A stretch of DNA of 64,000 bases from an uncultured Chloroflexia bacterium. Lineage in GTDB: Bacteria; Chloroflexota; Anaerolineae; B4-G1; SLSP01. Shown here one piece after another: positions 1 through 64,000 of this stretch. The notes under the pieces were generated by a model. That model saw nothing but the letters and a program-made list of their open reading frames with translations. It did not search any database and was not told where the DNA came from. The stretch lies in contig CAVVUS010000012.1 in assembly GCA_963751345.1 (NCBI GenBank), forward strand, positions 1 through 64,000, written 5' to 3'. Position 1 is the first letter of the stretch, and each line of letters starts with the position of its first letter. The position numbers were made by a program, and so were the translations under genes.

Positions 1-300
1 GCACCGACCATTGCCAGGTAGTTGATGAAGTTCTTGGACACGGCGATGGGGTGCAGGGCGGCATCGGCGGAATATCGGTCCGTCCCAAGTCACGAAGGAC
101 CTGAACCGACTGATTGTACTCAGCAATGCGGTTGTGGACCATGATCGCGCCGAGCCCGATGGCGGTCAAGGAAAGAGCCAGGAGCATCACGAGGGACACC
201 ACAAACAGCCGGTTGCGGAAGGCGTCGGTGAACTCCTTCTTTGCCAGCGCCCATAGTTGACGACGACGCTGGGGCGAGTGATTGGAGCAGCAGTATTCAT
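1..300 (-). CDS. ABC-2 type transporter permease subunit, 5' part (runs off window edge; frame breaks)
   Basis: Reverse strand reads LWALAKKEFTDAFRNRLFVVSLVMLLALSLTAIGLGAIM, paralogous to the permease at 1128-2063; ATG at 300 after a GAGGAG SD. Confidence 0.75.
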
Positions 301-320
301 TCTTGATCTCCTCAGTTCCG

Positions 321-1118
321 TTACCGGCGCCCGCTGACGCGGAAGTCGAACACCACACCAGCGATGCCGATCGCGACAATGCCTCCTGCGACCGCGAGAT
401 AGCGGGGATTGTTCTGAACGCGGACGCTCAGCGAACTCTGCGCACCGTCGACCTGGTCGCTGTGCATCGACAGAAGCACGGACTGGTCCATCGCCGTCTG
501 CGAGGTTGGCACGGTGACGCTTGCGTGGTATGTCGCCTCGGCACCAGGGTCAAGGCTGCTAACCGTCGCGGGATCGACCTGCACGTCCCACGTTGCCGGA
601 GCATCCACAGCTAGACTGACGTCCGTCAAGGTTGCCGCACCCGTATTCGCCGCGGTCACGTCGAAGGCGAACGTCTGCCCCCGGAAGGTCGTCACGTTCA
701 TGTTCTGGCTGATGATCTCGATGGCGTAGGTGTTTTCTACGTTTAGGACAATAGGGATGATCAACTCCTCGCCATCGTCACGTGTAGCCACCACGGCACC
801 CACGTACCGCCCCACACCTGTGTCCGACGGAACTCCCACCCGAAGGGTCACTAAGCCATACTTATGCGGGGCCAGCGTCACAGCCTCGATAACCGGGCCC
901 GTCTGTACAAAGGTCAGAGCCAGGCCATCCGGCAACCCGCGGGCTGCCAACCGGTACGTATGGCTATCCGGAGTTTCATTAGCCAGCTCCACCAAGTATT
1001 GGCCCATACCACCAGCCTGCACCGTCTGCGCCGGCGTGATGGCGTCGGCTGCGACGCAGTTGGGGCTCAACACCGCCAGGAAAACGATGACCGTTACTGC
1101 AGCGATTACGTATTTCAC
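321..1118 (-). CDS. Exported, membrane-anchored NEW3/Ig-like domain protein of the ABC-2 operon
   Basis: Signal peptide; NTGAATLTDVSLAVDAPATWDV..SSLDPG NEW3-like motif; C-terminal TM helix plus basic tail. Confidence 0.75.
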   Translation of the reverse strand: MKYVIAAVTVIVFLAVLSPNCVAADAITPAQTVQAGGMGQYLVELANETPDSHTYRLAARGLPDGLALTFVQTGPVIEAVTLAPHKYGLVTLRVGVPSDTGVGRYVGAVVATRDDGEELIIPIVLNVENTYAIEIISQNMNVTTFRGQTFAFDVTAANTGAATLTDVSLAVDAPATWDVQVDPATVSSLDPGAEATYHASVTVPTSQTAMDQSVLLSMHSDQVDGAQSSLSVRVQNNPRYLAVAGGIVAIGIAGVVFDFRVSGRR

Positions 1119-1127
1119 GGTGTTCGC

Positions 1128-2063
1128 CTATTCCAATGTCAGCGCTTCGCTGCGCAAGAAGGTAGCATAGGCCGCGGCTACGGCGGCGATGACCGGCACC
1201 AGCAGGACCAAGAGCGACGTCAGGCTACGAGTCACAAGGGCGCCGGGACTTAGTGTGGCACTGCCGGGCGACACCTCCAGCAGTTGGTTGCCGATCGTAC
1301 GCAGGTGCCACGTGGGTGACAGAGAATCAAGAGCCCGTGATACGAATGTGTCCTGTGGGATCTGGCTGGTCGTGCCGCTGACGCTGTTGACGACGGTGCT
1401 GTTCAGCATCTGGGTCTCAGCCATCTGCGGAATCACGAAACTCACCGTCATCCAGAGGACCAGGGACACGAGAAAAACGCTGGTGCTGCTCTTCATATTG
1501 ATACTGAGCAGGGTCGAAACCGCGAGAAAGACGCCCATGTAGACAAAGGCGATTCCCACGAAGGCGGCCAGACGTGCGACCTCGCCCGCGGTCGGCCAGA
1601 CACCACGGATGGCGACGAGCAGGATCAGGTTTGCCACCAGGACGGCAGCTAGCAGGACGGCGATGATCGCCCCATTGCCCAGGAGTTTGCCGGTGAGCAA
1701 GGTGTCACGATACACGGGTCGCGAGAGGATCAGCCTGAGGCCGCCGGTTTCCTTCTCCTCGATGAGAGTGTTGTAGCCCAGGACTACCGCGAGGATCGCG
1801 CCCACGATGGCGACGTATTCCGTCAGGTTCGACAAGATCGTCAACGTGTGAATCTCCGGCGCTTCCGGAAGTACCTTGGCTCCCTGAGCCTTGAGCATAG
1901 CGACCGTCTCGTGGTAAAGCCGGATTTCCGCGCGCTTGGTCGTGCTGCCGATGTATACGGATAGCATCGAGAGGGCCAAGAACAGCAGTGTGATCGTGAC
2001 GAACATTCGGTTTCTGAACGCGGTCCGGACTTCCTTTGCAGCGATGGTCAGAGTCGCGTTCAT
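1128..2063 (-). CDS. ABC-2 type transporter permease (NosY-like family)
   Basis: IAAKEVR N-terminus; GYNTLIEEKETGGLRLILSRPVYR..GK motif; multiple TM helices. Confidence 0.88.
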   Translation of the reverse strand: MNATLTIAAKEVRTAFRNRMFVTITLLFLALSMLSVYIGSTTKRAEIRLYHETVAMLKAQGAKVLPEAPEIHTLTILSNLTEYVAIVGAILAVVLGYNTLIEEKETGGLRLILSRPVYRDTLLTGKLLGNGAIIAVLLAAVLVANLILLVAIRGVWPTAGEVARLAAFVGIAFVYMGVFLAVSTLLSINMKSSTSVFLVSLVLWMTVSFVIPQMAETQMLNSTVVNSVSGTTSQIPQDTFVSRALDSLSPTWHLRTIGNQLLEVSPGSATLSPGALVTRSLTSLLVLLVPVIAAVAAAYATFLRSEALTLE

Positions 2064-2818
2064 GCAGCGTCCCCTGTCTCCGTGGTCCAGCCGTTATGCT
2101 CGAAGTGCAGGTAGATCTCCTCCAGCGAGCGATCATTGGAGAAGCGGGACGCGAGGTTGTCCAGCGAATCCGAGACCATCAGGCGGCCGTGGTTCAGTAT
2201 CCCGATGCTCGTGCACATTCTGGTCACCCGGTCCAGTTGATGCGTATTCATAAAGATGGTGATGCCGAATTCGTGGTTGAGGTGCACGATCAGATCTTCG
2301 ATCTCGTGCGCCCCTTCGGGATCCAGACCGGAGGATGGCTCATCCATAAAGAGCACCTCAGGTCGGTGCAGTAACGCCTGGGCGATGCCGATCCGCTGTC
2401 GCATGCCCTTGGAAAATCCTCCTACCCGGCTGTCGCGCCACGTCAGGCGTCCGAGGAGGGCCAGAACTTCCGTGATACGCCTCGGCACATTCTCAACCCC
2501 CGAGAGGGTCGCGAAAAAGGCGAGGTTCTCCTCGACCGACAGGTCATTGTAGAGACGCACATTCTCGGGCACATATCCGATGCACTGCCGCACGGCCAGG
2601 TTGTCACGGACGATATCGTGGCCGCCGACCTCAGCCTTTCCTGAGGTTGGCAAGATCAACGTCGTCAGCAGATTGACGGTTGTCGTCTTGCCCGCGCCAT
2701 TGTGTCCCAGAAAGCCGAAGATCTCTCCCTGAGGGATGGTCAGGCTGAGGTGGTCAAGGGCAACGATATCGCCGTAACATCGCGTCAACTCGTGGGTTTC
2801 GATAGCTGGATTCCCCAT
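2060..2818 (-). CDS. ABC transporter ATP-binding protein
   Basis: Walker A GHNGAGKTT, signature FSKGMRQR, Walker B LFMDEP. Confidence 0.95.
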   Translation of the reverse strand: MGNPAIETHELTRCYGDIVALDHLSLTIPQGEIFGFLGHNGAGKTTTVNLLTTLILPTSGKAEVGGHDIVRDNLAVRQCIGYVPENVRLYNDLSVEENLAFFATLSGVENVPRRITEVLALLGRLTWRDSRVGGFSKGMRQRIGIAQALLHRPEVLFMDEPSSGLDPEGAHEIEDLIVHLNHEFGITIFMNTHQLDRVTRMCTSIGILNHGRLMVSDSLDNLASRFSNDRSLEEIYLHFEHNGWTTETGDAA

Positions 2819-2876
2819 AGATCTATTTGTTTCTCCCTTCCTGTCCTAAGGGCAGGCCTGTTCTGAATACGGAGCC

Positions 2877-2908
2877 ACTGTAAACCACCCAGGTAAATCT
2901 CAGTTGAA
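2877..2908 (-). promoter_or_regulatory. Putative OmpR-type tandem site plus -10 of the ABC operon
   Basis: TTCAA-N6-TTTAC-N10-TACAGT; same geometry as the sites at 3585-3627 and 5729-5760. Confidence 0.55.
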
Positions 2909-2992
2909 GTGGATCGGGGAATTCATCGCAGACTCCAGGAAGGGCACGTCGTCTATGAGGACTCAACGTGAAGCGTGATCTCTCATAACACG

Positions 2993-3028
2993 CAACCGCG
3001 CCCCCAGACTCATCTGGGGGCGCGGTTG
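2993..3028 (-). terminator. Stem-loop downstream of the PepSY gene
   Basis: CAACCGCGCCCCCAGA-ctca-TCTGGGGGCGCGGTTG, perfect 16-bp stem. Confidence 0.7.
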
Positions 3029-3050
3029 GCGTATCCGCAGCTAACGGGAG

Positions 3051-3515
3051 TTAGTCAGCGCCACTCTCGGCGCCCAGTACGGAACCGGTCATTGCATCGA
3101 CCTTCACGTCGGTACCGTTGATCTCGACACTGTAGACCAACTGACCATTCTCGTCATCCAACTCGACCTGGCTGGCCGTGCCGGCATTGAGGTACTTCTC
3201 GGCCGTTGCCTGAGCTACATCCGCCGTGATCGCGGGGGTGCCCAGAGGCGCGGCATCCTGTCCATCGGAGCTACCCTCGGCCTCGGCATCGGTCCCGGTA
3301 TCGGGGCCATTCTGTGGACCCTCCTGCACGTCCTGAGTATCAGTGTCCGGACCCTGGGTCGCAGCATCCGCCTCATCGTCCTGAGCGGCGGGAACCTGGC
3401 CCTGGGTTGCAGGGGGCGTCGGCGACTGCGCGAAGGTACGGACGGTGACGACGCCCATAGCGCCAACGACCAGAAGAGTCAGTGCAGCCATTGCCACAAA
3501 GCGGTTCAGTTTCAT
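3051..3515 (-). CDS. Secreted PepSY domain protein with acidic linker
   Basis: Signal peptide; C-terminal AITADVA..VELDDENGQLVYSVEI..VKVDAMTGSVL PepSY pattern. Confidence 0.88.
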   Translation of the reverse strand: MKLNRFVAMAALTLLVVGAMGVVTVRTFAQSPTPPATQGQVPAAQDDEADAATQGPDTDTQDVQEGPQNGPDTGTDAEAEGSSDGQDAAPLGTPAITADVAQATAEKYLNAGTASQVELDDENGQLVYSVEINGTDVKVDAMTGSVLGAESGAD

Positions 3516-3584
3516 TTTGAGACTCCTTCCAACTAAGTATAGGATTCGACGAGGTGGTTCGCTGATTACCCCGTCGTTGCTTCT

Positions 3585-3627
3585 ATACTAATGGGGCGAG
3601 ATGAAAGGAGCATGAAACGATCGTGAA
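3585..3627 (-). promoter_or_regulatory. Triple 11-bp-period OmpR-type site plus -10 of the PepSY gene
   Basis: TTCAC-N6-TTCAT-N6-TTCAT-N10-TAGTAT. Confidence 0.65.
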
Positions 3628-3634
3628 GAATCCT

Positions 3635-5017
3635 TCATGTTGTGGGGAGACTGACGGTGAATACCGTGCCGGCTCCCGGCTCACTGCGGACCCCGATGGT
3701 GCCGCCGTGAGCCCGAACAATGTCTTGCGCAATGGCCAGGCCCAGACCGACCCCGTTGCCGGAACGTGAGGCGTCGACCCGGTAGAATCGCTCGAAGATG
3801 TGGGGGAGGTGCTCAGCCGGGATACCGACGCCTGTGTCGGAAACGGCTACCTGCGTTACGGCGCCATAGTGATGCGCACCTACGGCGATCTCGCCGTGGT
3901 CCGTGTACTTGACCGCGTTGTCCAGCAGGTTCACGAACACCCGGATCAAAGCATCTTCATCTCCCTGAATCACCAGGCCCGGGTCAATCTCGCCCCTCAG
4001 TGTCAGCCCCTTGTTCTCGACCAGAGGGCGTAGAGCCTCGGTCACGCTGTCCAGCAAGGGCGTAAGCTCGACACGTTCGTGAGCAAGCGCTCCCTGTCCG
4101 TCACTGCGTGCCAAGGATAGTAGATCTTCGACCAATGTGCGGAGACGATCTGCCTCTTCGGCCAGGTCGGCCAACGTCTGCTCATACTCGTCGGCGGTGC
4201 GGCGCTCCTCACGCATGACGCTGAGAATGGCCTGCATTGCAGCTAGTGGCGTGCGAAGCTCGTGGGAGGCGTCGGCGACGAAGCGACGCTCCCGGCGGAA
4301 GGATTCGTCCAGTCGCGCAAGCATCTTGTCAAAGGTGGCGGCAAGCCGCCCGACCTCGTCATGGGTGTTCGGCAGATTGAGCCGTGCGGAGAGGTCCTGC
4401 GACGAGATGTGATCCGCAGTGCGGGTGATGATGTCGATCGGCGCCAACGCCTTAGTCGCCAGGACGTACCCGCCCAATGCGGCAACGATAGCCACAATAG
4501 GTGCGCCGATGAAGAGTGCCGTGCGTAATCGAGCTAACGTCTCTACCACATCGTTGAGATTCTGCACGACCTGGAGGATCCCGGTGACCTGCCCGTTCTC
4601 CACGATTGGGGTCGTGTAGAGGCGGAGGGTCTCGGCGTCTTCAGCTTTGGCCAGCGTGATGAAGCCGGACCTCTGCAGGCGAGCTGATGCCAGATCTGCA
4701 GCTCGTAACGGGATCGAACCGTAGGGACCAAACGCATCTATGAGGTTACCCTGGGGATCGAAAGCACGCACCGTTAACCCACGATCGCTCAGGTCGAGCC
4801 CGGCAGTGACGACGTCCAGGCCGCCGTCGGAGATCTCAACGCGACCATTTTCCGAGTTGATGGTCGCGATGGCCTGAACAGCGCTGAGCTGCAGGCTGTC
4901 ATCGATCGACGCATACAGGCCGCGAGCAAGGCTGGAGTAGACGAGCCCGCCGAATATGACCATCACGACAACTAATAACCCCGCGACCCATATAGCGAAC
5001 CGCGCGCGTAGAGTCAT
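3635..5017 (-). CDS. HAMP-domain sensor histidine kinase (heavy-metal-sensor-like)
   Basis: Two TM helices, HAMP, H-box ADASHELRTPL, N-box NLLDNAVKY, G boxes DTGVGI and GVGLGL. Confidence 0.95.
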   Translation of the reverse strand: MTLRARFAIWVAGLLVVVMVIFGGLVYSSLARGLYASIDDSLQLSAVQAIATINSENGRVEISDGGLDVVTAGLDLSDRGLTVRAFDPQGNLIDAFGPYGSIPLRAADLASARLQRSGFITLAKAEDAETLRLYTTPIVENGQVTGILQVVQNLNDVVETLARLRTALFIGAPIVAIVAALGGYVLATKALAPIDIITRTADHISSQDLSARLNLPNTHDEVGRLAATFDKMLARLDESFRRERRFVADASHELRTPLAAMQAILSVMREERRTADEYEQTLADLAEEADRLRTLVEDLLSLARSDGQGALAHERVELTPLLDSVTEALRPLVENKGLTLRGEIDPGLVIQGDEDALIRVFVNLLDNAVKYTDHGEIAVGAHHYGAVTQVAVSDTGVGIPAEHLPHIFERFYRVDASRSGNGVGLGLAIAQDIVRAHGGTIGVRSEPGAGTVFTVSLPTT

Positions 5018-5025
5018 GGCCGGCG

Positions 5026-5702
5026 CTATACCTCAACGTCGAGGCGATATCCCGCGCCGCGCTCGGTGTGGATGAGCTTGGGGTCGAAGTCGTCATCCAG
5101 TTTGCGCCGTAGGTTGCGAATGTAGACATCCACGACATTGGACTGGTTAAAGACGTCGTAGTTCCAGACGTGCTCGGCGATCATCGTGCGGCTGAGCACG
5201 CGCCCCGGTTCGCGCATCAGGCACTCCAGGATAGTGTATTCCTTCGCTGTAGGTCGATGCGTTTGCCACCCCGCTGCACCTGATGCGTGAGCGTGTCCAG
5301 GGTCAGATCTGCAATCTGGAGTACTACATCCTTAGGTTGATCCGTAGCGCGGCGCGTCAGGGCACGCAGCCGTGCCAGCAGCTCCTTGAAGGCAAAGGGC
5401 TTGGTGAGGTAATCATCGGCTCCTGCGTCCAGCCCTGTCACACGATCGTCGACCGCATCGCGCGCCGTGAGCATGAGGATGGGGGCGGGCAGGCCACGCT
5501 CTCGCAACGTGCGACAAACGGCCACGCCATCCAGTTCCGGCAGCATAATATCCAGGATGACTACGTCAAACGTGGCTACATCGACCCAGTCCAAGGCCTC
5601 TCGGCCATCATATGCAACGTCGACGGCATACCCCTGTTCTTCAAGACCCCGCTTGACGTAGGACGAGATCTTGCGTTCATCTTCCACAATCAGTGCGCGC
5701 AT
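5026..5702 (-). CDS. OmpR/PhoB-family response regulator (one frame break near 5250)
   Basis: Receiver domain (LIVEDE, LDIMLP, KPF) in ORF 5217-5702; winged-helix end (VDVYIRNLRRKL..TERGAGY) in ORF 5026-5217. Confidence 0.93.
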
Positions 5703-5728
5703 GCGCTATTCCTCCTATACTTTGCAGG

Positions 5729-5760
5729 AGTATAGCCGCCGAAGATGAAGAGAAGATGAA
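5729..5760 (-). promoter_or_regulatory. Putative autoregulatory tandem site plus -10 of the two-component operon
   Basis: TTCAT-N6-TTCAT-N10-TATACT. Confidence 0.65.
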
Positions 5761-5860
5761 AAGCGTTGCCTGGTTGCACCTCCCTGTCGTCGGCCCTTGC
5801 TACGAAGACCGGCGCAAGCGCCACCGGGGCATTCGCGCTACCGAGCTCGTCTATCGACTG

Positions 5861-7054
5861 TCACGCCGCCGCCGTCGCATTCGCCGGCCTGGGGCCCGTA
5901 GCATACGGCATCCCGTTCTTGTCGATACAGGCGACCGCCTGGACGATGGCTTTGGGATTCTGCACGGTGATCGGGTCATCTGCCACGTAGTTGCGCATGC
6001 GTGCGCCAAAGAGGCTGACTGTGAGGGGCTCATCGCCTCGCACCAGCACGAAGTCCTGTGACTGTCCGACCGTCGTCAGGGCGCCGTTCCCACCGGAGAA
6101 ACACTCTACATTCGAGATCGCCGTGTGCCCCCGCCCCTCAATGATGAAGGGATGGATATCCTCCAGTGGGGCACCGGCGTTGGCGATGATCGAGCCCTGA
6201 CCGATCTGCCAGTTGCGGTTGAAGTCGTTGTCGCCCAACTTGTGGATCCCTACACAGACACAGTCCAGGTTGAAGTTGGTCAACTGGCCATAGGTCGCCG
6301 CACCCAGATAAATACCGCCCCACGTACCAAAGGTGAAGAGATCCATGAGCTGGGCGTTGTCGGTGTGGTCGATGATGTAGCTGAACGTCTTCCTGGCCAT
6401 CACGGCATCGATCACGGCCTTCTTATGTCCGCCATCGATAAACCGCCGGTTCGCGGGATTGATGTGACAATGCAAGATCCGGGGGATGTCATAGCAGTAG
6501 TCAATCGCGACGAAGGTGCCGCTGAGTGGATAGCCGTAGCAGTGCTCGATCAGTATCTGCTCGACGATCCGGCCTCGTTGCGCTCTGAAATCCATCGCCA
6601 GATATTCCCCGTAGAAGGTGAGACCTGACAGCGTCACGCCCTGGGCACCACTGACTTGAGAGGCCTGAATAGTAGGTGGATAGGCGATGATCTTCGCAGC
6701 ATCGTCCGCGGTCTGTCTTGGATACCAGAACTGGATTCCTCGGACCTGGGTCGCGTGTTCCACGGTCAGAAAGGGCCTGGACTCATCCTCGATCGCAAAG
6801 ACGCTGCCGACGGGCTGTGGCTTATGCGGGTGACGGGTGCCACGTCCCACGGGGCCGTGCACGCCGATCAACGAGGCATTCTGGCGCAGTATCACACCGC
6901 CTTCCACCGGGTAGGGCTCCTCGGTAGGTTCGACGAACAGCGCCGCGCCACGCGGTGAAGCCCAGTCGATGGCTGCCTGGAGCGCTTCACGATTATCCGC
7001 CGCCGAGTTCTCCGCCAAGACACCAAAGTCGCGAATGCTCTTGTACATCGTCAC
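5861..7054 (-). CDS. Pectate-lyase-superfamily-like right-handed beta-helix protein, function unknown
   Basis: N-terminal SIRDFGV..ADNREALQAAID motif typical of Pectate_lyase_3/GH55/GH28-like N-termini; no signal peptide. Confidence 0.6.
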   Translation of the reverse strand: MTMYKSIRDFGVLAENSAADNREALQAAIDWASPRGAALFVEPTEEPYPVEGGVILRQNASLIGVHGPVGRGTRHPHKPQPVGSVFAIEDESRPFLTVEHATQVRGIQFWYPRQTADDAAKIIAYPPTIQASQVSGAQGVTLSGLTFYGEYLAMDFRAQRGRIVEQILIEHCYGYPLSGTFVAIDYCYDIPRILHCHINPANRRFIDGGHKKAVIDAVMARKTFSYIIDHTDNAQLMDLFTFGTWGGIYLGAATYGQLTNFNLDCVCVGIHKLGDNDFNRNWQIGQGSIIANAGAPLEDIHPFIIEGRGHTAISNVECFSGGNGALTTVGQSQDFVLVRGDEPLTVSLFGARMRNYVADDPITVQNPKAIVQAVACIDKNGMPYATGPRPANATAAA

Positions 7055-7334
7055 CTCGTCTCGCGCTACCTAAAGAACCACACAGAACACAAGCCTTCAT
7101 AGTCCAATTGCACAGTCTCAGCAGTGTAACCACTCACGACAGCCTGGCAACCGACGGTCGCGAGGCTGCCGGTCCGCACCCCCTTGGCCACTATGGCGGT
7201 CTTGCAGGTCCGCCAAATGGCCTAGTACCTGCGACCGCTGAACAACCCTTCGACGACCCGTGACCTGGTGCTATCCTAAGATCAACCATGCAAGGGTTTG
7301 GGTTCATTGTATGGCCAGAATATAGGAGGCTTAT

Positions 7335-7526
7335 ATGGCACAACAGGTCAAGGATGTCGTTTGTGGGATGATGGTGGACCCGGATACCGCGCCGGCGAAG
7401 GCGACGTACAAGGGCGAGACTTACTACTTCTGCTCGCCGGGCTGCAAGGTCTCGTTTGAGCGGAATCCGGAGCAGTATCTCCAGCCGGAGAACGCCGGAG
7501 CCCATCAGCACGCCCACCATCACTAG
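7335..7526 (+). CDS. YHS domain metal-binding protein with His-rich tail
   Basis: KDVVCGMMVD..YKGETYYFCSPGCKVSFERNPEQY; ends HQHAHHH; AGGAGG SD. Confidence 0.93.
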   Translation: MAQQVKDVVCGMMVDPDTAPAKATYKGETYYFCSPGCKVSFERNPEQYLQPENAGAHQHAHHH

Positions 7527-7539
7527 GAACACTGACTAC

Positions 7540-7570
7540 AGAGCGCCTTCGAAATCGAGGGCGCTCTTTG
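7540..7570. terminator. Hairpin between the convergent YHS and moeB genes
   Basis: AGAGCGCCTTCGA-aa-TCGAGGGCGCTCT followed by TTG. Confidence 0.65.
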
Positions 7571-7624
7571 GTATCCGGGTAATTTCCGCAAGCAGGTCCA
7601 TTATCACCGCCCGGGATGTTCGTC

Positions 7625-8675
7625 CTAGCCTCCAACGTAGCGAGCATAGAGTGCCCGGGCCACGGCAAGATCGTCTGTCCCCTTGATGATCGCGCGCCCA
7701 TCCCTGAAGAGCGTCAGTTCGTATCCGCCGGTACGGAACCGCAGCAGATAAGCATTGTGGTCCAGTTCGCCCAGCGGGGCCAGGCGAGCTGCCAGCGCAG
7801 GGAAGTCGGGCGGTTGCCTGTCCTTGGAGTTGCCTCCGGGCCTTGCCGAAGGGCTTCACCTGTACGGCGTCGCGACCACAAAGCGCAGCACTTGCCGTCC
7901 CTTGACGCCCCTCCAGGAAGTCGTAACGGTGCTCGTCACACGCCGGACAGGGCTCCTCGCCCTTGGTCAGGCCGATGCGCTCAACGATCCCTCGCCACAC
8001 GTCGACGTAGCGCAGATCGCGGCACAGGGCGTCGCTCTGACCGGTGAGCAGCTTGAGCGCCTCGGTCACCTGGAGCGCTGCGATGACCTGTGGAACCGTT
8101 CCCAGCACCCCCACCATATCACAGGTGTCGGTCGTGCCGGGGGCGGGCAGATCACCGACCATGCAGCGGAAGCACGGCCCATCTCCCGGCACAAACGGCG
8201 CCGTCATCCCATACATGCCGATCGCCGCGCCGTAGATCCAGGGCCGCCGGTGCTTGAGACAGGCATCGTTCACCAACATCCGAACCTCAAAGTTGTCGCC
8301 GCCATCGAGCACGAGGTCGCAGTCGGCGACCAATGCCTCGACGTTGTGAAAGTCGACGTCTGCCACAACTGGCTCCACCGTCACCTGGCGGTTCACGCGC
8401 TGCAGCTTCCTCGCTGCCGCCACGGCTTTCGGAAGGTTAGCGGCGATGTCATCCTCGTCGAAGAGCGCCTGTCGCTGCAGGTTGTGCTCCTCGATGTAGT
8501 CGCGATCCACCAGGCGCACATATCCCACCCCTGCCCTTACGACGCCCGAGGCCAGCGCCGTGCCGAGCGCCCCCACACCGATCACGACGACGCGCGAGCG
8601 CAGCAGCCGCTCCTGCCCCTCGACGCCGATCTCAGACAGCAAGATCTGGCGAGAGTAGCGAGTCAGGTCGGGCAT
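7625..8675 (-). CDS. moeB: ThiF/MoeB-family adenylyltransferase (frame break near 7800; true end YARYVGG*)
   Basis: RYSRQ, GVGALG, DRDYIEEHNLQRQ, PCFRC, TCD catalytic Cys, CPAC; C-terminal LTLFRDGRAIIKGT in the shifted frame. Confidence 0.88.
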
Positions 8676-8727
8676 CTGAAAGTCGTCTCCCTTCGCGTTT
8701 CCCCTGCCGGCGAAGCAGCAGAAGCTC

Positions 8728-9583
8728 TCAAGCCTGAGAGGTCCCCTCAGCGACGAGCGTCTCGCCTGCCAAAACCTCGTTCATACTGCCGCTGCGGAAT
8801 CCCTCGAGATCGACGGTGACATAGGCATAGCCGAGCTCTTTGAGGCTGGCGACGAGGCGCCCGCGGTTCGGCTCCTGGAGCAGCCTCGGGAGATCCGGCA
8901 GTTCTACCTCGAGGCGAGCTACGGTATCGTGGTGGCGAACGCGCACTTGGCGCAGCCCGAACTCCGCCCGCAGCAGATCCTCTGCCGCCTCCACGCGACC
9001 CAGCGCCTCGGCTGTGATTCGGGCACGGTAGGGGAACCGAGAGGCGAGACAGGCCATAGCAGGTTTGTCCCACGTCGGAAGCCCCCTTTCCCTGGAGAGC
9101 GCACGTACGTCATCCTTGGTCAGCCCCGCCTCAAGCAGCGGGGCACGCGCACCCCATTCCTTCGCAGCCCGCATGCCCGGCCGGTGATCTCCCAAATCGT
9201 CCAGGGTTGCGCCGTAGACCACGTGCTGGAACCCAGCTTCCCGAGCCATCTTCGTCAGATCGGCGAAGAGATGGCCCTTGCAGAAGTAGCAGCGCTCCGG
9301 GGGATTGTCTCGCGAAGTTCGGGTCGCCCAATTCATCCGTGGTGATCTGCCGCTGGCGGGCGCCCAAGGTCCGGGCCAGCTCCGCCGCTGCCTCTCGCTC
9401 GCTGGCGGGATAGGTCGGCGAATTGGCCGTGACAGCAAGAACACGCTCCGTGCCGAGGGCGTCGATCGACGCCGCCAGCAGATACGAGCTGTCCACTCCC
9501 CCGGAGAAAGCCACGACCACGCTGCCGAGCTCGCGCAGTTGGTCGTTCAGCCGCGTACGCTTGTCAATCAAGGTATCCATCAT
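8728..9583 (-). CDS. larE: ATP-dependent sacrificial sulfur transferase LarE family (frame break near 9320)
   Basis: PP-loop AFSGGVDS, RCYFCK, RPGMRAA, WDKPAMACLASRFPY, VDLEGFRSGSMN. Confidence 0.9.
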
Positions 9584-10514
9584 CAGTCCACATCGAAGAG
9601 CGGCGTGCTCAGGTACCGTTCACCGGTATCGGGCAGGATCACCAGCGATCAGCTTGCCGGTGTTTTCCGACCGTCGAGCGACCTGGACCGCCGCGTACAC
9701 CGCTGCGCCCGAGCTGATCCCGGCCAGGATCCCCTCTTCCCTCGTCAGCCGACGTCCCATCGCTATCGCCTCGTCTCCGGTAACGTGGAAGACTTCGTCG
9801 ATGATATCCGTGTTCAGTACCGCCGGCACAAACCCGGCGCCGATGCCCTGGATCTTGTGACCGCCCGGCGCCCCACCGGCCAGGACCGGGGACTCGGTCG
9901 GCTCAATAGCGATAGCCTGGAGCCCTGGCTTCTTCGCCTTCAGAGTCTCGGCGACACCGGTGATGGTGCCACCGGTGCCCACACCTGCGACCAGGATATC
10001 CACCTGGCCGTCCGTATCGCGCCAGATTTCCAGCGCCGTGGTCTCGCGATGGATCTGTGGGTTGGCCGGATTCTCAAACTGCTGCAGAACGAAGGCATCG
10101 GGCCTCTCAGTCGGCCAACTCAGCAGCCTTGTCGATCGCGCCCTTCATCCCTCCCGCCCCCGGCGTCAACACCAGTTCGGCGCCCAGCGCCTTCAGCAGC
10201 TTGCGCCGCTCTATGCTCATCGTGTCCGGCATTGTCAGGACCAACTTGTACCCACGCGCAGCGCAGACGAACGCCAGGGCGATGCCGGTATTCCCGCTGG
10301 TCGGTTCGATGATGAGCGTGCCCCGACCGATGCGCCCCTCGCGTTCTGCTGCGTCGATCATGCTCACGCCGATCCGGTCCTTGACACTGCTCAATGGATT
10401 GAAGAACTCCAGTTTGGCTACGACTTCGGCGACCGCGCCACCGGTCACCCGGTTCAATCGAACCAGAGGTGTATTTCCCACTAACTTCGTCATATCGGTT
10501 GCGATTCTCATCAT
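9583..10514 (-). CDS. cysK: Cysteine synthase A (several frame breaks)
   Basis: [12 protein letters not shown]-lysine motif [42 protein letters not shown]. Confidence 0.93.
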
Positions 10515-10549
10515 CCGTCCTCCCATTGGGCAAACTTTCGCTACACACA

Positions 10550-11224
10550 TCAGTTACCGGGGCGCGCTGGTTGCGGCCCAACTGTTCCGGCAGGAGATTC
10601 GCCAAGCCGGACCTGAAAGACGGCCAGGCCGGCCCGTAGATTGGCCCTCCACGCGCCGATCTGCCGCGCGGGGGGGGCGAGGAAGATCTCCCGCACACGC
10701 TCCAGTCCGAGCTTCTGACAGAGCAGTCTGAAGTCCCGTACGGAGCACAGGTGAACGTTAGGCGTATCGTACCACTCGTAGGGCAAAAGTGGGGTCTTGG
10801 GCATACGTCCGTTGACGAGTAACTGCAGTCGCACACGCCAGTACGCGAAGTTGGGAAAGCTGATGATCGCCGCCTTCCCCACGCGCAGCATCTCCTGGAT
10901 CACGCGCACGGGATCGGACGTCTGTTGAAGCGTCTGGCTCAGGATCACGACGTCAAAAGCGTGTGCATCGTAATTACCCATACCCTCCAGCATGTCACCG
11001 TGGTACACCGCTACGCCGAGGCGGATACAGGCCAACACGGCCTCGTCGTCGATCTCGATCCCGCGCCCCACACAGTTCTTGTCCTCTGCCAGCTTGGCCA
11101 GCAGTTGGCCATTGCCACATCCCAAGTCCAACACGCGCGCCTCGTCGGGAACCAGGGATGCGATCAAATCGTGATCCGGGCGGCGCTGGTAGGGCTGCGC
11201 CCCTATTTTCGACGATCCGCTCAC
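10550..11224 (-). CDS. metW: Methionine biosynthesis protein MetW
   Basis: [48 protein letters not shown]; GTG start overlaps the metX stop. Confidence 0.92.
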
Positions 11225-12409
11225 AACTCGCCCTCCCGCACCTTGCGGTGCACGTTGGCCAGGAAGCTCCGTACCGTCGTCCACAACTGGTCATTGGGCA
11301 GCAGAAACGCGTCGTGGCCGTAGGGATTCTGTATCTCCAGGAACGTGGTCGGCACGCCGTTCGCCTGCAACGCCTTGACCATCTCTTTCGACGCCAGGGT
11401 AGGGAAGAGCCAGTCACTGCTGAAGGAAACGACGAGGAACTCGGATCGCACATCCTTGAACGCCTCAACCAGAGACCGATGACCGTTGGCCAGATCGAAG
11501 TAATCGATGGCTTTGGTGATATACAGGTAGGAATTCGCATCGAACCGCCGGACGAAAGCGTCGCCCTGGTACTTGAGATAGCTCTCGACCTGGAACTCGG
11601 TCTCGAAGTCGTAGCCGAAGGACTCCCGCGTCTGCAGGCGGCGCCCGAACTTGGAACGCATCTGCTCATCAGAGAGATAGGTGATGTGGCCAACCATCCG
11701 GGCGATGGCAAGCCCGGCCGAGGGCTGCGCCTGATCGTAGTAATCACCGTGCCGCCATTCGGGATCGGCCATAATCGCTTGCCGTCCGACCTCGTCGAAG
11801 GCAATTCCTTGGGCGTTGAGACGGGCAGACGTGGCGATGGCCAGCACCGATGCCGTGGCATCGGGATACCGTACCGCCCAGTCGAGCGCCAGCATGCCGC
11901 CCATGCCGCCCCCAGCGACGGCGAGCAGCCGCCGGATGCCGAGATGCTCCACGAGCCGCTTCTGTGCGCGGACCATGTCGGCGATGGTGACCACGGGAAA
12001 GCTCAGGCCGTAGGGCTCGCCGGTCCCCGGATCGATGCTTGCCGGCCCGGTACTGCCCTTGCAGCCGCCAATGACATTGGCGCAGACGATGAAGTAGCGG
12101 TCGGTGTCGTAAGGCTTGCCCGGCCCCACCATCGCGTCCCACCACCCCGGCTTGCGGTCGTCCGCTGTATGATAGCCGGCAAGGTGGGCATCCCCGGAGA
12201 GCGCGTGAAAGATCAGGATCGCGTTATCGCGCGGGCGCATTCAACGTGCCGTACGTCTCATAGGCCTGGGTGACCGGGCTCAGCGCTCGGCCGCAATCCA
12301 GCGGCAGCGGATCGTCAAAGGTCCACGTCTGGGTCTCGACGAGGCCCACACTACCGGAGCCGCCCAGCTTCGAGTCGTCCCTGATCTCGATAACGTTATC
12401 GATAGACAC
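11221..12409 (-). CDS. metX: Homoserine O-acyltransferase MetX (frame break near 12240; nucleophile motif reads GGGMGG)
   Basis: AYETYGTLN, HALSGDAH, GWWD..VGPGK, NVIGGCKGSTGP, RRFDANSY, SDWLFP, GHDAFL. Confidence 0.92.
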
Positions 12410-12419
12410 GGCTAGCCTC

Positions 12420-13754
<1,335 letters not shown>

Positions 13755-13766
13755 TCAGCATCCGGG

Positions 13767-14856
13767 TCAGTGGGATGCTGCCGGACCCCCACCGAGATCC
13801 ATCACAAAAGTGTAAATGTAGGAGACCAGTCCATCGATCTGTTCGTCCGTGAAGATCTGGCCATATGAGGGCATGCCGGTGCCCATCCCCCCGCGTAACA
13901 TCTTGCCCTCAAGCCTCGCCGGGCTGGTCCCCAACATACGACGCGGATCCGTAAAATCGGGCGGCTGCATCGCTGTCTGCCCCCCCTCCAGCGTTTCAGC
14001 ATCATACGGCGGCAGGCCCTGCACCATCACTCCATCGCCCTGCCCTGTCTCGCCGTGGGCTGCAGCGGCTTCTTGACGGTAGATGCGCCCTGCTTCATCC
14101 AGTGAAGCCGGTGTCGTCTGCCGCGCCCAGATCCACGCCACCGCGTCCCAAACATCCATATCGCTCAGGGTGTGCAGCGCCGGCTCGCCGCGAAGCTGCG
14201 TCCAGAGCTCCGCCGGACTGTGGCTCCAGTAAGTGGCATCCTCTAGCGCGTAGCCGGGCAATAAGGATGCCCACTGCCCACCGCGTTGCGCCACCGGCGT
14301 TGTCTCGGGCACCACCGCGGCCTCCACCGGCGCATCCGGATCGATTCCCAGTTGGACGTATCGAGGCGTCCCTGTCGTCTGGGAGACTCCCTCGCCCGTC
14401 GGAGTGAACGAGGAGCTCCCCGTGACCTCGATCGTGCCCCGCATCCGCCAGTGATTGGGTCCGCACCAGCGGGTGCAGTAGAAAGTATACGTGCCGGGCT
14501 CATCGAAGACCAGGGACGTCGTGGTCCACTTCCCCGGCAAGACATCGACTGCCGGGCTGTCGTGACGCCCTACGGCAAACCCGTGCGTCACATCGTCTGA
14601 GGTCAACCGGAGCTGCAGCGGCACCCCTACCTGCGCCTCCAGGACATCGGGCGTCCATCCTCCCTCATCGGCCATCCGCCCGTGGAGTTCCACGGCGGCC
14701 CCCGCACGCCCGAGCCAACGACCGCCAATCGGGATGGCGACGGCAGCCGAGTACCAGAACAGTCACCACAACGCGTGCCAGACGTTCCAGCTTTGGAGTC
14801 GAGGCCGGCAGGCCAGGATGCCTCCGATCAACGCCGGCGTTCAAATCAGCAGCCAT
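13767..14856 (-). CDS. Membrane-anchored CuA cupredoxin fused to cytochrome-c-fold domain(s) lacking CXXCH (frame break near 14745)
   Basis: VTHGF...YCTRWCGPNHWRM CuA motif; C-terminal GRIYRQEAAAAHGETGQGDG..PPDFTD..GGMGTGMPSYG..QIDGLVSYI class I cyt c pattern. Confidence 0.8.
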
Positions 14857-16212
14857 AGCATGCCAGCCGTGACGAGCGAGCCATAGGCCAGTACCGGCAA
14901 GGATTGGCGGGGAGAGACGGCACGCCGCACCTCCACCGCCGCCCAGAACAAGCCAACTACGAGAATAGCTACCTGAAGCAGGGGTACCACGGACATCAAG
15001 ATACGGCTGCCACGCCCACCCGGCGGTGCCCAGGAGATTCCAGCCTAGACCCAGGGGGTCGGAGAGGACGGGCCATACGTAGGCCAGACTGTCAAAGGCG
15101 AAGCTCATCGTGAAGGCGATCCAGGCCGCCAGCCCCAGCGGGCTCATGGCGTGAGCCAGGTCGATAGCGCTCCGCCTCGGCGAGCCGGGCCGCCCTGCCA
15201 TACGCCATCCCGTCCGTGCGGCCAACCAGAATAGCCCCGGGCCGATTCCCAGCGTCAGGGCAAGGAACGCGAGGGCGTAGAGCCCCCAGATCGACGTGCC
15301 GATCGCGTAAGCCGCCTCGGTCAGGTGGCCCCAGGGTCCGAGCATCACGGCGGCATAGACAGGGGCACACGCTAATATGAAGAGTCCGAACCAGGCGCGA
15401 TCCAGGCGCCGCGCAGGTCTCGTTGCCCACGACGTGATCCCGGCGGGATCCGCAGCGCCCGCGGCTACCTCGGACCCCATCGGGCGCACCCAGAGCGCCA
15501 TATTGTCATAGGGGCAAGTCTGTACGCAGGCCAAGCACAACCCACAGTCAAAGCTCTCCTTGAGAACCGCCGGGAAAAGACCCCACGAGCAGGCACTGTG
15601 ACAGGGCTTATCGCTGCACCCGGTGCAGACACCGGGGTTGCGGACCCGAACGGCCAGCGGGGCAAGCTGCTGGTACCATCCAACGTATCCACCAATGGGG
15701 CATAGATAGCGGCAGAAGGCACGCCGCTCGAAGACGAGAGCGAGGCCGGTGGCCGCCAGGAGCAGGCCGAGCAAGATCCACCCCGTGGCGCCGGGGCGAG
15801 TGAGCAGCACCACGCTGAAGAGCCCCATCGCCGCGAACCCGCCCAGTTGCAGCCATTGACCTCGTAACCGGCGGGGCCATCTCGCTTTGAGGCCTACGCC
15901 CTTGCCGGGGCGCGTGATGCCGCCCTGCTGCAGCCACTCCCCCACGACTGGGATGGGGCATATGCTGCACCACGTCCGTCCTCCAATGGGGATGAGGACC
16001 AGCTTCAGCACCGTCCACCAGGCAATCCATACGAAGATGATGGCAAAGTTGCGCCCGCCGACCGGCGTCCCCAGCAGCCCTGCGAGAATCGTGAAGACAA
16101 GGCCGGCCAACGTGATCGCTTGGCCCAGGAAACGTGGCCACCGGCGCCTCAACAATGGGCCCAGCCGGCGGACCCGGGTGAGATCGAAGCCGCGCTCCGG
16201 AAGCGACGTCAT
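14841..16212 (-). CDS. Polytopic 4Fe-4S binding protein (NapH/NosR/FixG-like polyferredoxin; frame break near 15000)
   Basis: GRTWCSICP and RAFCRYLCP motifs; CTGC..CHSAC; CGLCLACVQTCP; many TM helices. Confidence 0.88.
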
Positions 16213-16679
16213 GCTTGCATTACCCTACCCGAGCGCTCAGAAGACACGCCAAAGACGGACGCCCATACTACCGCCGCCAATGCCAGCCCTGTTGCCCGCA
16301 CCCACAGCCGGTTTGGACCCACCCGCAGCCTTCCGATCATGAAGGGGTGAATGTCGCCACAGGGCACGGAGCAACGAAATCGGAAAGATCCGGGACGGTC
16401 GGCCACGAAGGAAAGCGTCGCCACCTGCCCGGGATTCGCGGTCACAGAGATGTCGTACCCGTCGAGATAGAGCCCATGGACGACGTCGGTCGATCTCACC
16501 TCCAGCGTTACCCTGTCGCCCGGATTCACGGTGACGGTGCCCGGCGTGAAGCTGAACCGGGATGCCGAAATCGACACGACCCGGTCTTCGGGGTCAATCT
16601 GCTTGCCTGGTATGGGCACGCAGATGATCACGAAAACGGCCGCCAACAACACGAGCCATTGCCGGGGAACCTTAGGCAT
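16209..16679 (-). CDS. Stand-alone CuA-type cupredoxin (COX2-like domain) with two TM anchors
   Basis: DVVHGL...FRCSVPCGDIHPFMIG matches H..C-x3-C-x3-H-x2-M. Confidence 0.88.
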   Translation of the reverse strand: MPKVPRQWLVLLAAVFVIICVPIPGKQIDPEDRVVSISASRFSFTPGTVTVNPGDRVTLEVRSTDVVHGLYLDGYDISVTANPGQVATLSFVADRPGSFRFRCSVPCGDIHPFMIGRLRVGPNRLWVRATGLALAAVVWASVFGVSSERSGRVMQA

Positions 16680-16687
16680 AGACCACG

Positions 16688-17134
16688 TCAGGGTGTCGGT
16701 GGGCCGAAACGACTGTACTGCTGATCTACGTAAGCCCGGATCTCTGTGACCGACTTACCCTGCCCGGACATACGCATCGTATCGTGCGTGATGTCCACGC
16801 AGAGAGTGCAGCCCAGCGCATGGCTGTCGAAATGAACGGTGCCGTCTGCATCCGTGCCCTGCACATAGCAGCTATAGTTGGACGTGTGGCCCATAGCCCC
16901 ACAACCACAGTAGCAGGGGACCTGCTGCATCACGTCGGGATTGGCAACCGCGAACTGGTAAGCCTCGCGCACCACCACAGAAGCCTGCTGCACTTGCTGC
17001 GGCATGTCGGCAATCGGTGCGAGTTGAAGGGCGGCATTCGCGCCCGCCGCGCCACTCGCGCCACAGCTTGCCACGACTGCAGCCACCACAAGCATGCCCA
17101 CGACCATCCCCACCATCTTCAGGTGTTGCGTCAA
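16688..17134 (-). CDS. PCYCGC motif-containing lipoprotein
   Basis: Lipobox VASC; VPCYCGCGAMGHTSNYSCY; HALGCTLCVD; GAGGAGG SD before the TTG start. Confidence 0.92.
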   Translation of the reverse strand: MTQHLKMVGMVVGMLVVAAVVASCGASGAAGANAALQLAPIADMPQQVQQASVVVREAYQFAVANPDVMQQVPCYCGCGAMGHTSNYSCYVQGTDADGTVHFDSHALGCTLCVDITHDTMRMSGQGKSVTEIRAYVDQQYSRFGPPTP

Positions 17135-17383
17135 CGTTGGCCTCCTCGAGAGCTATCAAAGGTTGCGTGTCCCGCTTCTGCCCAGGGCAGCATCAGAGGA
17201 CGAGGTCACGCTTCGAACAAGTCTAGCAGAAGCCGTCGTGGCATTTGAGGGCCAAATGACGAGAGCGGGATCCCGCCAAATGGCGGTGCCTGCAGCCGGC
17301 CAAAAGCGCCTGTTGATGGGATTGTGTGTTGGTTATCCTGATCACAATAGTCCGATCTATCGCGTCCGTGGTCGCGCTTACTC

Positions 17384-17406
17384 ATATCTAAGATATTAAC
17401 TATAAT
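17384..17406 (+). promoter_or_regulatory. -10 box (TATAAT) of copB with an upstream palindrome
   Basis: ATATCT-A-AGATAT at 17384-17396; TATAAT at 17401-17406. Confidence 0.55.
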
Positions 17407-17451
17407 AACGATGGATGCCTTGCTACTGAGCAGCAGAAGGAGGGAACCACG

Positions 17452-19560
17452 ATGAGTAACGATTCGCAAAGTACGGCCCATCACGCCGCGCACGATCGAG
17501 ACAAGCATGCCATGCACCAGGCGGTCATGACGCACACAGACCACGACGGTCACGAGAACCATAGGGACGGTAGCAATCACGGGGGCCACGTCGACCACAC
17601 CGGCCACGAGCAGATGTTCCGGCGCCGGTTCTGGATCAACCTGATCCTGACCCTCCCTGTGCTGGTCTTCAGCCCGTTTATCCAGCAGATATTGGGTTTT
17701 AGCATCCCGCCATTCCCCGGCAGCCGCTGGATCGGTCCGGTCTTCTCCTTCATCGTCTTCTTCTACGGCGGGTTGCCCTTCATCAAGATGGCCATCCCCG
17801 AGGTGCAGCACCGGCTGCCTGGGATGATGACGTTGATCTCGCTGGCTATCGTTGTGTCATTCGCTTACAGCGTCTTCGCCGTCTTCACTGATCCCGCAAG
17901 CGGCTTCTTCTGGGAGATGGCTACGCTGATCGACATCATGCTGCTGGGTCACTGGATTGAGATGCGCAGTGTCAGGCAAGCCTCGGGCGCGCTTCAGGAG
18001 TTGGCCAACCTGATGCCGGATACCGCTGAGCGCATCCTGGACAACGGCGAGACCGAGGAAGTGCCGGTGAGCTGCTCTGAAGGAAGGGGACCTCGTCCTC
18101 GTGCGTCCGGGCGCAAGCGTTCCGGCTGATGGGGAGGTCACTGAAGGGAAATCCGGCGTCAACCAGGCCATGATTACGGGCGAGTCCAAGCCGGTAACCA
18201 AAGAGCCCGGCGATAAGGTGATCGGCGGGGTCATCAACGGCGAGGGCAGCCTGCGCCTGCGGGTGACCGCGACAGGCGAAGACACCGCGTTGGCAGGCAT
18301 TATGCGGCTCGTCGACGAGGCGCAGAAAAGCAAGTCCGATACCCAGATCCTGGCGGACCGGGCGGCCGGGTGGCTCTTCTATGTGGCGCTGGGCGTGGCT
18401 GCACTCACGGCTATCGGATGGATCATCGTCCAGGGACTGCAACTTAGCGTGCTGGATCGCGTGGTCACGGTACTGGTCATCGCCTGTCCGCACGCGTTGG
18501 GTCTGGCGGTGCCGCTCGTCGTCGCCATCAGCACCTCACTGGGTGCGCGCAACGGCATCCTGGTACGCGATCGTTTGGCGCTCGAAGAAGCCCGCGAACT
18601 TGACACCGTGATCTTTGACAAGACCGGCACGTTGACGGAAGGCAAGTTCGGTGTGGTCGACATGGCCGTGTCCGGCGACTGGGATGAAGCGCGGGCGCTG
18701 GGACTCGCCGCAGCGGTCGAAGGGGACTCGGAGCACCTGCTGGCACAGGCCATCCGGGGGAAGGCCAGTGAACGCGGGTTGAGCCTGCCGGAGGTCCGCG
18801 ACTTCGAGGCCATCAAGGGTCGCGGTATTCGGGCCCAGGCTGAGGGCAGGACGATCTACGTCGGTGGCCCACAGCTGCTGGAGATGCTGAAGACAGAGCC
18901 GCCAGAGGTGTTGCGGACCTTCGCGACCGAGGCCGGTGTCAAGGCCCAGTCGTCGTCTATCTTGTGGATGAAACGGACGTCGTGGCCGCGTTTGCGCTGG
19001 CCGATGTCATTCGTCCGGAAAGCCGCGAGGCTGTCAGACGGCTGAGGGAATACGGTGTTGAGGTCGCGATGCTGACGGGTGACAGCGAGGAAGTGGCCCG
19101 GGCCGTAGCGAAGGAGCTTGGCATCGAGACCTATTTCGCCGAAGTGTTGCCCGAGAACAAGGACCAGAAAGTTGCACAGTTACAGGCACAGGGGAAACGG
19201 GTGGCGATGGTCGGTGACGGCATCAACGACGCCCCCGCGCTGACGCGCGCGGACGTCGGGATCGCCATCGGCAGCGGGACGGATGTCGCCATTGAATCGG
19301 CGGGCATCATCCTCGTCGAGAGCAATCCGATGGATATCGTGCGGATCTTCGAGCTGAGCAAGGCGACTTACAGAAAGATGATCCAGAATCTCATCTGGGC
19401 GACCGGGTACAACGTGATTGCGCTGCCGCTGGCAGCGGGGGTATTGGCGCCGGTTGGCATCTTGCTCTCGCCGGCAGTTGGCGCACTCCTGATGGCGCTC
19501 AGCACGGTGATTGTTGCGATCAACGCACAGTTGCTCCGGCGCGTGGATCTTTCACGGTAG
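17452..19560 (+). CDS. copB: Copper-translocating P1B-3 type ATPase (frame breaks near 18075 and 18950)
   Basis: His-rich N-terminus, [12 protein letters not shown] (CPH), [24 protein letters not shown]. Confidence 0.93.
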
Positions 19561-19575
19561 AGGAGAGGACAAGGA

Positions 19576-19606
19576 ATGGGCACACCCAGACAACGGGTGT
19601 GCCCAT
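19576..19606. terminator. Hairpin between the convergent copB and SHOCT genes
   Basis: ATGGGCACACCC-N7-GGGTGTGCCCAT, 12-bp perfect stem. Confidence 0.7.
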
Positions 19607-19643
19607 ACGCATGTCGGATGTGCGGGGCTAAGCCGCTATGATA

Positions 19644-19958
19644 TCACGGCTCGCGAAGTTCCTCTCGGATCTGATGATACTCGTCTCGCGTGATCTCGCC
19701 CGCAGCCAGGCGACGCTTCGCCAAATCGAGCGGTGAGCCGGACAGATCAGGCCCGCCCGCGGTCACGCCACTGGTGGTGCGAGTCCGCCGAATGAGCCAG
19801 ATGGTCCCCAGAACAAACAGGGCAAGGAGCCCCAGGAAGAAAAGCAACCCCAAGAGTGGCCCGACGATACCCAACATATCCCCGCCACCCCTAAGACCTC
19901 CCATATCGCCCATGCCGTCTTCGCCAAATCGATCGCAGAATCCACCCCAACCCATCAT
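19644..19958 (-). CDS. SHOCT domain membrane protein (Gly/Met-rich N-terminus)
   Basis: One TM helix, then PLDLAKRRLAAGEITRDEY. Confidence 0.9.
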   Translation of the reverse strand: MMGWGGFCDRFGEDGMGDMGGLRGGGDMLGIVGPLLGLLFFLGLLALFVLGTIWLIRRTRTTSGVTAGGPDLSGSPLDLAKRRLAAGEITRDEYHQIREELREP

Positions 19959-20278
19959 ATCAAGCCTCCATCGCTATTGTCAGATAGAATCACGGTATGT
20001 ATTCACCGAACATACCTCCGATTATCACAAGCAACTCTCTGATTCTTCATGTCTAGGCCCTAGTATATCGCCGGGAAGCCGAACGGACAGGTGACAAATG
20101 ACGTGTCGGGGCCCCCGCCGTTTGGCGGGGGTTCAACCTCATACCCATCGCCATTACGGATCGAACCTCGGAGAAAGAGGCACCTTGCGCCGCAGATGGC
20201 GGTCCACCTCGCATCCGCTACAGTACAATGGAAGCGTCACAGGTACTTACGCTATCGACGCAAAGGAGATTCGGAGCT

Positions 20279-21557
20279 ATGTACACACCCAAACCGACCG
20301 CCGGTGATACGTCGTGGTTCGTCCACGACCGTTTCGGGATGTTCATCCACTGGGGGCTCTACGCCATCGCGGCCCGCCACGAGTGGGTGCAGATCGCGCG
20401 AGCAGATCTCCCCCGAGGAATACCGGAAGTACTTCGAGCGCTTCAACCCCGGACTACGATCCCGCCGAGTGGGCCGCGGCCGCGGCTGCGGCGGGGATGA
20501 AGTACGTCGTGCTCACCTCCAAGCACCACGAGGGCTTCTGCCTGTGGGACAGCGCCTACACCGACTACAAGGTGACCAACACGCCCTACGGCAAGGACCT
20601 GCTGCATCCCTACGTGGACGCCTTCCGCGCTGCGGGGCTGCGGGTGGGCTTCTACTACTCGCTCATCGACTGGCACCATCCCGAGTTCCCCATCGACGGC
20701 ATCCACCCGCTGCGCAACCACCCGGACGCGCGGAGATCAACAAGAGTCGCGACGTCACGAAGTACGCCGAGTACCTGCACAACCAGGTCGCGCGAGCTGC
20801 TGACCGACTTCGGCGAGATCTCCTCCTGTGGTGCGACTTCTCTTACCCCGGCGCGACTACCGGGGCTGCCGGGCAAGGGCCACGAGGACTGGCAGAGCGA
20901 GAAGCTGCTCGAGATGATCCGCGAACTCCAGCCGGGCATCATCCTCAACAACCGGCTGGACCTGCCGTCGTGGCCGACATCCACACGCCGGAGCAGTGTC
21001 AGCCGCCCGAGTGGGTCAAGGTCGACGGCGAGCCGGTGGTCTGGGAGGCGTGCCAGACCTTCAGCGGCTGTTGGGGATATTACCGGGACGAGAAGACCTG
21101 GAAATCGCCGGGCCAGTTGATTGCGCATGCTGGTCGACACTGTGGCGCGAGGCGGCAACCTGCTGATGAACGTCGGCCCGACGCCGCGCGGCACCTTCGA
21201 CGAACGCGCGATCGACGCCCTGGAGGTCTACGCGGACTGGATGGCACTCCATAGCGAGGCGATCTACGGCTGCACGCAAAGCGAGTTCGAGGAGCCCCAG
21301 GACTGCCGCCTGACGCAGAAGGGCAACAAGCTCTACGTCCATATCTTCGCCTGGCCCTTCAAGCACCTCCACCTCAAGGGGCTGGGGACAAGGTCGCCTT
21401 CGCCCGTTTCCTTCACGACGGCAGTGAGATCCCCCTGCGCCAGCGGGACTGGACCTCGAGTCGCCTGCCGGCCGGGGCAGACACCCTGGTGCTCGAGCTG
21501 CCGGTCATCGCGCCCGACGTCATAGTCCCGGTGATCGAACTGGAGCTGAAGGACTAG
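20279..21557 (+). CDS. Alpha-L-fucosidase, GH29 (many frame breaks)
   Basis: [66 protein letters not shown] across successive frames. Confidence 0.9.
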
Positions 21558-21802
21558 CCCGCTTTCGGATCACTCAACACATGCCCTGGCGGCGGCGTCA
21601 GGACATGTCGTCTGCGGCGCCAACTTTCCGGTAACAGGACACCCGGCAAGTGCATCATAGCAGCAATTCCGAATATGGCTTCGTCGCAGGGACGAGACCT
21701 TCGCTTCGGCCGTACTATGCAGCATTTGCCCCCGATTTCCGGTTCATCGCCGTAGGTTGGGCTGGCTGGCCTTGGCAGGCTTCATATGAGAATGCTGGCA
21801 TC

Positions 21803-21837
21803 ATAGCCCGGACCCCCGCCCTGGTTCGGGCTATAAT
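21803..21837 (+). promoter_or_regulatory. Inverted repeat overlapping the TATAAT -10 of the DUF433 TA operon (putative autorepression operator)
   Basis: ATAGCCCGGACC..GGTTCGGGCTAT (11/12 match); TATAAT at 21832-21837. Confidence 0.55.
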
Positions 21838-21872
21838 AAAGCTGTAGGAAAGGTTGCCAGCGCTATGGAGGC

Positions 21873-22114
21873 ATGGCAATCCAGGGTATCGACCGCGTTA
21901 CATTCGATCCCCAGGTAAAGGGAGGCCGCGCGTGTATACGTGGCATGCGCATCACCGTTCCTAATTTCGAATCTGCTGCCAACGGGATGACGAGCAAAAC
22001 GGGACCTGGACGCGTATCCCTATCTGGAGCCTGATGGATATCCAGGCAGCGCTCACCTATGCGGCTTGGCTAGCCGATGAGTCGGAATACACGGTTGAGA
22101 GCTACCGGGCATAA
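21873..22114 (+). pseudogene. DUF433-family antitoxin (frame-broken)
   Basis: MAIQGIDRVTFDPQVKGGRACIRGMRITV...YPYLE..DIQAALTYAAWLA. Confidence 0.8.
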
Positions 22115-22482
22115 AGTTTCTGGGCGATATGGGTATCTCGCCACAGAGCATGCTTTCTTACACGATCAGCATATTCAGGCCGTCCATCTACACGGACTCG
22201 GCCTGGATCGGTTGCCGAGACGTAGAGATCGTGCAGAAGGCGCAAGAAGAAGGCTACGTCATCTGGACGCATGATCTGGATTTCGGTGAACTCCTCGTGT
22301 TGAGTGGGGACAACACCCTAGTGTCGATCATCTACGGGGTTGAAGAACATGCGACCTCATAACGTCAACCGAGGCATACTGCAGATCCTGGTTGAGGAGC
22401 ATCCGGTTGGCACTGGATGAAGGCGCTGTTGTCACCGTGGATGAAGCGCGAATACGGGTACAAAGAACTGCCATACTCATAA
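22111..22482 (+). pseudogene. DUF5615 PIN-like toxin; start codon reads ATA; frame-broken
   Basis: (I)KFLGDMGISP..QAVHL..GLDRLP..EIVQKA..IWTHDLDFGELL..LKNMRP..GAVVTVDEARIRV. Confidence 0.75.
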
Positions 22483-22618
22483 TACAATCCGTTCGAACTG
22501 CCCGTGGAAACGACCGGTAGTCGTTCCTTGAATGAAGCTCAAATTGAAAGCATAGCCATCTGCGCCGGGGCCCGGTGCAGATCGGGCAACCATGAGTCAC
22601 CGATAGGAGGGACGGACC

Positions 22619-23256
22619 ATGACACTCGACCAATGGACGCAATACTCGGCAATCCACAATGCCTTCCGGCACGACATCGCAAGGTCGACATCGCAGCTTC
22701 GACACCGCCAAAGGCCGACCCGGTCTTACCTCGGAGATCGAGCACTTCCGCTTCTTCGAACGAGATCCTGACGTGGCATGCGCAGGGCGAGGAGTTGGCC
22801 ATCTTCCCCATGCTCGAAACCGTCGGCCGACGTCGCCGAGAGCGCTATGTCCGGATCGGCATCGATACCTCGAGTCCGGCATGGCGGCCCTGGGAACCGT
22901 CCGTCGGCCCACGATGTTCTGGAAACAGCACGCGCTTCGGCAGCTTTCAAGTACCATCACGACATACATCTAGCAAAGGAGGATGCGCACCTGTATCGCC
23001 TGATTAGGGAGCGCGTCCCCATACCCCCGACCAGGCCAAGGCGGCCGGCCTGATGGCAAGCACCGTGCCTCAGGAGCGATTCCCGGAAGTCATCGCGTGG
23101 ATGTTCCCGCTGATGGCTGACGACGATCGTGAGAATATGGTTCGCATCTGGCAGATGGTGATGCCTGCCCCGGTCTTCGCGCAGGTCAAGGGACTCGTCG
23201 AAACGGCGGTCGGCGACGGCTGGGCGGAGCTGGTCCGACGCATCCCGACGCTGTAG
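22619..23256 (+). pseudogene. Hemerythrin/HHE domain protein (multiple frame breaks)
   Basis: AIHNAFRHDI, LTWHAQGEELAIFP, HLAKEDAHLY HxxxE motifs; AGGAGG SD. Confidence 0.7.
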
Positions 23257-23276
23257 CCTGCCCGAGGCAGCGAACG

Positions 23277-24783
23277 ATGCTGGGAATGTACGTCCACACC
23301 CACTGGGGGTACAACCGACCCTATTCGGCGCGTCGCTGGACCTTGCCGGATTGGGAGGGCTACCTCGAGGGGCTGTCCCGGCTGGGCTTCGACACGGTAA
23401 AGGTCTGGCCCCAGATCGACACGATGCCGCTCGTCCCGACCTCAAGCGACGCAGCGTATCTCAGGACGCTGGCTGACGCCACAGAGGTTGCTCACAACCG
23501 GTTCGGGATGAAGGTCATCCTCGTTCTCACAGCCAACTGCATGGGCAACGAGAAAGCGGCCGACTATGCGTTCCACAGCCGACCCTACTTCATCTGCGAG
23601 CAGAAAGTCGATCCCAGCGACGCTGACGCGGTCGCGAGCCTGATCGCGCAGCGGCAGAACGCGCTGGAGTGGGTGCCGAATGCCGACGCCATCGCCATCA
23701 TCGACAGCGATCCGGGTGGCTATATCGGATCCACCAACGAGGCCTTCGTCGATCTGTGTGTAAAGCAGATGCGGGTCTACCGAGACATCCATCCGGAAGC
23801 GGAGTTTGTCTACTGGATGCTGGTGGGATGGGAGACCTACTGCCGGTTCTGGGAGGCCAAGCTCAGGAGGAGGACCCTGAACCAACGCCGTGGAAATACC
23901 AAAACCCGTCGGACTTCATCGATACCCTGACGCTGCTGCAGGAACGGATGCCGGAGCCCTGGTGGCTGACGGGCTTCCTTGATCTCCACACCCAGGCCAT
24001 CGACCGCCTGGGGCTGAGGGACCGGGCGATGTTTTACCCGTACGGCACGATCGAGGGAGAGCCGGTCTTCCCCCTGACCGTTTGGACGCTTCCGAGCGGC
24101 GGACCGCTTCCGAGCGGCGGACCGCTTACGAGCGGCGGCTCGAAAAGCGGCTGACGCCTGAGGCAATGGGGCCCTACCAGCTGGGCGTGATGGGGAATGC
24201 CCAGACCCACTGTCTCCAGTTGCCCCACACCTACTGGTTCGCCCACCTCGCCCGGGGCGGGACGATGGCGACCACCGACCTCGCGGCCTTTGCCGAGCGT
24301 CTGCTACCCGGCCTCGGCGACCCGATTGCCGAGGCCTGGGGCGCGATCGAGTCGACCGAGCCCGAACGCCAGCTCGAGGCAGCGCGCTGCCTGCGAACAA
24401 CGGTAGGCACAGACCATAGGCTGGGTGATCTCGGCGGCCTGCTCTTCGGCGACGCCGATCGATTCCTGGTCGACCTGGCGATGAACCTGGAGCTGCGCGC
24501 CGCGTTGGCCAGGTTCGGACAGGCCGTCAAGGAACGCCGCGACGTGCGCCCCACACTCGGTGCGGCGTTGGAGCGTTTCACCGCCTACCAACAGCGCGTG
24601 GGCTTCGTCGATGCCTACGGCGGGCCGCTCACCGTCTTGCTCAATCAACCGCTCGCAGAGCTGGATGACCCCGGTCTGAATGCAGTGCTGCACGACTTCG
24701 ACGACTGGCGCCATCCCGAGGTACGCAATGGGATCGTCCCGCGACTCATTGCCGCGATGGAGCACTACGTGGCGGGCAAATAG
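23277..24783 (+). CDS. Uncharacterised glycoside-hydrolase-like protein (frame breaks near 23860 and 24085)
   Basis: GMYVHTHWGYNRPY..RWTLPDW..YLEGL..GFDTVKVWP; IIDSDPGG; three consecutive ORFs with no intergenic space. Confidence 0.55.
24087..24140 (+). repeat. 3 x 18-bp tandem repeat inside a CDS
   Basis: CGCTTCCGAGCGGCGGAC twice, then CGCTTACGAGCGGCGGCT. Confidence 0.9.
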
Positions 24784-24853
24784 ACACGCACCCTCCCTAT
24801 GCGCTTGCCCAAACCTGCTCCGAATGCGCTATAATCTGAGAGCGGAGGTGACG

Positions 24854-25123
24854 ATGACACTACGGGAGATCCTGGCAGACATTCACGCGCTAGAGGAAGA
24901 GATGCTAGCTTTCGAGCGCAAGTACGGCGTCCGCTCGGAGACTTTCTACGCTGCCTACGTGAGAGGTGAAGAGCCGGAGAATGACAGTTGGGTCCTGGAT
25001 TTGGGGGAGTGGGCTAGCGTATACCGAACCTGGCTCGGACGGCAAGCCGAGTATCGCAATGAGATTCAGCTCCGGCAACCCGAAGCGCCCAGTCTGATCG
25101 GATTAGTCCACGAGATGCCGTGA
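24854..25123 (+). CDS. Small putative antitoxin (TumA-like)
   Basis: LAFERKYGVRSETFY..Y..G...DLGEWA motif; overlaps the downstream DUF6516-like gene; TATAAT upstream. Confidence 0.6.
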   Translation: MTLREILADIHALEEEMLAFERKYGVRSETFYAAYVRGEEPENDSWVLDLGEWASVYRTWLGRQAEYRNEIQLRQPEAPSLIGLVHEMP

Positions 25124-25569
25124 GCAATCCGCTGCGTTCGCCCGAGGATTACGAGCTATTCCTGTACACGCTCAGTGAAGAGATCACCATGGGTACGCCG
25201 CTCAACTCTGACATTGGTCCGACGCGGAGCAACACTACGCGCGTGTCCGGCGAGCTCCTGTTCGACTTCAACTTTCGTTTGGAGGTCCGCGAGAGGCTCG
25301 TATTCCATAGCCTTCCGATCGAGTTAGATTGGTACGGGTATGAAGTGTGGTGTGGCGAAGAGAAGTTGTATTGGTATGATTCGCAGCCACATCCAGGTGA
25401 TCCCTTGCTTGTAGCAACACACCCGCATCACAAGCATGTTCCCCCCGACGTGAAGCACCATCGCATACCGGCGCCGACAATGAGCTTCAGGCAGCCCAAC
25501 TTGCCCAGATTGATCGAGGAGATCGAGGCCCTCGTTGAAGAAGCAAAGGACCATCTCGAGCCTACCTGA
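25120..25569 (+). CDS. DUF6516/TumE-like toxin-antitoxin protein
   Basis: YGYEVW..LYWYDSQPHP..LVATHPHHKHVPP motif. Confidence 0.7.
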   Translation: MSNPLRSPEDYELFLYTLSEEITMGTPLNSDIGPTRSNTTRVSGELLFDFNFRLEVRERLVFHSLPIELDWYGYEVWCGEEKLYWYDSQPHPGDPLLVATHPHHKHVPPDVKHHRIPAPTMSFRQPNLPRLIEEIEALVEEAKDHLEPT

Positions 25570-26227
25570 TCACAAACGAGATGGCCACCTCGTAGACTGC
25601 AGCGATCGCCAGGACGATGACGATCGGTATGTACATCAGGGCCGTCTGTCGGAGCCCAGCGAGATAGCCCTGGCCCAGCGTGCCGTAGCCCAGCCGCCTG
25701 TGGGCGAGGACGGCCCGTCCCTGAACCCACGCAGCGAGCGCTCCTAGGACGTAGCCCTCGCCCTCGAGCAGCAGCAGACCGACAATGAGCACTCCCGACA
25801 GAATGCCCTGCCCGCTCAACGGGGAGCCCGACGCCGGGGAGAAAATGAAGCCCCACAGAAGCGCACGATAGAAGGCAATCAACCAGCCGCTGAAGGGGAT
25901 GATCAGTGAGGGCAGCGTGATCGAGGCGAAAGTTCCGATGGTGAGGTTGACGATGAAGGTGAGCGCAATGGCCCGCGCAGCCTGTCCGGTCGTATAGGCG
26001 ACGCCGACGGCTGCAAGAGGCCCGCCTTCACCGAAGGTCTGTCCAATGGCGTCATAGAGTGTCTGCTGCAGATCTCGGTTGAAGGCGATGATCACGAGGC
26101 CGGCAATCAGGACGCCATAATAGGCGAGATTGGCAACCAGCCAGGCGCGCCAGTGCTCGCGAATCAGGCCAAAGGATCTGGCAAACACGTTTCCCTGGCG
26201 AGGGGCATCGGACGATGTCATATCCAT
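25562..26227 (-). CDS. Integral membrane protein, SpoIIM/DUF95-like
   Basis: TFIVNL, LLLEGEGY, LAIAAVYE motifs; several TM helices; AAGGAG SD. Confidence 0.65.
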   Translation of the reverse strand: MDMTSSDAPRQGNVFARSFGLIREHWRAWLVANLAYYGVLIAGLVIIAFNRDLQQTLYDAIGQTFGEGGPLAAVGVAYTTGQAARAIALTFIVNLTIGTFASITLPSLIIPFSGWLIAFYRALLWGFIFSPASGSPLSGQGILSGVLIVGLLLLEGEGYVLGALAAWVQGRAVLAHRRLGYGTLGQGYLAGLRQTALMYIPIVIVLAIAAVYEVAISFVIR

Positions 26228-26599
26228 CAGGGCTCCTTTCCGCACAGTCCCTACGGTGGGGACCGTAAGCTATGCCCTGATGATAGCCGAGATTAATGAT
26301 GCCGCCATCGAACCCCGGTCGGATTTGGCGGTTGGACTTGGGGACAGGCCTCACCCACTGAGGCAAGTGCAACCACGTGCCCGGACCTGCGTAGGATATA
26401 TGACGCCCGCCGGCTTTCCCCACTCGCAGCATACCGCTGGGTCGAACAATCATTCTGGCGCGCGGGGGCTCAAGATGCATCATGAACCCACTGGGGTCGG
26501 GCTTGCGTGTTGTTGCCACTGAGGGTGGGGGTTGAGCGGCACCGGTCCATACGGACCGCAAGCACGACGTAAGTCTACTGTCGCCACCTGGAGGTAACG

Positions 26600-26972
26600 G
26601 TGATCATCCCTCAAGCATCAATCGTCGGCGCAGGGGCGCTGTTTCTCTTGACTCTCATCTCCGGTTTATCGCTTGTCCCTCAGAGAGTCGGGCAGTGTGA
26701 TCATCCTAACAATCCATAAACTGATCGCACTGGCGACGCTTGTCTTCCTCATCGTCATTGTCGTCCGGGTAAACAAGGCGATCGGACTGAACTCGATTCA
26801 ATGGGTGAGCACCACTATTGCGGGTCTGCTCTTCATCGCCACGATTGCGTCCGGAGGCCTGCTGAGCACCGGGAAGTCGATGCCGGCAGCGATCTTGTGG
26901 CTGCATCGCGTTGCACCGTATCTGACCTTGCTCGCTACCGTTGCGAGCATGTATCTACTGATCGTCCGCTGA
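26600..26972 (+). CDS. Small 4-TM hypothetical membrane protein with TM histidines (frame break near 26675)
   Basis: GGAGG SD plus GTG; LTLISG..IHKLIAL..IASGGLLS..LHRVAP. Confidence 0.6.
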
Positions 26973-26993
26973 TATCACTGGGACGAGGTCTAC

Positions 26994-27778
26994 TCAATAG
27001 GCGTACAGCCGCCCATAAGGACGCAGCGAGAGCGGGAGGAGCTTCACAAAGGGCGTCTCCAGGATCTCGGACGCGTCGTAGTCGAAATGTGAAGCATAGC
27101 CCCCGACCAACTCCGAGATCAGCGCCTCATCGTCCGCGTCGAGGGGAACCCGCCCGACGCCCTTCCCCAGTTGGAAGTCGTCCAGCTCACCGCGGATGTA
27201 CATGACCCCGCCGTGCATCCCCGTGCCGACAAATCGCGCCGCGTGGGGCTCTCCCGGACGTAGCGTCAGCCCCATCACCATCAACACGCCACCGGCCATG
27301 TACTCGCCGAGGAAGTGCTGCGCCGTTCCGCCGATGATGATGACAGGGCGCTTGTCCTGGTATGCCTTCATGTGGATGCCCACCCGGTAGCCGACGTCGT
27401 CGCGCACCCATATCTTGCCGCCGCGCATCGAGTGCCCCGTGACGTCGCCGGCCCGCCCGTGGATGATGATCTCCCCTTCGTTCATCGTGTTGCCGCACCC
27501 GTCCTGGGCGTTGCCATGCACGACGATCCGCGGCCCATCCATAAACGAGGCCAGGTCGTTGCCGGGCGTTCCGTGGATGTCGATCTGGACCGGAAGCTCG
27601 CACCTTTAGGGCGGTGCAGGTCGGTGCCCAGGTAACGCTGCCCGTAGACGTTGTCGATCTCGACGTGCGAGATCCCCTGCCCATTCACGACCTCGCGCAG
27701 CTTCGCGTTGAGATCGCGATAGTGCATGCCGCTTGCATCGATCTGGTACACGGCAGTCTGAACGTCTGTCATCTTCAT
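26994..27778 (-). CDS. Glutamate synthase domain 3 (GXGXG beta-helix, GltB3) (frame breaks near 27590-27610)
   Basis: NVYGQRYLG, GNAQDGCGNTMNEG, MRGGKI, FLGEYMAGG, GTGMHGG. Confidence 0.9.
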
Positions 27779-28956
27779 CACTCCTTCTGGCGCTCGGTCA
27801 AGCAACCGCAGCCACACGTTGCCGCGGTGCTCATCGGAGCCGCTGCCGTCTGGAGGGGCACACCCAACCGGCCGATGACGGGCTCGCCTCCTACCGGACT
27901 CCATAGCCGATCGAGCTCTCGGCTGACCAGGCGAATCGGCGCCTCTTCGGAGGACACGTAGAGCCTATTGCCGCGGGTCGCCGCAATGATGGGGCGCAGG
28001 CGGAGACGGTCGGTCAGCCCGATCATCTCGCCCTGATGCGCAAGGATGATGGTGAACGGTCCATTCATCAGCAACGCACCATAGACCTGCCGCAGCGTGC
28101 GGAACAGGGCCTGCTGCTCGGATGGCATCCGCTCGATCTCGTCCCAGAGCGGAGGCGCCAGCACCTTGACCGCCAACTCAACCGGCAGGCTGTGGCGTCG
28201 CATCAGGTAGTCGGCAGCATACGCCATCACCTCGGTGTCGGTGGTCATCGTGCAGTGGTAGCCCTGCATCTCCAGGAACCGGCGGTTCGTGCCATAGGAC
28301 GAGATCTCACCGTTATGGACGACCGTCCAGTCCAGCAGGCCAAAGGGATGCGCCCCGCCCCACCACCCCGGCGTGTTGGTCGGGAAACGGTTGTGCGCCG
28401 TCCAGATATAGCCTTCGTACTCCTCTACGCCGAAGTAATCGGCAATCTGCTGGGGAAAGCCCACACCCTTGAATGACCCCATGTTCTTGCCGCTGCTGTA
28501 GATATATGCGCCTATCCCCGCGACGTTGATCTCCATCACTCTGGATACCACGTACTCGAGTTCACCGAGGAGCTTCACCAGGGGATGATTCTCATCGACG
28601 GTGAGGAAATAGCGCCAGATCACGGGAGCATCGTGAAGCTCAGGGGTCGGGTTATGAGGGACCTCCTCGGCGTGTACAAAGACGAAGTCGCTCCTCAAAC
28701 GCGCTTCCACCTGAGGGCGATGATCCGCGTTGGTATACATCACGTGGAAGGCGTAGCAGTCGGCATATTCGGGGTAGCAGCCATAGATCGCATATCCCGA
28801 TCCCAGACCGTTGCCACGTTCGGTCATGTTGACCAGGCCGGTCACGACGTCCTCACCGGTGAACCGCTCACCGGTCGTATCCATCATCCCGAAGACGCCG
28901 CAAGCATCGTAGACTTTGTCATCGCCATATGGATTCTCAAGCGACGTGATGTTCAT
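27778..28956 (-). CDS. Glutamate synthase domain 1, class II glutamine amidotransferase (GltB1)
   Basis: DACGVFG Ntn cysteine after a short propeptide; ERGNGLG; AHNRFPTNTPGWWGGAHPF; VHNGEI; TDTE. Confidence 0.92.
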   Translation of the reverse strand: MNITSLENPYGDDKVYDACGVFGMMDTTGERFTGEDVVTGLVNMTERGNGLGSGYAIYGCYPEYADCYAFHVMYTNADHRPQVEARLRSDFVFVHAEEVPHNPTPELHDAPVIWRYFLTVDENHPLVKLLGELEYVVSRVMEINVAGIGAYIYSSGKNMGSFKGVGFPQQIADYFGVEEYEGYIWTAHNRFPTNTPGWWGGAHPFGLLDWTVVHNGEISSYGTNRRFLEMQGYHCTMTTDTEVMAYAADYLMRRHSLPVELAVKVLAPPLWDEIERMPSEQQALFRTLRQVYGALLMNGPFTIILAHQGEMIGLTDRLRLRPIIAATRGNRLYVSSEEAPIRLVSRELDRLWSPVGGEPVIGRLGVPLQTAAAPMSTAATCGCGCLTERQKE

Positions 28957-28980
28957 TGTGAGTTCCCCCTCGTTCTAACG

Positions 28981-29102
28981 AAGCAATCAGCTTTCAGCGA
29001 AAGGAAGTAAGAAGTACGGAGTAAGGAATATGGGCACTCGGTTGCAGCCTACTTCCTACTCCTTACTCCCTACTCCTGCTGATCGCTGATCGCTAATCGC
29101 TT
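28981..29102. repeat. Nested palindromic heptamer-repeat element
   Basis: Outer arms AAGCAATCAGCTTTCAGC / GCTGATCGCTGATCGCTAATCGCTT; inner arms approximately (GGAGTAA)n / (TACTCCT)n. Confidence 0.75.
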
Positions 29103-29105
29103 CCT

Positions 29106-30406
29106 CTAGACCTCTATCCCGCTTCCGACCACCAGGTGCTTCCGGTATTCCTTGGGCAGCGAAATCAAGCCAAAGCTCCCCGACAGCAGGTGATTCTTGA
29201 ACTGACTGACATCAGCCTGGTCACGAATCAACCCGGTGTAAATGCCGGCCCGATCGATCTCATTCATGAAGACCGCCCCTACCAGGCGATGGCCTCGCAG
29301 GACGAGCTTCTTGTAAACCAACGATTCACGGTCGTAGTCGTCGATGATCTCGTAGCGCTCGCCATCCTGCGGTGGGTCGGTGAGCCCCACGGAGATCGTG
29401 GGTACGTCGCACACACTGATCGAGTTCATCGGGAACCCACCCTCGTACGTGCGCTCCACCCCAGCCATGTTGGCACCGGCGACGTGGCCTTGGCGATAGG
29501 CCAGCGGCCAGATCGCGATCTGGCGATAGGCGTCCACCAGCTTGTCGTAAGCTTCGACACAGTCGCCGGCTGCGTAGACATCCGGGGCCGTGGTGCGCAT
29601 ATGCTCGTCCACACGGATGCCCCGCTCAACGCGGATGCCCGCACCCGCCGGAATCATACTCGTATTGGGACGCACGCCGATGGCGAAGATGACCATGTCG
29701 GTGTCCAGCCGTTCTCCATCATTGAGCAGCGCGTGATCGACCCGCCCACCTCGCCGACCGCCCACGGCGGCATGATCTCCGTCACCGTTGTCTTGGTCTT
29801 GATCTCCACACCCTCGCGACGCAGGATGATCTCGGCCAATCTCGAGGCCGTGGGATCGAAGATGGTGCTCAGCACCCGGTCAGCGAGCTCCACGACCGTG
29901 ACCCGGATCCCCCGTGCGAGCAACGCCTCAATGGTCTTGAGCCCGATCAACCCCGCGCCGATGACCAAGGCCGACTTCACGTGAACCTCATCGATGTAGC
30001 GACCGATCTTCCGAGCGTCATCCCACGTGCCGAAGGTGAAGACCCCCTGCAGATCGGAGCCGGCAACCGGCGGAACAAAGGGCTTGCCCCCCGTCGCGAT
30101 CAGCAGCCGGTCGTAAGGTAGGGTCCCTCCACCGGCCAGGGAAACGACACGCTGCTGTGGGGCGACCTCGGTCACTTCCACGCCCAACAGCGTCTCGACC
30201 CGGTTGGCCTCGTAGAAATCCGCAGGGCGATAGCTCATTCGAGACTCATCCACCAATCCCCCCAACAGGTAGGAGATCAGGGGGCGTGAGTATGTGTGAT
30301 GGGGCTCATCGGCAACGATGGTGATGGCGCTTTCCTGGTCGTGGTGACGGATGCCCTCAACACACCCAATGGCTGCCGCAGAATTGCCGATAATGACGTG
30401 TCTCAT
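29106..30406 (-). CDS. FAD-dependent pyridine nucleotide-disulfide oxidoreductase (frame break near 29750)
   Basis: IIGNSAAA, LLIATGG, IGAGLIG, VYAAGDC. Confidence 0.9.
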
Positions 30407-30867
30407 CGCTTCTCCCCTTCCGCGACCGGAGCATCCACAAAGGTCAGCGCCTCGTTGGGACAGTTGGCCACGCAGACCGGCATCTCTTCACCGTAGCAGA
30501 GATCGCATTTCGAGGCCACCTTGTTCCCGACCAGGTTCCGCTGGATCGCGCCGAACGGACAGACCATCACGCACATCCAGCACCCCACACACCGATCCTC
30601 GTCGCAGAGCACCGCCCCGGTCTCCTCGTCACGATGCATCGCCCCGACCATGCAGGCTTCGATACAGGGCGCATCCTCACAGTGCCGGCATTGCATCGCG
30701 AAGGAAAGCGGGCCCTCCTCCTCGACCAGCACCCGCGCCAGCGCCCGGGGAGCCTCCTCCTTGAAGGCCTTGATGATCTTCTTCGACCGCGAATGCTGTA
30801 CTGCACAGTGGATCTCGCACAAGCGGCAACCAATACAGTATTCCTCGTTGACGTAGATCTGCTTCAT
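30403..30867 (-). CDS. 4Fe-4S dicluster protein (HydN/CooF-like)
   Basis: CIGCRLCEIHC, CRHCEDAPCIEAC, CVGCWMCVMVCP, KCDLC..CVANCP. Confidence 0.93.
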   Translation of the reverse strand: MKQIYVNEEYCIGCRLCEIHCAVQHSRSKKIIKAFKEEAPRALARVLVEEEGPLSFAMQCRHCEDAPCIEACMVGAMHRDEETGAVLCDEDRCVGCWMCVMVCPFGAIQRNLVGNKVASKCDLCYGEEMPVCVANCPNEALTFVDAPVAEGEKR

Positions 30868-30884
30868 CGCTCTCCTCCCCGGTC

Positions 30885-32402
<1,518 letters not shown>

Positions 32403-32456
32403 TGCTTTCCCCCTCGTCGCAGAACGTTGAGCCAACTTTATTGGGTACGACCAACA

Positions 32457-33161
32457 CTATGACGAAACCGGCGACAACTCCGGCGTCTGCAGGCGGTTTT
32501 CGAGAATCGAGAAGTGCTTGACCAGCGTCTCCTTGCCTTCGTACGGTCGGTGCGCCCTCAGTGCGTCGACCATCGCGCGGTGGCTGGACCACATCTCCTC
32601 GTAGTAGGTGAGTTCGAAGTAATGGTGTAGCTCCACTGCCTCATAGGCATCCCAATAGGCCCTCAGAAGCCCCTGGACAAAAGGGTTGTCCAGCTTGGCG
32701 AAGATCGCGAGATGCAGTTGCCGGTGTTCGGCGTGGGGTATCCGGATCGGCGTGCCCACAAGCTTGCGCTGTGCGCTCTCGACGATCCGGTCGAGCTGAT
32801 CGAGATCCTCTTGATCCAGGGCTTGCGTGGCTTCGTCCCAGAAGGCAACCTCCAGATAGGCCCGCAGCTTCCGAAATGCCTCGAAATTGGTCCTGTCGCA
32901 CGCGATGCTATACAGGACGGCAGGGCGAATGGCGGCGTAGAAGTCAAAGGGGTGGACGTAGGTACCATCGCCAGGTCGCATCTCGATGACGCCATAGGCC
33001 TGTGCGGCGATAAGCTCCTCACGCAGCTTGCCACGGCTGATTCCCATTTCCTTTGCGAGATCGCCAAGCGAAGGCAGCTTGACAGGCTCATCGTCACAAG
33101 AAGACGGCCCCGCGTCCACCAAGTACTGCGTGATGCTCTGCATGAAGGAGACTTCGTTCAC
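32457..33161 (-). CDS. GntR/FadR-family transcriptional regulator (FCD domain)
   Basis: KLPSLGDLAKEMGISRGKLRE..RPGDGTYV HTH; HRQLHLAI..NPF FCD; start placed at GTG 33161, downstream of the promoter. Confidence 0.9.
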   Translation of the reverse strand: MNEVSFMQSITQYLVDAGPSSCDDEPVKLPSLGDLAKEMGISRGKLREELIAAQAYGVIEMRPGDGTYVHPFDFYAAIRPAVLYSIACDRTNFEAFRKLRAYLEVAFWDEATQALDQEDLDQLDRIVESAQRKLVGTPIRIPHAEHRQLHLAIFAKLDNPFVQGLLRAYWDAYEAVELHHYFELTYYEEMWSSHRAMVDALRAHRPYEGKETLVKHFSILENRLQTPELSPVSS

Positions 33162-33176
33162 TTCTTCCCCCAATCG

Positions 33177-33240
33177 ATTGTACCTGAACCAATAGATCCG
33201 AAAGGTCGAACGATTATACCGGTACAATGGGGGTTGTCAA
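33177..33240 (-). promoter_or_regulatory. Sigma70 promoter with overlapping FadR-like operators
   Basis: TTGACA-N16-TATAAT (33240-33213); palindrome ATTATACCGGTACAAT at 33213-33228; second site ATTGTACCTGAACCAAT at 33177-33193. Confidence 0.75.
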
Positions 33241-33514
33241 GGGGAAAACCGGTGGAATTCAGGTCACTTCAAGGGCGAGATAGCCGGGGATGCAGGCCGT
33301 GGGGGCGCGCGCAAACCACAGGCACCAGAGGTACGCCTAGAGGCAGTAGTCGTCCCGATGTTTGGTGACACCGCGGAAAGCGTAGAGCGCGGCGACAAAC
33401 CCTATCAAATGAGGTCTCTCGTCATACCGTTCTTCGACATCTTCCCCACTTGCGCTAACACCACGCCACTTTATCATACCTGAGCGGACGGCTATCCTTG
33501 CTGGAGAGGTGTGT

Positions 33515-34318
33515 ATGAACCTACCCCTACTCAAAGTCATCTTCGCCGCTGTCGTCTTTGCCACCGGCAGCGTGGGGGTGTCGCTCCCCTGGATTCTACA
33601 GGCAAACGCGGTCAACGATCGTCTCAGAGCCTGGGGAAATGCGTTTTCCGCGGGCGTGCTCGGGGGAGCCGGGCTGATCCACCTGCTGGACGCCGCGGTC
33701 ACCGGCTTCCGGACCGCCGCACCGGGACTGACCTATCCCCTTGCGTTTGTCCTCGCGGGTGGCGGATTCCTGCTGATCCTGCTCATCGAAGAAGTCATCG
33801 TCTCCCACCCCGAGGAAGCGGGCCACTCCGCGCATGGCGCACTGGCCAGGACCGACGAACGAGAAGGCGACGGCGCGCTCCCATTTGTCCTGCTGCTGGT
33901 CCTGTCGATCCACTCCGTCATCGTCGGCACGGCCCTCGGCGCGCAGCACGCACTTGGTACCGCGGCCATCGTGTTTGCCGCAGTTATGGCTCACAAGGCA
34001 ACGGCCGGGTTTGCCTTGGGTGTCGCCTATCAGCGGGCCGGCTTCACGCCCCGGCAGACCCTACCTGAGGCAGCGCTTTTCGCAAGCATGACACCGCTCG
34101 GGATTCTCATTGGCACGGGGATCAGTGCGCTGACCTCGTCCACCGGGGCACTATGGTTCGAGTCGGTCTTCGACTCTCTGGGCGCAGGGACCTTCGTCTA
34201 TATCGCCACACTCGACATCCTGCGGACCGAGTTCGACAGGCCGGGCGACCGTTGGCAGAAATGGCTGGCTACCACTTTGGGGTTCGGCACCATGGCGATC
34301 GTGGCGATATGGATATAG
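33515..34318 (+). CDS. ZIP-family divalent metal transporter
   Basis: GNAFSAGV..LIHLL, LSIHSVIVG, AHKATAG, MTPLG, AGTFVYIATLDIL. Confidence 0.92.
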   Translation: MNLPLLKVIFAAVVFATGSVGVSLPWILQANAVNDRLRAWGNAFSAGVLGGAGLIHLLDAAVTGFRTAAPGLTYPLAFVLAGGGFLLILLIEEVIVSHPEEAGHSAHGALARTDEREGDGALPFVLLLVLSIHSVIVGTALGAQHALGTAAIVFAAVMAHKATAGFALGVAYQRAGFTPRQTLPEAALFASMTPLGILIGTGISALTSSTGALWFESVFDSLGAGTFVYIATLDILRTEFDRPGDRWQKWLATTLGFGTMAIVAIWI

Positions 34319-34367
34319 GCGCTCGAACCGTAGGGACGGTTCGTCTCTCCCGACGACTCACGACGTA

Positions 34368-35332
34368 ATGGCCGTAGACTGGCAAGAGCGATTCACACAG
34401 GAATCCCTGGCTCTGGTGGATAGCTTTCTTGCGAGCCACCCCGGCTATTCGCGGCAGGGCGTCGCCCAGCCGGGCCAGGGTTCAACCAACCGGATCATCT
34501 TTGCACGTCACCGCAACGACATCGTCGTCTTCAAGGTATTCTGTGAGGCCGAGCGCAAGGAGCGTGAGTACTTCGCTCTCCGTCACTGGCGCAGGACTGG
34601 GCTCGTGCCGAGGCTGATCTGGGACGCCGGACCGCGGATGATCGCGATGTCGTATGTACCAGGGTCAGTGGCTTCACACGGCGCGCACCAGCGAGGGGGA
34701 TGTGGCCTGGCGCGATGCCTGTCGCGACACAGGGCGTGCCGTGGCGGAGCTCACGAAGGTACCCCTCGATGCCGAGGATCGGATATCGTTCGAGTCACGG
34801 TTCTACGGCGACCTGGGGACCCTTGAGGCGTATCTCGGACGGATCATCGACCTGGGACACTCTATCGCTGCCCGCGATCCGGAGTTCGGTGACGCGTTCT
34901 GGCATCGGGATCTCGACTTCATCGAGAGCCCGCTTGACAGGCTCCTATCGGAGCCTCGCGCCCTGTACCATCAAGACGTGTCCAACTTCCACGTGCAGAA
35001 GGGCGAGTTTATGGGCTTCTTTGACCTCGAGATGTGCCGGGTTGGATGTGCAAGCATGCAGCTGGGCGCCGCAGCGTGCATGTTCCTGGGCGAGTCGGTG
35101 GGCTGGGCCCACTTCCGGGAAGGATATGAAGCAGTCAGACGACAGCCTCTGAGTCGCGACGAGCGGCGAGCGGCGGCTGCCGCCGAGCCATCTCCTGTGC
35201 TGGCGCGAGATCAGTCGCTATCTGAGCTATGACGGCACACCCGGCACCGGATACGACTGGGCCACGCCGGCCGATCCTACGCGCTATAGGCAAACGATCG
35301 AGGGCATCAACGCTCTGCTCGGCGTGGACTAG
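34368..35332 (+). CDS. Aminoglycoside-phosphotransferase/kinase-like protein (frame breaks near 34665 and 35185)
   Basis: GQGSTN, VVFKVF, LYHQDVSNFHV (HxD..N), FFDLEM (DxE). Confidence 0.7.
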
Positions 35333-35380
35333 GCTGGTCTGCCCTATGGCGTCGACCCGGAAGGGCTCCCAGACAGGACT

Positions 35381-36328
35381 CTACATCGTCCAGGGCTCCG
35401 CACGGACGTCGGTCTCATCGGACCAGCGATACTGGAGCGCCACGATCTCGTCGCGGATATCGTCAGGAAGCGGCTGGATATCCTGGGCAGCAGCGATGAA
35501 CTCCTGTAGATGGCTCAAGCGACCCGTCGAGCCTACGGTAGTACGTACCTGTGGAAAGCTGTGGGCGAAACGCACGCAGAACTCCGTCCAACTGCCGATG
35601 CCGGAGCGCTCGAAGATCGGCGCCACCTCGACCGCCCGCTTCTGAAGGTAGTCCTTCCAAGCTGCGCCCGGCACATCGCGCAGCCGGTGCACAGGGCCGC
35701 CGGAGACCGTACGCATGGCGACGATCGGCTCGTCCCGCTCGATCAACATATCCCAGAGCTCGTTGGACGCGAAGCGCTGCAGGGGGTTGAGATAGAAGAT
35801 GTAACCGTCGACGATGCCCTCGGGATAGCCGGCGCGCAGCGCCTTGAGCGGCGTCTCGGACGTCCAGGGGAAGACCTCAACGACGAAGCGTTCCACGAGC
35901 CCTTCATCTTTGATGCGGGCAAAGCCGTCATAGCACGGCCCGCCGTTGGCGAACTCCTCGGCGAGCTGTCCGCCCAGGCACAACTGCCCCAGATCCAGAC
36001 TCTCCACCCCCAGCGGTTCCAGGTTCTGGCGAATGACGTCCCGGAGCTCGTCGATCGTATTCCACCCGATCTTGACGATCAGCTTGGGGACGCGGCTGCG
36101 GTCTTGATCGAAAGCCGCCCGCAGAACCTGCAACGCATTGCCGTAAGTGTGGCTGGTGTGGAACCACATATCCGTCGGGAAGTCTGCGGCAGCATCCATC
36201 GCTGCACGGGCAACCGCCACCCGTTCGTCAAACGGGATATGGTCATCCCCAAGGCGTGTTGTACCGTAGACGTATGGAGAGAGGTCACTCAAGAGGCTCG
36301 ACTTCGGTGATACAGCATTCTCATTCAT
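35381..36328 (-). CDS. Aldo/keto reductase family protein
   Basis: YGTTRLG, FHTSHTYG, IVKIG, IVAMRTVSGG, TTVGST. Confidence 0.75.
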   Translation of the reverse strand: MNENAVSPKSSLLSDLSPYVYGTTRLGDDHIPFDERVAVARAAMDAAADFPTDMWFHTSHTYGNALQVLRAAFDQDRSRVPKLIVKIGWNTIDELRDVIRQNLEPLGVESLDLGQLCLGGQLAEEFANGGPCYDGFARIKDEGLVERFVVEVFPWTSETPLKALRAGYPEGIVDGYIFYLNPLQRFASNELWDMLIERDEPIVAMRTVSGGPVHRLRDVPGAAWKDYLQKRAVEVAPIFERSGIGSWTEFCVRFAHSFPQVRTTVGSTGRLSHLQEFIAAAQDIQPLPDDIRDEIVALQYRWSDETDVRAEPWTM

Positions 36329-36385
36329 CTGCTTCCTCCTGGCTCATAGTGGTAAAGAAACGCGGTGACATAGGCACGGAACGGC

Positions 36386-36841
36386 CTACAACCACAGGTT
36401 AAGCAACGCCTCGCCACAGCTCCCGGCCTGCACCGGCTCCCTTCCGGTGGCGACCATTAGCGAGCGCCCGTCGGCACCCAGATCCCACAGCCTGCCGCAG
36501 AGAAAGACGTTGATACCCGCCCTCGCGCCGCTCTCGAGGATCCTGCCCTCCAGGGCATACGTTCGCCACGCCTGGCCCTCGGTGAGCTTGCCGATATCGC
36601 CCTTGTCGACATCCGCGGGAGCGGAGGAGCCGTCGTAGCCGCGCCACGCCGTGTCCCACGCACCATCGTGCGTGACGTAAGAAGGGACCGCAAGCAGCTC
36701 GACGCCTTGAGACTTGAGGCGCGCATACGGTGGCGGATACCACGAATCAGCACAGATCAGCACGCCCAGCCGGCCGGCAGGGGTATCGAATACGGGCAGA
36801 TCCTCAGGACTGGCAGGTGTTAGGGACGCGTTGCCATTCAT
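36386..36841 (-). pseudogene. C-terminal half of a carbon-nitrogen hydrolase (nitrilase superfamily)
   Basis: PVFDTPAGRLGVLICADSWYP..LLAVPS present; N-terminal catalytic Glu and Lys segments absent. Confidence 0.75.
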
Positions 36842-37443
36842 CCGTGGGCCACTCCATCCGTGTAGCGGATCCAGATCTCAGTGTAGGTGTTGGACCCAAC
36901 TACCTCCATCTGGCACGTTCGCTGCCCCTTCTCCCAAACAAGGAGGCGTCCCCAAGCCGTGTCCTGCTCTCGTGCAAGCTCCCACCCGTTGGCCGCCATC
37001 TGCTCTCGCAGATGCTCTTCGACTTGCCCGGGCTGGATGTCCACACGCTGGAAGCCTACGGCCTCGTCCACCCCGACACTGTAGGTCTCGACCAACGGAT
37101 CGGAGTAGAGCGAGACATCGTCCGGCATCTGGTGTTTGTCGTTCACACCCGCTAGTCGCTCGCCCGTCGCCAGGGAGCCGCCCTCTGCCGGCGCGACACC
37201 GACGCCAGTCGGCGCAAGGTCCTCCTTGAGCCGGAACAGGTCGGCAGCCAGACCTACGACGGGATATTGCGCCTCCCAAACCGGTAGCTGGCGCTCAAGA
37301 TAGGCTCGGCCCAAAAGAAAAACACCTGCCGCGCTGACGATCGCCAGAATCGCGAGTACAGCGGTTGCGATGAGACAGGTCTGGAAGCAGCCGGACGGCT
37401 TTCTTGATCGAGATTCGACGGGGGGGGACGTCCTTGTGGCCAT
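36838..37443 (-). CDS. Hypothetical single-pass membrane protein
   Basis: KPSGCFQTCLIA plus TM helix; C-terminal HLREQMAANGWEL motif; third gene of a coupled operon. Confidence 0.7.
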   Translation of the reverse strand: MATRTSPPVESRSRKPSGCFQTCLIATAVLAILAIVSAAGVFLLGRAYLERQLPVWEAQYPVVGLAADLFRLKEDLAPTGVGVAPAEGGSLATGERLAGVNDKHQMPDDVSLYSDPLVETYSVGVDEAVGFQRVDIQPGQVEEHLREQMAANGWELAREQDTAWGRLLVWEKGQRTCQMEVVGSNTYTEIWIRYTDGVAHG

Positions 37444-37447
37444 CCGC

Positions 37448-38230
37448 CTACTCCCTGACGCCGAAGGTGTCATCGGCGAGACGTTCAACTGTCATCCCCA
37501 GCGCGCGAAGGGCGCCAGCCGCCTGCTCCCGCACCGGATAGAGCGTGTAGGGACCGAGATCACCCGTCCCGGTGACGACGTAGTCATCCTGGAGCGCGGT
37601 CTCGAGCTGCGGGATGGCATCCGCGTCTCCCGCCTGTCCCAGGGCACGCGCGGCGTCCATACGCACGGTCGGATCGGAGGCCCCAGTCACCAGGTCGCGG
37701 ACCTGGGGTACGGCTTGCTGATCCCCCAGATAGGCCAACGCGATGAGCAGATGCGACTGCAGCTCCCCCGATGCATCAGCGGCAGCCTTGCGCAGCTCCG
37801 GAATCGCGTCAGGCCCCAGTTCAGTGAGTGCGCGTGTCAGGTGCAGCTTCAGAAGAGACGACGCCGGCAGATAGCTATTCGCAGGTGCTGATCCTCCTGT
37901 GGGCTCGATTATCTCGCGATCCAACGCCTCGACCAGGTAACCAACCCGCGCCTCCAACGGGACGTCCCCGCGATCCGGCAGGCGCGATGCGACAGCCAGC
38001 CGCTGCGCCATGTCGCCGCCCTGCAAGTCCTGCGCGAGATCTTCGGCATTTGGCGTGGGCACGACGACCGCACCGTCAGCAGACGCGCCGTCCGCTTCGC
38101 CTACCGCAGTGTCGCCGGGCGGGGTGACCGTCTGACCAGCACCCGGGCCTGCCGGAAACCCTCCGCAGCGAACCGTCAGGACCCCGGCGAGGAGGATGAG
38201 CGTGACGTAAGGCCGCAGGCCGCGCATCAT
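37448..38230 (-). CDS. HEAT-repeat (putative lipo)protein
   Basis: Signal-like N-terminus ending TVR-CGG; repeats RALTELG..AIPEL, ALAYLGD..AVP, VRMDAARALGQAGD..AIPQL, VREQAAGALRALG. Confidence 0.8.
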   Translation of the reverse strand: MMRGLRPYVTLILLAGVLTVRCGGFPAGPGAGQTVTPPGDTAVGEADGASADGAVVVPTPNAEDLAQDLQGGDMAQRLAVASRLPDRGDVPLEARVGYLVEALDREIIEPTGGSAPANSYLPASSLLKLHLTRALTELGPDAIPELRKAAADASGELQSHLLIALAYLGDQQAVPQVRDLVTGASDPTVRMDAARALGQAGDADAIPQLETALQDDYVVTGTGDLGPYTLYPVREQAAGALRALGMTVERLADDTFGVRE

Positions 38231-39954
38231 TGACTGCCTCCGCTCTGCTTGCCGGGGTTGGCCCAGTCGACGCTGTTCGCCGAGCCGGACGGCCAGGTGT
38301 TCTCCTGAAGATAGGCCGGCACCTCGCTATCGCGCATCCCTATGCCGAACGTATCCCGGCTATGCGGATCGAGCCCGTAGCCCGCCTCGCGGCCGTCGGG
38401 CACCCGGTCACCGTCGCTGTCCCCGGCGGCCCTGTACCCGTTGGGCCACCAATCTTGATGGTTCTCCAGGTGGGTCCATTCGTGTAGGATGACCGAGGCG
38501 AACACGTCGATTCCCTCGGTCCGTTTGCCTGTAAGGATATTCGAGGACACAAAGTCAGGGCCAAGGTCGGTTAGGTAGATGTGATTGGCTTCCTCAGAAC
38601 TGTAATAGCCGAGATAATAGCCCAGATTCTCCTTGTCCGTAGGGTCGTAGAGGATCGAATCGCCATGGCCTTGGCTGGCTCGGGTCTGCTTCCAATAGTA
38701 GAACCAGTTGGGAAACTCGCCACCGGGGTTGTTCGACGCATCCCGGGGGAAGAAGACGCGCACGCGCAGGGGCTGCGGATCCTCACACAGCCCAGGAGGA
38801 TCGAAGTGGGCCCGGATGGTCTTCTCCCCGAAATCGGTGTTCTTGGCAGGGAGAGTCTCATAGCGTGCCGTCACCTCGCGACCACGCCCGTCCTCCGGGT
38901 CGGTCGTCAACACGCTGCCCGGAATCTCAGGAAAGGTCCAGACCAGCTCATCCAGCAGCGTCCCGAGCGATCCCGGCTCGACCCCCGCTTCCACCTTGAA
39001 CTCCATGACGCCGGGGTCCGAATCATTGTAGGTAAGCACGGTGTCGGGTTCCGACGTGGTGATGAGGGCCGTACAGTCGGTCCTGAGCTCGTACTCGACC
39101 AGCACCTCATCGTCGAAGGCGTCACTCCACATCTCCACGGTGTAGTTCATCTCGTCGAGTGGGGCACGCCGTTGATAACTGATGGTCCGATCCATACCCG
39201 GAGCCTCAACGATGGTCACTGGCGTGGGCATGCCGGCAGCCGAGAGCGGTACATCAAGGGCAGAGCCGTCCATGACCATCTCCCCACCCCGGCCCTCTAT
39301 CGTGATCTCGAAGGTACCCCCCAGCCCCCCAAACACCGATGCTCCATCCACCGGCTCAGGATGGCTGATCTCCACGTCCAACTCCCCCGAGGGCGGGTTG
39401 GCGCCACGGTCGATGCGCAGCGAGATGCGATCGGTCGCCGGATCGAGGGTGTGGGTACCCGATCCGGCGAAATCGTCACGAAGTGAGACTTCACCATCGC
39501 TTATATGTAGCGTGTTGGACGTACGCCATCGCACCGTCCCGCTCTGCAACTGAAACGTCCCGTCGTCAGCCTGGGTCAGAGCGAACGCCACCGTAGCCTC
39601 ATAGGCACCTGCAACGGGGAGGTCCTCGGCGAGGTTGACGGGGATGCCCTGGTCCATCCACTCCCGAACGGTCTGCATGGCGGGCTGATCCTGGACAGCG
39701 GGTAGCTGCCCGACGAGGTCGACGACGTTGCGCAGGATGTTTTGGATCCGTGCGACAGCTACCGGCGCAGCAGCACCCACGAGGAGAGCACTGCCGATCC
39801 CGTACGGTGCCGCTGCCGGGCCCCGCATGCGGTAGTTGATGACCCCGCGATAGACGGTCGGATCTGCAGCGTCAACGGATATGGGCACTGCGGAAAGGGG
39901 AACCAAGCCAATCGCCAATATGAGCGAAAACACCAACGATCCAACTCTATTCAT
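38227..39954 (-). CDS. Large secreted protein with a C-terminal HEXXH metallopeptidase-like domain
   Basis: Sec signal MNRVGSLVFSLILAIGLVPLSA; VILHEWTHLE; DSDGDRVPD Ca-binding-like loop; downstream E in RDSEVPAY. Confidence 0.7.
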   Translation of the reverse strand: MNRVGSLVFSLILAIGLVPLSAVPISVDAADPTVYRGVINYRMRGPAAAPYGIGSALLVGAAAPVAVARIQNILRNVVDLVGQLPAVQDQPAMQTVREWMDQGIPVNLAEDLPVAGAYEATVAFALTQADDGTFQLQSGTVRWRTSNTLHISDGEVSLRDDFAGSGTHTLDPATDRISLRIDRGANPPSGELDVEISHPEPVDGASVFGGLGGTFEITIEGRGGEMVMDGSALDVPLSAAGMPTPVTIVEAPGMDRTISYQRRAPLDEMNYTVEMWSDAFDDEVLVEYELRTDCTALITTSEPDTVLTYNDSDPGVMEFKVEAGVEPGSLGTLLDELVWTFPEIPGSVLTTDPEDGRGREVTARYETLPAKNTDFGEKTIRAHFDPPGLCEDPQPLRVRVFFPRDASNNPGGEFPNWFYYWKQTRASQGHGDSILYDPTDKENLGYYLGYYSSEEANHIYLTDLGPDFVSSNILTGKRTEGIDVFASVILHEWTHLENHQDWWPNGYRAAGDSDGDRVPDGREAGYGLDPHSRDTFGIGMRDSEVPAYLQENTWPSGSANSVDWANPGKQSGGSQ

Positions 39955-40018
39955 GCAGTCTCTCCGGGAATATGGAACACGACGGGGCAAGTCTACAGTA
40001 TTTTCCCGGACGGTCGAG

Positions 40019-40927
40019 CTATGAACTAAAGGCTTGCTTTCCATCCTCCGCATGCAGGAGCCCCACGACGGTCGCCCAGACGTTGCGCAGCGCCGCACTC
40101 ACCGGCCCATCTGCCGCGGCGATCGGCTCCCCACGAACCATCGCCTCGGTCACTGCGGGATCGTAGGGAAGCCGGCCGACCACCGCGACGCCGCGTTCGG
40201 CACAAGCTGCCTCGATTGCCGAGGACTGAGCGGGACTGAGATCAGCCTTGTTGACTAGAACGACGGCGAGCACGCCGAAGTGGTCCGCGACGTCCAGGAT
40301 GCGGTCCAGATCGTGAGCACCCGACACCGTCGGCTCCGTGACCACGAGCGCGACATCCGCGCCGGAGAGCGCCGCGATGACCGGGCACCCGATGCCCGGC
40401 GGACCATCGACCAACAGCAAGTCGGCGCCTTCGTCGAGTGCGCGCAGTCTGGCGTGCTGCTTGACCAGGGCGACCAGTTTGCCTGAGTTCTCCTGCCCGG
40501 CGAAGAGGTGCGCGTGGTAAAGAGGCCCATACCGGGTAGCGGCCTTGCTCCACGTCCCCGCCTGCTGGGGGATCATCCGGATCGCGTCCGCGGGGCAAGG
40601 GTAGACGCACGCGGCACATCCCTCACACGCCACCGGGTCCACGGCATAGTAGACATCGTTGCGGGGAACCACAGCGTCAAAACGACAGACCTCGGCACAG
40701 CGCCCGCATGCAGTACAGAGGTAGGGGTCGATGGCTGCGACGTTGCCTCCGGCGAAATCATAGGTCGCTTCAACCGTCGGCGCGAGTACCAGACCGAGGT
40801 TGGCAGCATCCACGTCGGCATCGGCCAACACCACGCTCAGGGATCCTCCGGCAAGGTGGGCCAGCCCTGCCGCCACCGTGGTCTTGCCCGTGCCACCCTT
40901 ACCGCTGAGAATGACGAGCTGCTTCAT
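40019..40927 (-). CDS. MinD-superfamily P-loop ATPase with inserted ferredoxin (COG1149-type)
   Basis: SGKGGTGKTT, DADVDAANL, CTACGRCAEVC, CEGCAACVYPCP, DGPPGIGCPV, VTEPT. Confidence 0.92.
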   Translation of the reverse strand: MKQLVILSGKGGTGKTTVAAGLAHLAGGSLSVVLADADVDAANLGLVLAPTVEATYDFAGGNVAAIDPYLCTACGRCAEVCRFDAVVPRNDVYYAVDPVACEGCAACVYPCPADAIRMIPQQAGTWSKAATRYGPLYHAHLFAGQENSGKLVALVKQHARLRALDEGADLLLVDGPPGIGCPVIAALSGADVALVVTEPTVSGAHDLDRILDVADHFGVLAVVLVNKADLSPAQSSAIEAACAERGVAVVGRLPYDPAVTEAMVRGEPIAAADGPVSAALRNVWATVVGLLHAEDGKQAFSS

Positions 40928-40970
40928 CGCGTGCTGCCCAACCCGGTCCGACGTCCGGACCGGCCCGGTA

Positions 40971-41840
40971 TCACAACATCGCCTCAAGCTGCGACCAGAG
41001 TGCCGCGAAACGCTCACGATAGACCGGACGCACCTCCACGAGGGCCCGGCCCCGGGCAATGCCCTCAGCGATGCTCCGCTCCAGTGGGATACGCATCAGG
41101 ATAGGGATGCCCTGAGCCGTGCAGTAGGCGTCCACACCTGCATCACCGATGCCGTCGCGATTCACGACGACGGCGACGGGCAGATGCAGTTCGTCGCGGG
41201 CAACCTGCACTGCCACCTTGAGATCGTGGTGCCCAAAAGGCGTGGGCTCGGTGACAAGCAACACGATGTCAGCCCCACGCATCGTCTCCACAACCGGGCA
41301 CGAGGCTCCCGGTGGCGCGTCCAGGATCACGGGTCGACCATCGACGGCATGGACGGTCGACCAGCGCTTGAGCTCACGGAGGATCGGCACCGCCATGGGC
41401 TTTCCCACGTCGAGGGTTCCCTGAGCAAACATGATATCGCCGGCGTGTCCGCGTTCCAGCAGACCGATTGCATCGGGCACCTCGTGAATCGCACCTGCGG
41501 GGCAGGCCCGCGTGCAACTCCCGCAGCCGTGACACAACTCGGAGAAAACCAGCACCTCGCGGCCGATCACAGCAATGGCGTGATATTGGCAGACCTCGGC
41601 ACAGCGCCCGCAGGCCGTACAGGTTGCGGCATCGACTTCCGGGATGAGCTGGCTGACCGCACGCCGCTCGGTCAACTCGGGACGCAGGAAGAGCGCTGCA
41701 TTGGGCTCCTCGACGTCACAGTCGATGAACAGGGGGGCGCGGCCTGCCGGCAGCGGAGCGCCGGCTAGACTCAGGGCCAAGCTAACGGCCACGGTCGTCT
41801 TCCCCGTGCCACCTTTGCCGCTGGCTACAGCGACTCTCAT
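40971..41840 (-). CDS. MinD-superfamily P-loop ATPase with inserted ferredoxin (COG1149-type paralog)
   Basis: ASGKGGTGKTT, DCDVEEPN, two ferredoxin motifs, DAPPGASCPV, VTEPTPFGHHD. Confidence 0.92.
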   Translation of the reverse strand: MRVAVASGKGGTGKTTVAVSLALSLAGAPLPAGRAPLFIDCDVEEPNAALFLRPELTERRAVSQLIPEVDAATCTACGRCAEVCQYHAIAVIGREVLVFSELCHGCGSCTRACPAGAIHEVPDAIGLLERGHAGDIMFAQGTLDVGKPMAVPILRELKRWSTVHAVDGRPVILDAPPGASCPVVETMRGADIVLLVTEPTPFGHHDLKVAVQVARDELHLPVAVVVNRDGIGDAGVDAYCTAQGIPILMRIPLERSIAEGIARGRALVEVRPVYRERFAALWSQLEAML

Positions 41841-41849
41841 CTTTCTGCG

Positions 41850-42224
41850 CTAGTGCCCGTGCTCGACGCTCTCAGCACACGCCGCAGCCCCGTTCAGCTC
41901 GCCGCTAAGATATTGGGCAATCGCATCCCCCACTGTGCCGCACGCGCCGGTCGCGGGCTCGATGCCATACTGGCGGAAGAAGTCTACCGCCCGTCCGCCC
42001 ATGCCCCCGCTGAGCATCACGTTCGCCCCCAGGCTATGGACGAAGCCGGGCACCTGCCCCGGCTAGTGGTTGGCATAGTAAGGGTTGGCGACCATCTCCA
42101 CGCTTTGGATATCCTGTCCTTCGACCTCCACAACCGCGAAGAACGGGCAACGCCCGAAGTGAGGGCTGATGGGCGCAGCCAGGCCCTGATCGTTGGCAAC
42201 CGAGACGGCAATTCGTGTGGTCAT
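41850..42224 (-). CDS. NifB/NifX-family (IssA-like) protein with an in-frame TAG at 42063-42065
   Basis: ISPHFGRCPFF..NPYYANH*PGQVPGFV..SGGMGGRA; same frame on both sides of the stop. Confidence 0.85.
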
Positions 42225-42271
42225 AAATCCTCCTGTTGAGTGAGCAATTGAGTGATTGAGATTAGGGGCGG

Positions 42272-43072
42272 CTAGCGCCCTTGGTGACGTCCGCCACGCA
42301 AGCCGGCGTGATCCACCCCGGCAGTCTCCAGGGGCGCTAACCGCCCGGTCTGGTAGGCTTCCATCACATCTCGAACCGTGGCGCCCTCCAGCTGGTAGGC
42401 AGGGATGCCTGCGGCCTGGATCACACGGAAGGCATTTGGGCCAAGGCTGGGCGCAATGACTGCCTGCACACCGTGCTGCACGACCGTCTGCGCCGCCTGC
42501 ACCCCTGCGCCACCGGACGCGTCCAGCGCCGGGTTGGGGACGGCCTCGAATGCCCCGGTCTCCGGGTCCACAAAGATAAACGTCGGGCAACGCCCAAAGA
42601 CAGGGCTGGTGGGCGATGTCAGATCCGCGCCGTTGGCAGGGATCACAATCTGCATAGGACTCTCCTTCTCGTCGCTGAGTGTTGCTCCGGATTCAAGGCC
42701 CCGCTCAGGGCCGAGCTCATCGTGAAGCGCAAGGAAATACTCGATCACTTGTTGTGTTCCGCGCAGTTGTGCCACGCAGCAGCGCAGCACCTCCCGTCCC
42801 AGCGGCGTAAGCGCATAGACCCGCCGCGGCGGGCCCTGGGTCGTTTCGTCATCCATCGTCGAAATGATCTGGCCCTGGGCCTCCATATCGCGCAGGGCGC
42901 GATAGATGACGGTCGGCGCCAGGAAATCCAGCCCGAACTCTGCCATCCGGCCCAGGAGTGTGTACCCATGGGACGGGGCTTGCTCCAGCAACAGCAGCAG
43001 AGCGGGGTCGAGGAACTGCCCGATCCGCCGGTTGCATCCGCGCCCCCTGCAACCACGTCGCCGATTCCACAC
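42272..43072 (-). CDS. PadR-family regulator fused to a NifB/NifX-family domain
   Basis: LLLLLEQAPSHGYTL..IYRALRDME..GPPRRVYALT (PadR), then SPVFGRCP..GGAGVQAAQ..GPNAF (NifX); GGAGG SD before GTG. Confidence 0.85.
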   Translation of the reverse strand: MWNRRRGCRGRGCNRRIGQFLDPALLLLLEQAPSHGYTLLGRMAEFGLDFLAPTVIYRALRDMEAQGQIISTMDDETTQGPPRRVYALTPLGREVLRCCVAQLRGTQQVIEYFLALHDELGPERGLESGATLSDEKESPMQIVIPANGADLTSPTSPVFGRCPTFIFVDPETGAFEAVPNPALDASGGAGVQAAQTVVQHGVQAVIAPSLGPNAFRVIQAAGIPAYQLEGATVRDVMEAYQTGRLAPLETAGVDHAGLRGGRHQGR

Positions 43073-43088
43073 ATCCACCTCCGCCTCT

Positions 43089-43116
43089 AGTGTAATCACT
43101 AGTGACAGATTGTCAA
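43089..43116 (-). promoter_or_regulatory. Sigma70 promoter of the padR-nifX operon with a palindromic operator
   Basis: TTGACA-N16-TACACT; the palindrome TGACA-gat-TGTCA overlaps the -35 box. Confidence 0.7.
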
Positions 43117-43221
43117 TAGAAACAATTGCGAGATCATCGATCTGCCTAATTTTGCCCACACGTCCGTCCTGTGCTACAATGGGCATGAAAGGTAGGATCA
43201 CTAACAAGAAGGGAGCGACCA

Positions 43222-43995
43222 ATGCAGTACTATGAACTCGCCACAGGCTACAAGATGCCCGCGCTGGGACTGGGGACGTGGCAACTGAGAGGCCATACGT
43301 GTACGCGGGCGGTCCGTACGGCCCTGGATCTGGGGTATGATCACATCGACACCGCCGAGAATTACGGCAACCACACGGCGATCCGGGAAGCCCTGGAGGG
43401 ATACGACCGTGAGAAGCTCTTCATCACGACGAAGATCCCGCATAGCGAGCTGCGGCACGATGACGTGCTGGCAATGGCCGACCGCGCGCTGTCGGAGCTC
43501 GGGGTCGATTATCTCGACCTCCTGCTCATCCACTGGCCCAACGACCAGATCCCACTGTCGGAGACCCTGCCTGCGATGGCCAAGTTGGTACGACAGGGCA
43601 AAGTGCGCAGCATCGGCGTGAGCAACTTCATGATCCACCATCTGGAGGAGGCGCTTCGTGTGACCGAGGTGCCCATCACGGTCGACCAGGTGAAATTCCA
43701 CCCCTATCACAACCAGCGGGATCTCCTGGACTACTGCAAGGAGAAGGGGATCGTAGTGACCGCTTACTCACCCTTCGGAAACGGTTCGCTGATCGGCGAC
43801 ACAGCGCTCAGGCGCATCGCGGAAAAGTATGATCGAAGTATGCCCCAGGTCGTCCTGAGATGGCTGCTGACCAAGGGACTCGTGGTCATCCCGAAGTCCG
43901 GAAACCCCGACCACATCGCGGCCAACATGGACATCTTTGACTGGGAACTTGATGCCGAGGATTTCGAAGCCATCGAAGCGCTTGGACAACGTTAG
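43222..43995 (+). CDS. Aldo/keto reductase (2,5-DKG reductase-like)
   Basis: MPALGLGTW, HIDTAENYGN, FITTKI, DLLLIHWP, IGVSNF, AYSPFG, VIPKS. Confidence 0.95.
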   Translation: MQYYELATGYKMPALGLGTWQLRGHTCTRAVRTALDLGYDHIDTAENYGNHTAIREALEGYDREKLFITTKIPHSELRHDDVLAMADRALSELGVDYLDLLLIHWPNDQIPLSETLPAMAKLVRQGKVRSIGVSNFMIHHLEEALRVTEVPITVDQVKFHPYHNQRDLLDYCKEKGIVVTAYSPFGNGSLIGDTALRRIAEKYDRSMPQVVLRWLLTKGLVVIPKSGNPDHIAANMDIFDWELDAEDFEAIEALGQR

Positions 43996-44029
43996 CTTCC
44001 AATGAAAGGGTAGGGTCACAAGGATTGCC

Positions 44030-46255
44030 GTGAAAGCAGAAGTCAGACCGCACAACGGAACACCCACGCTCTTCCTGAACGGTGAGCCGGCCTTTGCCGG
44101 CTATCTGTGGGCGACCGCGCCCACGACGACGGACTACCCGGTCGCTGACGTGGTGCGAGCTTACGCAGACGCCGGCATTCACCTGCACGCCTTCGACGTG
44201 GGCTCGGTCGGGCAGATGCCCGAGTGGTCCGGGCCGGGCCCGGGCCACTCGGGACCGTACGACTTCTCCACCGTTGAGGCCCGCTACGGTCGCATCCTCG
44301 ATGCCGACCCTGACGCCCAGTTCCACCTACGCGTCCACCTCGAACTGCGGCGCGGTCGCAATGACTGGTGGCTGGATCGCTATCCCGACGAGCGCGATCT
44401 GGATTCTGAGGGGGAGCGAACCACCCAGTCCTTCGCGTCGGAGGTGTGGAGGGAGCAAGGCAACGCCTTCCTCCAGGCCTACATCGCGCACCTCCAGGAC
44501 ACCGGGCTCGACAAGCACGTCATCGCTTACCAGATCGGCGCGGGGCACACCGGGGAGTGGGTCAAAGGTCATACCTCAATGTGGCATACCTGCGGCGACT
44601 ACAGCCTGCCGATGCAACGCTGCTTTCGCGACTGGCTCCGCCGGACGTATCACGACGACGTCGTCGAGCTGCGAGCGGCGTGGAACGATCCCAGCGGCCT
44701 CTTTCGAGACCGCCCAGGTGCCCTCCGCGCTCGCCCAGCTTACCACGACGCACATGGCGTTTCGCGACCCGCGACAGGAACAGGCGGTCATCGACAGCCT
44801 ATCGCTGCCTTGCCGACCGCTGCGCCGATCTGATCGTCGACTTCTGCACCACCGTCAAGACGGCGACGCACGACCAGGCCTTGGCGGGCGCCTTCTACGG
44901 CTATCTGATGGAGCTGGCGTGGAACGCCGGCTTCTTCGCCGAGAACGTGGACTCACCCTATGGCACGACCCAGCGCAGCGGGCACCTGGGCCTCAACAAG
45001 GTCCTCCACGCGCCGCAGGTCGATTTCCTCGTCAGCCCCTACAGCTACGGATTCCGCGGCATCGGTGGCTATGGGGCCGCGATGCCGCCGTCGGAGTCGA
45101 TGCGACGCCACGGCAAGCTCTTCATCTTCGAGGACGATACCCGCACGCACCTGGCGCCACCCGACGCAGGGTTCGGGCGCGCGGCCTCGCCGGACGACAG
45201 CGAGGCCATCCTCAAGCGGAACTTCGCCGAGGTGGTCACCCGCGGCTATGGCATCTGGTGGCTGGGCAACCCCGGGCATATCGACCCGGTGCGGGCGCCC
45301 GCTTTCGGACCCCTGCTGGCTCGGTTCCAGGAATTGGGCACCTTCGCCCTCTCGCTCGACCGGGCGCCGAGCGCTGAGATCGCGATGCTGGTCGACGATG
45401 AGAGCTACTATTACGAGTCGCTGCGCAGCGACCTGGACCTGGCCCTGATCTCACAGCAGCGTCTGTGGGGGATTCCCCGATTGGGCGCGCCCACCGACAC
45501 TTACCTGCTCCAGGACCTGATCGATGGGAACCTGCCGCCCTACAAGCTCTACATCTTGCTCAATGCCTTCCACCTGGATGAGGCGCGACGGGCAGCCCTG
45601 TTGCGGCAACTCAAGCGCGACGGACGTACCGCGCTGTGGCTCTACGCGCCGGGATACATCGACGAGGCACCCGGCCTGGATTCGATGGCGGCCCTCACGG
45701 GGTTCAGCTTCGGCAGGGGCGATCACGCCTGGATCCAGACGATGCACCTCACTAACTTCGATCATCCGATCACGGCGGGGCTGCCGCAGGACCTCTCGTG
45801 GGAGACCGGTGCCAAGGTTGGGCCGCAGTTCCACCTGGAGGACGACGAGGCCACCATCCTCGGCGAGAACGTCTACGCCCAGGGACGGTGCAGGCCGGGA
45901 TTCGGCGTCAAGGTCTTCTCCGGAGTGGACCTCCGTCTACAGCGCCGTCCCGAACCTCCCGGCGCCGGTGCTGCGCGGCATCGCGCGCGCCGCGGGCGTC
46001 CACCTCTACAGCGAGGCCGGCGACGTGCTCTTCGCGTCACGCCAGCTTTTCGGGGCGCACACCGTCTCGGGCGGCCCGCGCACGTTCGCCCTGCCTCGCC
46101 CCGTCGAGGTGGTCTACGATCTCTTCGAGCGGCAAACGGTCGCCGAGAACACGTCAGAGATCAAGGTGACACTGCAGCCGCGATCGACGGTGCTGTACTA
46201 TACGGGGGATGCAGAGCGTCTGAATCACGGATTCAGCGGAGCGGGGCGGATGACA
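44030..46255 (+). CDS. GH42-like beta-galactosidase/glycoside hydrolase (frame breaks near 44700, 44800 and 45920; 3' end uncertain)
   Basis: SFASEVW, IAYQIGAGHTGEW, DYS..FRDWL..Y..LRAAW, GAFYGYL, VDFLVSPYSY, EDDTRTH; trimerisation-like domain LPPYKLYILLN. Confidence 0.7.
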
Positions 46256-46354
46256 CGGGAGAGATTCCACCTTCCGGGTATGCTCACGCCGTCCGCGGCG
46301 ACCCGGAAGGTGAGAAGTCTCCGTGTCAGTAATCCGCGAATCCGTGATTCAGAC
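46218..46354. repeat. ~137-bp nested palindromic element between convergent genes
   Basis: GTCTGAATCACGGATTC(A)GCGGA / TCCGCGAATCCGTGATTCAGAC; TGACACGG / CCGTGTCA; CACCTTCCGGGT / ACCCGGAAGGTG. Confidence 0.85.
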
Positions 46355-46364
46355 AATCCGCGTC

Positions 46365-46710
46365 TTATGATTCTCCGCGGCGGGGCACGATGCAGATGAA
46401 CTCAAACGACGGCGAGCCCGCGTTCTCGAAATGGTGGACCTCGTTGTCGGGCACGTAGATGAAGTCGCCCGCCTGCACGGGCGTCTGGTTGCCGTCCGCG
46501 TCGACGGCAAGCCCGTGTCCCGACCTCGACCTTCACCAGGTGCGGCCAATCGTGGGCGTGGTGCGGCGTCGCGCCGCCCGGCGCCAGCCGGAAGTAGCGC
46601 ATCACGATCTCGTTCGAGCCGTCATCCGGCCCGATCAACACCTGCTTCTTCACACCCTCGTAGCCTGACGCAGCGGCGAAGGGAACGTCCTGTAGCTTCT
46701 TGATGATCAT
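46365..46710 (-). CDS. Cupin domain protein (frame break near 46520)
   Basis: VLIGPDDG..MRYFRLAPGGATPHHAHDWPH; shifted frame YVPDNEVHHFEN..FEFICIVP. Confidence 0.88.
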
Positions 46711-46838
46711 TGACCTCTCCTGTGAATGGAATGCGGGGCGCCCCCAAGACGCAGCACGGGGTGAGCGGCTCCTTGAGACGAAGCCAAGTATAGATCATCT
46801 TGGCGCTGCAACAAAGGGCGACATCCAGGAAATCTCTG

Positions 46839-48606
46839 CTACGTCGCCGTCTCCTGCCAGAGCTCGCGCATCTCCTCGCTCGTCGCCAGCAGCACGTCCA
46901 GCGGGCCGTCGGCCTCGACGCGACCATCCTTGAGCAGGATCACACGATCGGCGCGAGCGAGCACGGCACGCCTGTGCGACACGACCAGGCAGGTAGCGTC
47001 CCGTCGCGCGAAGACCCGCTCCCACAGCGCCTGCTCGGTCTCCACATCCAGCGCACTCGAGAGGTCGTCAAAGACCAGGAGCTCCGGATCGCGCACGAAC
47101 ATCCGCGCCGCAGCCGCGCGCTGCATCTGCCCGCCCGAGAGTTTGACGCCCCGCGGACCTACAAGCGTCTCCAGCCCGTGGTCGAGGGCCGCGAGGTCCT
47201 CCTCCATCACGGCCTTGTGAATCGCGGCGGCAACGTCGACGCCCGCCCCATCGGCGGGCATGCCCATCAGGATGTTGTCACGCAGCGTGTCGCTGAAAAG
47301 CCGCGGCACCTGGGGCGTGTAAGCACACCGCGGCGGAATCAGGAACGTCGCCGGGTCCGTCACCACCTCGTCGTTCCACGTGATCTCCCCAGCATCGCGC
47401 GGCAGTAAGCCCAATAAGGCGCGCAGCAGCGTGCTCTTGCCCGACCCAACCCTCCCGGTCACGACGGCAAACTCGCCCTGTTGGATGTGCAGATTGATGT
47501 CCTCAATACCGCGACCTGCGTCGGGATAGCGATAGGTGAGGCCGCTGACGTTCAGTGACTCAAGCCGGTGTTCGGCAGTTCGCAACGCGAAGGGGATGTC
47601 CCGAAGCTCCTTTTTCACGACGACGGGACGGGGTGCGACGAGCGTCTCGGCGGGTGCGCCCTGCAGCAACTCCGTCATCCGTCGCAGCGAGACCGTCGTT
47701 TGTTGGCCCCAGGCCGTCATGTTGCCGATGGCCGTGATTCCATACGTGACGGGGCTGAGATACGTGACGAAGAGCGCGAAGTCCCCGACGGTGAACGTGC
47801 CGTTCCCCATCGCTTGGGCGCCCAGCAGCAAGATCAGGCCCATGCAGATGTCCACGGCGCTATCGTGGATGGTCCACCGCATCTCGGAGAATATAGCATC
47901 CTTCAAAGCCGCCTTGCGCCGTGCCTCATTGATCCGGTCGAAGCGCTCCTTCGTCCGCCCCTCGGCGCCGTTCACCTTGACCGCAAGCACGTTACCGAAG
48001 ACGTCGCCGATGAAGGCCGTGACGCGCCCGGCAGCCGCGCGGCTGGCAGCGCGATACCTCTGCATATAGCGACTGAGGATGAAGACCGTCACGATGACAA
48101 TGGCCAGGGGAATCAGAAGCGCCAGGGTCAGACGGGCGTTCACGCGCAGCAAGATGGCCAATCCTGCCAGCGCCGCACCAAACTGGCCGATCACCTCGAC
48201 CGTCCAATCGGCACTGAAGTCGGCCATGTGATAGACGTCGCCACGGAAGCGGCTGATAGCCTCACCCGACGTGCCGGGTAGCGCGCGGGCTCCCGGTCGC
48301 TTGAGGATGTGCTCAAGCATGTTCATCTGCAGCAGACCAAAGGTCTCGAAGTAGAAGGGCACCCACGCTGCCTGCCCGACGATCAGCATGGCCATCCGGG
48401 CCACGGCGATCCCCACAAGCAGTGCCAGCAGGGTGGGCAGATTGGTGCCGGCAGGGGCCGAACCGGTGAGCACATCGAACACCTGCCGGGTGATCAGACC
48501 CGGCAGCAGAGGCAGGAAGCGGATCGTCGTCCAACTCAACAGCGCAGAGTGCATATTGCCGCGGCCAGTGCCGGATGATCTTGACGGTGGCGCCCCACAC
48601 GTTCAT
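46839..48606 (-). CDS. ABC exporter, fused TMD-NBD subunit 2 (frame break near 48555)
   Basis: Six TM helices; GRVGSGKST; LSGGQMQR; LVFDD (degenerate Walker B). Confidence 0.92.
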
Positions 48607-50438
48607 ACCAGCACCTCCTCCAGCCCGGTGCGCAGCAGGCCGGCAAACCGGGAGTCAGGGTTCGCGGCAAGCGCGAGCCGGTCGTCGAACTCCACGATCC
48701 GACCGGACTCCAGGATCATGATCTTGTCCGCGCGATGGACGGTGGCGAGACGGTGGGCCACGATCACGGCCGTTCGCCCCCTGAAGAGTCGGTCGATCGC
48801 ACGCTCCATCAGCCGTTCGGTCAGTGGGTCGAGTCGCGAGGAGGCCTCGTCGAGGATCACGAGACCCGGGTCTCGCAGGAAGACGCGGGTGAAGGCCAGG
48901 AGCTGGGCCTCGCCGGCGGAGAGCCCTGCGTTGTTGCCCTGCAACGGTGTGTCCAGACCCTCCGGCAGGTGATCGAGCCATGGCCCCAGCCCCAACTCCT
49001 CAACGACCGCCAGGATTGTCTCGTCGGTGATGCTCTCGTTGAAGAGCGTGAGGTTGTCCCGAACGCTGGCCTCAAAGAGATGCACGTCCTGGGTCACGAT
49101 CCCAACCCGGTATCGCAGGTCCGCCAGTGGGATGTCCCGCAGATCGACCCCGCCGACCCGCACCTCTCCACTCAGCGGATCGTACAGGCGACAAAGAAGC
49201 CGCGTGATCGTGGTCTTGCCGCTGCCGGTGCGTCCCAGGATGCCGACGACCTGCCCCGCATCCAGGGACCAGCCAAGATCCTTGAGGACCAGGCCCTCGT
49301 CCTCATATCCGAAGTCGACGTCGTTGAAGGCAACGGCGAGCGGCCCGGCGGGCAGCCGCAGCGCCCGCTCCGCAGGGGGCTCCTGGACCTGGGGAGTCGT
49401 GTCAAAGAGCTCGCGAATCCGCTCGATACTGCCGGTCGCCGACTGCAGGTCGCGAAGCTGGCGGGCGAGCTGGTTGAGCGGCCACTGGAGCATCGTATTG
49501 TACTGGAAGACGAGATAGACCGCCCCAATCGTGATCTTGCCCTGCAGCATCAGAGTGCCACCCAGCCCCAACGCCAGGACCGTGCCGAGCGCCAGCACCC
49601 CTTCGGTGAAACCCCAGTTCAGCGCGACGCTGGCGACGAACGCCTTCCGGCTCGCACGGAACAGCCCGGTGATGGCCAACTGCAAGCCGCGCATCACGTA
49701 GGCCACGGCACCGTTGGCCCGGATGTCCTCGGTGCCCCCGAGGCGCTCCTCCAGGAAACCGAAGAGCTCCGAGCTGGCCTGGCGCTGCGCCTTCCACATG
49801 GGCGCCGTGATGCTGACCGACTTGCTGAGCACCGCCGCCACAATCACCGCAAAGAACAGAAAGCTGGCGCCAATCCGCCAGTCCTCCCGGAAGAGCAGCA
49901 CCAGGATGCCCACGAGCAGCACTGCATTCCCCAGGATCTGGATCACAAACTGGGAGAAGAAGTTGGACAGCACGTCCACATCGCCATCGATGCGCTCGAT
50001 AATGCCGCCGGGCGTCTGCGCGTTGTGAAAGGGCATATCCAGCCCCAGGCAATGCCCCGCCAGGTCGCCGCGCATCGCATTGGTGGTCCGCCAACGCACG
50101 TCCTGGGTCACGTAGGTCGTCACCAATTGCATCACCCGCCCGATCACCACAAGGGTAAAGAAGAGCGTGGCCAGGCGGATCAGGACGTCGGAGACACCGC
50201 CCGCTTGCCCGGCAGTCTGCTGCTCCGCGGTCTGCTCCGCCGCAGTCTGCTGCGCCGCAGTCTGCTGCGCGAGGTCAATGAACTGGCGCAGGATCTGCGG
50301 CGTCCAGAGCTGCAGCCCGATGCCGGCCAAGAGCAGCACCGCCAGCAGCGCCACCTGGCGCTTCAGGGGGCGCAGATAAGTGCTGAGCAGCGATTGGTAT
50401 TGCCTCAGAATATCCAGCGATGATCCGTTCACGGACAC
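48603..50438 (-). CDS. ABC exporter, fused TMD-NBD subunit 1 (heterodimer partner)
   Basis: GRTGSGKTT; LSAGEAQ; VILDEASS; stop overlaps the partner start. Confidence 0.93.
   Translation of the reverse strand: MSVNGSSLDILRQYQSLLSTYLRPLKRQVALLAVLLLAGIGLQLWTPQILRQFIDLAQQTAAQQTAAEQTAEQQTAGQAGGVSDVLIRLATLFFTLVVIGRVMQLVTTYVTQDVRWRTTNAMRGDLAGHCLGLDMPFHNAQTPGGIIERIDGDVDVLSNFFSQFVIQILGNAVLLVGILVLLFREDWRIGASFLFFAVIVAAVLSKSVSITAPMWKAQRQASSELFGFLEERLGGTEDIRANGAVAYVMRGLQLAITGLFRASRKAFVASVALNWGFTEGVLALGTVLALGLGGTLMLQGKITIGAVYLVFQYNTMLQWPLNQLARQLRDLQSATGSIERIRELFDTTPQVQEPPAERALRLPAGPLAVAFNDVDFGYEDEGLVLKDLGWSLDAGQVVGILGRTGSGKTTITRLLCRLYDPLSGEVRVGGVDLRDIPLADLRYRVGIVTQDVHLFEASVRDNLTLFNESITDETILAVVEELGLGPWLDHLPEGLDTPLQGNNAGLSAGEAQLLAFTRVFLRDPGLVILDEASSRLDPLTERLMERAIDRLFRGRTAVIVAHRLATVHRADKIMILESGRIVEFDDRLALAANPDSRFAGLLRTGLEEVLV
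50212..50271 (-). repeat. 4 x 15-bp tandem repeat encoding (Q/E)QTA(A/E/G) in an exporter loop
   Basis: Protein reads AQQTAAQQTAAEQTAEQQTAG. Confidence 0.85.
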
Positions 50439-50557
50439 CGGCGATCTCCTCGTCTGTGGTTTGAGGGCCGAACGGATAGTCTACACCCGCCGCACTTGGC
50501 GCCAAGAGAAACGCGCCACGCTCGGCGCGCCGCCTTGACTAGGGCAATCGCACTGGG

Positions 50558-50652
50558 CCTTCCAGGAAGCTGCATAGTGCCCTTCAGCGGCAGTCCTTCC
50601 CGGGGTCGCGAGCGGTCCTACATCGTAACGCGCTTCCCAGCTTCCCGGAAGG
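50558..50652. repeat. REP-like element with 15-bp inverted ends
   Basis: CCTTCCAGGAAGCTG ... CAGCTTCCCGGAAGG (one mismatch); core shared with 54541-54576. Confidence 0.7.
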
Positions 50653-50794
50653 TTCTCTCACCGGCGCCGTCCCTGCCCAAACGGCACCTGAACCTGCAGT
50701 GAGCGCAAGCCACTAAGGCGTGGAGGCGGTCGCGGCTCGACCGCCTCCCTTACCACACTCCCGACTTCGGACTCCGGACACTAAAGTCCGGCAC

Positions 50795-50826
50795 AAAAAA
50801 CGCCCCGTGGCCAAGGCCACGGGGCG
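50795..50826 (-). terminator. Rho-independent terminator of the DAK2-LysM genes
   Basis: CGCCCCGTGGCC-tt-GGCCACGGGGCG followed by TTTTTT on the minus strand. Confidence 0.9.
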
Positions 50827-50846
50827 CGTCGGTAGACGAGTAGCGT

Positions 50847-51419
50847 CTACTCCTTAGGCAGCTTCAGTTCCTGACCCACGCGGATCAAGTTCGGATTCGA
50901 GATCTGGTCCTTGTTCATCTCGTGGATCTCAGGCCACCGAGCCGCACTGCCCAACTGCTCCTTGGCGATCTTGCTGAGGCTGTCGCCCCCTTTCACGACG
51001 TAGATGCGGGGCTTCGCGGCTTCAGCGGCTGCCTTTTGGGCGTCCGTCTGAGCCCGGAACTCCTCCAACCGCTTCTGGGCTTCTTCCTCCTTGGCCTTCA
51101 GTGAGGCCGCCATGGCCGCTGCCTTCCGGTCGGCCTCTGCCTTTGCCGCCCTCTCCTCGGCTGCCTTCCGCCTGGCCTCAGCTTCAGCGGCTGCAGCCTC
51201 TGCCTTGGCTTTGGCCTCTGCGGCGGCCCGGTTCTCCTCGATCTTGCGCCGGGTCTCCTCTATCTCGGCCTGGCCCTTGGCCTTTGCGGCGGCGGCCTTT
51301 GCGGCGGTCTCCTCAGCAGCCTTGGCTGCAGCAGCCGCCTCGGCGGCTGCCTTCTCATCGCGCTGCGAGACGGCGTCGACCAGCTTGCCAAACAGACCTT
51401 TCTTCTCCTCATCGGCCAT
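50847..51419 (-). CDS. LysM domain protein with an Ala/Lys/Glu coiled-coil
   Basis: YVVKGGDSLSKIAKEQLGSAARWPEIHEMN..ISNPNLIRVGQELKLP. Confidence 0.92.
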   Translation of the reverse strand: MADEEKKGLFGKLVDAVSQRDEKAAAEAAAAAKAAEETAAKAAAAKAKGQAEIEETRRKIEENRAAAEAKAKAEAAAAEAEARRKAAEERAAKAEADRKAAAMAASLKAKEEEAQKRLEEFRAQTDAQKAAAEAAKPRIYVVKGGDSLSKIAKEQLGSAARWPEIHEMNKDQISNPNLIRVGQELKLPKE

Positions 51420-51465
51420 GATCTATTCTCCTTATACGGGTACGAGATAGGGGTACGAGACGGAA

Positions 51466-52332
51466 CTAGCGTCGGCCCAGAATAGCCTGTAGCATACCTT
51501 GCGCAAGCGCTGCCCCCGCGCCTTGGCGTGGGGTCTGTGCCTGCTGGGGTTTCGTGCCCATGATGGTGGCAAGCAGGGCGGCCTGGGCGGCCTGCGACGG
51601 ATCCGCGCCTGCCTGTTTGGCCTGCAGATACGCCAGGCCCGCCGGCAGGAGCTTCCCCAGCACGTCGCCCATGTCCGGCCCGTCCTGTGCCTGCGGAACC
51701 GGCTGCGCCGGGTGGGCCTGAGCTCCCTGGGCGCCCGTCAGGCCGGTGAGTAGGCTGACCAGGTCTCCCATCTGGCCCGGTTGAGGCTGTGCCTGCGGGG
51801 CCGACGGCCCCTGTGCGCCGGCCAAACCGGTGAGCAGATCCAGCAGTCCTCCCATCTGGCCCGGCTGAGCCTGGGGTTGCTGAACCTGTGCGGGTTGGGC
51901 TTGTGCTCCACCTCCCGCCATGCCCGCGAAGAGGTCCAGCACGCTTGGCGTCGACTCCTCGGGCTTGGGGTATCCCTGGGCAGGGAGAGCACCCAGGAGT
52001 GATTGGATCAGTGAGATGCCATCGGACGCCTTGAGGTCGGTCTTGCCCGACAGTTTGTCTGCTGCCTGCAGGAGACCACGGGAGTAGTATTGGCTGGTGC
52101 CGCCGTGTCCGTTCTCGCTCAGCTTCGCGCCGGCAAGACGCAGGGCCTGGTCCGGTGGATCTGCTTGGTGCTCAGTGAGGGTATCCATGACCATTTGCAC
52201 GTTCTGCAGCGTGTTATCGCCATGGTTACCGTTGTAGCCGTCGAGGGCGTTGATGTCTTCCTTATGCTCGGAAATAACCTGCGCGGCTGCCTTGAAAAGG
52301 CTTGCCAAATCAATCGAAGGCGATTCAGTCAT
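51466..52332 (-). CDS. DAK2 (DhaL-like) domain protein with a Q/P/G-rich repeat tail
   Basis: EHKEDINALDGYNGNHGDN..GGTSQYYSRG; repeated QPGQMG(G/D)L..LLTGL.GAQG. Confidence 0.75.
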   Translation of the reverse strand: MTESPSIDLASLFKAAAQVISEHKEDINALDGYNGNHGDNTLQNVQMVMDTLTEHQADPPDQALRLAGAKLSENGHGGTSQYYSRGLLQAADKLSGKTDLKASDGISLIQSLLGALPAQGYPKPEESTPSVLDLFAGMAGGGAQAQPAQVQQPQAQPGQMGGLLDLLTGLAGAQGPSAPQAQPQPGQMGDLVSLLTGLTGAQGAQAHPAQPVPQAQDGPDMGDVLGKLLPAGLAYLQAKQAGADPSQAAQAALLATIMGTKPQQAQTPRQGAGAALAQGMLQAILGRR

Positions 52333-52585
52333 AGACCCTCCTCTAGAGCGTCGCTCGCGACAATACCCGCCTTGCGGCGGTCGCCTACGGTGCAAGGATA
52401 GCCCTGCTTGATGGCAGGCAGTCACGCGTTAGGACGCATCCGCCACCGTAGCAGCCACTGTACCAAATTGTAGGGTGATGCGATACGAAGTCAATGGCGA
52501 CTCCAGGGCGGGTGCGTTTCATCTCGGGGGAATACAGAAGATTGCTGCATCGTCATCCTGAAACGCACCCCCTGAGTCCACATGC

Positions 52586-52613
52586 TTGACATCGACGGCG
52601 AATAAGGTACAAT
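52586..52613 (+). promoter_or_regulatory. Sigma70 promoter upstream of the rnj leader
   Basis: TTGACA-N16-TACAAT. Confidence 0.75.
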
Positions 52614-52626
52614 CCTTGCCGAAAAT

Positions 52627-52862
52627 ACAGGTGGAGTTTCCACAGGCGGCAGTTCCCCTAGCTGGTACCAGTTAGACATCAACTGTGACACGCTTCAGAC
52701 TGGTAGCAGATCGACTTCAGATTCGCAGCAGTCTCCGATGCGGGATCGCGCGCAAGCGCATATTGGCCCGCCCAAGCTTGTTAAGCCTCAAATGAGGTTC
52801 GCCCCTGCCTGATACGCTGTCTGTAAGCGGTAGTTGGGGTAGGCGTGGACACTCGTGCCTGT
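52627..52862 (+). ncRNA. Candidate structured RNA / 5' leader of rnj
   Basis: 5' and 3' ends pair (ACAGGT/GCCTGT, GAGT/ACTC, TCCAC/GTGGA); nested helices and a GCAA tetraloop hairpin; starts just after the promoter. Confidence 0.55.
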
Positions 52863-52895
52863 GCGATTGGTTAGAGTGAGGGTAATTAGGAGTAT

Positions 52896-54521
52896 ATGGC
52901 TAAGAATTTACAAATCACCCCTATCGGCGGCTTAGGGGGCATCGGCAAGAACATGACGGTGTATGAGTATGGCCGCAACGTATTGGTAGTGGATTGTGGT
53001 GTGATGTTTCCGGCGAATGATATGTACGGCATCGACTTGGTGCTGCCGGATTTCGAATATGTGGTTGAGAATCAGGACAAGCTGCGCGGTATCGTGTTGA
53101 CCCATGGTCATATGGACCACATCGGCGCCTTGCCCTATCTGCTTCGTCGCATGAATGCAAATGTGCCCATCTACGGCACACCACTGACATTGGGTCTGGT
53201 CGAACGGCAACTGGCCGAGAAGAACATGCTGGAGAAAGCGGATCTCCACATACTGACCAAGGGAGAGACGGTCCATCTCGGACCTTTTAGGGTGAGCCCG
53301 TTTGCTGTGGCCCACTCCATCCCCGACGCGGTCGGATTCGTCATCGATACGCCTGTCGGCAAGATCGTCCATACAGGCGACTACAAGCTCGACGAGACGC
53401 CCGCCGGCGGACGCACGACGGATCTGCAGGCCCTGCACGAGCTGACGCAGGGAGGCGTGTTGGCGATGCTGGCCGACAGCACGAATGCCGACAAGCCGGG
53501 TCGCACCGAGACCGAGGCAGTCGTTCGCGAGACGCTCGATCGCCTGTTTGACCAGGCGAAGGGGCATCGCATCATCATCGCGACCTTCTCATCGCTGCTG
53601 GCACGCCTGCAGGAGATCATGGACCTCGCCAAGAAGCACGGGCGCAAGGTCGCCATGACCGGGCGCAGCCTGGTTGAGAACGTCGAACTGGCGCGCGACC
53701 TGGGCTATCTGAAGGTTGCCAAGGATCTCATCGTCGACATCGAGGATCGGGTAAAGCCCGGAAACCTCGTCGTCCTATCGACGGGCTCGCAGGGCGAGCC
53801 ACGTTCGGCGCTAAACCGGATGGCCGACGGCAGCCATCGCCAGGTTCACATTCGGTCCGGCGATACCATCATCATCTCCGGCGGTACGATCCCCGGGAAC
53901 GAGGAAGACGTCAGCCGGATGATCAACGGGCTCTTCGAGCGGGGCGCCAACGTGATCTACGGGGCCATGGCAACGGTGCACGTCTCAGGCCACGGAGGCC
54001 AGGGAGATATGCGCGCGATGCTCGAGACAGTACAGCCGCGCTATCTGATCCCGGTCCACGGTGAGCCGCGCCATCTCTACCTGCACCGGCAGTTAGCTCA
54101 GGAGGTCGGCATTCCCACCGACCGGGTCTTCATCCTCAAGGAGGGTATGCCCTGGGTCAGTGATGGGGAGAAGGCCTGGACCGAGAAGGCAATGCCGTTG
54201 GCGGACGTCCTTGTGGATGGGCGCCTGGTCGGCGAGATCGGTGAGATCGTGATGCGAGACCGTCATCGCCTGTCTCAGGATGGTTTTATCGTTGCACTGA
54301 TCCCGATCAACAAGAAACGGCAGTTGGTCGGCGAACCGCAGATCGTAAGCCGCGGCTTCGTCCATCTGGACGCATCCGACGAGCTGATCGACGCCAGCCG
54401 CAAGGAGATCAAGCGTCAGGTAAAGCGTGGTAACCAGGACCTCCGGCGTCCGCTGGAGGAGCTGTTCTACCGTATGACGCAACTGAGGCCGGTCGTCCTG
54501 CCGCAGTTCATCCAGGTGTAA
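52896..54521 (+). CDS. rnj: Ribonuclease J
   Basis: GGLGGIGKNM, THGHMDHIG, AHSIPD, HTGDYK, DSTNA, TGSQGEP, HVSGH, IPVHGE. Confidence 0.96.
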   Translation: MAKNLQITPIGGLGGIGKNMTVYEYGRNVLVVDCGVMFPANDMYGIDLVLPDFEYVVENQDKLRGIVLTHGHMDHIGALPYLLRRMNANVPIYGTPLTLGLVERQLAEKNMLEKADLHILTKGETVHLGPFRVSPFAVAHSIPDAVGFVIDTPVGKIVHTGDYKLDETPAGGRTTDLQALHELTQGGVLAMLADSTNADKPGRTETEAVVRETLDRLFDQAKGHRIIIATFSSLLARLQEIMDLAKKHGRKVAMTGRSLVENVELARDLGYLKVAKDLIVDIEDRVKPGNLVVLSTGSQGEPRSALNRMADGSHRQVHIRSGDTIIISGGTIPGNEEDVSRMINGLFERGANVIYGAMATVHVSGHGGQGDMRAMLETVQPRYLIPVHGEPRHLYLHRQLAQEVGIPTDRVFILKEGMPWVSDGEKAWTEKAMPLADVLVDGRLVGEIGEIVMRDRHRLSQDGFIVALIPINKKRQLVGEPQIVSRGFVHLDASDELIDASRKEIKRQVKRGNQDLRRPLEELFYRMTQLRPVVLPQFIQV

Positions 54522-54527
54522 TCCGCC

Positions 54528-54614
54528 AACCTTGCGAAGGAGCGTTCCGGGAAGCTGCCGGAGCTCCCGGAACGCTAGTTGCCTGCGCTACGGGCTACGT
54601 ATCTTCGCAAGGTT
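54528..54614. repeat. Composite nested palindromic (REP-like) element
   Basis: AACCTTGCGAAG / CTTCGCAAGGTT perfect outer arms; inner AGCGTTCCGGGA / TCCCGGAACGCT. Confidence 0.8.
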
Positions 54615-54653
54615 TAGCACAGGGCCCCCAGGTAACCTGGGGGCCCTGTGCTA
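54615..54653. terminator. 18-bp perfect hairpin downstream of rnj
   Basis: TAGCACAGGGCCCCCAGG-taa-CCTGGGGGCCCTGTGCTA. Confidence 0.7.
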
Positions 54654-54686
54654 TACTGCAGACGTGTGAGAAAGCGAGGTGCGATT

Positions 54687-55682
54687 ATGACCCCCAAAGA
54701 GATTATCCTGGCGAACATCGCCCACGAGGATCCACCGCGCTGCGGCCTGACCTTCACCTGGGGCCGGATCAACGACATGCTCGATGGCGGCGTGGTTCCC
54801 CATGGCTATCGCCAAAAGCGTTGGGTCGAGGGCAAGGTGGAATACTACGACGACGAATGGGGCAACCTCTGGGTACGCATGCGCGAAGGCTCGATCAAAG
54901 GCGAGATCTACAGGCCCGCGATCGAGGACTGGTCCCAGCTCGACGAGCTACAGCCGCCCGACTACACTCACCCCGACTGCGCCGAGCAGATGAACGACCT
55001 CTTCAGCCGGCCCACCGACAAGTTCAAGCTCGCGCATATCGGTGGCTGGATCTTCGACAACGCTCGCTATCTCCGCAAGATGGAGACCTACTTCTGCGAT
55101 ATGGCCCTCTACCCCGAGGAGCTCAATCGCATGCACGGGATCGTGGCCGACGTGTACGAGCAGAAGATCCACCTGGCGGGTAAGGCAGGGGCCGACGGCA
55201 TCATGATCGGCGAGGATATGGGCACGCAGACCGGCCTGCTTTTCAGCCCGAGGATGTTCCGCGAGTACTTCAAGGCGATGTACACCCGGCTGATGTCCAT
55301 CGCGCACGACTACGGCATGAAGGTGCTCATGCACTCCTGTGGTCAGAACTGGTCCATCGTGCCGGACCTACTCGACGCCGGGGTCGATGTCTTCCAGTTC
55401 GACCAGCCTGCGGTCTACGATATGCCCAAGCTCGCCGCACTGCTCAAGGAGCGCAAAGCCGCGCTGTGGAGCCCCGTCGACATCCAGAAGATCCTGCCCA
55501 CCGGCGACCGCGAGCTCATCGAGGCGGGCGCCAGGGAGATGGTCGACATCTTCGAGGGCGGCCTGATCTGCAAGAACTACACGGACCTCGCCGGGATCGG
55601 CGTGAAGGAAGAGTGGGATATGTGGGCCTACGACGCCATCTGCGAACGCGCGGGAGTCCGCGGAACAGTCTCGATGGACTGA
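54687..55682 (+). CDS. Uroporphyrinogen decarboxylase-like (URO-D/MtaA family) protein
   Basis: DEWGNLW, GEDMGTQTGLLFSP..FREYFK..Y, MHSCG, PVDIQKILPTG. Confidence 0.88.
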   Translation: MTPKEIILANIAHEDPPRCGLTFTWGRINDMLDGGVVPHGYRQKRWVEGKVEYYDDEWGNLWVRMREGSIKGEIYRPAIEDWSQLDELQPPDYTHPDCAEQMNDLFSRPTDKFKLAHIGGWIFDNARYLRKMETYFCDMALYPEELNRMHGIVADVYEQKIHLAGKAGADGIMIGEDMGTQTGLLFSPRMFREYFKAMYTRLMSIAHDYGMKVLMHSCGQNWSIVPDLLDAGVDVFQFDQPAVYDMPKLAALLKERKAALWSPVDIQKILPTGDRELIEAGAREMVDIFEGGLICKNYTDLAGIGVKEEWDMWAYDAICERAGVRGTVSMD

Positions 55683-55702
55683 GACCGCAACAGCTCCGGG
55701 GT

Positions 55703-56137
55703 TTATGGTGTGACAGGGTTTGTTACCCTGAGTTGCTCCTCAATAAGGAGTCCATCCTGCATATCTTCAGAATACAGAATCTGAACACCAGCAGAAAGGG
55801 CACTTGCTACGACTATGCTATCCCAGAAGGACAAGGAATAGCGTTGTCGGAGGCTTGATGCCTTCAGGAGTGTTTCTCTGTTTGGCTCGACTACTTCGTA
55901 CTGCTCATAAAACGCTTGGATGAGCTGCTCCAGGTCAGCCTCACGAAACGCGGCTTTCTTCAAGAGATTCACACACACTTCATTGATGATCTGAGTGCTC
56001 ACCACCGGGTCACAGGATCGTAACAAGGCCTCCGCAGCTCTATGCTGCGAAGTGCCCTGAGCCTCGATAAACGCATACAGCCAAATGTTGGTATCGACGA
56101 AAGCTCTCTGACGGGCCAAGTCAGGCATGAGACTCAT
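55703..56137 (-). CDS. vapC: PIN domain (VapC) toxin
   Basis: AFVDTNIWLY, STQIINE, SFWDSIVVASA, LYSEDMQDG. Confidence 0.92.
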   Translation of the reverse strand: MSLMPDLARQRAFVDTNIWLYAFIEAQGTSQHRAAEALLRSCDPVVSTQIINEVCVNLLKKAAFREADLEQLIQAFYEQYEVVEPNRETLLKASSLRQRYSLSFWDSIVVASALSAGVQILYSEDMQDGLLIEEQLRVTNPVTP

Positions 56138-56330
56138 CCCGTGAAAGTGGGCGAAAGTCCTTGAGCTGGAGAGGATGATCCAGAAGCTTATCGATAATGG
56201 TGTATTGCGACTGTTCGGCCTTCTCCTGCAAGAGAATCACACGAACGTGCCCACTGACACGACCCTTGAGTTCATCAGGGATCTCGATCGTATCGTCCTT
56301 CACAAGAGTCCGGAATTCCAGTGCTTCCAT
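56121..56330 (-). CDS. Putative VapB-type antitoxin
   Basis: Small gene overlapping the vapC start; IEIPDEL..VRVILL, ends PLSRDESHA. Confidence 0.75.
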   Translation of the reverse strand: MEALEFRTLVKDDTIEIPDELKGRVSGHVRVILLQEKAEQSQYTIIDKLLDHPLQLKDFRPLSRDESHA

Positions 56331-56444
56331 ATGTCACCTCAGTAGCCGAAGCAACTATAAGCCTTCACAGATCATTATAGCACTTCCGGGGTTGCAATCC
56401 GAGAGGGCCGGCGGCCTGTTCCGAAAGGCTCTCTTGATCTTGCG

Positions 56445-57574
56445 CTACTCCGGCACCTGCCGGTTCTCGTTCATCCACTCGACCGCGAAGTCCACGAGCG
56501 CCCGCTGCGAAAAGAGCCGGCATTCGGCATTCCCCACCCGCCCTACACGCACATTTCCCGCATCCTCAAAGGCGTGCCCGATCTCCGGGAAGTCGGCGTC
56601 GTACCAGTAGATATCGTCGTAGGTCACCCACCGAGAGCCACCATCTTCCGTAGGCATCGGGCCGCCGCGCGTGCAGCGCTTCAGCGGCGCATATTTACAG
56701 CGATACTCCGCGAGGTGAAAGCTGGTATTGCGGTTATATCCCACGCCGATCAGCAGCACGTAAGCACCTACATCGTAGAGCCGGGCCAACGGCGAGTGCT
56801 CCCCTCTGGCTCATACTCAAAGTCCACGAGCGCCCGCTGCGAGAAGAGCCGGCACTCGGCCTTCCCCACCCGCCCTAGGCGCACATTCCCCGCATCCTCA
56901 AAGGCGCGCCCGATCTCCGGGAAGTCGGCGTCGTACCAGTAGATATCGTCGTAGGTTACCCACTCGGAGCCACCATCGTCCGTAGGCATCGGGCCGCCGC
57001 GCGTGCAGCGCTTCAGCAGCGCATATTTACAGCGATACTCCGCCAGGTGGAAGCTGGTGTTGCGATTATATCCCACGCCGATCAGCAATACGTAAGCGCC
57101 CACGTCGTAAAGCCGGGCCAACGGCGAGTGCTCGCCCTGGCTCAGACTCAGGCCGTGGTCCGACGTGATAAACGCCGCGTTGGGTCCGCGGGCGGACTCG
57201 GAGACGAAGGGATGGTACGAGCGCAGCGTCCCCTCCTGCTTCCGAAAGGTCTCAGGGATGACGCCCATATGGCGCGTCGGCGTGAGATCGGGCCGGAACG
57301 CGGGCATATTCGCGCGGATGGTGTCGTGCCAGGCTGCGGGCACGGCTGGGGCTGACCATCCCGCAGGATCGGTCAGATCGCCGGAGTGGGTGGGCATGAC
57401 GAGCGTACCCTCCGGCCCCAGAGCCGACTCCAGCGCGAGGATCACCGCTGGGGCGCCGCCGACCACGTACCCCAGCGAACTCAACGAGCTGTGGACCATG
57501 AGTGTCATGCCCGGCTCGACGCCCAGCGCGGTGAGCTGCGCGGTCAGACTCGTTATCGTCAAGGGTTGCTCCAT
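56445..57574 (-). CDS. AAC(3)-family (YokD-like) N-acetyltransferase with a tandemly duplicated 3' third
   Basis: MVHSSLSSLGYVVGG, LVMPTHS, MGVIPETFR, RSYHP, LLIGVGY..TSFHLAE; the C-terminal segment occurs twice. Confidence 0.88.
56488..57150. repeat. Diverged tandem duplication with ~332-bp period
   Basis: 56488-56819 vs 56820-57150; roughly two dozen substitutions counted by eye. Confidence 0.92.
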
Positions 57575-57631
57575 CCCATATCCTCCTGACCCGCGATTGT
57601 CAAAGCAGCGAAGGTCGCTAGACTCATCCCC

Positions 57632-58292
57632 ATGACCTACCAAGACTACATCATCCGCCAGATCGCGATCTTCGCACGTGTCCTCAGCCGGATCCTCGGC
57701 CTTGCCAGAGACCATCACGACGAGCAAGCGTTGGACGCCGTTGAGGCGGCACTGCAGGCGCTTGCCGGCGGCGGCCTCGACGTCCCCGACGACAAGACGC
57801 TATCGCTGCCCCAACCCTTTGCCTCAATGACGACCACCTTCGAGGGTCGCGAGATCGATCTGATGACCGCGCGACTGCTCAAGGAGGCGGGCACCATCCA
57901 CGCCCGGCGCGGTGAGACGAACGAGAGTTACGCAAGCTTCGTGCGGGCCCTCGACCTGATGCTTTCCGTTCAGCTCGGTGTGCGCGATATCGCGATGCCT
58001 GACTATGCGCCCGAGCGTCGAGGAATTGCGCGATGCACTGAGCGACTACGTCCTCCCCGATGGCACCTCAGAGATGCTCGTCCGGTACTACGAGCAGATG
58101 GGTGCCTACGCCAAAGCGGAGGATGTGCTCTACGACTTCCTCGACACCACCGAGGACTGCGAGCGCGTCACGGACATCGGCATCGGCTTCTACGAACGGT
58201 TGCTCGATCTCAGTGACGCACAATTGGAGGCCGGCGGCCTGCCGCGCGATGAGGTGCACGCTGGGTTGGACGAGCTCCGGCAGCTCACGTAG
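57632..58292 (+). CDS. DUF6483-like helical (TPR-like) protein (frame break near 58015)
   Basis: YQDYIIRQI..; YYEQMGAYAKAEDVLY..FYERLL..LEAGGLPRDEV..GL. Confidence 0.7.
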
Positions 58293-58319
58293 GGATCAGT
58301 TCTGCTGATTCCTGTGGTT

Positions 58320-58346
58320 TGTCATCCTGAACGAAGTGAAGGATCT
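58320..58346 (+). repeat. REP-like short palindrome (TGTCATCCTGA.CGAAG.GAAGGATCT type)
   Basis: TGTCATCCTGAACGAAGTGAAGGATCT between convergent genes. Confidence 0.65.
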
Positions 58347-58372
58347 ATGACCTTCAGCCTATCAGAATTATC

Positions 58373-59368
58373 TCACCTCGGTAGCGCGCGTCGCTGCCCG
58401 GCGACAATGTCGTCAAGCAGGCGGTTCCACTTCTCATCGATCTCCTGGCGCGCCGGATCGGTATCGAACCACTTGATGATCTCACGAGCGCCCTGCACGA
58501 AGGGAATCGTCGCGACATAGTCGGGCACCAGGCGCTTGATCTTGGAGTTATCGAAGATGACGCTGTGCGTCTTATCCCCCATCACGCTGGCGCCCCAGTC
58601 CGCATCATACGCGCGGATGAGATCGCTGGGGACGTGCACCAGTTCGGGCTCGTCCACCCCCGCGGCACGTCCGATGATGCGGAAAATCTGGTCCCAGGTG
58701 AGCACCTCATCGGACGTAATGTGATAGACGTCGCCCACGGCCCTCGGATTGCCGAGAAGGCCTACGAAGCCCTTGGCGAAGTCACGATGGTGGGTCAGCA
58801 CCCAAAGTGAGGTGCCGTCGCCGTGGACGACGATCGGCTTGCCCTTGCGCATGCGGTCGACGACCGTGAAGCGCCCCCGGAACGGCAGCAGCGTCTGGTC
58901 GTAGGTGTGCGACGGCCGCACAATGGTCATCGGGAAACCTTCCTCGCGGTAGGCCCGCACCAGCCGCTCTTCGCACGCGATCTTGTTCTGAGCGTAGACC
59001 CAGTAGGGATTGTGCAGCGGCGTCGACTCCGTGATCGGCAAGCTGAGGACCGGTTTGTGGTAACCCGCGGCAGAGCTGATGAAGACGTACTGATCGGTGC
59101 GGTCCCTGAAGAGCTCGATGTCAGTCTCGACCTGGTCCGGCGTAAAAACGAGCCAGTCCACGATCACGTCGAAGGTCATATCCCCCAGCGCCTCCGCCAC
59201 CGTCGCCGGCTGCCGGATATCGCCGATGAGGACCTTGGCCCCCGCCGGCACCGGACGCTTTGACGTCTGTCCCCGATTGAGCAGATACAGGTCGATCCCA
59301 CGGTCTACGGCCAACTGCGAGGACGCGGAACTGATGATCCCGGTCCCGCCGATGAAGAGAACTCTCAT
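58373..59368 (-). CDS. NAD-dependent epimerase/dehydratase (extended SDR)
   Basis: FIGGTGIIS, FISSA, YAQNK (YxxxK), IVRPSHTY. Confidence 0.9.
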   Translation of the reverse strand: MRVLFIGGTGIISSASSQLAVDRGIDLYLLNRGQTSKRPVPAGAKVLIGDIRQPATVAEALGDMTFDVIVDWLVFTPDQVETDIELFRDRTDQYVFISSAAGYHKPVLSLPITESTPLHNPYWVYAQNKIACEERLVRAYREEGFPMTIVRPSHTYDQTLLPFRGRFTVVDRMRKGKPIVVHGDGTSLWVLTHHRDFAKGFVGLLGNPRAVGDVYHITSDEVLTWDQIFRIIGRAAGVDEPELVHVPSDLIRAYDADWGASVMGDKTHSVIFDNSKIKRLVPDYVATIPFVQGAREIIKWFDTDPARQEIDEKWNRLLDDIVAGQRRALPR

Positions 59369-59466
59369 AGTAGCAACTCCTTACGCGATATAGAGGAAGC
59401 TGAAAGCCGATAGCCGTCAGCGTTCAGCCATCAGTCACTCATCCTCAGCTTACCCTTGTTACGATC

Positions 59467-61053
59467 TCAGGCTACGTCGCCCTGCGTCCACCCGCCATCG
59501 ATCAATCGCCACATCTCCCCGGTCGGATTGCGGTCTTGCAGTTCGACCGGAAGCCGGTGGTGGCGTACGTTGTCATAGCTGTGCAGCGCGCCAAAGCGCA
59601 GCATCGAGGCCGGGATGCCCACCGCTGTGAAACCTGGATGCCCCGTCGCCGGATAGGGTCCGCCGTGGTTCATCGCCGGCGAAACCGCAACGCCCGTGGG
59701 CATCTTGTCGTTGAGCAGCCGCCCCACCTTCTGCCGCACGATGGGCGCCACCAGATCGTAGATCCCATCATCAACCCCGCCGGTGTGGGTGTAGAAGCTG
59801 CCCGTCAAGTTCCCCTCCAACCGTCGTGCGATCTCCTGCATCTGCACGACATCCCGGGCGAAGACCAGAAGTGATACCACCCCAAAGGCTTCAGTCTGCA
59901 GTGCGTGAGGTTGCGCCAGGAACTGGTCGCCCGAGACCCGCAGCAGCGTGTTGGCATACCGGAAACTCGGCCCTTCGACCTCGCCCCCGCCGACCACGAG
60001 TTCAGCCCCCGCCTCCTGGAGCTGCTCCACGGCGCTTCCGATCGTCCACACGCCGCCTTCGCCCAGGAGAACACCCGGTGGCGTATCGAATCGCGACGCG
60101 ATGGCCTCCAGAAACGTCTCGGCCCGGCCGGAAGCCAGCAGGACCGTCAGCCCCGGTTTCGTGCAGAACTGGCCGGTCCCAAGCGTGCAGGACGCGAACA
60201 GCTCGTCCGCCACTGCCTCCAGCCGCTCGTCCAGGGCGCCGGGAAGCACGAAGACGGGGTTGACACTCGACATCTCCAGATAGATCGGCTTGCCCGCCGC
60301 ATCCGCCGCTGCCTTGAGCTGAAGCCCGGCCAAGCGGCTTCCGGTGAAACCCGTCGCGCCTACCAGGGGATGTGAGACCAGCCGTGCTCCGTCCGCGTGG
60401 CTCGTGCGGTAGATCAGTTGCACGATCCCGTCGGGCATGCCTGTGGCCTGCGCGGCCTCGAAGGCGGCCTCGGTCAGCAGCTTCGTCGTCCCGGGATGGG
60501 CGGTATTCCCCTTGGCGATGATCGGGTTGCCCGCTGCCAGGGCTGCCACAGCGTCGCCGCCCGACACCGAGTTGAAGGCCAGCGGGAAGTTGTTGGGCCC
60601 GAAGACGACGACCGGCCCGCCCAACGGTCCGTACATCGACCGGATATTGCGCGCCGTATCGATCGTCGCGTGACACCAGGACCGCTCGCGGGCAGCCGCC
60701 GCGGCCTGGCGCAGTTGGTCCGTCGTTCGCGGCAGTTCCACCGAGCGCAGCCGCGGCTCGAATGCGAGCCCCGACTCGCGGTGGGCCAGCGCCGCAATGG
60801 CATCGGCCCGCGCCTCAATCCCATCGGCGAAACCCTCGAGGAACCGCGCCAGATCCCCCGGCGCCGTCTCTCTCAGCGCGTTGGCGGCCTCCGCGCCCGC
60901 CACGAGCGCCTCCTCCACCTCCGCCCACGCCGAGACAGGATAGAGCTCCGGCAGCGGCGTCTTCGTCATAGGATTTACGGCGGTAAACGTGCCGTTGTCG
61001 ATGATGGACTCGCGCCATTGTCCGGCAATCAGAACAGGTTGTGTCGTCATCAT
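59467..61053 (-). CDS. NADP-dependent aldehyde dehydrogenase, 2,5-dioxopentanoate (KGSA) dehydrogenase type
   Basis: FGPNNFPLAF, GFTGS, EMSSVNP, GQFCTKPG, EAFG, PTGVAVSPAMNHGGPYPAT. Confidence 0.9.
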   Translation of the reverse strand: MMTTQPVLIAGQWRESIIDNGTFTAVNPMTKTPLPELYPVSAWAEVEEALVAGAEAANALRETAPGDLARFLEGFADGIEARADAIAALAHRESGLAFEPRLRSVELPRTTDQLRQAAAAARERSWCHATIDTARNIRSMYGPLGGPVVVFGPNNFPLAFNSVSGGDAVAALAAGNPIIAKGNTAHPGTTKLLTEAAFEAAQATGMPDGIVQLIYRTSHADGARLVSHPLVGATGFTGSRLAGLQLKAAADAAGKPIYLEMSSVNPVFVLPGALDERLEAVADELFASCTLGTGQFCTKPGLTVLLASGRAETFLEAIASRFDTPPGVLLGEGGVWTIGSAVEQLQEAGAELVVGGGEVEGPSFRYANTLLRVSGDQFLAQPHALQTEAFGVVSLLVFARDVVQMQEIARRLEGNLTGSFYTHTGGVDDGIYDLVAPIVRQKVGRLLNDKMPTGVAVSPAMNHGGPYPATGHPGFTAVGIPASMLRFGALHSYDNVRHHRLPVELQDRNPTGEMWRLIDGGWTQGDVA

Positions 61054-61054
61054 A

Positions 61055-61870
61055 TCACTCCCGTACCCCATTCTCCAACACCATCCCTCCCACCCCCACG
61101 CGCACCGCATCTCCCACACTGAGCGTGAAATCATCCGGAGGGACGATGCCGGTGCCGGTCATCAGGAACACGCCCTGGGGGAAGGGTAACTCGCGGAAAA
61201 GATAGTCGACCAAGTCCTCGAACGCTCGCTTCATCTGCGTGGTGGACGTCTCGCCGTAGAAGGCCCGGACACCGCCGCGCAGGATCTCCAGCGTGATCGG
61301 CAAGTCGCGCAGCGTATCCGGCGACGCAAGCTGGACGCCGGGGCCCAGGGCGCAGGAGCCTGCGTAGACCTTGGCCTGGGGTAGGTACAGAGGGTTCGCG
61401 CCCTCGATGCTGCGCGAGGAGACGTCGTTCCCCGCGACGTAGCCGACGATCTCCTGGTGTGCGTTGATCACCAGCGTCAGCTCGGGCTCGGGCACGCTCC
61501 ACGTGCTGTCGGGGCGCACGCGGATCGGGTCCTCGGGGCCCATCACGCGCCACCCAATGGCCTTCATAAAGAGCTCCGGACGATCCGCGACGTAAACGCG
61601 GGCATAGATGTCCCCGGTCTCAGACTCTGCCTGGCGCGCATCCCGGCTGCGCAAATAGGTCACGCCGCTGGCCCACACCTCGTGCATCGGCTCCAGCGGC
61701 GGCAGAAGCGCGCCTTCCGCGGGCTCGCCGGTCGCCATAGAGGAAAGCACGCCCCTATACGTCGCCTCAGGCAGCTCCAGCAGGAGCCCCAGGTCAAAGG
61801 AAGGGGCAAGGAAAACGCCATCCACGGCCCAGCGGGGGCCGGCCACGCTCTGGTGTTGGGTAAGGTACAT
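61055..61870 (-). CDS. Fumarylacetoacetate-hydrolase-family protein, 2-keto-3-deoxypentonate dehydratase type
   Basis: EVWASGVTYLRSR, YVADRPELFMK, PEPEL, GNDVSSRSIEGANPLYLPQAKVY, MTGTGIVP. Confidence 0.9.
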   Translation of the reverse strand: MYLTQHQSVAGPRWAVDGVFLAPSFDLGLLLELPEATYRGVLSSMATGEPAEGALLPPLEPMHEVWASGVTYLRSRDARQAESETGDIYARVYVADRPELFMKAIGWRVMGPEDPIRVRPDSTWSVPEPELTLVINAHQEIVGYVAGNDVSSRSIEGANPLYLPQAKVYAGSCALGPGVQLASPDTLRDLPITLEILRGGVRAFYGETSTTQMKRAFEDLVDYLFRELPFPQGVFLMTGTGIVPPDDFTLSVGDAVRVGVGGMVLENGVRE

Positions 61871-61925
61871 TGGAACCTCCAGTTGTCGGTTGTCTGTTCT
61901 CAGTCGGAGAGAGGGTAGGGCCCGC

Positions 61926-63896
61926 TCATCCGCCCATCATCGCCGCGATGGCGTCCGGATCGTACACACAGCCGCCCCACGTGCCACCGCTGGCCTGCTG
62001 CAGGATGGCCCACAGCCGCGTGTCGTCAGGCAGCCCCGGGTCCGGCGCCAGATCGGGATGTGCCGGCCGAGCCGCCAGAACTCGCGCGCCCTCGTCGGTT
62101 CCGAACCGGCGACCCTCGCAGCCGGCCAGATCCACGGTACCCCTAAGGTTAACACAATCCACTTCGATGCGGATAAGATCGCCATCGCGGACCCGCCCCA
62201 GCGGACCACCCGCCAGGGCCTCAGGCCCCACGTGACCGATGCAGGCCCCCGTGCTGACGCCGCTGAACCGGGCGTCGGTGACGAGCGCGACCTCTTTCCC
62301 CCACGACAGGTATTTCAGCGCCGCCGTGATCTGATAGGTCTCCTCCATGCCGCAGCCCAGGGGACCGCGCCCGATGAGGACCATCACGTCGCCGGGCTTG
62401 ACCGGGTGTTCTGCCTGGCCCTTCACCGCGGCAATGGCCGAGCGCTCGCTCGTGAACACGCGGGCAGGGCCCTCCATCCGGTAGACGCCCCCCGCATCCA
62501 GCATCGCGGGGTCGATCGCCGTGCTCTTGATCACCGCGCCCTCGGGGGCCAGATTGCCCTGGGGGAAGGTCAACGTGCTCGTTAGTCCGCGCGCCCGCGC
62601 GGCGTCCGGGCTCATGATCACGGTGTCGGGATCGATGCCGTCTTCGGTATAGAGACGCTCGCGAAGGCGCTTCCGCCGCTCGCTCGACGACCAGGCGTCG
62701 AGCATCTCACCGAGGGGGCGTCCGTGCGCGGTTAGCGCGTCGAGCCGGAGCAGTCCGAGACCGCGAAGATGGAGCATCACCTCGGGCACCCCTCCGGCGA
62801 GGAAGACCCGCACGGTCGGATGGCCGACGGGACCGTTGGGCAGCACGTCGACCAGGCGCGGCACAGCGCGATTGACCGCATCCCAGTCCGCAACCGTGGG
62901 CCGCCGGAGTCCCGCAGCGTGGGCGATCGCCGGGAGGTGCAGGAGCAGGTTGGTGCTGCCGCCGAATGCCGCGTAGACGACCATCGCGTTGTGGATGGCA
63001 TCTTCCGTGACGATATCGGCCGCCGTGATCCCCGCAGAAGCCAGGCCGGCCAAGGCCCCGGCCGACCGCCGGGCAAGATCCAGCCAGATTTCCTGGCCTG
63101 AGGGCGCAAGTGCAGCGTGCGTGAGCGTCAGACCCAATGCCTCTCCCACCACCTGGCTCGTCGCCGCCGTCCCCAGGAACTGGCAGCCGCCACCCGGCGA
63201 ACCGCAGGCACGGCACCCCAGGCGCGACGCCTCGTCCAGCGATATCTCACCCTGGGCGAAGCGCGCGCTCAGCGTCTGCACCTTTCCCGCGTCCTCGCCC
63301 TCGGTCGGCGGCAGCGTCACGCCCCCTGGTACCAGGACACAGGGCAGGCTGCGCTGGGAGGCCAGCGCCATCATCAGCGCGGGCAGCCCCTTGTCGCACG
63401 TCGCAATGCCCAGGACGCCCCGCGCCGTGGGCAGCGAGCGGATCAAGCGGCGAAAGACGATCGCCGCATCATTGCGATAGGGCAGGCTGTCCATCATGCC
63501 GGGCGTTCCCTGCGTACGGCCATCGCACGGATCGCTCACGTATCCCGAGAAGGGCACCGTGCCCAGCGCTTTGAAGCGCCGGGCGGCGGCCTCCACCAGG
63601 AGGCCCAACTCCCAGTGTCCCGTGTGATAGCCCAGGGCGACCGGGGTGCCGTCCGGCGCCCTGAGCCCGCCCAGTGTCGACAGGATCAGAAACTCCCCGC
63701 CCCGCAGCGCATCGGGCGCCCAGCCCATCCCGGCGTCCTCCGTCAGGCCGAACAGATCGCCACTGGAGACGTCTCTCAGGTAATCTGCGTCGAGCGGCAG
63801 GGCGCCTTCCGGACCCGGCGCGTGCGTCGTCACGGCGTACGCCCGGGGATCCTCTGACTCCAGGGACACGGCATCGGCCACGCGTCTGCTTATCAT
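61926..63896 (-). CDS. yagF: YjhG/YagF-family D-xylonate dehydratase (IlvD/Edd superfamily)
   Basis: [57 protein letters not shown]. Confidence 0.92.
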
Positions 63897-63919
63897 AAAC
63901 GCTCCTGTGATCGAGTGTG

Positions 63920-63938
63920 AGGTGCGAACGCACCCTAC
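63920..63938 (-). repeat. GTAG-type REP-like palindrome
   Basis: GTAG-GGTGCG-tt-CGCACC-T on the minus strand. Confidence 0.5.
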
Positions 63939-64000
63939 TATAGGTGGTTTGGGCTTGACTGCAACGACGGAGGAAATGGGGTCGCGCTGCCGCTTGTCAT

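Follow-up and report, generated by a model that had tools for sequence, protein, structure and literature searches.

Sulfur amino-acid genes behind a copper cassette in an uncultured Anaerolineae bacterium: a putative operon fusion inside one, probably copper-responsive, regulon

In Caulobacter crescentus, cysteine biosynthesis and sulfate assimilation go up under copper stress; the response is a transcriptome-level one, involving separate operons, with methionine synthesis decreased, and the study also cites Cupriavidus (PMC8224329). The locus analyzed here would resemble this response in the joint induction of copper handling and sulfur amino-acid supply. It differs in that the genes are fused behind a copper cassette, have a putative common cis-element and include those for methionine. 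Two protein-thiocarboxylate routes, CysO-CysM-MoeZ of Mycobacterium (cysteine) and HcyS-HcyF-MetY of Wolinella (homocysteine), are also comparable, as are FtrABCD-type, NapH, NosR and CcoG-type systems, the nickel-pincer pathway (LarB, LarC, LarE) and NarL/NarP sites.

The window, a 64,000-nt stretch of DNA from an uncultured Anaerolineae bacterium (genome G000), carried ten co-oriented genes on the minus strand, read from 17134 to 7625 and identified from open reading frames, Pfam and, on intact orthologues, NCBIfam. These genes and the neighboring features were as follows:

7335–7526, plus strand: YHS-domain gene, facing the last gene of the putative operon (moeB) in convergent orientation
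7625–8675, minus strand: ThiF/MoeB-family adenylyltransferase (moeB) with a PRK12475-type C-terminal domain; one apparent frameshift near 7830
8728–9583, minus strand: LarE-like PP-loop ATPase (larE); one apparent frameshift
9620–10550, minus strand: cysK, cysteine synthase A; apparent frameshift at 10110
10550–11284, minus strand: metW (Pfam)
11221–12409, minus strand: metX, homoserine O-acetyltransferase; apparent frameshift at 12237
12420–13727, minus strand: metY, O-acetylhomoserine sulfhydrylase (TIGR01326, 650 bits versus a 495-bit cut-off)
13767 to about 14790, minus strand: fusion of a CuA cupredoxin and a cytochrome-c-like domain (CuA-cyt); apparent frameshift at 14746
About 14841–16212, minus strand: NapH/NosR-like membrane polyferredoxin (Fer4_5) with CX3CP motifs; apparent frameshift near 14998
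16209–16679, minus strand: membrane-anchored CuA-type cupredoxin (COX2, 33.6 bits; Cupredoxin_1, 31.1 bits)
16688–17134, minus strand: PCYCGC-motif lipoprotein, first gene of the cassette (PF13798, 99 bits)
17220–17225, minus strand: TAGACT, −10-like hexamer, 47 nt past the palindrome
17273–17286, no strand: candidate operator CCGCCA-AA-TGGCGG, a 7-2-7 palindrome common to the divergent copB and PCYCGC promoters
17334–17339, plus strand: TATCCT, −10-like hexamer before copB, 47 nt from the palindrome on its other strand
17452–19560, plus strand: P-type ATPase of the CopB type, His-rich at its N-terminus and spread over three frames; divergent from the cassette

The lipoprotein scored 69.8 bits against the NCBIfam CYCXC family, under the 90-bit cut-off, and the polyferredoxin fell far short of the NapH models (44 bits, cut-off 213). 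The motif of the membrane-anchored cupredoxin was C-x3-C-x3-H-x2-M; in the cytochrome-c-like domain of CuA-cyt, AAAAH replaced CXXCH. The stop codon of the ThiF/MoeB-like gene was located at 7625–7627, which agrees with the start coordinate of the initial annotation. One apparent frameshift was present in each of six of the ten genes; these are most likely assembly errors rather than pseudogenes, and those at 10110, 12237, 14746 and 14998 matched single extra bases relative to genome G002, which is 95–96% identical. The cysK, larE and moeB genes of the window were second copies, with further copies elsewhere in the genome (cysK on contig C22; larE, a paralogue adjoining larC, on C43), and metX and metW were each single-copy. 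Being sole copies, metX and metW are awkward for strictly copper-dependent expression.

The tight spacing of the ten same-strand genes, claimed in the initial annotation, was borne out, no gap exceeding about 70 nt. The 39-nt gap between CuA-cyt and metY contained an AGGAGG ribosome-binding site as its sole content. The remaining gaps ranged from overlaps up to about 50 nt, except for the widest one, between the polyferredoxin and CuA-cyt genes, given as about 50–70 nt owing to an uncertain start codon. In a simple scan of the block, neither terminator-like sites on the minus strand nor promoter-like sites in the intergenic gaps were found, in line with the earlier description of the 39-bp gap as free of a terminator or obvious promoter. 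Rfam gave zero matches at E ≤ 1 within 1–30000, and the only SAM riboswitch of the genome was found on C18 (65208–65339), confirming the reported absence of this riboswitch from the block. An internal promoter may lie within the coding sequence of CuA-cyt.

Similarly to FtrABCD-type, NapH, NosR and CcoG-type systems, the cassette combines a membrane-bound CX3CP polyferredoxin with a cupredoxin positioned outside the membrane; a further likeness is an FTR1 permease gene lying behind the cassette's putative operator element in genome G001. No FTR1 gene was found in the annotated window part 1–24000. The cassette differs from all these systems in having two CuA-type (binuclear-motif) cupredoxins, the PCYCGC lipoprotein and the fused cytochrome-c-like domain. 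As in the protein-thiocarboxylate routes, the gene for a ThiF-like adenylating enzyme lies in a cluster with those for CysK and MetY; however, the block in the window contained neither a ThiS/CysO-like carrier nor a JAMM protease, and its cysteine synthase scored as CysK, not as the CysM of the mycobacterial route. Likeness to LarE of the nickel-pincer pathway was evident from the TIGR00268 scores of the orthologues in G004 (331 bits) and G007 (324 bits), both above the equivalog cut-off of 150, but the larC-adjacent copy is the C43 paralogue and not the copy of the window. The window-type LarE travels with ThiF-like, CysK and MtaB-like genes, which suggests that its substrate is probably different from that of nickel-pincer LarE.

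Among the loci with enough flank, a PCYCGC gene was present upstream of CuA-cyt, no more than 3.2 kb away, in all 61 genome loci and all 45 metagenome loci (106/106 in all); the four copper genes are a conserved Anaerolineae copper-island cassette and form a fixed unit. Sulfur genes directly followed CuA-cyt in six genomes (species) of the window's genus: the next gene was metY in G000, G002, G020 and G013, while cysK-larE-moeB followed in G004 and moeB in G021. In four of the six, the gap after CuA-cyt was 39–45 nt long and contained only a ribosome-binding site. The gap before moeB in G021 was 160 nt and included a perfect TATAAT; the cassette of this genome adjoins a trp operon. Outside the clade, sulfur genes were found behind the cassette in 0/57 and 0/39 loci (0/96). 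The adjacency had a single origin on a quick tree (SH-aLRT 96), and its retention in six related species therefore does not represent six independent observations. The conservation of linkage in relatives, raised in the initial annotation, was thus confirmed within one genus clade and not beyond it. Both the cassette (6/22 genus genomes) and MetX (5/22) were patchily distributed, and genomes G007, G001 and G017 possessed the sulfur genes without the cassette.

Machinery for an undescribed Cu–S cofactor had also been suggested, in which a sulfide-containing Cu–S centre or another sulfur cofactor would be assembled in, or inserted into, cassette proteins by MetY, CysK, LarE and MoeB. The activity of LarE-like and ThiF-like enzymes, which activate carboxylates so that sulfur can be inserted, agrees with such a role, as do the operon-like linkage in six genomes and the genes for sulfur trafficking found close to the cassette in two further lineages (TusA and DsrE in L068; an SQR/FCSD-like flavoprotein in L077). 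However, the cassette remains intact at loci without sulfur genes behind it, the sulfur genes also occur without the cassette, and CuA sites do not require inorganic sulfide. Moreover, NosZ was not found in the genome, no NosD gene was linked to the block, and metYXW represents ordinary methionine biosynthesis, in the sole copy of the genome. Restriction of the adjacency to one clade therefore does not support a dedicated copper–sulfur cofactor machine; this reading, already disfavoured, is extremely improbable, and the sulfur genes would not serve the metal centres of the cassette as a dedicated source of sulfur.

The cassette would have its own promoter, formed by the 7-2-7 palindrome, a spacer and a −10 box (consensus CCGCCA-WW-TGGCGG, then 46–47 nt, then TAnnnT), and the start of the ten-gene transcript is predicted near 17212. 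At the offset of the copB-side hexamer, G002 has TACCCT. In 17 aligned elements GCCA..TGGCG was invariant, as were T, A and T of the −10 box, and the spacing was fixed. The element pattern was found at 21 sites in 12 of the 22 genus genomes (3 sites for the reversed control), and TAnnnT was located at 46–47 nt in 16 of the 21, compared with a chance expectation of 1.5%. The first genes behind these 16 sites were PCYCGC (3), CuA (1), metY (2, in G007 and G004), YHS (2), MtaB-like (4), FTR1-MtaB-moeB (1) and genes of no known family (3). MtaB-moeB operons with the element upstream were found in the cassette-free G001 and G017, and G007, also cassette-free, had the order response regulator–histidine kinase (RR-HK), element, metYXW-larE-moeB. 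On the copper side, the genomic context of the element included copB, YHS, multicopper oxidase, cupredoxin and P-type ATPases. MtaB-cysK of G015 lacked the element, and it was found in the roughly 450 nt before PCYCGC at only 13 of 108 loci.

On balance, our favoured reading of the block, which we regard as moderately probable, is a fusion of operons within a single regulon, likely a copper-responsive one run by a NarL-type regulator. The metYXW, cysK, LarE-like and ThiF/MoeB-like genes would have been joined behind the cassette in one genus clade and would most likely be carried on the cassette transcript. Elsewhere in the genus the element would also drive metY, MtaB-like–moeB operons, YHS, FTR1 and copB; since it is common to sulfur and copper genes, the former were presumably co-regulated before the fusion, which would be the physical form of this earlier co-regulation and nothing more. 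The pay-off would be extra cysteine, methionine and activated sulfur once copper handling is switched on. The six species keeping the adjacency, together with the off-cassette elements before metY, MtaB-moeB, YHS and FTR1, support the earlier view of a copper–sulfur link that is more than chance. A copper-stress-coupled thiol/sulfide operon, as initially proposed, fits the adjacency and the common element, but we infer the copper responsiveness of the element-linked genes from gene content only.

Passive juxtaposition, in which a mobile copper island landed beside an accessory amino-acid cluster in a variable region, is fairly unlikely. Transcription of the sulfur genes would then start from an unrecognised promoter of their own, and the palindrome would have no regulatory meaning for them. 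The single origin of the adjacency, its absence from 96/96 other loci and the patchiness of both blocks are consistent with this, as are the trp-adjoining cassette and the TATAAT of moeB in G021; internal deletions would explain later differences in gene content, the flanks staying adjacent automatically. However, the element with the 47-nt geometry immediately precedes metY in G007 and G004 and is also located in front of the MtaB-moeB operons of cassette-free genomes, its geometry is kept far more often than by chance, and the short gap holding a ribosome-binding site alone recurs in four genomes.

For the regulon, gene neighborhoods point to a copper-responsive two-component system of the NarL type as the most likely regulator of the element. 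Locus L046 had the order NarL-type RR-HK, element, PCYCGC, and a NarL-type RR of this family directly followed CuA-cyt at 16 genome loci; the RR of G007 was 52% identical to these CuA-cyt-adjacent regulators. The element was found upstream of PCYCGC in none of the 16 loci with RR-HK directly after CuA-cyt. G000 retains an RR-HK orthologue (C1:4294–6363) in an unrelated, sugar-acid context. Inverted 7-2-7 repeats are the classic NarL-family site, and the window element shares with NarL/NarP sites the two 7-nt arms and the 2-nt spacer; in G007 and L046, genes for a HisKA_3 kinase and a NarL-family response regulator adjoin the element. The window element differs from NarL/NarP sites in its heptamer (CCCGCCA, unlike TACYYMT), in having its centre about 66 nt upstream of the predicted start and in the proposed signal, which for this predicted site would be copper, not nitrate.

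The presence of metY, moeB and MtaB-like genes among those regulated would also suit a real element responding to sulfur, thiol or redox status. The flanks of the palindrome also base-pair, with the sequence varying by copy (a 16-bp stem in G020, 10–12 bp elsewhere), and therefore a role as a hairpin (terminator or attenuator), in DNA or RNA, is possible. The element trails the end of the upstream gene in G020, G001 and G007, sitting terminator-like after a P-type ATPase gene in the first two. In G000, however, the elements lie between divergent genes (copB/PCYCGC once, DUF4185/MtaB twice), where there is nothing to terminate, and the fixed distance to TAnnnT suits a promoter. The NarL-family type of the site, with such a regulator encoded beside it, and the copper proteins making up the rest of the regulon also argue against this pair of readings, which is clearly unlikely.

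It is very unlikely that CysK, LarE-like and ThiF-like proteins with MtaB-like ones make a small sulfur-containing metal-binding metabolite, such as a thiocarboxylate or thiol, under a metal regulon, with metYXW as a passenger. MtaB-like genes adjoin moeB (G001, G017), cysK (G015) and larE (L044), the cysK, larE and moeB genes of the window are second copies, the other LarE being the one beside larC, and one operator is common to five different gene orders, all of which would fit. At the same time, a candidate substrate, exporter or carrier protein was not found, the ThiS-like genes of the genome being limited to C14, C23 and C18. MtaB-like genes were present without sulfur neighbors in four other families, cysK-moeB pairs lacked a metal context, as examined, in another family of the order, and a transposase separates larE-MtaB from the cassette in L044.

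The ABC system near the block (1128–2818), initially called NosFY-like, proved to be a generic ABC-2 permease with its ATPase, in a genome lacking NosZ. The 60-aa open reading frame at 17206–17388 showed no YHS match. The YHS and CopB flanks were confirmed at the positions listed above, and upstream of the YHS gene a degenerate palindrome (7210–7223) was followed, 48 nt further downstream, by TATCCT.

The initial annotation had read this stretch as a run of ten same-strand genes, and its gene names were borne out by Pfam searches with the window proteins and by NCBIfam searches with intact orthologues. The first four genes make up the copper cassette and the remaining six are referred to as the sulfur genes.

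Features of the block and its flanks
7335-7526, plus strand: YHS gene
17134 to 7625, minus strand: ten genes, in order PCYCGC lipoprotein, CuA-type cupredoxin, Fer4_5/NapH-like polyferredoxin, CuA/cytochrome-c-like fusion (CuA-cyt), MetY, MetX, MetW, CysK, LarE-family ATPase (TIGR00268), ThiF/MoeB-family enzyme
17220-17225, minus strand: TAGACT, -10-like hexamer
17273-17286: 7-2-7 palindrome (the element), before PCYCGC on the minus strand and copB on the plus strand
17452-19560, plus strand: CopB

The junction between CuA-cyt and metY, which the initial annotation had picked out, is indeed a gap of 39 nt with AGGAGG as its sole content; the remaining intergenic gaps range from an overlap up to about 50–70 nt. 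No terminator-like site was seen on the strand of the block by a simple promoter/terminator scan, which is insensitive in this organism because it missed the proposed cassette promoter. Rfam gave no match in window positions 1–30000 (E ≤ 1), and in the loci of eight relatives it detected nothing beyond a T-box before trpE (related genome G021) and a SAM riboswitch before an unrelated metY (locus L029). The sole SAM riboswitch match in the genome holding the window (G000) was located at C18:65208-65339, before a MetY paralogue (C18:65690-66689, 35% identical); the main metYXW genes are without a riboswitch. Spacing and the promoter element, which are the whole basis here, suggest that the ten genes may form a single transcription unit. 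The YHS flank proposed earlier proved to be a real gene, placed as listed; a 60-aa ORF at 17206-17388 was rejected as YHS, having no Pfam match. Between the YHS gene and an OmpR-type response regulator/histidine kinase pair lies a 397-aa ORF (5861-7054, minus strand) with no match in Pfam or NCBIfam, and a promoter-like site is found near it at 7150-7123.

MetY passed TIGR01326 (OAH/OAS sulfhydrylase) with 650.3 bits vs. a cut-off of 495.1 and scored 660 with equivalog NF006096, under the 726-bit cut-off. The models for MetX (NF001209, 539.7 vs. 331) and MetW (TIGR02081, 241.5 vs. 189.5) were passed by the orthologues in G007, a related genome; the MetW of the window gave 226 bits with Pfam MetW, and metX and metW are adjacent in the window. 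CysK passed the TIGR01139 equivalog (471.5 bits vs. 350.95, for the orthologue in related genome G004, 82% identical to that of the window), and the LarE-like protein passed TIGR00268 (331 and 324 bits for the G004 and G007 orthologues, respectively, vs. 150). The product of the last gene was below every curated equivalog/subfamily cut-off (PRK12475, 350 vs. 510; TIGR02356, 234 vs. 275; TIGR02355, 154 vs. 377) and passed Pfam ThiF only (232.8 bits); it is therefore named by the ThiF/MoeB family only. Its C-terminus (...VGG) was considered as a fused sulfur carrier, and this was dropped, the end not being conserved (GT in G007, GL in G021). ThiS-like proteins of G000, three in number, are encoded on C14, C23, and C18.

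Both cupredoxins carry the predicted CuA ligand motif H...C-x3-C-x3-H-x2-M, which is present in 81/81 CuA-cyt homologues examined. The C-terminal domain of the window CuA-cyt reads AAAAH at the place of the c-type CXXCH motif, which is kept in 75 of the 81 homologues and lost in six. The loss (window 13767-14200) is common to G000 and its relatives G002, G020, G013, G004, and G041; G021, which is fused, keeps the motif, so that motif loss and sulfur-gene fusion do not coincide exactly. The polyferredoxin was under the NapH/MauN cut-off (TIGR02163, 44.1 vs. 213), passed Pfam Fer4_5 (33.7 vs. 22), and contains two CX3CP motifs. One bacterial study describes the PCYCGC protein as a lipoprotein of unknown function.

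The copper cassette is a fixed unit: in 61/61 genome loci and 45/45 metagenome loci with enough flank, PCYCGC was located upstream of CuA-cyt and no more than 3.2 kb away. Eighty genome loci were retrieved with an alignment of CuA-cyt homologues and 80 metagenome loci with a single protein; the latter yielded cassettes at ≤54% identity only, with no further clade members, and were used as a second outside-clade sample. The usual neighbours of the cassette are a NarL-type response regulator with a HisKA_3 kinase, DUF1573, HMA-domain P-type ATPases, multicopper oxidase, YtkA, DUF2085, Lgt, and YHS. The literature searched yielded no account of either the cassette or the copper–sulfur link.

Adjacency to sulfur genes is confined to one clade. 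Outside it, none of the six sulfur genes started within 2 kb after CuA-cyt (0/57 genome loci and 0/39 metagenome loci, counting those whose downstream flank reached 2 kb or more). Within the genus of the window, the cassette was present in 6/22 genomes, and in all six the next gene was a sulfur gene: metY in G000, G002, G020, and G013, cysK-larE-moeB in G004, and moeB in G021. A quick maximum-likelihood tree was built from 69 CuA-cyt proteins, an ORF-length filter having removed 12 rows of the 80 loci, including L019 (G002); the five sulfur-adjacent rows formed one clade (SH-aLRT 96) with G021 basal and G041, from the same family, as sister to the clade. A single origin of the fusion follows, so that the six genomes do not count as independent cases, and the later differences in gene content can be deletions. 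In G041, metY is reduced to a 75-residue remnant 6 kb from the cassette, which hints that metY lay close to the copper island even ahead of the fusion. The remnant (L098:6708-7088, G041:C8) is N-terminal, 75% identical, and adjoins a gene for a YHS-fused P-type ATPase. When the whole flanks were counted, sulfur genes were found at 5/75 genome and 2/80 metagenome loci, in about 1.7 Mb, a weak enrichment over a rough expectation of 3–4 genes from the copy numbers in G000, and this result was set aside. A different family of the order has three genomes (G026:C144, G032:C100, G034:C25) in which cysK is directly followed by a ThiF-like gene; the pairing thus predates its tie to the copper regulon.

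A palindrome, CCGCCA-WW-TGGCGG, is common to the regions upstream of PCYCGC in G000, G002, and G020, with a near variant in G021 (GCGCCAATTGGCGG), and in all four genomes a TAGACT or TACACT hexamer follows 46–47 nt after it. Two MtaB-like genes of G000 are also preceded by this element, at an identical spacing from the hexamer. In G007 it stands directly before metY, in the order response regulator, histidine kinase, element, metYXW-larE-moeB; this genome (97% complete) contains no cassette. Across the 22 genomes of the genus, the element pattern occurred at 21 sites in 12 genomes and the reversed pattern at 3, and TAnnnT was found at 46–47 nt from 16/21 sites (13/18 plus later additions) vs. 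1.5% of random positions. In an alignment of 17 elements, GCCA..TGGCG was invariant, as were the T, A, and T of the hexamer.

First gene behind the 16 element sites of the genus that have TAnnnT at 46–47 nt
PCYCGC: 3 sites, G000, G002, G020 (G000 and G002 with copB on the opposite strand)
CuA: 1 site, G004 (CuA-polyferredoxin-CuA-cyt-cysK-larE-moeB)
metY: 2 sites, G007, G004
MtaB-like: 4 sites, G000 (two), G002, G017 (MtaB-moeB in G017)
FTR1-MtaB-moeB: 1 site, G001
YHS: 2 sites, G013, G001
No known family: 3 sites, G004 C143, G006 C217, G017 C1

A degenerate copy of the element precedes the YHS gene of the window itself. The core, GCCA-N2-TGGC, was found at 13/108 loci in the roughly 450 nt that precede PCYCGC, 10 of them outside the genus and set among genes for cupredoxins, multicopper oxidase, YHS, and P-type ATPases; the element was absent upstream in 95/108 cassette loci examined. 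The MtaB-cysK pair of G015 is without the element, and the moeB gene of G021 has its own TATAAT. In G004 (L015:2247-3545, G004:C569), a 433-aa ORF stands between PCYCGC and the element, which fronts CuA instead. In two other lineages, TusA, DsrE, and TusA-OsmC genes (L068, 4424-5842) and an SQR/FCSD-like flavoprotein gene (L077, 4654-5889) lie immediately upstream of the element of the cassette.

Together, these sites suggest promoter-like behaviour of the element, with an operator on its upstream side. At three loci of G000 the genes flanking it diverge, so it is not merely a terminator; a hairpin role is possible because the flanks of the palindrome also pair. We conclude that the sulfur genes probably share one regulon with the copper genes, within which the ten-gene block would be a fusion, because the element fronts sulfur genes in several gene orders, including those of cassette-less genomes.

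The MtaB-like genes were found in 5/301 genomes of the class, and in the four such genomes outside the genus they have no sulfur neighbours. The two G000 copies (C42:15212-17906 and C47:111285-113977) are 95% identical divergent DUF4185/MtaB-like pairs with the element between the two genes, each pair beside a heavy-metal P-type ATPase.

The 7-2-7 form of the element is that of NarL-family sites. Genes for NarL-family regulators adjoin the element in G007 and in L046, where it directly follows a NarL-type response regulator–kinase pair, and in 16 genome loci they neighbour the cassette; these response regulators are 52–62% identical to one another. The G007 response regulator was placed beside, not inside, the cassette-linked clade in a tree, and its orthology to the cassette-linked regulators is plausible. 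The G000 orthologue of the pair is located on C1, with the response regulator at C1:4294-4950, in an unrelated context; a copper context for it was tested and rejected. Since the recognisable members of the regulon are copper proteins, copper is most likely its signal.

Copper toxicity acts largely via thiols and iron–sulfur centres, and bacteria raise cysteine supply under copper stress via separate operons. A likely benefit of the arrangement here is that turning on copper handling would also supply more cysteine, methionine, and activated sulfur. The copper responses measured in Caulobacter match this proposed benefit, except that methionine synthesis went down in that organism, unlike what is proposed here (PMC8224329).

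The initial annotation had also offered machinery for a copper–sulfur cofactor. This reading is disfavoured by the clade-only adjacency, by metX and metW being single-copy in G000 and MetX occurring in only 5/22 genomes of the genus, by second copies of cysK, larE, and moeB elsewhere in G000, and by the position of larC (C43:75951-76442), which is absent from the window block and lies beside the other LarE paralogue (C43:74114-74896). No NosZ was found in G000, the matches being two CuA domains only, far below the cut-off. The ABC pair described as NosFY-like turned out to be a generic ABC-2 system adjoining an NPCBM_assoc/Ig-like protein, with no NosD beside it; NosD-like repeats were found on C17 and C33 only. 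In a further reading, a copper-sensing NarL-type system acting via the element would switch on a new pathway, in which CysK, the LarE-like ATP-dependent sulfur transferase, the ThiF-like adenylating enzyme, and the MtaB-like zinc enzyme make a copper-binding metabolite of the thiocarboxylate or thiol type. The pathway would act together with the extracytoplasmic CuA/polyferredoxin cassette, and the ten genes would then be a complete operon to chelate and redox-handle copper. We regard this as improbable, recurrent adjacency being the only evidence for it.

On the preferred reading of a fusion within one regulon, the copper–sulfur link appears hard-wired in two ways: by a shared promoter element and, in some species, by operon fusion. 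The same element fronts copper exporters, an unstudied conserved CuA/iron–sulfur cassette, genes of methionine and cysteine synthesis, and genes for enzymes that activate sulfur. Should expression data bear this out, the regulon of the cassette and the site of its regulator would be defined, opening its function to tests; a paralogue of LarE would be implicated in metal stress together with a ThiF-like enzyme; and the degree to which widespread uncultured Anaerolineae make their own sulfur amino acids could be shaped by exposure to copper.

One apparent frameshift interrupts each of six genes in the block. Four of the breaks (10110, 12237, 14746, 14998) are single extra bases in comparison with G002, a 95–96% identical genome in which larE is missing 667 bp and moeB the last 327 bp at its 3′ end. 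The two genomes differ by 22 indels over about 11 kb, nearly all of 1 nt, in coding sequence and at differing places in each genome; we read the frame breaks as assembly errors. Several of the indels adjoin GATC or CCGG (comparison over window 7000-19000), a placement that suggests systematic long-read errors at methylated motifs.

Follow-up and report, generated by a model that had tools for sequence, protein, structure and literature searches.

The CuA and cytochrome-c-fold gene

The analyzed DNA, referred to as the window, comprises positions 1–64,000 of contig CAVVUS010000012.1 (assembly GCA_963751345.1) from an uncultured Chloroflexota bacterium. An open reading frame on its minus strand (13767–14693; 308 aa as called) encodes a CuA cupredoxin domain and a class I cytochrome c domain. 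In the latter, the motif A-A-A-A-H (14055–14069, minus strand; residues 209–213) replaces C-X-X-C-H and is encoded by GCC GCT GCA GCC CAC (14069–14055). The first-pass annotation had reported AXXAH in place of CXXCH, GCC codons at both former Cys positions, and retention of the proximal His and the distal Met-Pro. All of these were confirmed from the minus strand, on which the quoted translation is present, and the retained residues are His213 and Met274-Pro275 in a G-M-G-T-G-M-P loop. His213 is the presumed proximal ligand and Met274 the presumed distal one. The Met loop, M270-G-T-G-M274-P275 together with S276 and Q279, lies at 13857–13886 (minus strand), and M274 is invariant in 121 sequences. 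The only Cys residues of the 308-aa ORF are C73 and C77, both of which are CuA ligands.

The domain of class I cytochrome c fold occupies 13806–14108 (minus strand; residues 196–296), as delimited by PF00034, by a profile search against PDB sequences and by VIA-align. Pfam Cytochrom_C (PF00034) matched residues 213–294 with an E-value of 5e-6 and 28.1 bits against a cut-off of 21.3, and the family profile matched solved cytochromes c among PDB sequences (6h5l_B, E 1.3e-15). The likeness to class I cytochromes c, earlier drawn by eye, is upheld by both searches and by the predicted fold. The domain lacks the CXXCH through which two thioether bonds are made and has the axial His and the distal Met. 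Therefore, it stands by definition outside the c-type (covalent) cytochromes, though it is clearly their homologue.

The CuA cupredoxin domain covers 14409–14693 (minus strand; residues 1–95) and was assigned from Pfam COX2, its ligands and Foldseek. Pfam COX2/CuA (PF00116) matched residues 24–89 (E 3e-6), and the ligands are His37 (14583–14585) and the C-x3-C-x3-H-x2-M motif of residues 73–84 (14442–14477). The complete CuA ligand set (H37, C73, C77, H81 and M84) is invariant in the 121-sequence alignment. In Foldseek, the domain matched the CuA domain of Thermus ba3 (2cua_A) with an rmsd of 1.4 Å over 92 columns. The proposed fusion of the cytochrome-like domain to a CuA domain was thus correct, an intact COX2/CuA ligand set lying in the same ORF.

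A relic half of a second cytochrome c domain was located by hhalign at 14121–14264 (minus strand; residues 144–191). In a local alignment, this segment matched the C-terminal two-thirds of the cytochrome c domain's own profile (probability 90%, E 1.6e-6), which substantiates the second, more eroded cytochrome-c-like segment of the first-pass annotation. CXXCH, the His and the Met loop are absent from its consensus in a 78-row alignment. The top Foldseek match, 6h5l_B, was aligned over 197 columns, and two separate cytochrome c stretches of its sequence fit the profile.

Reading frame and quality of the assembly

Homologues of the protein are 320–350 aa long with an N-terminal hydrophobic membrane anchor; the called ORF is thus N-terminally truncated. 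The anchor is out of frame upstream of this ORF because of a 1-nt insertion near 14746 (minus strand), which is private to the window and absent both from L003, a locus of another assembly that is about 93–95% identical, and from two X2 contigs. Once the extra base is removed, the full gene spans 13767–14769 (minus strand) with a GTG start at 14769–14767; this start, with the membrane anchor upstream of the called ORF, is the probable gene model. A second private 1-nt insertion, near 14999 (minus strand) in the upstream Fer4_5 gene, is also absent from L003, in which both genes are intact and the anchor stretch is in frame. Contigs of independent public runs lacked the insertions as well: two X2 contigs at 14746/14747, and one X2 and one X5 contig at 14997–15000.

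The insertion at about 14746 is most likely an assembly error and that at about 14999 is read as one, because they are absent from L003 and the independent contigs and because other genes of the window are likewise split. If the insertion at 14746 were real, this allele would be non-functional and the family would be unaffected. Recoding or a pseudogene, considered for two in-frame TGA codons upstream of the ORF, was rejected after alignment to L003, by which the TGA codons were found to result from single-base insertions.

Several other genes of the window are split across frames, namely a PALP enzyme (9620–10550), a CopA-type ATPase (17452–19560) and an alpha-L-fucosidase (20091–21525). L003 carries indels of its own relative to the window, and both assemblies look indel-prone. 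The N-terminus of relatives reads M-E-R-L-A-R, and the window (14781–14790) and L003 have CTG in place of the Met codon. Therefore, the start is probably a GTG 2–3 codons before the anchor, as in the database protein P0001.

The four-gene module and its neighborhood

Three further genes lie upstream on the minus strand, each found in 55/55 of the related loci with at least 3.5 kb of upstream flank. The first gene of the module (16688–17134) encodes a protein of the PCYCGC/CYCXC family (PF13798, NF041379). It is followed by a small second CuA-type cupredoxin (16209–16679; Pfam COX2, Cupredoxin_1) and a polytopic Fer4_5 (NapH/MauN-like) iron-sulfur membrane protein (14841–16212), which is broken by the insertion near 14999. 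The order PCYCGC, cupredoxin, Fer4_5 and, last, the CuA/cytochrome-c-fold gene, all on the same strand, is conserved in all 55 loci. Against the NCBIfam model for the 'CYCXC family (seleno)protein', the product of 16688–17134 scored 75.3 bits, below the cut-off of 90. Relatives of this protein elsewhere may use selenocysteine at the motif.

A CopA-like P1B ATPase of the copper type is encoded divergently on the plus strand (17452–19560) and is split into several ORFs. A CopA-like match was found in 16/80 related loci, including all three Cys-less loci that were long enough to judge. These three are kin, so that the association with CopA is not independent among them. A HisKA_3/LuxR two-component pair occurred in 34–38 of the 80 loci.

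The CuA-containing protein scored 47.6 bits against the NCBIfam CoxB model (TIGR02866), far from its cut-off of 147.7, and the COX1 match of the genome lies on another contig (C11). Therefore, the protein is not a usual oxidase subunit II.

In the divergent promoter region (17100–17480), a search for operator-like palindromes returned one weak 11-nt palindrome only. Literature searches found nothing relevant on the PCYCGC family and only general copper-homeostasis papers on CcoG/NapH. No RNA dataset was among the public runs listed as sharing sequence with the locus, and these runs contained no more than 0.20 of the words sampled.

Loss of the two cysteines among relatives

The close-relative set was defined as the window plus the best 120 of 3834 matches, taken as 90%-identity clusters. 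CXXCH was present in 97/121 of these sequences and the Cys-less form in 24/121, the window included. The Cys-less motifs were AAAAH (13), GAAAH (8), GAASH (1), AAVAH (1) and GSAAH (1). At the level of species-representative genomes, 76 of 80 loci had CXXCH and four were Cys-less (L003, L004, L005 and L027), and L003 reads the same motif as the window. The gene is carried by 7/71 genomes of the window's own GTDB family. Within the window's genus, five genomes, counting the window, are Cys-less and one (G065) has CAACH; a carrier in another genus of the same family has GAASH.

To these relatives can be added a 151-nt contig from an unrelated salt-marsh run (X1), which showed 0 differences over 13918–14068. 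It is identical over 14 of the 15 motif bases (14055–14068), and Cys codons are thereby excluded at both positions. A sequencing slip had been judged unlikely from the codons, and the X1 contig, L003 and 23 other clusters bear this out. The variant is not a one-off either, with 24/121 clusters and 4/80 species genomes Cys-less. TGY and GCN are linked by one-step intermediates that also occur, Gly (GGN) at the first of the two positions and Ser (TCT) at the second. The third base varies among the Ala and Gly codons, a sign that the Cys loss has long persisted. Clustering at 50% identity gave no new lineages: 71/150 representatives covered the motif, of which 66 had CXXCH, five were frameshifted-looking fragments and none was Cys-less.

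A FastTree analysis of 122 sequences, i.e., the 121 family members and locus L027 with a Cys-less total of 25, placed the Cys-less forms in a group of 15 rows (support 98), a group of 9 rows (support 99) and P0014 alone. Three changes are needed on this tree, and its well-supported branches force at least two. The same counts came from a quick IQ-TREE run with the trait columns kept, for which the 122 rows were thinned to 74 (the 25 Cys-less sequences and every second CXXCH row). These trees suggest recurrent Cys loss, in two or three groups. Independent origins are not taken as proven, as one origin for all Cys-less forms was not rejected in the AU test on the 74-row set (delta lnL 22.4, p 0.28).

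Predicted fold

The AF2 model of the whole ORF had a pLDDT of 91. The C-terminal 193 residues, folded separately because the Foldseek result of the whole model was dominated by the CuA domain, had a pLDDT of 90. In VIA-align, residues ~190–300 superposed on class I cytochromes c with Z scores of 8–9, for example 6h5l_B (Z 9.2) and 7o38_A (Z 8.6, rmsd 1.8 Å, 81/81 residues). All 50 of the VIA-align matches listed were cytochromes c. Among the 42 Foldseek matches listed, 41 were c-type cytochromes or complexes containing them, the exception being 6hwh_i at rank 8.

The Cys-less domain, as modelled, is thus of class I cytochrome c fold, and the structure model suggested in the first-pass annotation speaks against a different fold (Z 8–9). 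AF2 gives holo-like shapes with or without a cofactor, so that the fold match says nothing on the occupancy of the pocket.

Cytochrome c maturation in the genome

The genome (5.4 Mb, 93% complete) was searched for the cytochrome c maturation machinery. CcmF-like and CcmC-like matches and CcmE were found together on contig C41; ResB was not found in this 93% complete genome. The other PF13442 matches with E ≤ 4e-5 all had CXXCH (9/9), and six-frame stretches of the genome contained up to 17 CXXCH. In five other genomes, four of them Cys-less and one with CXXCH, two PF01578 matches each were found.

Therefore, lost cytochrome c maturation was rejected as the cause of the Cys loss, given the presence of CcmC, CcmE and CcmF and of CXXCH in 9/9 other domains. 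With Ccm and many CXXCH cytochromes kept, the loss is specific to the protein of ORF 13767–14693. For the suggested comparison of motif forms with maturation genes, 97 CXXCH and 24 Cys-less forms were tallied, and the four other Cys-less genomes searched keep both PF01578 matches. The proposal of a maturation-independent domain does not hold for the cell, which keeps CcmF, CcmC and CcmE; with Ccm intact, any independence from it would belong to this one protein.

Other cytochromes of the organism were noted in the same searches. The ccm genes on contig C41 (~34–51 kb) adjoin six-frame stretches with 15, 10, 3 and 2 CXXCH, and the stretch with 17 CXXCH lies on contig C10 (130174–131766); the organism is rich in multihaem cytochromes. 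On contig C11 (156817–163033), two long ORFs that contain several cytochrome c domains in tandem (3 and 5 CXXCH) come directly after the sole COX1 match. The arrangement resembles an operon of the oxidase or NO-reductase type whose cytochromes have several domains.

Comparison with known systems

The closest precedent for the motif is an engineered protein, the C10A/C13A (AXXAH) variant of Hydrogenobacter thermophilus cytochrome c552 (Tomlinson and Ferguson 2000). In PMC4451467, this variant is described as stable and folded with non-covalently bound haem b, and its potential as 75 mV lower. Non-covalent haem in a class I fold is thus physically possible. The two proteins share the class I fold, the replacement of both thioether Cys by Ala, and the His/Met ligands. 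The c552 variant, however, was made in the laboratory from a small, soluble protein of a thermophile, whereas the window protein is natural, occurs in several lineages, is fused to CuA and is membrane-anchored. Furthermore, the window protein has extra pocket changes at 208, 276 and 279, and its haem binding is predicted. In the openly searchable literature, the engineered protein was the sole AXXAH cytochrome c found, and no natural Cys-less or haem-free domains were found.

The subunit II of caa3 oxidase from Thermus thermophilus (2yev_B), which was the top Foldseek match of the full model (E 2.6e-9), has the same domain order, CuA first and a class I cytochrome c domain at the C-terminus. 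The caa3 subunit has CXXCH, whereas the window gene is Cys-less, follows a NapH-like Fer4_5 gene in 55/55 loci and has COX1 elsewhere (C11). The CXXCH orthologues of Chloroflexota, such as those of Thermanaerothrix daxensis (L015) and G065, share the architecture and the module at 50–58% identity. They differ in keeping C-A-A-C-H, N208, Y276 and P279, except that the G065 locus (L089) has Leu276 and Ser279.

With the NapH/NosH-type electron input to the CuA of nitrous oxide reductase, the module has a NapH/MauN-family ferredoxin and CuA cupredoxins in common, and its CuA domains score against the C-terminal domain of NosZ. The module has no NosZ catalytic domain, however, and the likeness to nitrous oxide reductase systems is one of domain families only.

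Retained ligands and possible contents of the pocket

The axial residues were compared between the two forms. No sequence of the 121-member alignment departs from H213 or M274, and L027 has both as well, so that both occur in 25/25 Cys-less sequences. The domain has 31 columns with at least 95% conservation in the CXXCH forms, and the 25 Cys-less sequences keep 26 of these; departures are seen at the two Cys, at F247 (80%) and P250 (84%), and at W277, which is replaced by Y. At matched divergence of the CuA domain, identity of the cytochrome c domain was 0.66–0.77 in the Cys-less clades and 0.64–0.70 in the CXXCH forms. Between the window and L003, dN/dS was 0.13 for the gene and 0.16 for the cytochrome c domain, the latter from small numbers (9 synonymous and 5 non-synonymous differences). 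Therefore, the axial His and Met and the core of the Cys-less domain are held by purifying selection.

Other positions changed together with the motif. In all three Cys-less groups, N208 is replaced by E/H or F/L/M and Y276, present in 90/97 CXXCH forms, by S/A. P279, present in 88/97 CXXCH forms, is replaced by E/Q/A/D/S, with A/S in clade B and P0014 and mostly E/Q in clade A. These accessory changes at 208, 276 and 279 suggest a pocket that has been remodelled and is not decaying.

Our preferred reading of these sequence comparisons, to which we give about equal measures of belief and doubt, is that the domain binds haem b non-covalently through His and Met and exchanges electrons with CuA. 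The protein would be a single-anchor, outward-facing electron-transfer protein composed of an intact binuclear CuA domain, a relic half cytochrome c and a full class I domain. In the window's lineage, both thioether Cys have been replaced by Ala or Gly; the haem would still be held, His/Met-ligated and non-covalent, so that nature would have produced a b-type cytochrome on a class I c fold. This b-type domain may pass electrons to or from the adjacent CuA center. The four-gene module often stands next to genes for a CopA ATPase and a two-component regulator, and its probable role is the transfer of electrons through the membrane to copper centers on the extracytoplasmic side. We infer the binding of haem, its non-covalent attachment, and the direction and purpose of the electron flow alike; a different ligand, or a structural function, might account for the conserved His and Met. 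It counts against non-covalent haem b that, for this organism, no Ccm-free route is established by which haem b could be inserted outside the membrane.

An origin for such a domain may be sought in copper. Cytochrome c assembly is reported as a target of copper toxicity (PMC4600104), and, speculatively, a module linked to copper could benefit from a haem domain that lacks thiols. The b-type class I domain would have arisen in this module, possibly more than once, with the loss of thiols freeing the haem domain from the thiol-dependent Ccm pathway, which copper reportedly poisons, at the cost of a lower potential and of non-covalent binding; we hold this scenario only tentatively and consider it rather improbable.

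The foremost alternative, less probable than non-covalent haem b but to be taken seriously, is that the domain is haem-free and acts as a folded spacer or as a docking surface for the CuA domain or for partner proteins. A half-domain without haem, the relic cytochrome c, is already tolerated in the same family, and the attachment of haem by Ccm requires CXXCH, so that Ccm would be unable to attach haem here. Some thermostable apocytochromes c also fold without haem, as Yamanaka et al. reportedly described in 2009. The conservation described above argues against an empty pocket, however: with His213 and Met274 in every Cys-less sequence and 26 of 31 conserved columns kept, constraint is not relaxed in comparison with the CXXCH orthologues, whereas the true relic domain has lost the motif, the His and the Met loop.

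We consider it unlikely that the pocket once used for haem now binds Cu(I) or some other metal through His213, Met270 and Met274 and that the domain is thereby a copper-handling module. A His with two Met fits the Cu(I) ligand sets known from periplasmic copper proteins, and the PCYCGC protein and two CuA cupredoxins are nearby, with a CopA ATPase in 16/80 loci. However, M270, M274 and H213 show the same invariance where CXXCH is kept and so do not form a new site, and no His, Met or Cys was gained with the loss of Cys, the changing residues becoming small or acidic. The specific support for a metal site is limited to the copper-related neighborhood.

A different tetrapyrrole or a modified haem, bulkier or differently substituted, might fit the pocket with its shrunken side chains, as C209 and C212 became A/G/S, Y276 became S/A and P279 changed in all three Cys-less groups. 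This idea is purely inferential, and the engineered haem-b variant uses small residues too; we find it quite improbable. That the window assembly carries a sequencing error or a decaying gene, as the 1-nt insertions in the anchor and the upstream gene and the several other split genes might hint, is highly improbable, given that the motif is common to 23 other clusters and loci of several assemblies and identical in the X1 contig, that dN/dS is 0.13 over the gene, and that both insertions are absent from L003 and from independent X2/X5 contigs.

Natural controls for covalent haem attachment

Why haem is covalently attached by costly machinery is a long-standing question that has been probed mainly via engineered AXXAH mutants of one thermophile protein. 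The Cys-less class I domains described here are a natural counterpart: they are under selection, have CXXCH orthologues in the same genus, and occur in cells still running Ccm. The CXXCH orthologues are natural controls. If haem b is bound, the class I fold would be shown to work as a b-type cytochrome in nature, and natural protein pairs would allow stability, redox potential and the route of assembly to be compared. If the domain is indeed a thiol-free b-type one, the CXXCH/AXXAH pair in the same genus would be a natural experiment on covalent haem attachment. If it is haem-free, it would be a case of a haem domain repurposed with its former ligands kept. Either outcome helps to characterize a CuA/iron-sulfur module that is common among Anaerolineae-type Chloroflexota and has yet to be described.

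A further observation concerns L089 (genome G065) and L010. The same-genus orthologue has C-A-A-C-H, yet Leu at 276 and Ser at 279. A pocket of the L089 type may represent an intermediate state and a natural comparator.

What the first reader, a model, noticed from the sequence alone, without database searches (positions are those of the whole stretch)
13767..17134. Orphan four-gene membrane electron-transfer module with two CuA centres and no oxidase or NosZ
Seen: PCYCGC lipoprotein, CuA protein (CSVPCGDIHPFM), NapH/NosR-like polyferredoxin and a second CuA protein (CTRWCGPNHWRM) fused to a cyt-c fold; genes overlap or abut; transcribed divergently from copB. No heme-copper oxidase subunit I or N2O reductase is in the window. 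Established: CuA is characterised mainly in cytochrome c oxidase, NosZ and qCuA-NOR; NapH-type proteins link the quinol pool to the outer face; PCYCGC proteins are uncharacterised to my knowledge. Inference: an undescribed quinol-to-surface redox wire, perhaps for Cu/Fe redox conversion, with the Cys-rich lipoprotein as metallochaperone or terminal partner.
Basis: partly seen in the sequence, partly recalled or inferred. Interest (0 to 1): 0.75.

Follow-up and report, generated by a model that had tools for sequence, protein, structure and literature searches.

The report
Oxidase-free CuA transmembrane electron wire
Many Chloroflexota bacteria carry a conserved gene set that places two copper-pair (CuA) centres on an iron-sulfur membrane protein instead of on a respiratory oxidase, probably to pass electrons from inside the cell to the cell surface, usually together with an overlooked selenium-containing, copper-binding-like helper protein.

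Summary
Four co-oriented genes encode a PCYCGC lipoprotein (g1), a CuA cupredoxin (g2), a 9-helix NapH-like polyferredoxin (g3) and a CuA-cytochrome fusion (g4). Two 1-base insertions break g3 and g4, and this copy lacks the heme CxxCH motif.

All four genes occur in this order in 60 of 80 Chloroflexota loci (18 more are cut by contig ends). An oxidase subunit I lies nearby in 1 of 80.

A predicted g3-g2-g4 complex passes (0.73 vs best control 0.01), with the CuA loop of g2 on an invariant outer loop of g3. CuA-g3 fusions recur (25 of 150 relatives). Five relatives carry an NAD(P)H flavoprotein inside the cytoplasmic Fe-S domain, which points to outward electron flow.

New here: most loci add a DUF1573 gene with an in-frame TGA aligned to Cys (53 of 53 truncated calls), a SECIS-like hairpin and an invariant Met/His motif. 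It is a probable new selenoprotein subfamily, absent from this window. Copper ATPases flank 17 of 31 long loci.

Best reading: a cytoplasm-to-surface CuA wire serving copper handling. The terminal acceptor is not shown.

The parts
16688..17134 (-). g1: PCYCGC (PF13798) lipoprotein. Lipobox Cys24, six further invariant Cys and two invariant His. Small helical fold with a weak likeness to the CcmH N-domain.
16209..16679 (-). g2: CuA cupredoxin between two membrane helices (H68, C103, C107, H111, M114). Central subunit of the predicted complex; often fused to g3.
14841..16212 (-). g3: NapH-like polyferredoxin. Nine predicted helices, N-terminus inside, cytoplasmic CxxCP and CxxxCP motifs, two [4Fe-4S] motifs and an invariant outer G-P-W-G loop. 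+1 insertion at 14999 in this sequence.
13767..14790 (-). g4: membrane anchor, CuA (H62, C98, C102, H106, M109), a heme-less helical domain and a cytochrome-c domain. Heme motif degenerate here (AAAAH; His238 and Met299 kept). Start approximate; +1 insertion at 14746.
17273..17286 (.). Palindrome CCGCCA-n2-TGGCGG upstream of g1; candidate operator, perhaps for the NarL-type regulator found in many related loci (inference).
   Evidence: core in 23 of 57 upstream regions vs 182 of 2645 background windows; motif chosen after seeing these regions
17452..19560 (+). Divergent CopB-type (CPH, His-rich N-terminus) copper P1B ATPase, split into three ORFs by indels. A context gene, not a core subunit.

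Best explanation
g3, g2 and g4 form one membrane complex that carries electrons outward across the single Chloroflexota membrane. Proposed route: (1) a cytoplasmic low-potential donor (NAD(P)H through a GltD-like flavoprotein, or ferredoxin; quinol not excluded) reduces the [4Fe-4S] clusters of g3 [inferred from fusions]; (2) electrons cross the membrane domain by a step not resolved here: no conserved His for heme b, many invariant Trp, possibly a bound quinone [not shown]; (3) they reach the CuA of g2, which sits on the invariant G-P-W-G loop of g3 where a cytochrome oxidase would have subunit I [predicted]; (4) they pass to the heme site and second CuA of g4 [contact predicted]; (5) the most likely acceptor is surface Cu(II) held by accessory proteins. 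The candidates are the Met/His- and Cys-Sec-bearing DUF1573 protein (g5, in most relatives but not in this window) and the Cys/His-rich PCYCGC lipoprotein. These would also help load the four CuA coppers [inferred]. In short, an outward, CcoG/Fre-like cupric reductase built from CuA parts. I put the complex and outward flow at about 0.7, and copper as the terminal acceptor at about 0.45.
For: Gene order kept in 60 of 80 loci. CuA ligands invariant: g4 80/80; g2 H68 64/64, Cys/Cys/His 66/66, Met 65/66. Positive-inside topology puts the Fe-S domain inside and both CuA domains outside. Complex model, partner g2: ipSAE 0.73 vs best of 3 controls 0.01; runs agree in at least 93% of contacts; partner pLDDT at least 77; this mark was reached by 116 of 157 solved and 2 of 215 mismatched pairs, and those counts hold only roughly for a three-chain job with my own alignments. 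Among the best 150 g3 relatives, 64 have an N-terminal extension of at least 100 aa, and 25 of these carry the strict CuA motif. Of 49 long relatives scanned, others carry NosL, YHS (4), YtkA, HMBD, cytochrome c or c554 domains. Five relatives have a GltD/PRK12771-like NAD(P)H-FAD-FeS domain inside the ferredoxin loop, two of them also with CuA in the same chain. Copper context: P1B ATPases in 29 of 80 loci and 17 of 31 long loci, both CPC and CPH types, on either side; any of P1B, MCO, YtkA, CupA or CopI in 20 of 31. g5 has an invariant M-H-x-x-M-x-G-x-H motif in 50 of 50 read-throughs. The Fe-S membrane protein CcoG is a shown cupric reductase (PMC7558416 passages).
Against: No activity, metal or spectrum was measured. 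11 of 31 long loci, including T. daxensis, have none of the five copper gene types. No known CsoR or CopY box lies upstream of g1, and a CueR-like one in 1 of 57. Copper genes are equally expected if they only supply the CuA sites. The NAD(P)H fusions are distant relatives of unchecked taxonomy, and no GltD-like gene recurs among the families found in 3 or more loci. Nothing found explains the roughly 30 A crossing of the membrane. In the model g2 is oriented as in cytochrome oxidase, where electrons run inward. The window copy lacks both CxxCH and g5. The 80 loci are the best of 511 matches, all Chloroflexota and not independent.
Confidence: 0.45

Rival explanations
1. The same outward wire is a respiratory donor branch. 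g4 hands electrons to a terminal enzyme encoded elsewhere (A-family oxidase, NirS/NirK, NosZ) or to the nearby two-domain multicopper oxidase for O2 scavenging. The copper genes only supply CuA.
For: The top fold match of g4 is caa3 subunit II (2yev_B). T. daxensis, which carries the module (L017), encodes an A-family oxidase with ACIII, bd oxidase, NirS and NrfA (PMC4653793, whole text). NapH-like proteins serve many reductases modularly (PMC8238504 passages). A two-domain MCO occurs in 11 of 80 loci, YtkA in 9, CcdA in 8 and TlpA-like in 5.
Against: Subunit I lies nearby in 1 of 80 loci and has its own CoxB; a cbb3-type gene in 1; no NosZ. Some relatives replace CuA with copper-chaperone-type domains. 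A direct NAD(P)H feed would bypass coupling sites (inference).
Confidence: 0.27
2. An inward-running, O2-independent cuprous (or ferrous) oxidase, like CopI or FtrB/FtrD: surface Cu(I) gives electrons to g4, then g2, then g3 and the quinone pool.
For: In the model g2 residues 42-44 face g4 and the His111 loop faces the membrane subunit. F42 aligns with the Thermus ba3 Phe that I recall as the electron entry site. Cu(I) is the toxic form in anoxia and CopI oxidises it (PMC13308877 passages). Copper exporters are adjacent.
Against: From recalled potentials (CuA about +250 mV, menaquinone about -75 mV, NAD(P) about -320 mV) the path is uphill, and most of all in the NAD(P)H fusions. EfeU/FTR1 occurs in only 1 of 80 loci.
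Confidence: 0.13
3. An envelope thiol or oxidant-repair system (MsrPQ- or DsbD-like), with the PCYCGC CxxC and the g5 Cys-Sec as catalytic redox centres.
For: PF13798 has Sec (UxxC) members (PMC13188914 passage). g1 faintly resembles CcmH-N. DsrE, sulfide-oxidoreductase-like, DoxX, CcdA and TlpA genes recur in a few loci.
Against: CuA is too oxidising to reduce disulfides (recalled). The CcmH likeness is below significance (E 0.41; Z 4.2). g5 carries a Met/His motif more typical of Cu(I) binding.
Confidence: 0.1
4. A stray remnant of a cox or nos cluster, or a chance assembly with no joint function.
For: The window copy has frameshifts and no heme motif.
Against: The frameshifts are single insertions relative to an intact 94%-identical relative, and indels also hit neighbouring genes. 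Order, ligands, fusions and the complex model are conserved. CxxCH loss is shared by whole clades that keep His and Met.
Confidence: 0.03

Closest known systems
NapH/NosR/PceC-like modular trans-membrane electron transfer systems (PF12801; Meheust et al. 2021, PMC8238504; PceC, PMC5928378)
   Same: Four-helix core with two Cys-Pro motifs and two cytoplasmic [4Fe-4S] motifs, coupled to an extracytoplasmic redox domain that may be fused or separate.
   Different: The outer carrier is CuA rather than a covalent FMN domain or NapG. There are five extra helices that bind the CuA subunit, the first motif is CxxCP, and no terminal reductase is co-encoded.
Cytochrome caa3/ba3 oxidase subunit II and the NosZ CuA domain
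   Same: CuA ligand set and cupredoxin fold (rmsd 1.4 A over 93 columns to 2cua_A); g4 is a CuA plus cytochrome c fusion like caa3 CoxB.
   Different: No subunit I and no propeller; all HMM cut-offs are missed. CuA is predicted to dock on a polyferredoxin, and there are two CuA proteins in series.
CcoG/FixG cupric reductase
   Same: Membrane Fe-S protein with paired Cys motifs, in copper-trafficking neighbourhoods.
   Different: No C-terminal Ig-like domain in g3, no cbb3 operon, and a CuA/heme relay to the outer face; CcoG is described as providing Cu(I) to CopZ and P1B ATPases.
FtrABCD iron uptake
   Same: A cupredoxin paired with a membrane polyferredoxin (the FtrD assignment is recalled; PMC11966278 passages did not state it).
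   Different: No FTR1 permease in 79 of 80 loci; dinuclear CuA motif instead of FtrB.
DUF1573 (OS_HP2) selenoprotein
   Same: g5 of related loci has the DUF1573 Ig-like fold and an in-frame UGA at a Cys position.
   Different: The motif is G-C-U-P-P, not UGC; there is no NF041425 match; g5 has a Met/His motif and lies in the CuA operon.

Membership tests
CuA centre | His ... Cys-x3-Cys-x3-His-x2-Met ligand set | tested here: met
   g4 80/80; g2 H68 64/64, Cys/Cys/His 66/66, Met 65/66; aligned to ba3 CuA
CuA centre | COX2-type cupredoxin fold | tested here: met
   g4 model pLDDT 85.5; matches 2cua_A, rmsd 1.4 A over 93 columns; g2 by sequence only
CuA centre | Mixed-valence dicopper spectrum (purple, 7-line EPR) | not testable with these tools
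   needs purified protein
Heme-copper oxidase subunit II | Encoded with subunit I; passes the CoxB model | tested here: not met
   TIGR02866 42.9 and 47.6 bits vs 147.7; subunit I in 1 of 80 loci, with its own CoxB, and none in the window
Nitrous oxide reductase | Catalytic domain plus C-terminal CuA; passes NosZ models | tested here: not met
   Matches cover only the CuA part, at most 50 bits vs cut-offs of 625-700; no NosZ-type CuA motif in 80 loci
NapH/MauN | PF12801 core with cytoplasmic 2x[4Fe-4S] motifs | tested here: met
   (one ligand is His in 39 of 73)
NapH/MauN | Two CX3CP motifs; TIGR02163 cut-off; NapG/NapA partners | tested here: not met
   First motif is CxxCP; 27.8 bits vs 213; no Nap genes among recurrent neighbours
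Flavinylated NapH-like systems (NosR/PceC type) | FMN-binding domain in or beside the protein | tested here: not met
   No FMN_bind or ApbE in g3 or in the 42 recurrent neighbour families scanned; 309 rarer ORFs were not scanned
CcoG cupric reductase | C-terminal Ig-like domain and ccoGHIS/ccoNOQP linkage | tested here: not met
   g3 ends in a membrane helix; a cbb3-type gene in 1 of 80 loci
CcoG cupric reductase | Reduces Cu(II) in vitro | not testable with these tools
   needs an assay
FtrABCD | FTR1/EfeU permease in the operon | tested here: not met
   1 of 80 loci, about 7.8 kb away
c-type cytochrome (g4 C-terminal domain) | CxxCH heme attachment motif | tested here: not met
   Window copy AAAAH; present in 171 of 200 homologue rows, which include some duplicates between loci and proteins
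PCYCGC (PF13798) | Pfam gathering score and motif | tested here: met
   99 bits vs 25; below the NF041379 CYCXC cut-off, 75.3 vs 90
CcmH/NrfF N-domain (for g1) | Shared fold and CxxC position | tested here: inconclusive
   2kw0 E 0.41; Foldseek E 2.3; 2hl7 Z 4.2, rmsd 3.9 A, 74 aligned
Bacterial selenoprotein (g5, related loci) | In-frame UGA aligned to Cys, with conserved coding sequence beyond it | tested here: met
   53 of 53 ORFs ending in GC stop at TGA; 50 continue 55-62 aa; Cys forms in 3 loci and 44 of 120 database homologues are not cut at GC
Bacterial selenoprotein (g5, related loci) | SECIS-like hairpin just after UGA | tested here: met
   93.6% of cells paired, 19 double changes, 0/500 shuffles as high, slid controls at most 65.7% (35 of 53 sequences); absent in the 3 Cys forms
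Bacterial selenoprotein (g5, related loci) | selA/selB/selC/selD in the same genome; Sec in the protein | not tested
   Genomes could not be scanned. Indirect: a known Sec family (DsrE-like UxxC) shows TGA in 6 of 6 loci, 5 of which also carry g5-TGA
DUF1573 OS_HP2 selenoprotein | UGC motif; NF041425 | tested here: not met
   No NF041425 hit for 4 g5-type proteins, while CGC-type paralogues hit it at 66-71 bits

The most novel reading that the evidence does not exclude
A third structural home for CuA: a complex in which CuA sits on an Fe-S membrane protein rather than on a heme-copper catalytic subunit or NosZ. It would form an NAD(P)H/ferredoxin-driven, heme-b-free trans-membrane cupric reductase (a bacterial counterpart of yeast Fre1) whose copper acceptor or chaperone is a previously unlisted Cys-Sec selenoprotein, tying selenium directly to CuA and copper trafficking in nominal anaerobes.
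Probability: 0.35. Interest if true: 0.88.

Novelty: new variant of a known kind. Interest (0 to 1): 0.76.

Why it matters
CuA is studied almost only as the entry site of oxidases and N2O reductase (recalled). A widespread complex where it docks on a NapH-like protein gives a tractable way to ask how NapH/NosR/PceC/CcoG proteins move electrons across a membrane, since the purple CuA is a built-in optical reporter. The single-chain NAD(P)H-to-CuA fusions are ready-made test objects. Annotation is affected twice. g4 is labelled 'cytochrome c oxidase subunit II/2' in 2 of 120 records, which can inflate claims of aerobic respiration in Anaerolineae. The selenoprotein is stored cut at its UGA in 76 of 120 records. 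The natural, repeated loss of CxxCH with His and Met retained offers a c-to-b heme conversion to test.

Tried and rejected
- Link to cox, nos, nor or nap clusters: rejected.
- Iron uptake: rejected for lack of FTR1.
- TGA in g5 as a true stop or a global recoding: rejected. TGA is the commonest ordinary stop in these loci (541 of 1184), and the position aligns to Cys.
- Known copper-regulator boxes upstream of g1: CsoR 0, CopY 0, CueR-like 1 of 57.
- Sigma-70 promoter and terminator scan: nothing. tRNA scan of the window: none. Rfam on 6 loci: no match.
- g3 has no significant solved relative by sequence.
- g1 fold searches gave no match above Z 5.1 or under E 0.001; this neither shows a new fold nor excludes CcmH.
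- Plasmid search with g3: 11 distant matches of 23-27% identity; the three neighbourhoods read showed no such module.
- Atlas look-ups returned only the proteins' own families.
- No g5 homologue or hairpin in the window.
- Haft and Tolstoy 2025 (PMC12013261) was not seen; its families were seen only as rows of the review table.
- PMC6769254 passages held nothing on this module.
- Left unchecked: the source taxa of the NAD(P)H fusion proteins, the other 431 of 511 genome matches, 309 rarer neighbour ORFs (motif and tblastn screens only), the contents of BSepDB, all paper supplements, and metagenome and viral contig collections.
Full report
Observation. The window is indel-rich. Against a 94%-identical relative (L001), g3 and g4 each carry one extra base, at 14999 and 14746. 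The real g3 therefore ends at 14841 and g4 has a membrane anchor. No heme-copper subunit I and no third CuA motif is in the window. The cytochrome domain of g4 reads AAAAH, not CxxCH.

Conservation. One scan of GTDB genomes found 511 places encoding a g4 relative, and the best 80 were returned; every record naming a taxon is Chloroflexota, mostly Anaerolineae. All four genes stand in the same order in 60 of 80. Of the other 20, 18 are cut by a contig end, and L004 and L054 lack the expected upstream gene. An oxidase subunit I is near 1 of 80 and has its own CoxB; a cbb3-type gene is near 1, EfeU near 1, and no NosZ-type motif was found. Recurrent neighbours are a DUF1573 protein (58 of 80), DUF2085 (32), a NarL-type two-component pair (32-33), a two-domain multicopper oxidase (11), YtkA (9), CcdA (8), Lgt (8), CupA-like (7), TlpA-like (5) and CopI-like (4). 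Copper P1B ATPases occur in 29 of 80 loci and 17 of 31 loci of at least 19 kb; 11 of those 31 have none of five copper gene types. I measured no genome background for this, and the loci are related, so the counts are not independent.

Anatomy. CuA ligands are invariant or nearly so in g2 and g4. The g4 model (pLDDT 85.5) matches the ba3 CuA domain and, first of all, caa3 subunit II. g3 has nine predicted helices with the Cys-Pro motifs and both [4Fe-4S] motifs inside. It has no conserved membrane His, many invariant Trp, and an invariant outer G-P-W-G loop. A three-chain prediction with g2 as partner scored 0.73 against a best control of 0.01 (3 controls). The runs agree in at least 93% of contacts and partner pLDDT is at least 77. 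The mark was reached by 116 of 157 solved and 2 of 215 mismatched pairs, roughly applicable here. The CuA loop of g2 (104-117) lies on g3 residues 289-296, and its second helix packs on g3's last helices. Its other face touches g4's CuA region and heme site. The model supports binding; it does not show it. No solved relative of g3 was found by sequence, so a pass from memory is less likely.

Fusions. A profile of g3 against 1.84 billion representatives gave 591 hits at 1e-30; the best 150 were read. 64 have an N-terminal extension of at least 100 aa and 25 of these hold the strict CuA motif. Fusions of g2 to g3 also occur in L019 and P0148. Of 49 long relatives scanned, others carry NosL, YHS, YtkA, HMBD, cytochrome c or c554 domains. 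Five of the 150 have a GltD/PRK12771-like NAD(P)H-FAD-FeS domain inserted within the cytoplasmic ferredoxin loop; two also carry CuA in the same chain. With recalled potentials this makes NAD(P)H to CuA strongly downhill and argues for outward flow, at least in those relatives. Their taxa are unchecked, and no such partner recurs beside the Chloroflexota loci.

A hidden fifth gene. 53 of 53 DUF1573 ORFs that end in Gly-Cys stop at TGA; the background is 541 of 1184 stops. 50 continue for 55-62 conserved residues, and three loci have Cys at that place. A hairpin 12-15 bases after the TGA keeps third codon positions fixed (mean entropy 0.29 vs 1.4-1.6 outside). It pairs in 93.6% of cells with 19 double changes (35 of the 53 sequences), and the Cys forms lack it. 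A known Sec family, DsrE-like UxxC, shows TGA in 6 of 6 loci, five of which also carry this gene. The read-through has an invariant M-H-x-x-M-x-G-x-H motif (50 of 50). Among 120 database homologues, 76 are stored cut at Gly-Cys and none carries U or X. The 2026 review table lists DUF1573 only with a UGC motif (PMC13188914, section 7 parts 1-2 of 3), and NCBIfam has no matching model. The Sec machinery of these genomes was not checked. The window has no such gene.

The window's variant. CxxCH is missing in 29 of 200 g4 rows. A quick tree of 86 rows (all 29, plus every third of the rest) needs 3 changes, 2 forced by well-supported branches. His238 and Met299 stay invariant. Non-covalent heme b binding is a plausible, untested reading (precedent recalled). 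g1 folds confidently (pLDDT 90) with only a faint likeness to the CcmH N-domain. Its family has Sec members (PMC13188914 passage) and no assigned function (PMC13068155 passage). A palindrome upstream of g1 recurs in 23 of 57 regions vs 6.9% of background windows; the motif was chosen after inspection.

Mechanism. Shown by sequence: the parts, ligands, order, fusions and recoding signals. Predicted: the g3-g2-g4 complex. Inferred: outward flow, and copper as acceptor. The copper case rests on neighbours, chaperone-type fusions, the Met/His selenoprotein, and the CcoG precedent (PMC7558416 passages). The main rival is a donor branch to terminal enzymes encoded elsewhere, which T. daxensis has (PMC4653793, whole text). 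An inward cuprous oxidase fits the oxidase-like orientation of g2 and the CopI precedent (PMC13308877 passages) but is uphill.

Relation to known systems. It works like the modular NapH-like systems (PMC8238504 and PMC5928378 passages), with CuA in place of FMN or NapG. It fails membership of CoxB, NosZ, NapH proper, CcoG and FtrABCD (PMC11966278 passages, for the last). Ten searches of the held library returned no listing describing this operon or the G-C-U-P-P family. Subscription papers, Haft and Tolstoy 2025, the BSepDB contents (PMC13326102 passages only) and supplements were not seen and could bear on the selenoprotein's novelty.

Verdict. Real, conserved and apparently undescribed: a new variant of a known kind, interest 0.76.

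Noticed in passing
L006-L079, e.g. L041:10952-11440 (+): Probable new selenoprotein subfamily (DUF1573 fold, G-C-U-P-P, SECIS-like hairpin, Met/His motif), stored truncated in databases; absent from this window.
   Followed up: yes
L029, L031, L037, L045, L048, L070 (e.g. L070:6254-6496, -): DsrE-like UxxC selenoprotein gene with TGA and a hairpin, in several of these loci beside ArsR, a ferredoxin and a sulfide-oxidoreductase-like flavoprotein.
   Followed up: partly
P0380, P0385, P0397, P0402, P0405: NapH-like proteins with a GltD-like NAD(P)H flavoprotein inserted in the ferredoxin loop; P0385 and P0375 also have an N-terminal TlpA-like domain before CuA.
   Followed up: partly
32 of 80 loci, e.g. 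L029:15860-16630: DUF2085 membrane protein, usually just upstream of the NarL-type two-component pair, with a conserved C-H-Q-L-P motif; function unknown.
   Followed up: no
L005, L012, L014, L030, L043, L058, L064, L068, L080: A second DUF1573 type (C-G-C motif, weak OS_HP2 match) lies near the module, in several loci where the Sec type was not found.
   Followed up: partly
window 17273-17286: Palindrome between g1 and copB, shared with related loci; candidate operator.
   Followed up: partly
window 7536-13727 (-): Sulfur amino-acid cluster (metY-like by Pfam; metX-, metW-, cysK-, larE- and moeB-like by eye) directly downstream of g4, also in L001-L004; possibly co-transcribed in this clade.
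   Followed up: no
window, throughout (e.g. 17452-19560): Many single-base indels split genes; they look like sequencing errors rather than decay.
   Followed up: partly
P0221: A g3 homologue named from a Zixibacteria genome, so the family may extend beyond Chloroflexota.
   Followed up: no

Follow-up and report, generated by a model that had tools for sequence, protein, structure and literature searches.

RNase J is a central enzyme of RNA decay and RNA maturation in many bacteria. How its level is set is little known, and a report of feedback was found only for Helicobacter pylori, where negative feedback has been described for the rnj 5' untranslated region (UTR) in connection with the RNase J/RhpA degradosome (PMC5874925), the accessible part of this source giving no defined RNA structure. 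As far as the accessible parts of the respective papers go, feedback involving the 5' UTR of Escherichia coli rne is cited in two of them (PMC5874925; PMC7283877) and negative feedback has been reported for Bacillus subtilis rny (PMC10303841).

On comparative sequence evidence, the region described here comprises the promoter of an accessory RNase J gene and its structured 5' leader, which is an undescribed conserved cis-acting RNA; a literature search, subscription papers and supplements aside, found no description of the element. The host genome is a MAG of an uncultured member of the Anaerolineae (Chloroflexota), a group of filamentous bacteria, abundant and for the most part uncultured, from sludge, soils and sediments. 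The window, meaning the whole stretch of 64,000 nucleotides that was analysed, contains the complete leader and gene (Table 1). In the leader, an RNA fold that is defined, conserved and clearly marked by invariant nucleotides goes with a second copy of RNase J in Anaerolineae; it provides a concrete handle on how a bacterium balances two RNase J paralogs, with a reach limited to one bacterial family and about 25 distinct examples.

The accessory RNase J gene and its surroundings

The first-pass annotation had called the gene downstream of the leader RNase J, and this identification holds: the reading frame opens with ATG at 52896 and its product carries the RNase J beta-CASP, RMMBL, metallo-beta-lactamase and RNase J C-terminal domains of Pfam. 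The genome has two RNase J genes. At E<=1e-50, RNase J was detected in 77 of the 81 genomes of the order, as a rule with 43-48% identity to the window protein, and proteins 77-82% identical to it occur in only a few of these 81 genomes. Within the family the close paralog is carried by 21 of the 71 genomes, being spread over 14 of the 21 other genomes of the genus and three further genera, and the window rnj is therefore regarded as an accessory, patchily distributed copy. Its gene neighbours are not conserved beyond the closest relatives. The other RNase J gene of the genome (L090, G000:C49:74722-78099) is a 746-aa ORF with a TTG start that is without the first ~77 residues of the alignment and extends beyond the usual end, a shape that suggests assembly frame errors or a disrupted housekeeping copy.

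Upstream, a divergent gene on the minus strand starts at 52341 and encodes 291 aa of low-complexity, Q/A/P-rich sequence without a Pfam match; it has a promoter-like site of its own (TTGACT-16-TACAAT, 52494-52467, minus strand) and a leader of ~125 nt (52344-52494). Downstream, the gap between rnj and the next gene, which is URO-D-like and has its true ATG at 54688, is highly structured (54522-54687), with a long-range pair at ~54530-54612 around a 12-bp hairpin and a 17-bp GC-rich hairpin (54617-54653) that has no U tail. Neither a terminator nor a promoter was found when this gap was scanned for them.

Promoter and leader

The near-consensus promoter proposed in the first-pass annotation is present (Table 1) and common to the relatives, in which the equivalent site reads TTGAC-N15-18-TAnAAT; the regular expression TTGA..-N15-18-TA...T matches 23 of 23 of them as well as four that were added later. 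The leader had been put at about 275 nt with no plausible ORF. Its length between promoter and rnj ATG is indeed about 275 nt, and the sole ORF of at least 30 aa (52685-52795, 36 aa, GTG start) loses its frame to a gap of 17 nt in the closest relatives of type A, the region being missing from others. The 5' ends and linkers of the leader are AU-rich and single-stranded. A terminator-like site was looked for on the plus strand of the leader and none was found. In the predicted ensembles of 21 leaders the ribosome site is as open as the rest of the leader or more so (mean unpaired 0.49 vs 0.40 overall), and masking of the Shine-Dalgarno (SD) sequence was rejected, the predicted accessibility of these 21 ribosome sites giving no occlusion.

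RNA evidence for the locus consists of a 198-nt contig from an RNA library, at 53116-53313 inside rnj, among 13 sequencing runs that contain the locus, one of them recorded as RNA. No coverage of the leader was seen in that single library, whose contigs cannot reveal where transcripts start or end.

Table 1. Positions of the promoter, leader elements and rnj in the window
Feature	Position	Strand	Remarks
Sigma-70-type promoter TTGACA-16-TACAAT	52586..52613	+	11/12 matches, near-consensus
rnj 5' untranslated leader	52620..52895	+	start ~52620 inferred from the -10 box
P0 5' strand ACAGG, outer helix of type A	52627..52631	+	pairs with 52858-52862
Conserved core matched by model R1	52637..52817	+	56.2 bits, E 8.6e-11; core folding z -2.52
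P1 5' strand CAGGC	52643..52647	+	pairs with 52807-52811 GCCUG; CM alignment
P2 5' strand GCAGUU	52649..52654	+	pairs with 52681-52686 AACUGU
J2/3 unpaired C-run, nearly invariant	52655..52657	+	CCCC together with C52658; invariant or >=90% columns
P3 hairpin CUAGCUG-GUAC-CAGUUAG	52658..52675	+	52658-64 with 52669-75
P4 long irregular hairpin AGACUG...CAGUCU	52697..52734	+	52697-52702 with 52729-34
P4b hairpin GCGGG...CCCGC, inner GCGC-GCAA-GCGC	52740..52771	+	lineage-specific
Hairpin AGCCUCA/UGAGGUU carrying the conserved C-rich box AAGCCUCA	52784..52799	+	MFE fold, type-A comparison
P1 3' strand GCCUG, proximal copy	52807..52811	+	CM alignment
Type-A-specific 3' insert between P1 and P0	52812..52856	+	sequence not conserved between lineages
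Distal GCCUGUG	52857..52863	+	52858-62 = P0 3' strand
Shine-Dalgarno AGGAG (52886-90) and ATG start (52896-98)	52886..52898	+	ribosome site not predicted to be occluded
rnj, accessory RNase J paralog, 541 aa	52896..54521	+	Pfam PF22505, PF17770, PF07521, PF12706

Distribution of the leader

Leaders of the paralog were compared as type A (seven leaders from four lineages, the window's included) and type B. The covariance model R1 (143 positions, 30 pairs) was derived from 10 type-B leaders, the window and its kin being left out, and matched the core of the window's leader (Table 1). When 63 sources were searched with R1, 27 matches at E<=1 were returned; 26 of these are rnj-paralog leaders, which make up all of the significant matches (26/26), and the 27th is weak (54543-54649, minus strand, E 0.11). 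No match was obtained on 25 housekeeping-rnj loci, nor on 12 loci of paralogs that are more distantly related, two of these loci being without upstream DNA. In its own genome the leader alone is significant (E 1.6e-9) and present as a single copy; the second-best match there (C14:4848-4981, 23.2 bits, genome-wide E 0.108) is without P3.

Over the 71 genomes of the family, R1 gave 21 matches in 20 genomes, all of which, by their coordinates, immediately precede the paralog on its 5' side. A match is missing from just two paralog carriers, G012 and G023, in which the contigs stop before the leader, and in G004 the leader is present and the paralog gene is truncated by the end of the contig. R1 had no match in a sample of 150 other genomes from across the class. 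An unbiased motif scan of metagenomes recovered seven stretches. Each of the seven precedes a paralog whose first 150 aa are 75-83% identical, and a motif pattern of that kind occurs once in the window's own genome. With blastn the leader was found in 14 of 41 relatives, all within the genus. A looser pattern run class-wide on 400 other genomes gave 12 matches compared with about 39 for a control read backward, and R1 confirmed none of the 11 loci that were fetched. Across the paralog loci the leaders measure 170-313 nt and have a nearly invariant 5' block. All told, the sample amounts to about 25 distinct sequences, which come from one family and perhaps a dozen lineages within it.

Other copies of the leader, or mimicry of rRNA or of a substrate, were sought by blastn-short of three segments against the whole genome, which returned chance-length matches only. 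The 18 nt at 52825-52842, in the non-conserved 3' insert, are perfectly complementary to the coding strand of a gene at G000:C22:63103-63120 (blastn-short E 0.005); this is probably a chance occurrence, since three query segments were used and the complementarity is confined to the window's clade. A sister genome holds a second leader copy, 99% identical to the window's (L002/L071, G002:C8:1-2596). The rnj that follows it has numerous frameshifts and stops and runs off the contig end at 87% DNA identity, being either a pseudogene or a poorly polished contig end.

A conserved multi-branched fold

The fold is multi-branched, with P1 (general form C-R-CAGGC with GCCUG-Y-G) closing a junction that holds P2/P3, a variable P4 and the P5 region. 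P2 (GCAGUU/AACUGU) encloses an unpaired C-run and the P3 hairpin CUAGCUG-GUAY-CAGUUAG; after an optional P4 of variable length come a conserved ACCAGCG linker, P5 with an apical C-rich box and ~16 nt leading to the 3' strand of P1. RNAalifold applied to type B recovered P1, P2, P3 and P5. In a MAFFT-only alignment of 16 type-B leaders, 88.0% of the cells pair, a share that falls to 26-41% if the 3' partners are shifted by 1-3 columns. Nine pairs in this alignment change on both sides (three each in P1, P4 and P5, those of P4 at its base) vs 5.0 in shuffles, of which 8 in 500 reach 9, the shuffle control keeping the phylogenetic signal and related sequences inflating tests of this kind. In a CM-fitted alignment of 27 rows (25 distinct), which leans towards the model, has one spurious row and places the P1 3' strand wrongly in L005/6, L012, L014 and L020, 89.6% of the cells pair and 12 pairs change on both sides, four of them in P1, vs 3.8 in shuffles (0 of 500).

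P2 and P3 barely covary. P3, which is paired in 92-94%, has a G-U wobble that is conserved, and no other stretch of sequence is as conserved as this hairpin; the variation of both helices, almost all of it in the case of P3, is wobble-compatible (A-U/G-U swaps, U-A to U-G), which argues for RNA over a DNA palindrome and for the plus strand as the RNA. The strand is fixed by the conserved G-U pairs together with the folding of the minus strand of the leader (z +0.47).

Folding energy gave a mixed answer to the comparison with shuffled controls called for in the first-pass annotation. The whole leader (-98.4 kcal/mol) is weak in this respect, with z -1.43 against dinucleotide shuffles and 17 of 200 as good, while the core does better (z -2.52, 1 of 200 shuffles as good). 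The cores of seven relatives gave z of -0.25, -0.87, -0.96, -1.01, -1.96, -2.03 (L077) and -3.59 (L081), so that a z of -2 or lower was reached by three of the eight cores (L077, L081 and the window), a modest margin over shuffles. The leader is judged to be beyond chance because of its conservation and covariation, folding energy alone being insufficient. The conservation and compensatory changes that had been asked of the relatives were found with both the covariance model and the alignments, and by this measure the leader is a real and cleanly delimited conserved structured RNA.

The leader of the window, part by part

The fold of 236 nt that the first-pass annotation had drawn is right as far as the outer helix, P2 and three local hairpins go. 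P1, P3 and P4 are missing from it, and four of its long-range helices are conserved no further than the window's own clade, within which they hold. Its closing helix ACAGGT/GCCTGT (52627-32/52857-62) is in the MFE fold and equals P0, which forms 5/5 pairs in six of the seven type-A leaders and has one A-U to G-C compensation, in L005/L006. By the comparative model, P0 in the window's lineage joins the 5' end to a position that lies ~25 nt upstream of the ribosome-binding site. CAGTT/AACTG, likewise in the MFE fold, is P2 and holds across type A, as does P3. Two further members of the proposed outer stem, GAGT/ACTC and TCCAC/GTGGA, are in the MFE fold but reach 0-3 pairs outside the window's clade, apart from 5/5 for the latter in L079. 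A small GUGGA/UCCAC hairpin near the 5' end forms 5/5 pairs in three of the seven type-A rows.

The composite helix CCCC-AGCTG/TAGTTGGGG is absent from the MFE fold and competes with the conserved P3; its CCCC/GGGG part has 0-3 pairs outside the window's clade, and AGCTG/TAGTT, the part that competes with P3, has 4/5 in three other rows. CGCTT-CAGAC/GTCTG-AAGCG is also absent from the MFE fold and competes with P4; both of its halves (CGCTT/AAGCG and CAGAC/GTCTG) have 0-3 pairs outside the clade. The base of P4 itself forms 5-6 of 6 pairs in all seven type-A leaders, P4 being variable or absent in type B. The proposed GCGGG/CCCGC stem around GCGC-GCAA-GCGC corresponds to P4b and is in the MFE fold; its outer stem is 5/5 in four of the seven type-A leaders, the inner stem is restricted to the window clade and the whole hairpin is absent in L005/L006. 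AGCCTCA/TGAGGTT, present in the MFE fold too, has 7/7 pairs in the window clade, 5/7 in L003/L079 and 1-3/7 in others, and the box that it carries is conserved; this hairpin may be inferred to be the counterpart of the apical GACCCCA box of type-B P5. The helix that had been missed altogether and is best supported is P1.

The MFE fold (-104.4 kcal/mol) holds P0, P2, P3, P4 and the local hairpins. With P1 enforced as a nested helix the energy is -96.6 kcal/mol, at a cost of 7.8. The distal GCCUGUG is also complementary over 7 bp to 52641-47, a possible alternative partner of the P1 5' strand, and the fold constrained to this pairing has -99.1 kcal/mol; comparison of the two constrained folds makes the proximal and distal strands plausible competitors for P1. 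The same 3'-strand duplication is found in L067-type leaders. In addition, a segment in the 5' strand of P4 (anti-P3) is strongly complementary to P3 in all seven type-A rows (z -1.9 to -3.8) and patchy in type B. Neither of these alternative pairings, the distal P1 strand or anti-P3, shows covariation.

Other candidate pairings were discarded. A helix GCUGGUA/UACCAGC, between the P3 5' strand and J4/5, appeared in the MFE folds of L077 and L081 and had no covariation, its duplex energy not exceeding that of shuffles in most type-B leaders. Two pseudoknot pairings, one joining the C-run of J2/3 to the AGG of J5/1 and the other the SD to the C-rich boxes, were inspected by eye and are neither conserved nor compensated.

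With regard to known RNAs, the view that the leader lacks their hallmarks was upheld: Rfam 15 gave no match at gathering score over the whole window and none at E<=10 in 52350-52950, no Rfam match at E<=1 overlapped the leader at eight homologous loci, and ARAGORN predicted no tRNA or tmRNA gene in 52300-53000. Its description as a new structured cis-acting element tied to rnj agrees with the missing Rfam match, the compensatory changes and the exclusive association with the rnj paralog.

How the leader may act on RNase J

The leader most likely controls the amount of accessory RNase J that is made. Given that no terminator was found and the ribosome site is not predicted to be occluded, control would act on mRNA stability or through a bound factor and not by a simple mask over the SD. 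The favoured reading, to which a probability of roughly 0.4 is given, is negative feedback by RNase J activity on the rnj mRNA via the leader, a reading by analogy that is preferred because ribonuclease genes are classically controlled through their leaders. As in the autoregulatory leaders of such genes, a conserved structured RNA lies here between promoter and ribonuclease gene. The leader would set the lifetime of the rnj mRNA, and hence its yield, according to the RNase J activity of the cell, whether this comes from the accessory paralog, the housekeeping enzyme or both. A strong constitutive promoter would provide the transcript, the AU-rich single-stranded ends would let the nuclease in, and the stable core together with the 5'-proximal helices would form a regulated barrier to 5'-to-3' decay. 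RNase J is not known to carry a sequence-specific RNA-binding domain, and the near-invariant sequences of the junction and of P3 look like a specific binding pocket or site, which counts against feedback.

Elsewhere in the class, rnj genes have unrelated leaders. In L025, L027, L029 and L045, which belong to sister families, the housekeeping rnj is preceded by promoter-leader-terminator units, and the many architectures before rnj in the class fit feedback on the gene better than a single metabolite aptamer. The leaders of these four loci have a consensus promoter, ~100-150 nt and, just before rnj, a conserved hairpin resembling an intrinsic terminator (GCACC...GGUGC and a U run); they may be transcription attenuators, and a search of them against Rfam gave no match. 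The paralog loci L061 and L066 are without the motif; what follows their promoter is a short leader that contains an intrinsic terminator and then a U run. L055, L056 and L070, whose paralogs are 64-69% identical, share a different conserved leader of ~230 nt that R1 does not detect, with a box CCAGC...GACCCCCAAAG reminiscent of the J4/5-P5 box of the motif.

A more tentative possibility, and the main rival of feedback, is that the core (52637-52817) serves as aptamer in an orphan riboswitch of a new class that would turn accessory RNase J on or off, and in which the P1-closed junction with its invariant nucleotides would bind a small molecule or ion, ligand binding would alter mRNA stability or translation, and the proximal and distal P1 strands and anti-P3 would be the switching elements; the metal cofactor of the metallo-beta-lactamase-fold nuclease and a nucleotide signal are candidate ligands. 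A conserved fold, covariation and invariant junction nucleotides, as expected of an aptamer, are all found in the core, where the covarying closing helix surrounds the conserved J2/3 C-run, GUUAGA, ACCAGCG and the C-rich P5 box and the peripheral stems are variable or optional, and its place in a 5' UTR behind a constitutive-looking promoter is that of a riboswitch. The element precedes, however, one gene family only, in one bacterial family, so that no gene context hints at a ligand. Replacement of the proximal P1 strand by the distal GCCUGUG (in the window and L067-type leaders) and the anti-P3 segment of all seven type-A rows would provide for switching, but these pairings do not covary and are patchy in type B, no expression platform was recognised, neither a terminator nor predicted SD occlusion being found, and the leaders of other rnj genes of the class are unrelated. 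In favour of this alternative, the invariant junction nucleotides look like a specific pocket. If ligand binding is true, the leader would represent a new riboswitch class with an unusual target, through which a metabolite or metal ion would directly reprogram bulk RNA decay by way of the accessory RNase J.

Slightly less probable than the riboswitch is a platform for another trans-acting factor, such as a protein that binds C-rich loops or a small RNA, or alternatively a constitutive stabiliser without feedback, by which the leader would shield a strongly transcribed mRNA from 5'-end-dependent decay. Conservation lies in the sequence more than in the pairing of P3, J2/3 and the C-rich boxes, as a binding platform would have it, yet no candidate gene is linked to the element, the neighbours being conserved only among the closest relatives; the helices near the 5' end (P0 and GUGGA/UCCAC) and the accessible ribosome site would suit a stabiliser, for which a 5' hairpin would suffice and a conserved junction of 120-180 nt would be superfluous. 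It is very improbable that the element is a discrete noncoding RNA derived from the rnj transcript, by processing or otherwise, for instance the divergent 6S RNA raised in the first-pass annotation. Its size and multi-branched fold would allow such an RNA, but the 6S idea fails because the canonical 6S RNA of the genome lies elsewhere (RF00013, G000:C10:97395-97572, 68.4 bits), 6S RNA being a rod with a central bubble unlike the multi-branched leader; the Rfam and ARAGORN searches were negative, no terminator follows the structure before rnj, and the spacing to the rnj start is constant and the co-occurrence with rnj complete, the element never being found away from it. Least credible of all is a DNA operator, in which the near-palindromic P3, close behind the promoter, would be bound by a repressor and chance would account for the other helices. 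As DNA, P3 is a near-perfect palindrome of 18 bp with almost no two-sided covariation, but its changes keep the RNA pairing through G-U wobbles and break the DNA symmetry, P1, P4 and P5 covary far from the promoter, and pairing drops from 88% to 26-41% when the partners are slid.

Comparison with known systems

Orphan riboswitch candidates are junction-type aptamers closed by a covarying P1. The leader shares with them a closing helix that covaries, junction nucleotides that do not vary, peripheral stems that are optional and a place in a 5' UTR, and differs in offering no evident ligand or recognisable expression platform, in having a single gene family as its target and in being absent from Rfam 15. 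Another comparison is with the E. coli rne leader, whose element is rne5 of Rfam. Both leaders are long, conserved, made of several hairpins and placed before a ribonuclease gene, and that of rne, according to the accessible parts of the sources, mediates autoregulation of mRNA stability; enzyme family and fold are different, with a defined hairpin that binds RNase E in the case of rne and no Rfam match at E<=10 in the case of the window leader.

The rnj 5' UTR of H. pylori, likened here by description, is like the window leader the 5' untranslated region of an RNase J gene with a proposed feedback on expression, whereas that organism has a single rnj and the accessible part of the work defines no conserved RNA fold, the window leader belonging to an accessory paralog. 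In B. subtilis, as described in the accessible part of the source, rny offers the parallel of an RNase that initiates decay and controls the longevity of its own mRNA via cleavages in the 5' part of the transcript; it differs in the enzyme, in cleavage sites that include the start of the coding region and in that no conserved junction structure is reported there (PMC10303841). Although it falls in no catalogued family by sequence or fold, the leader, as judged from its sequence, belongs functionally with the structured leaders of ribonuclease genes.
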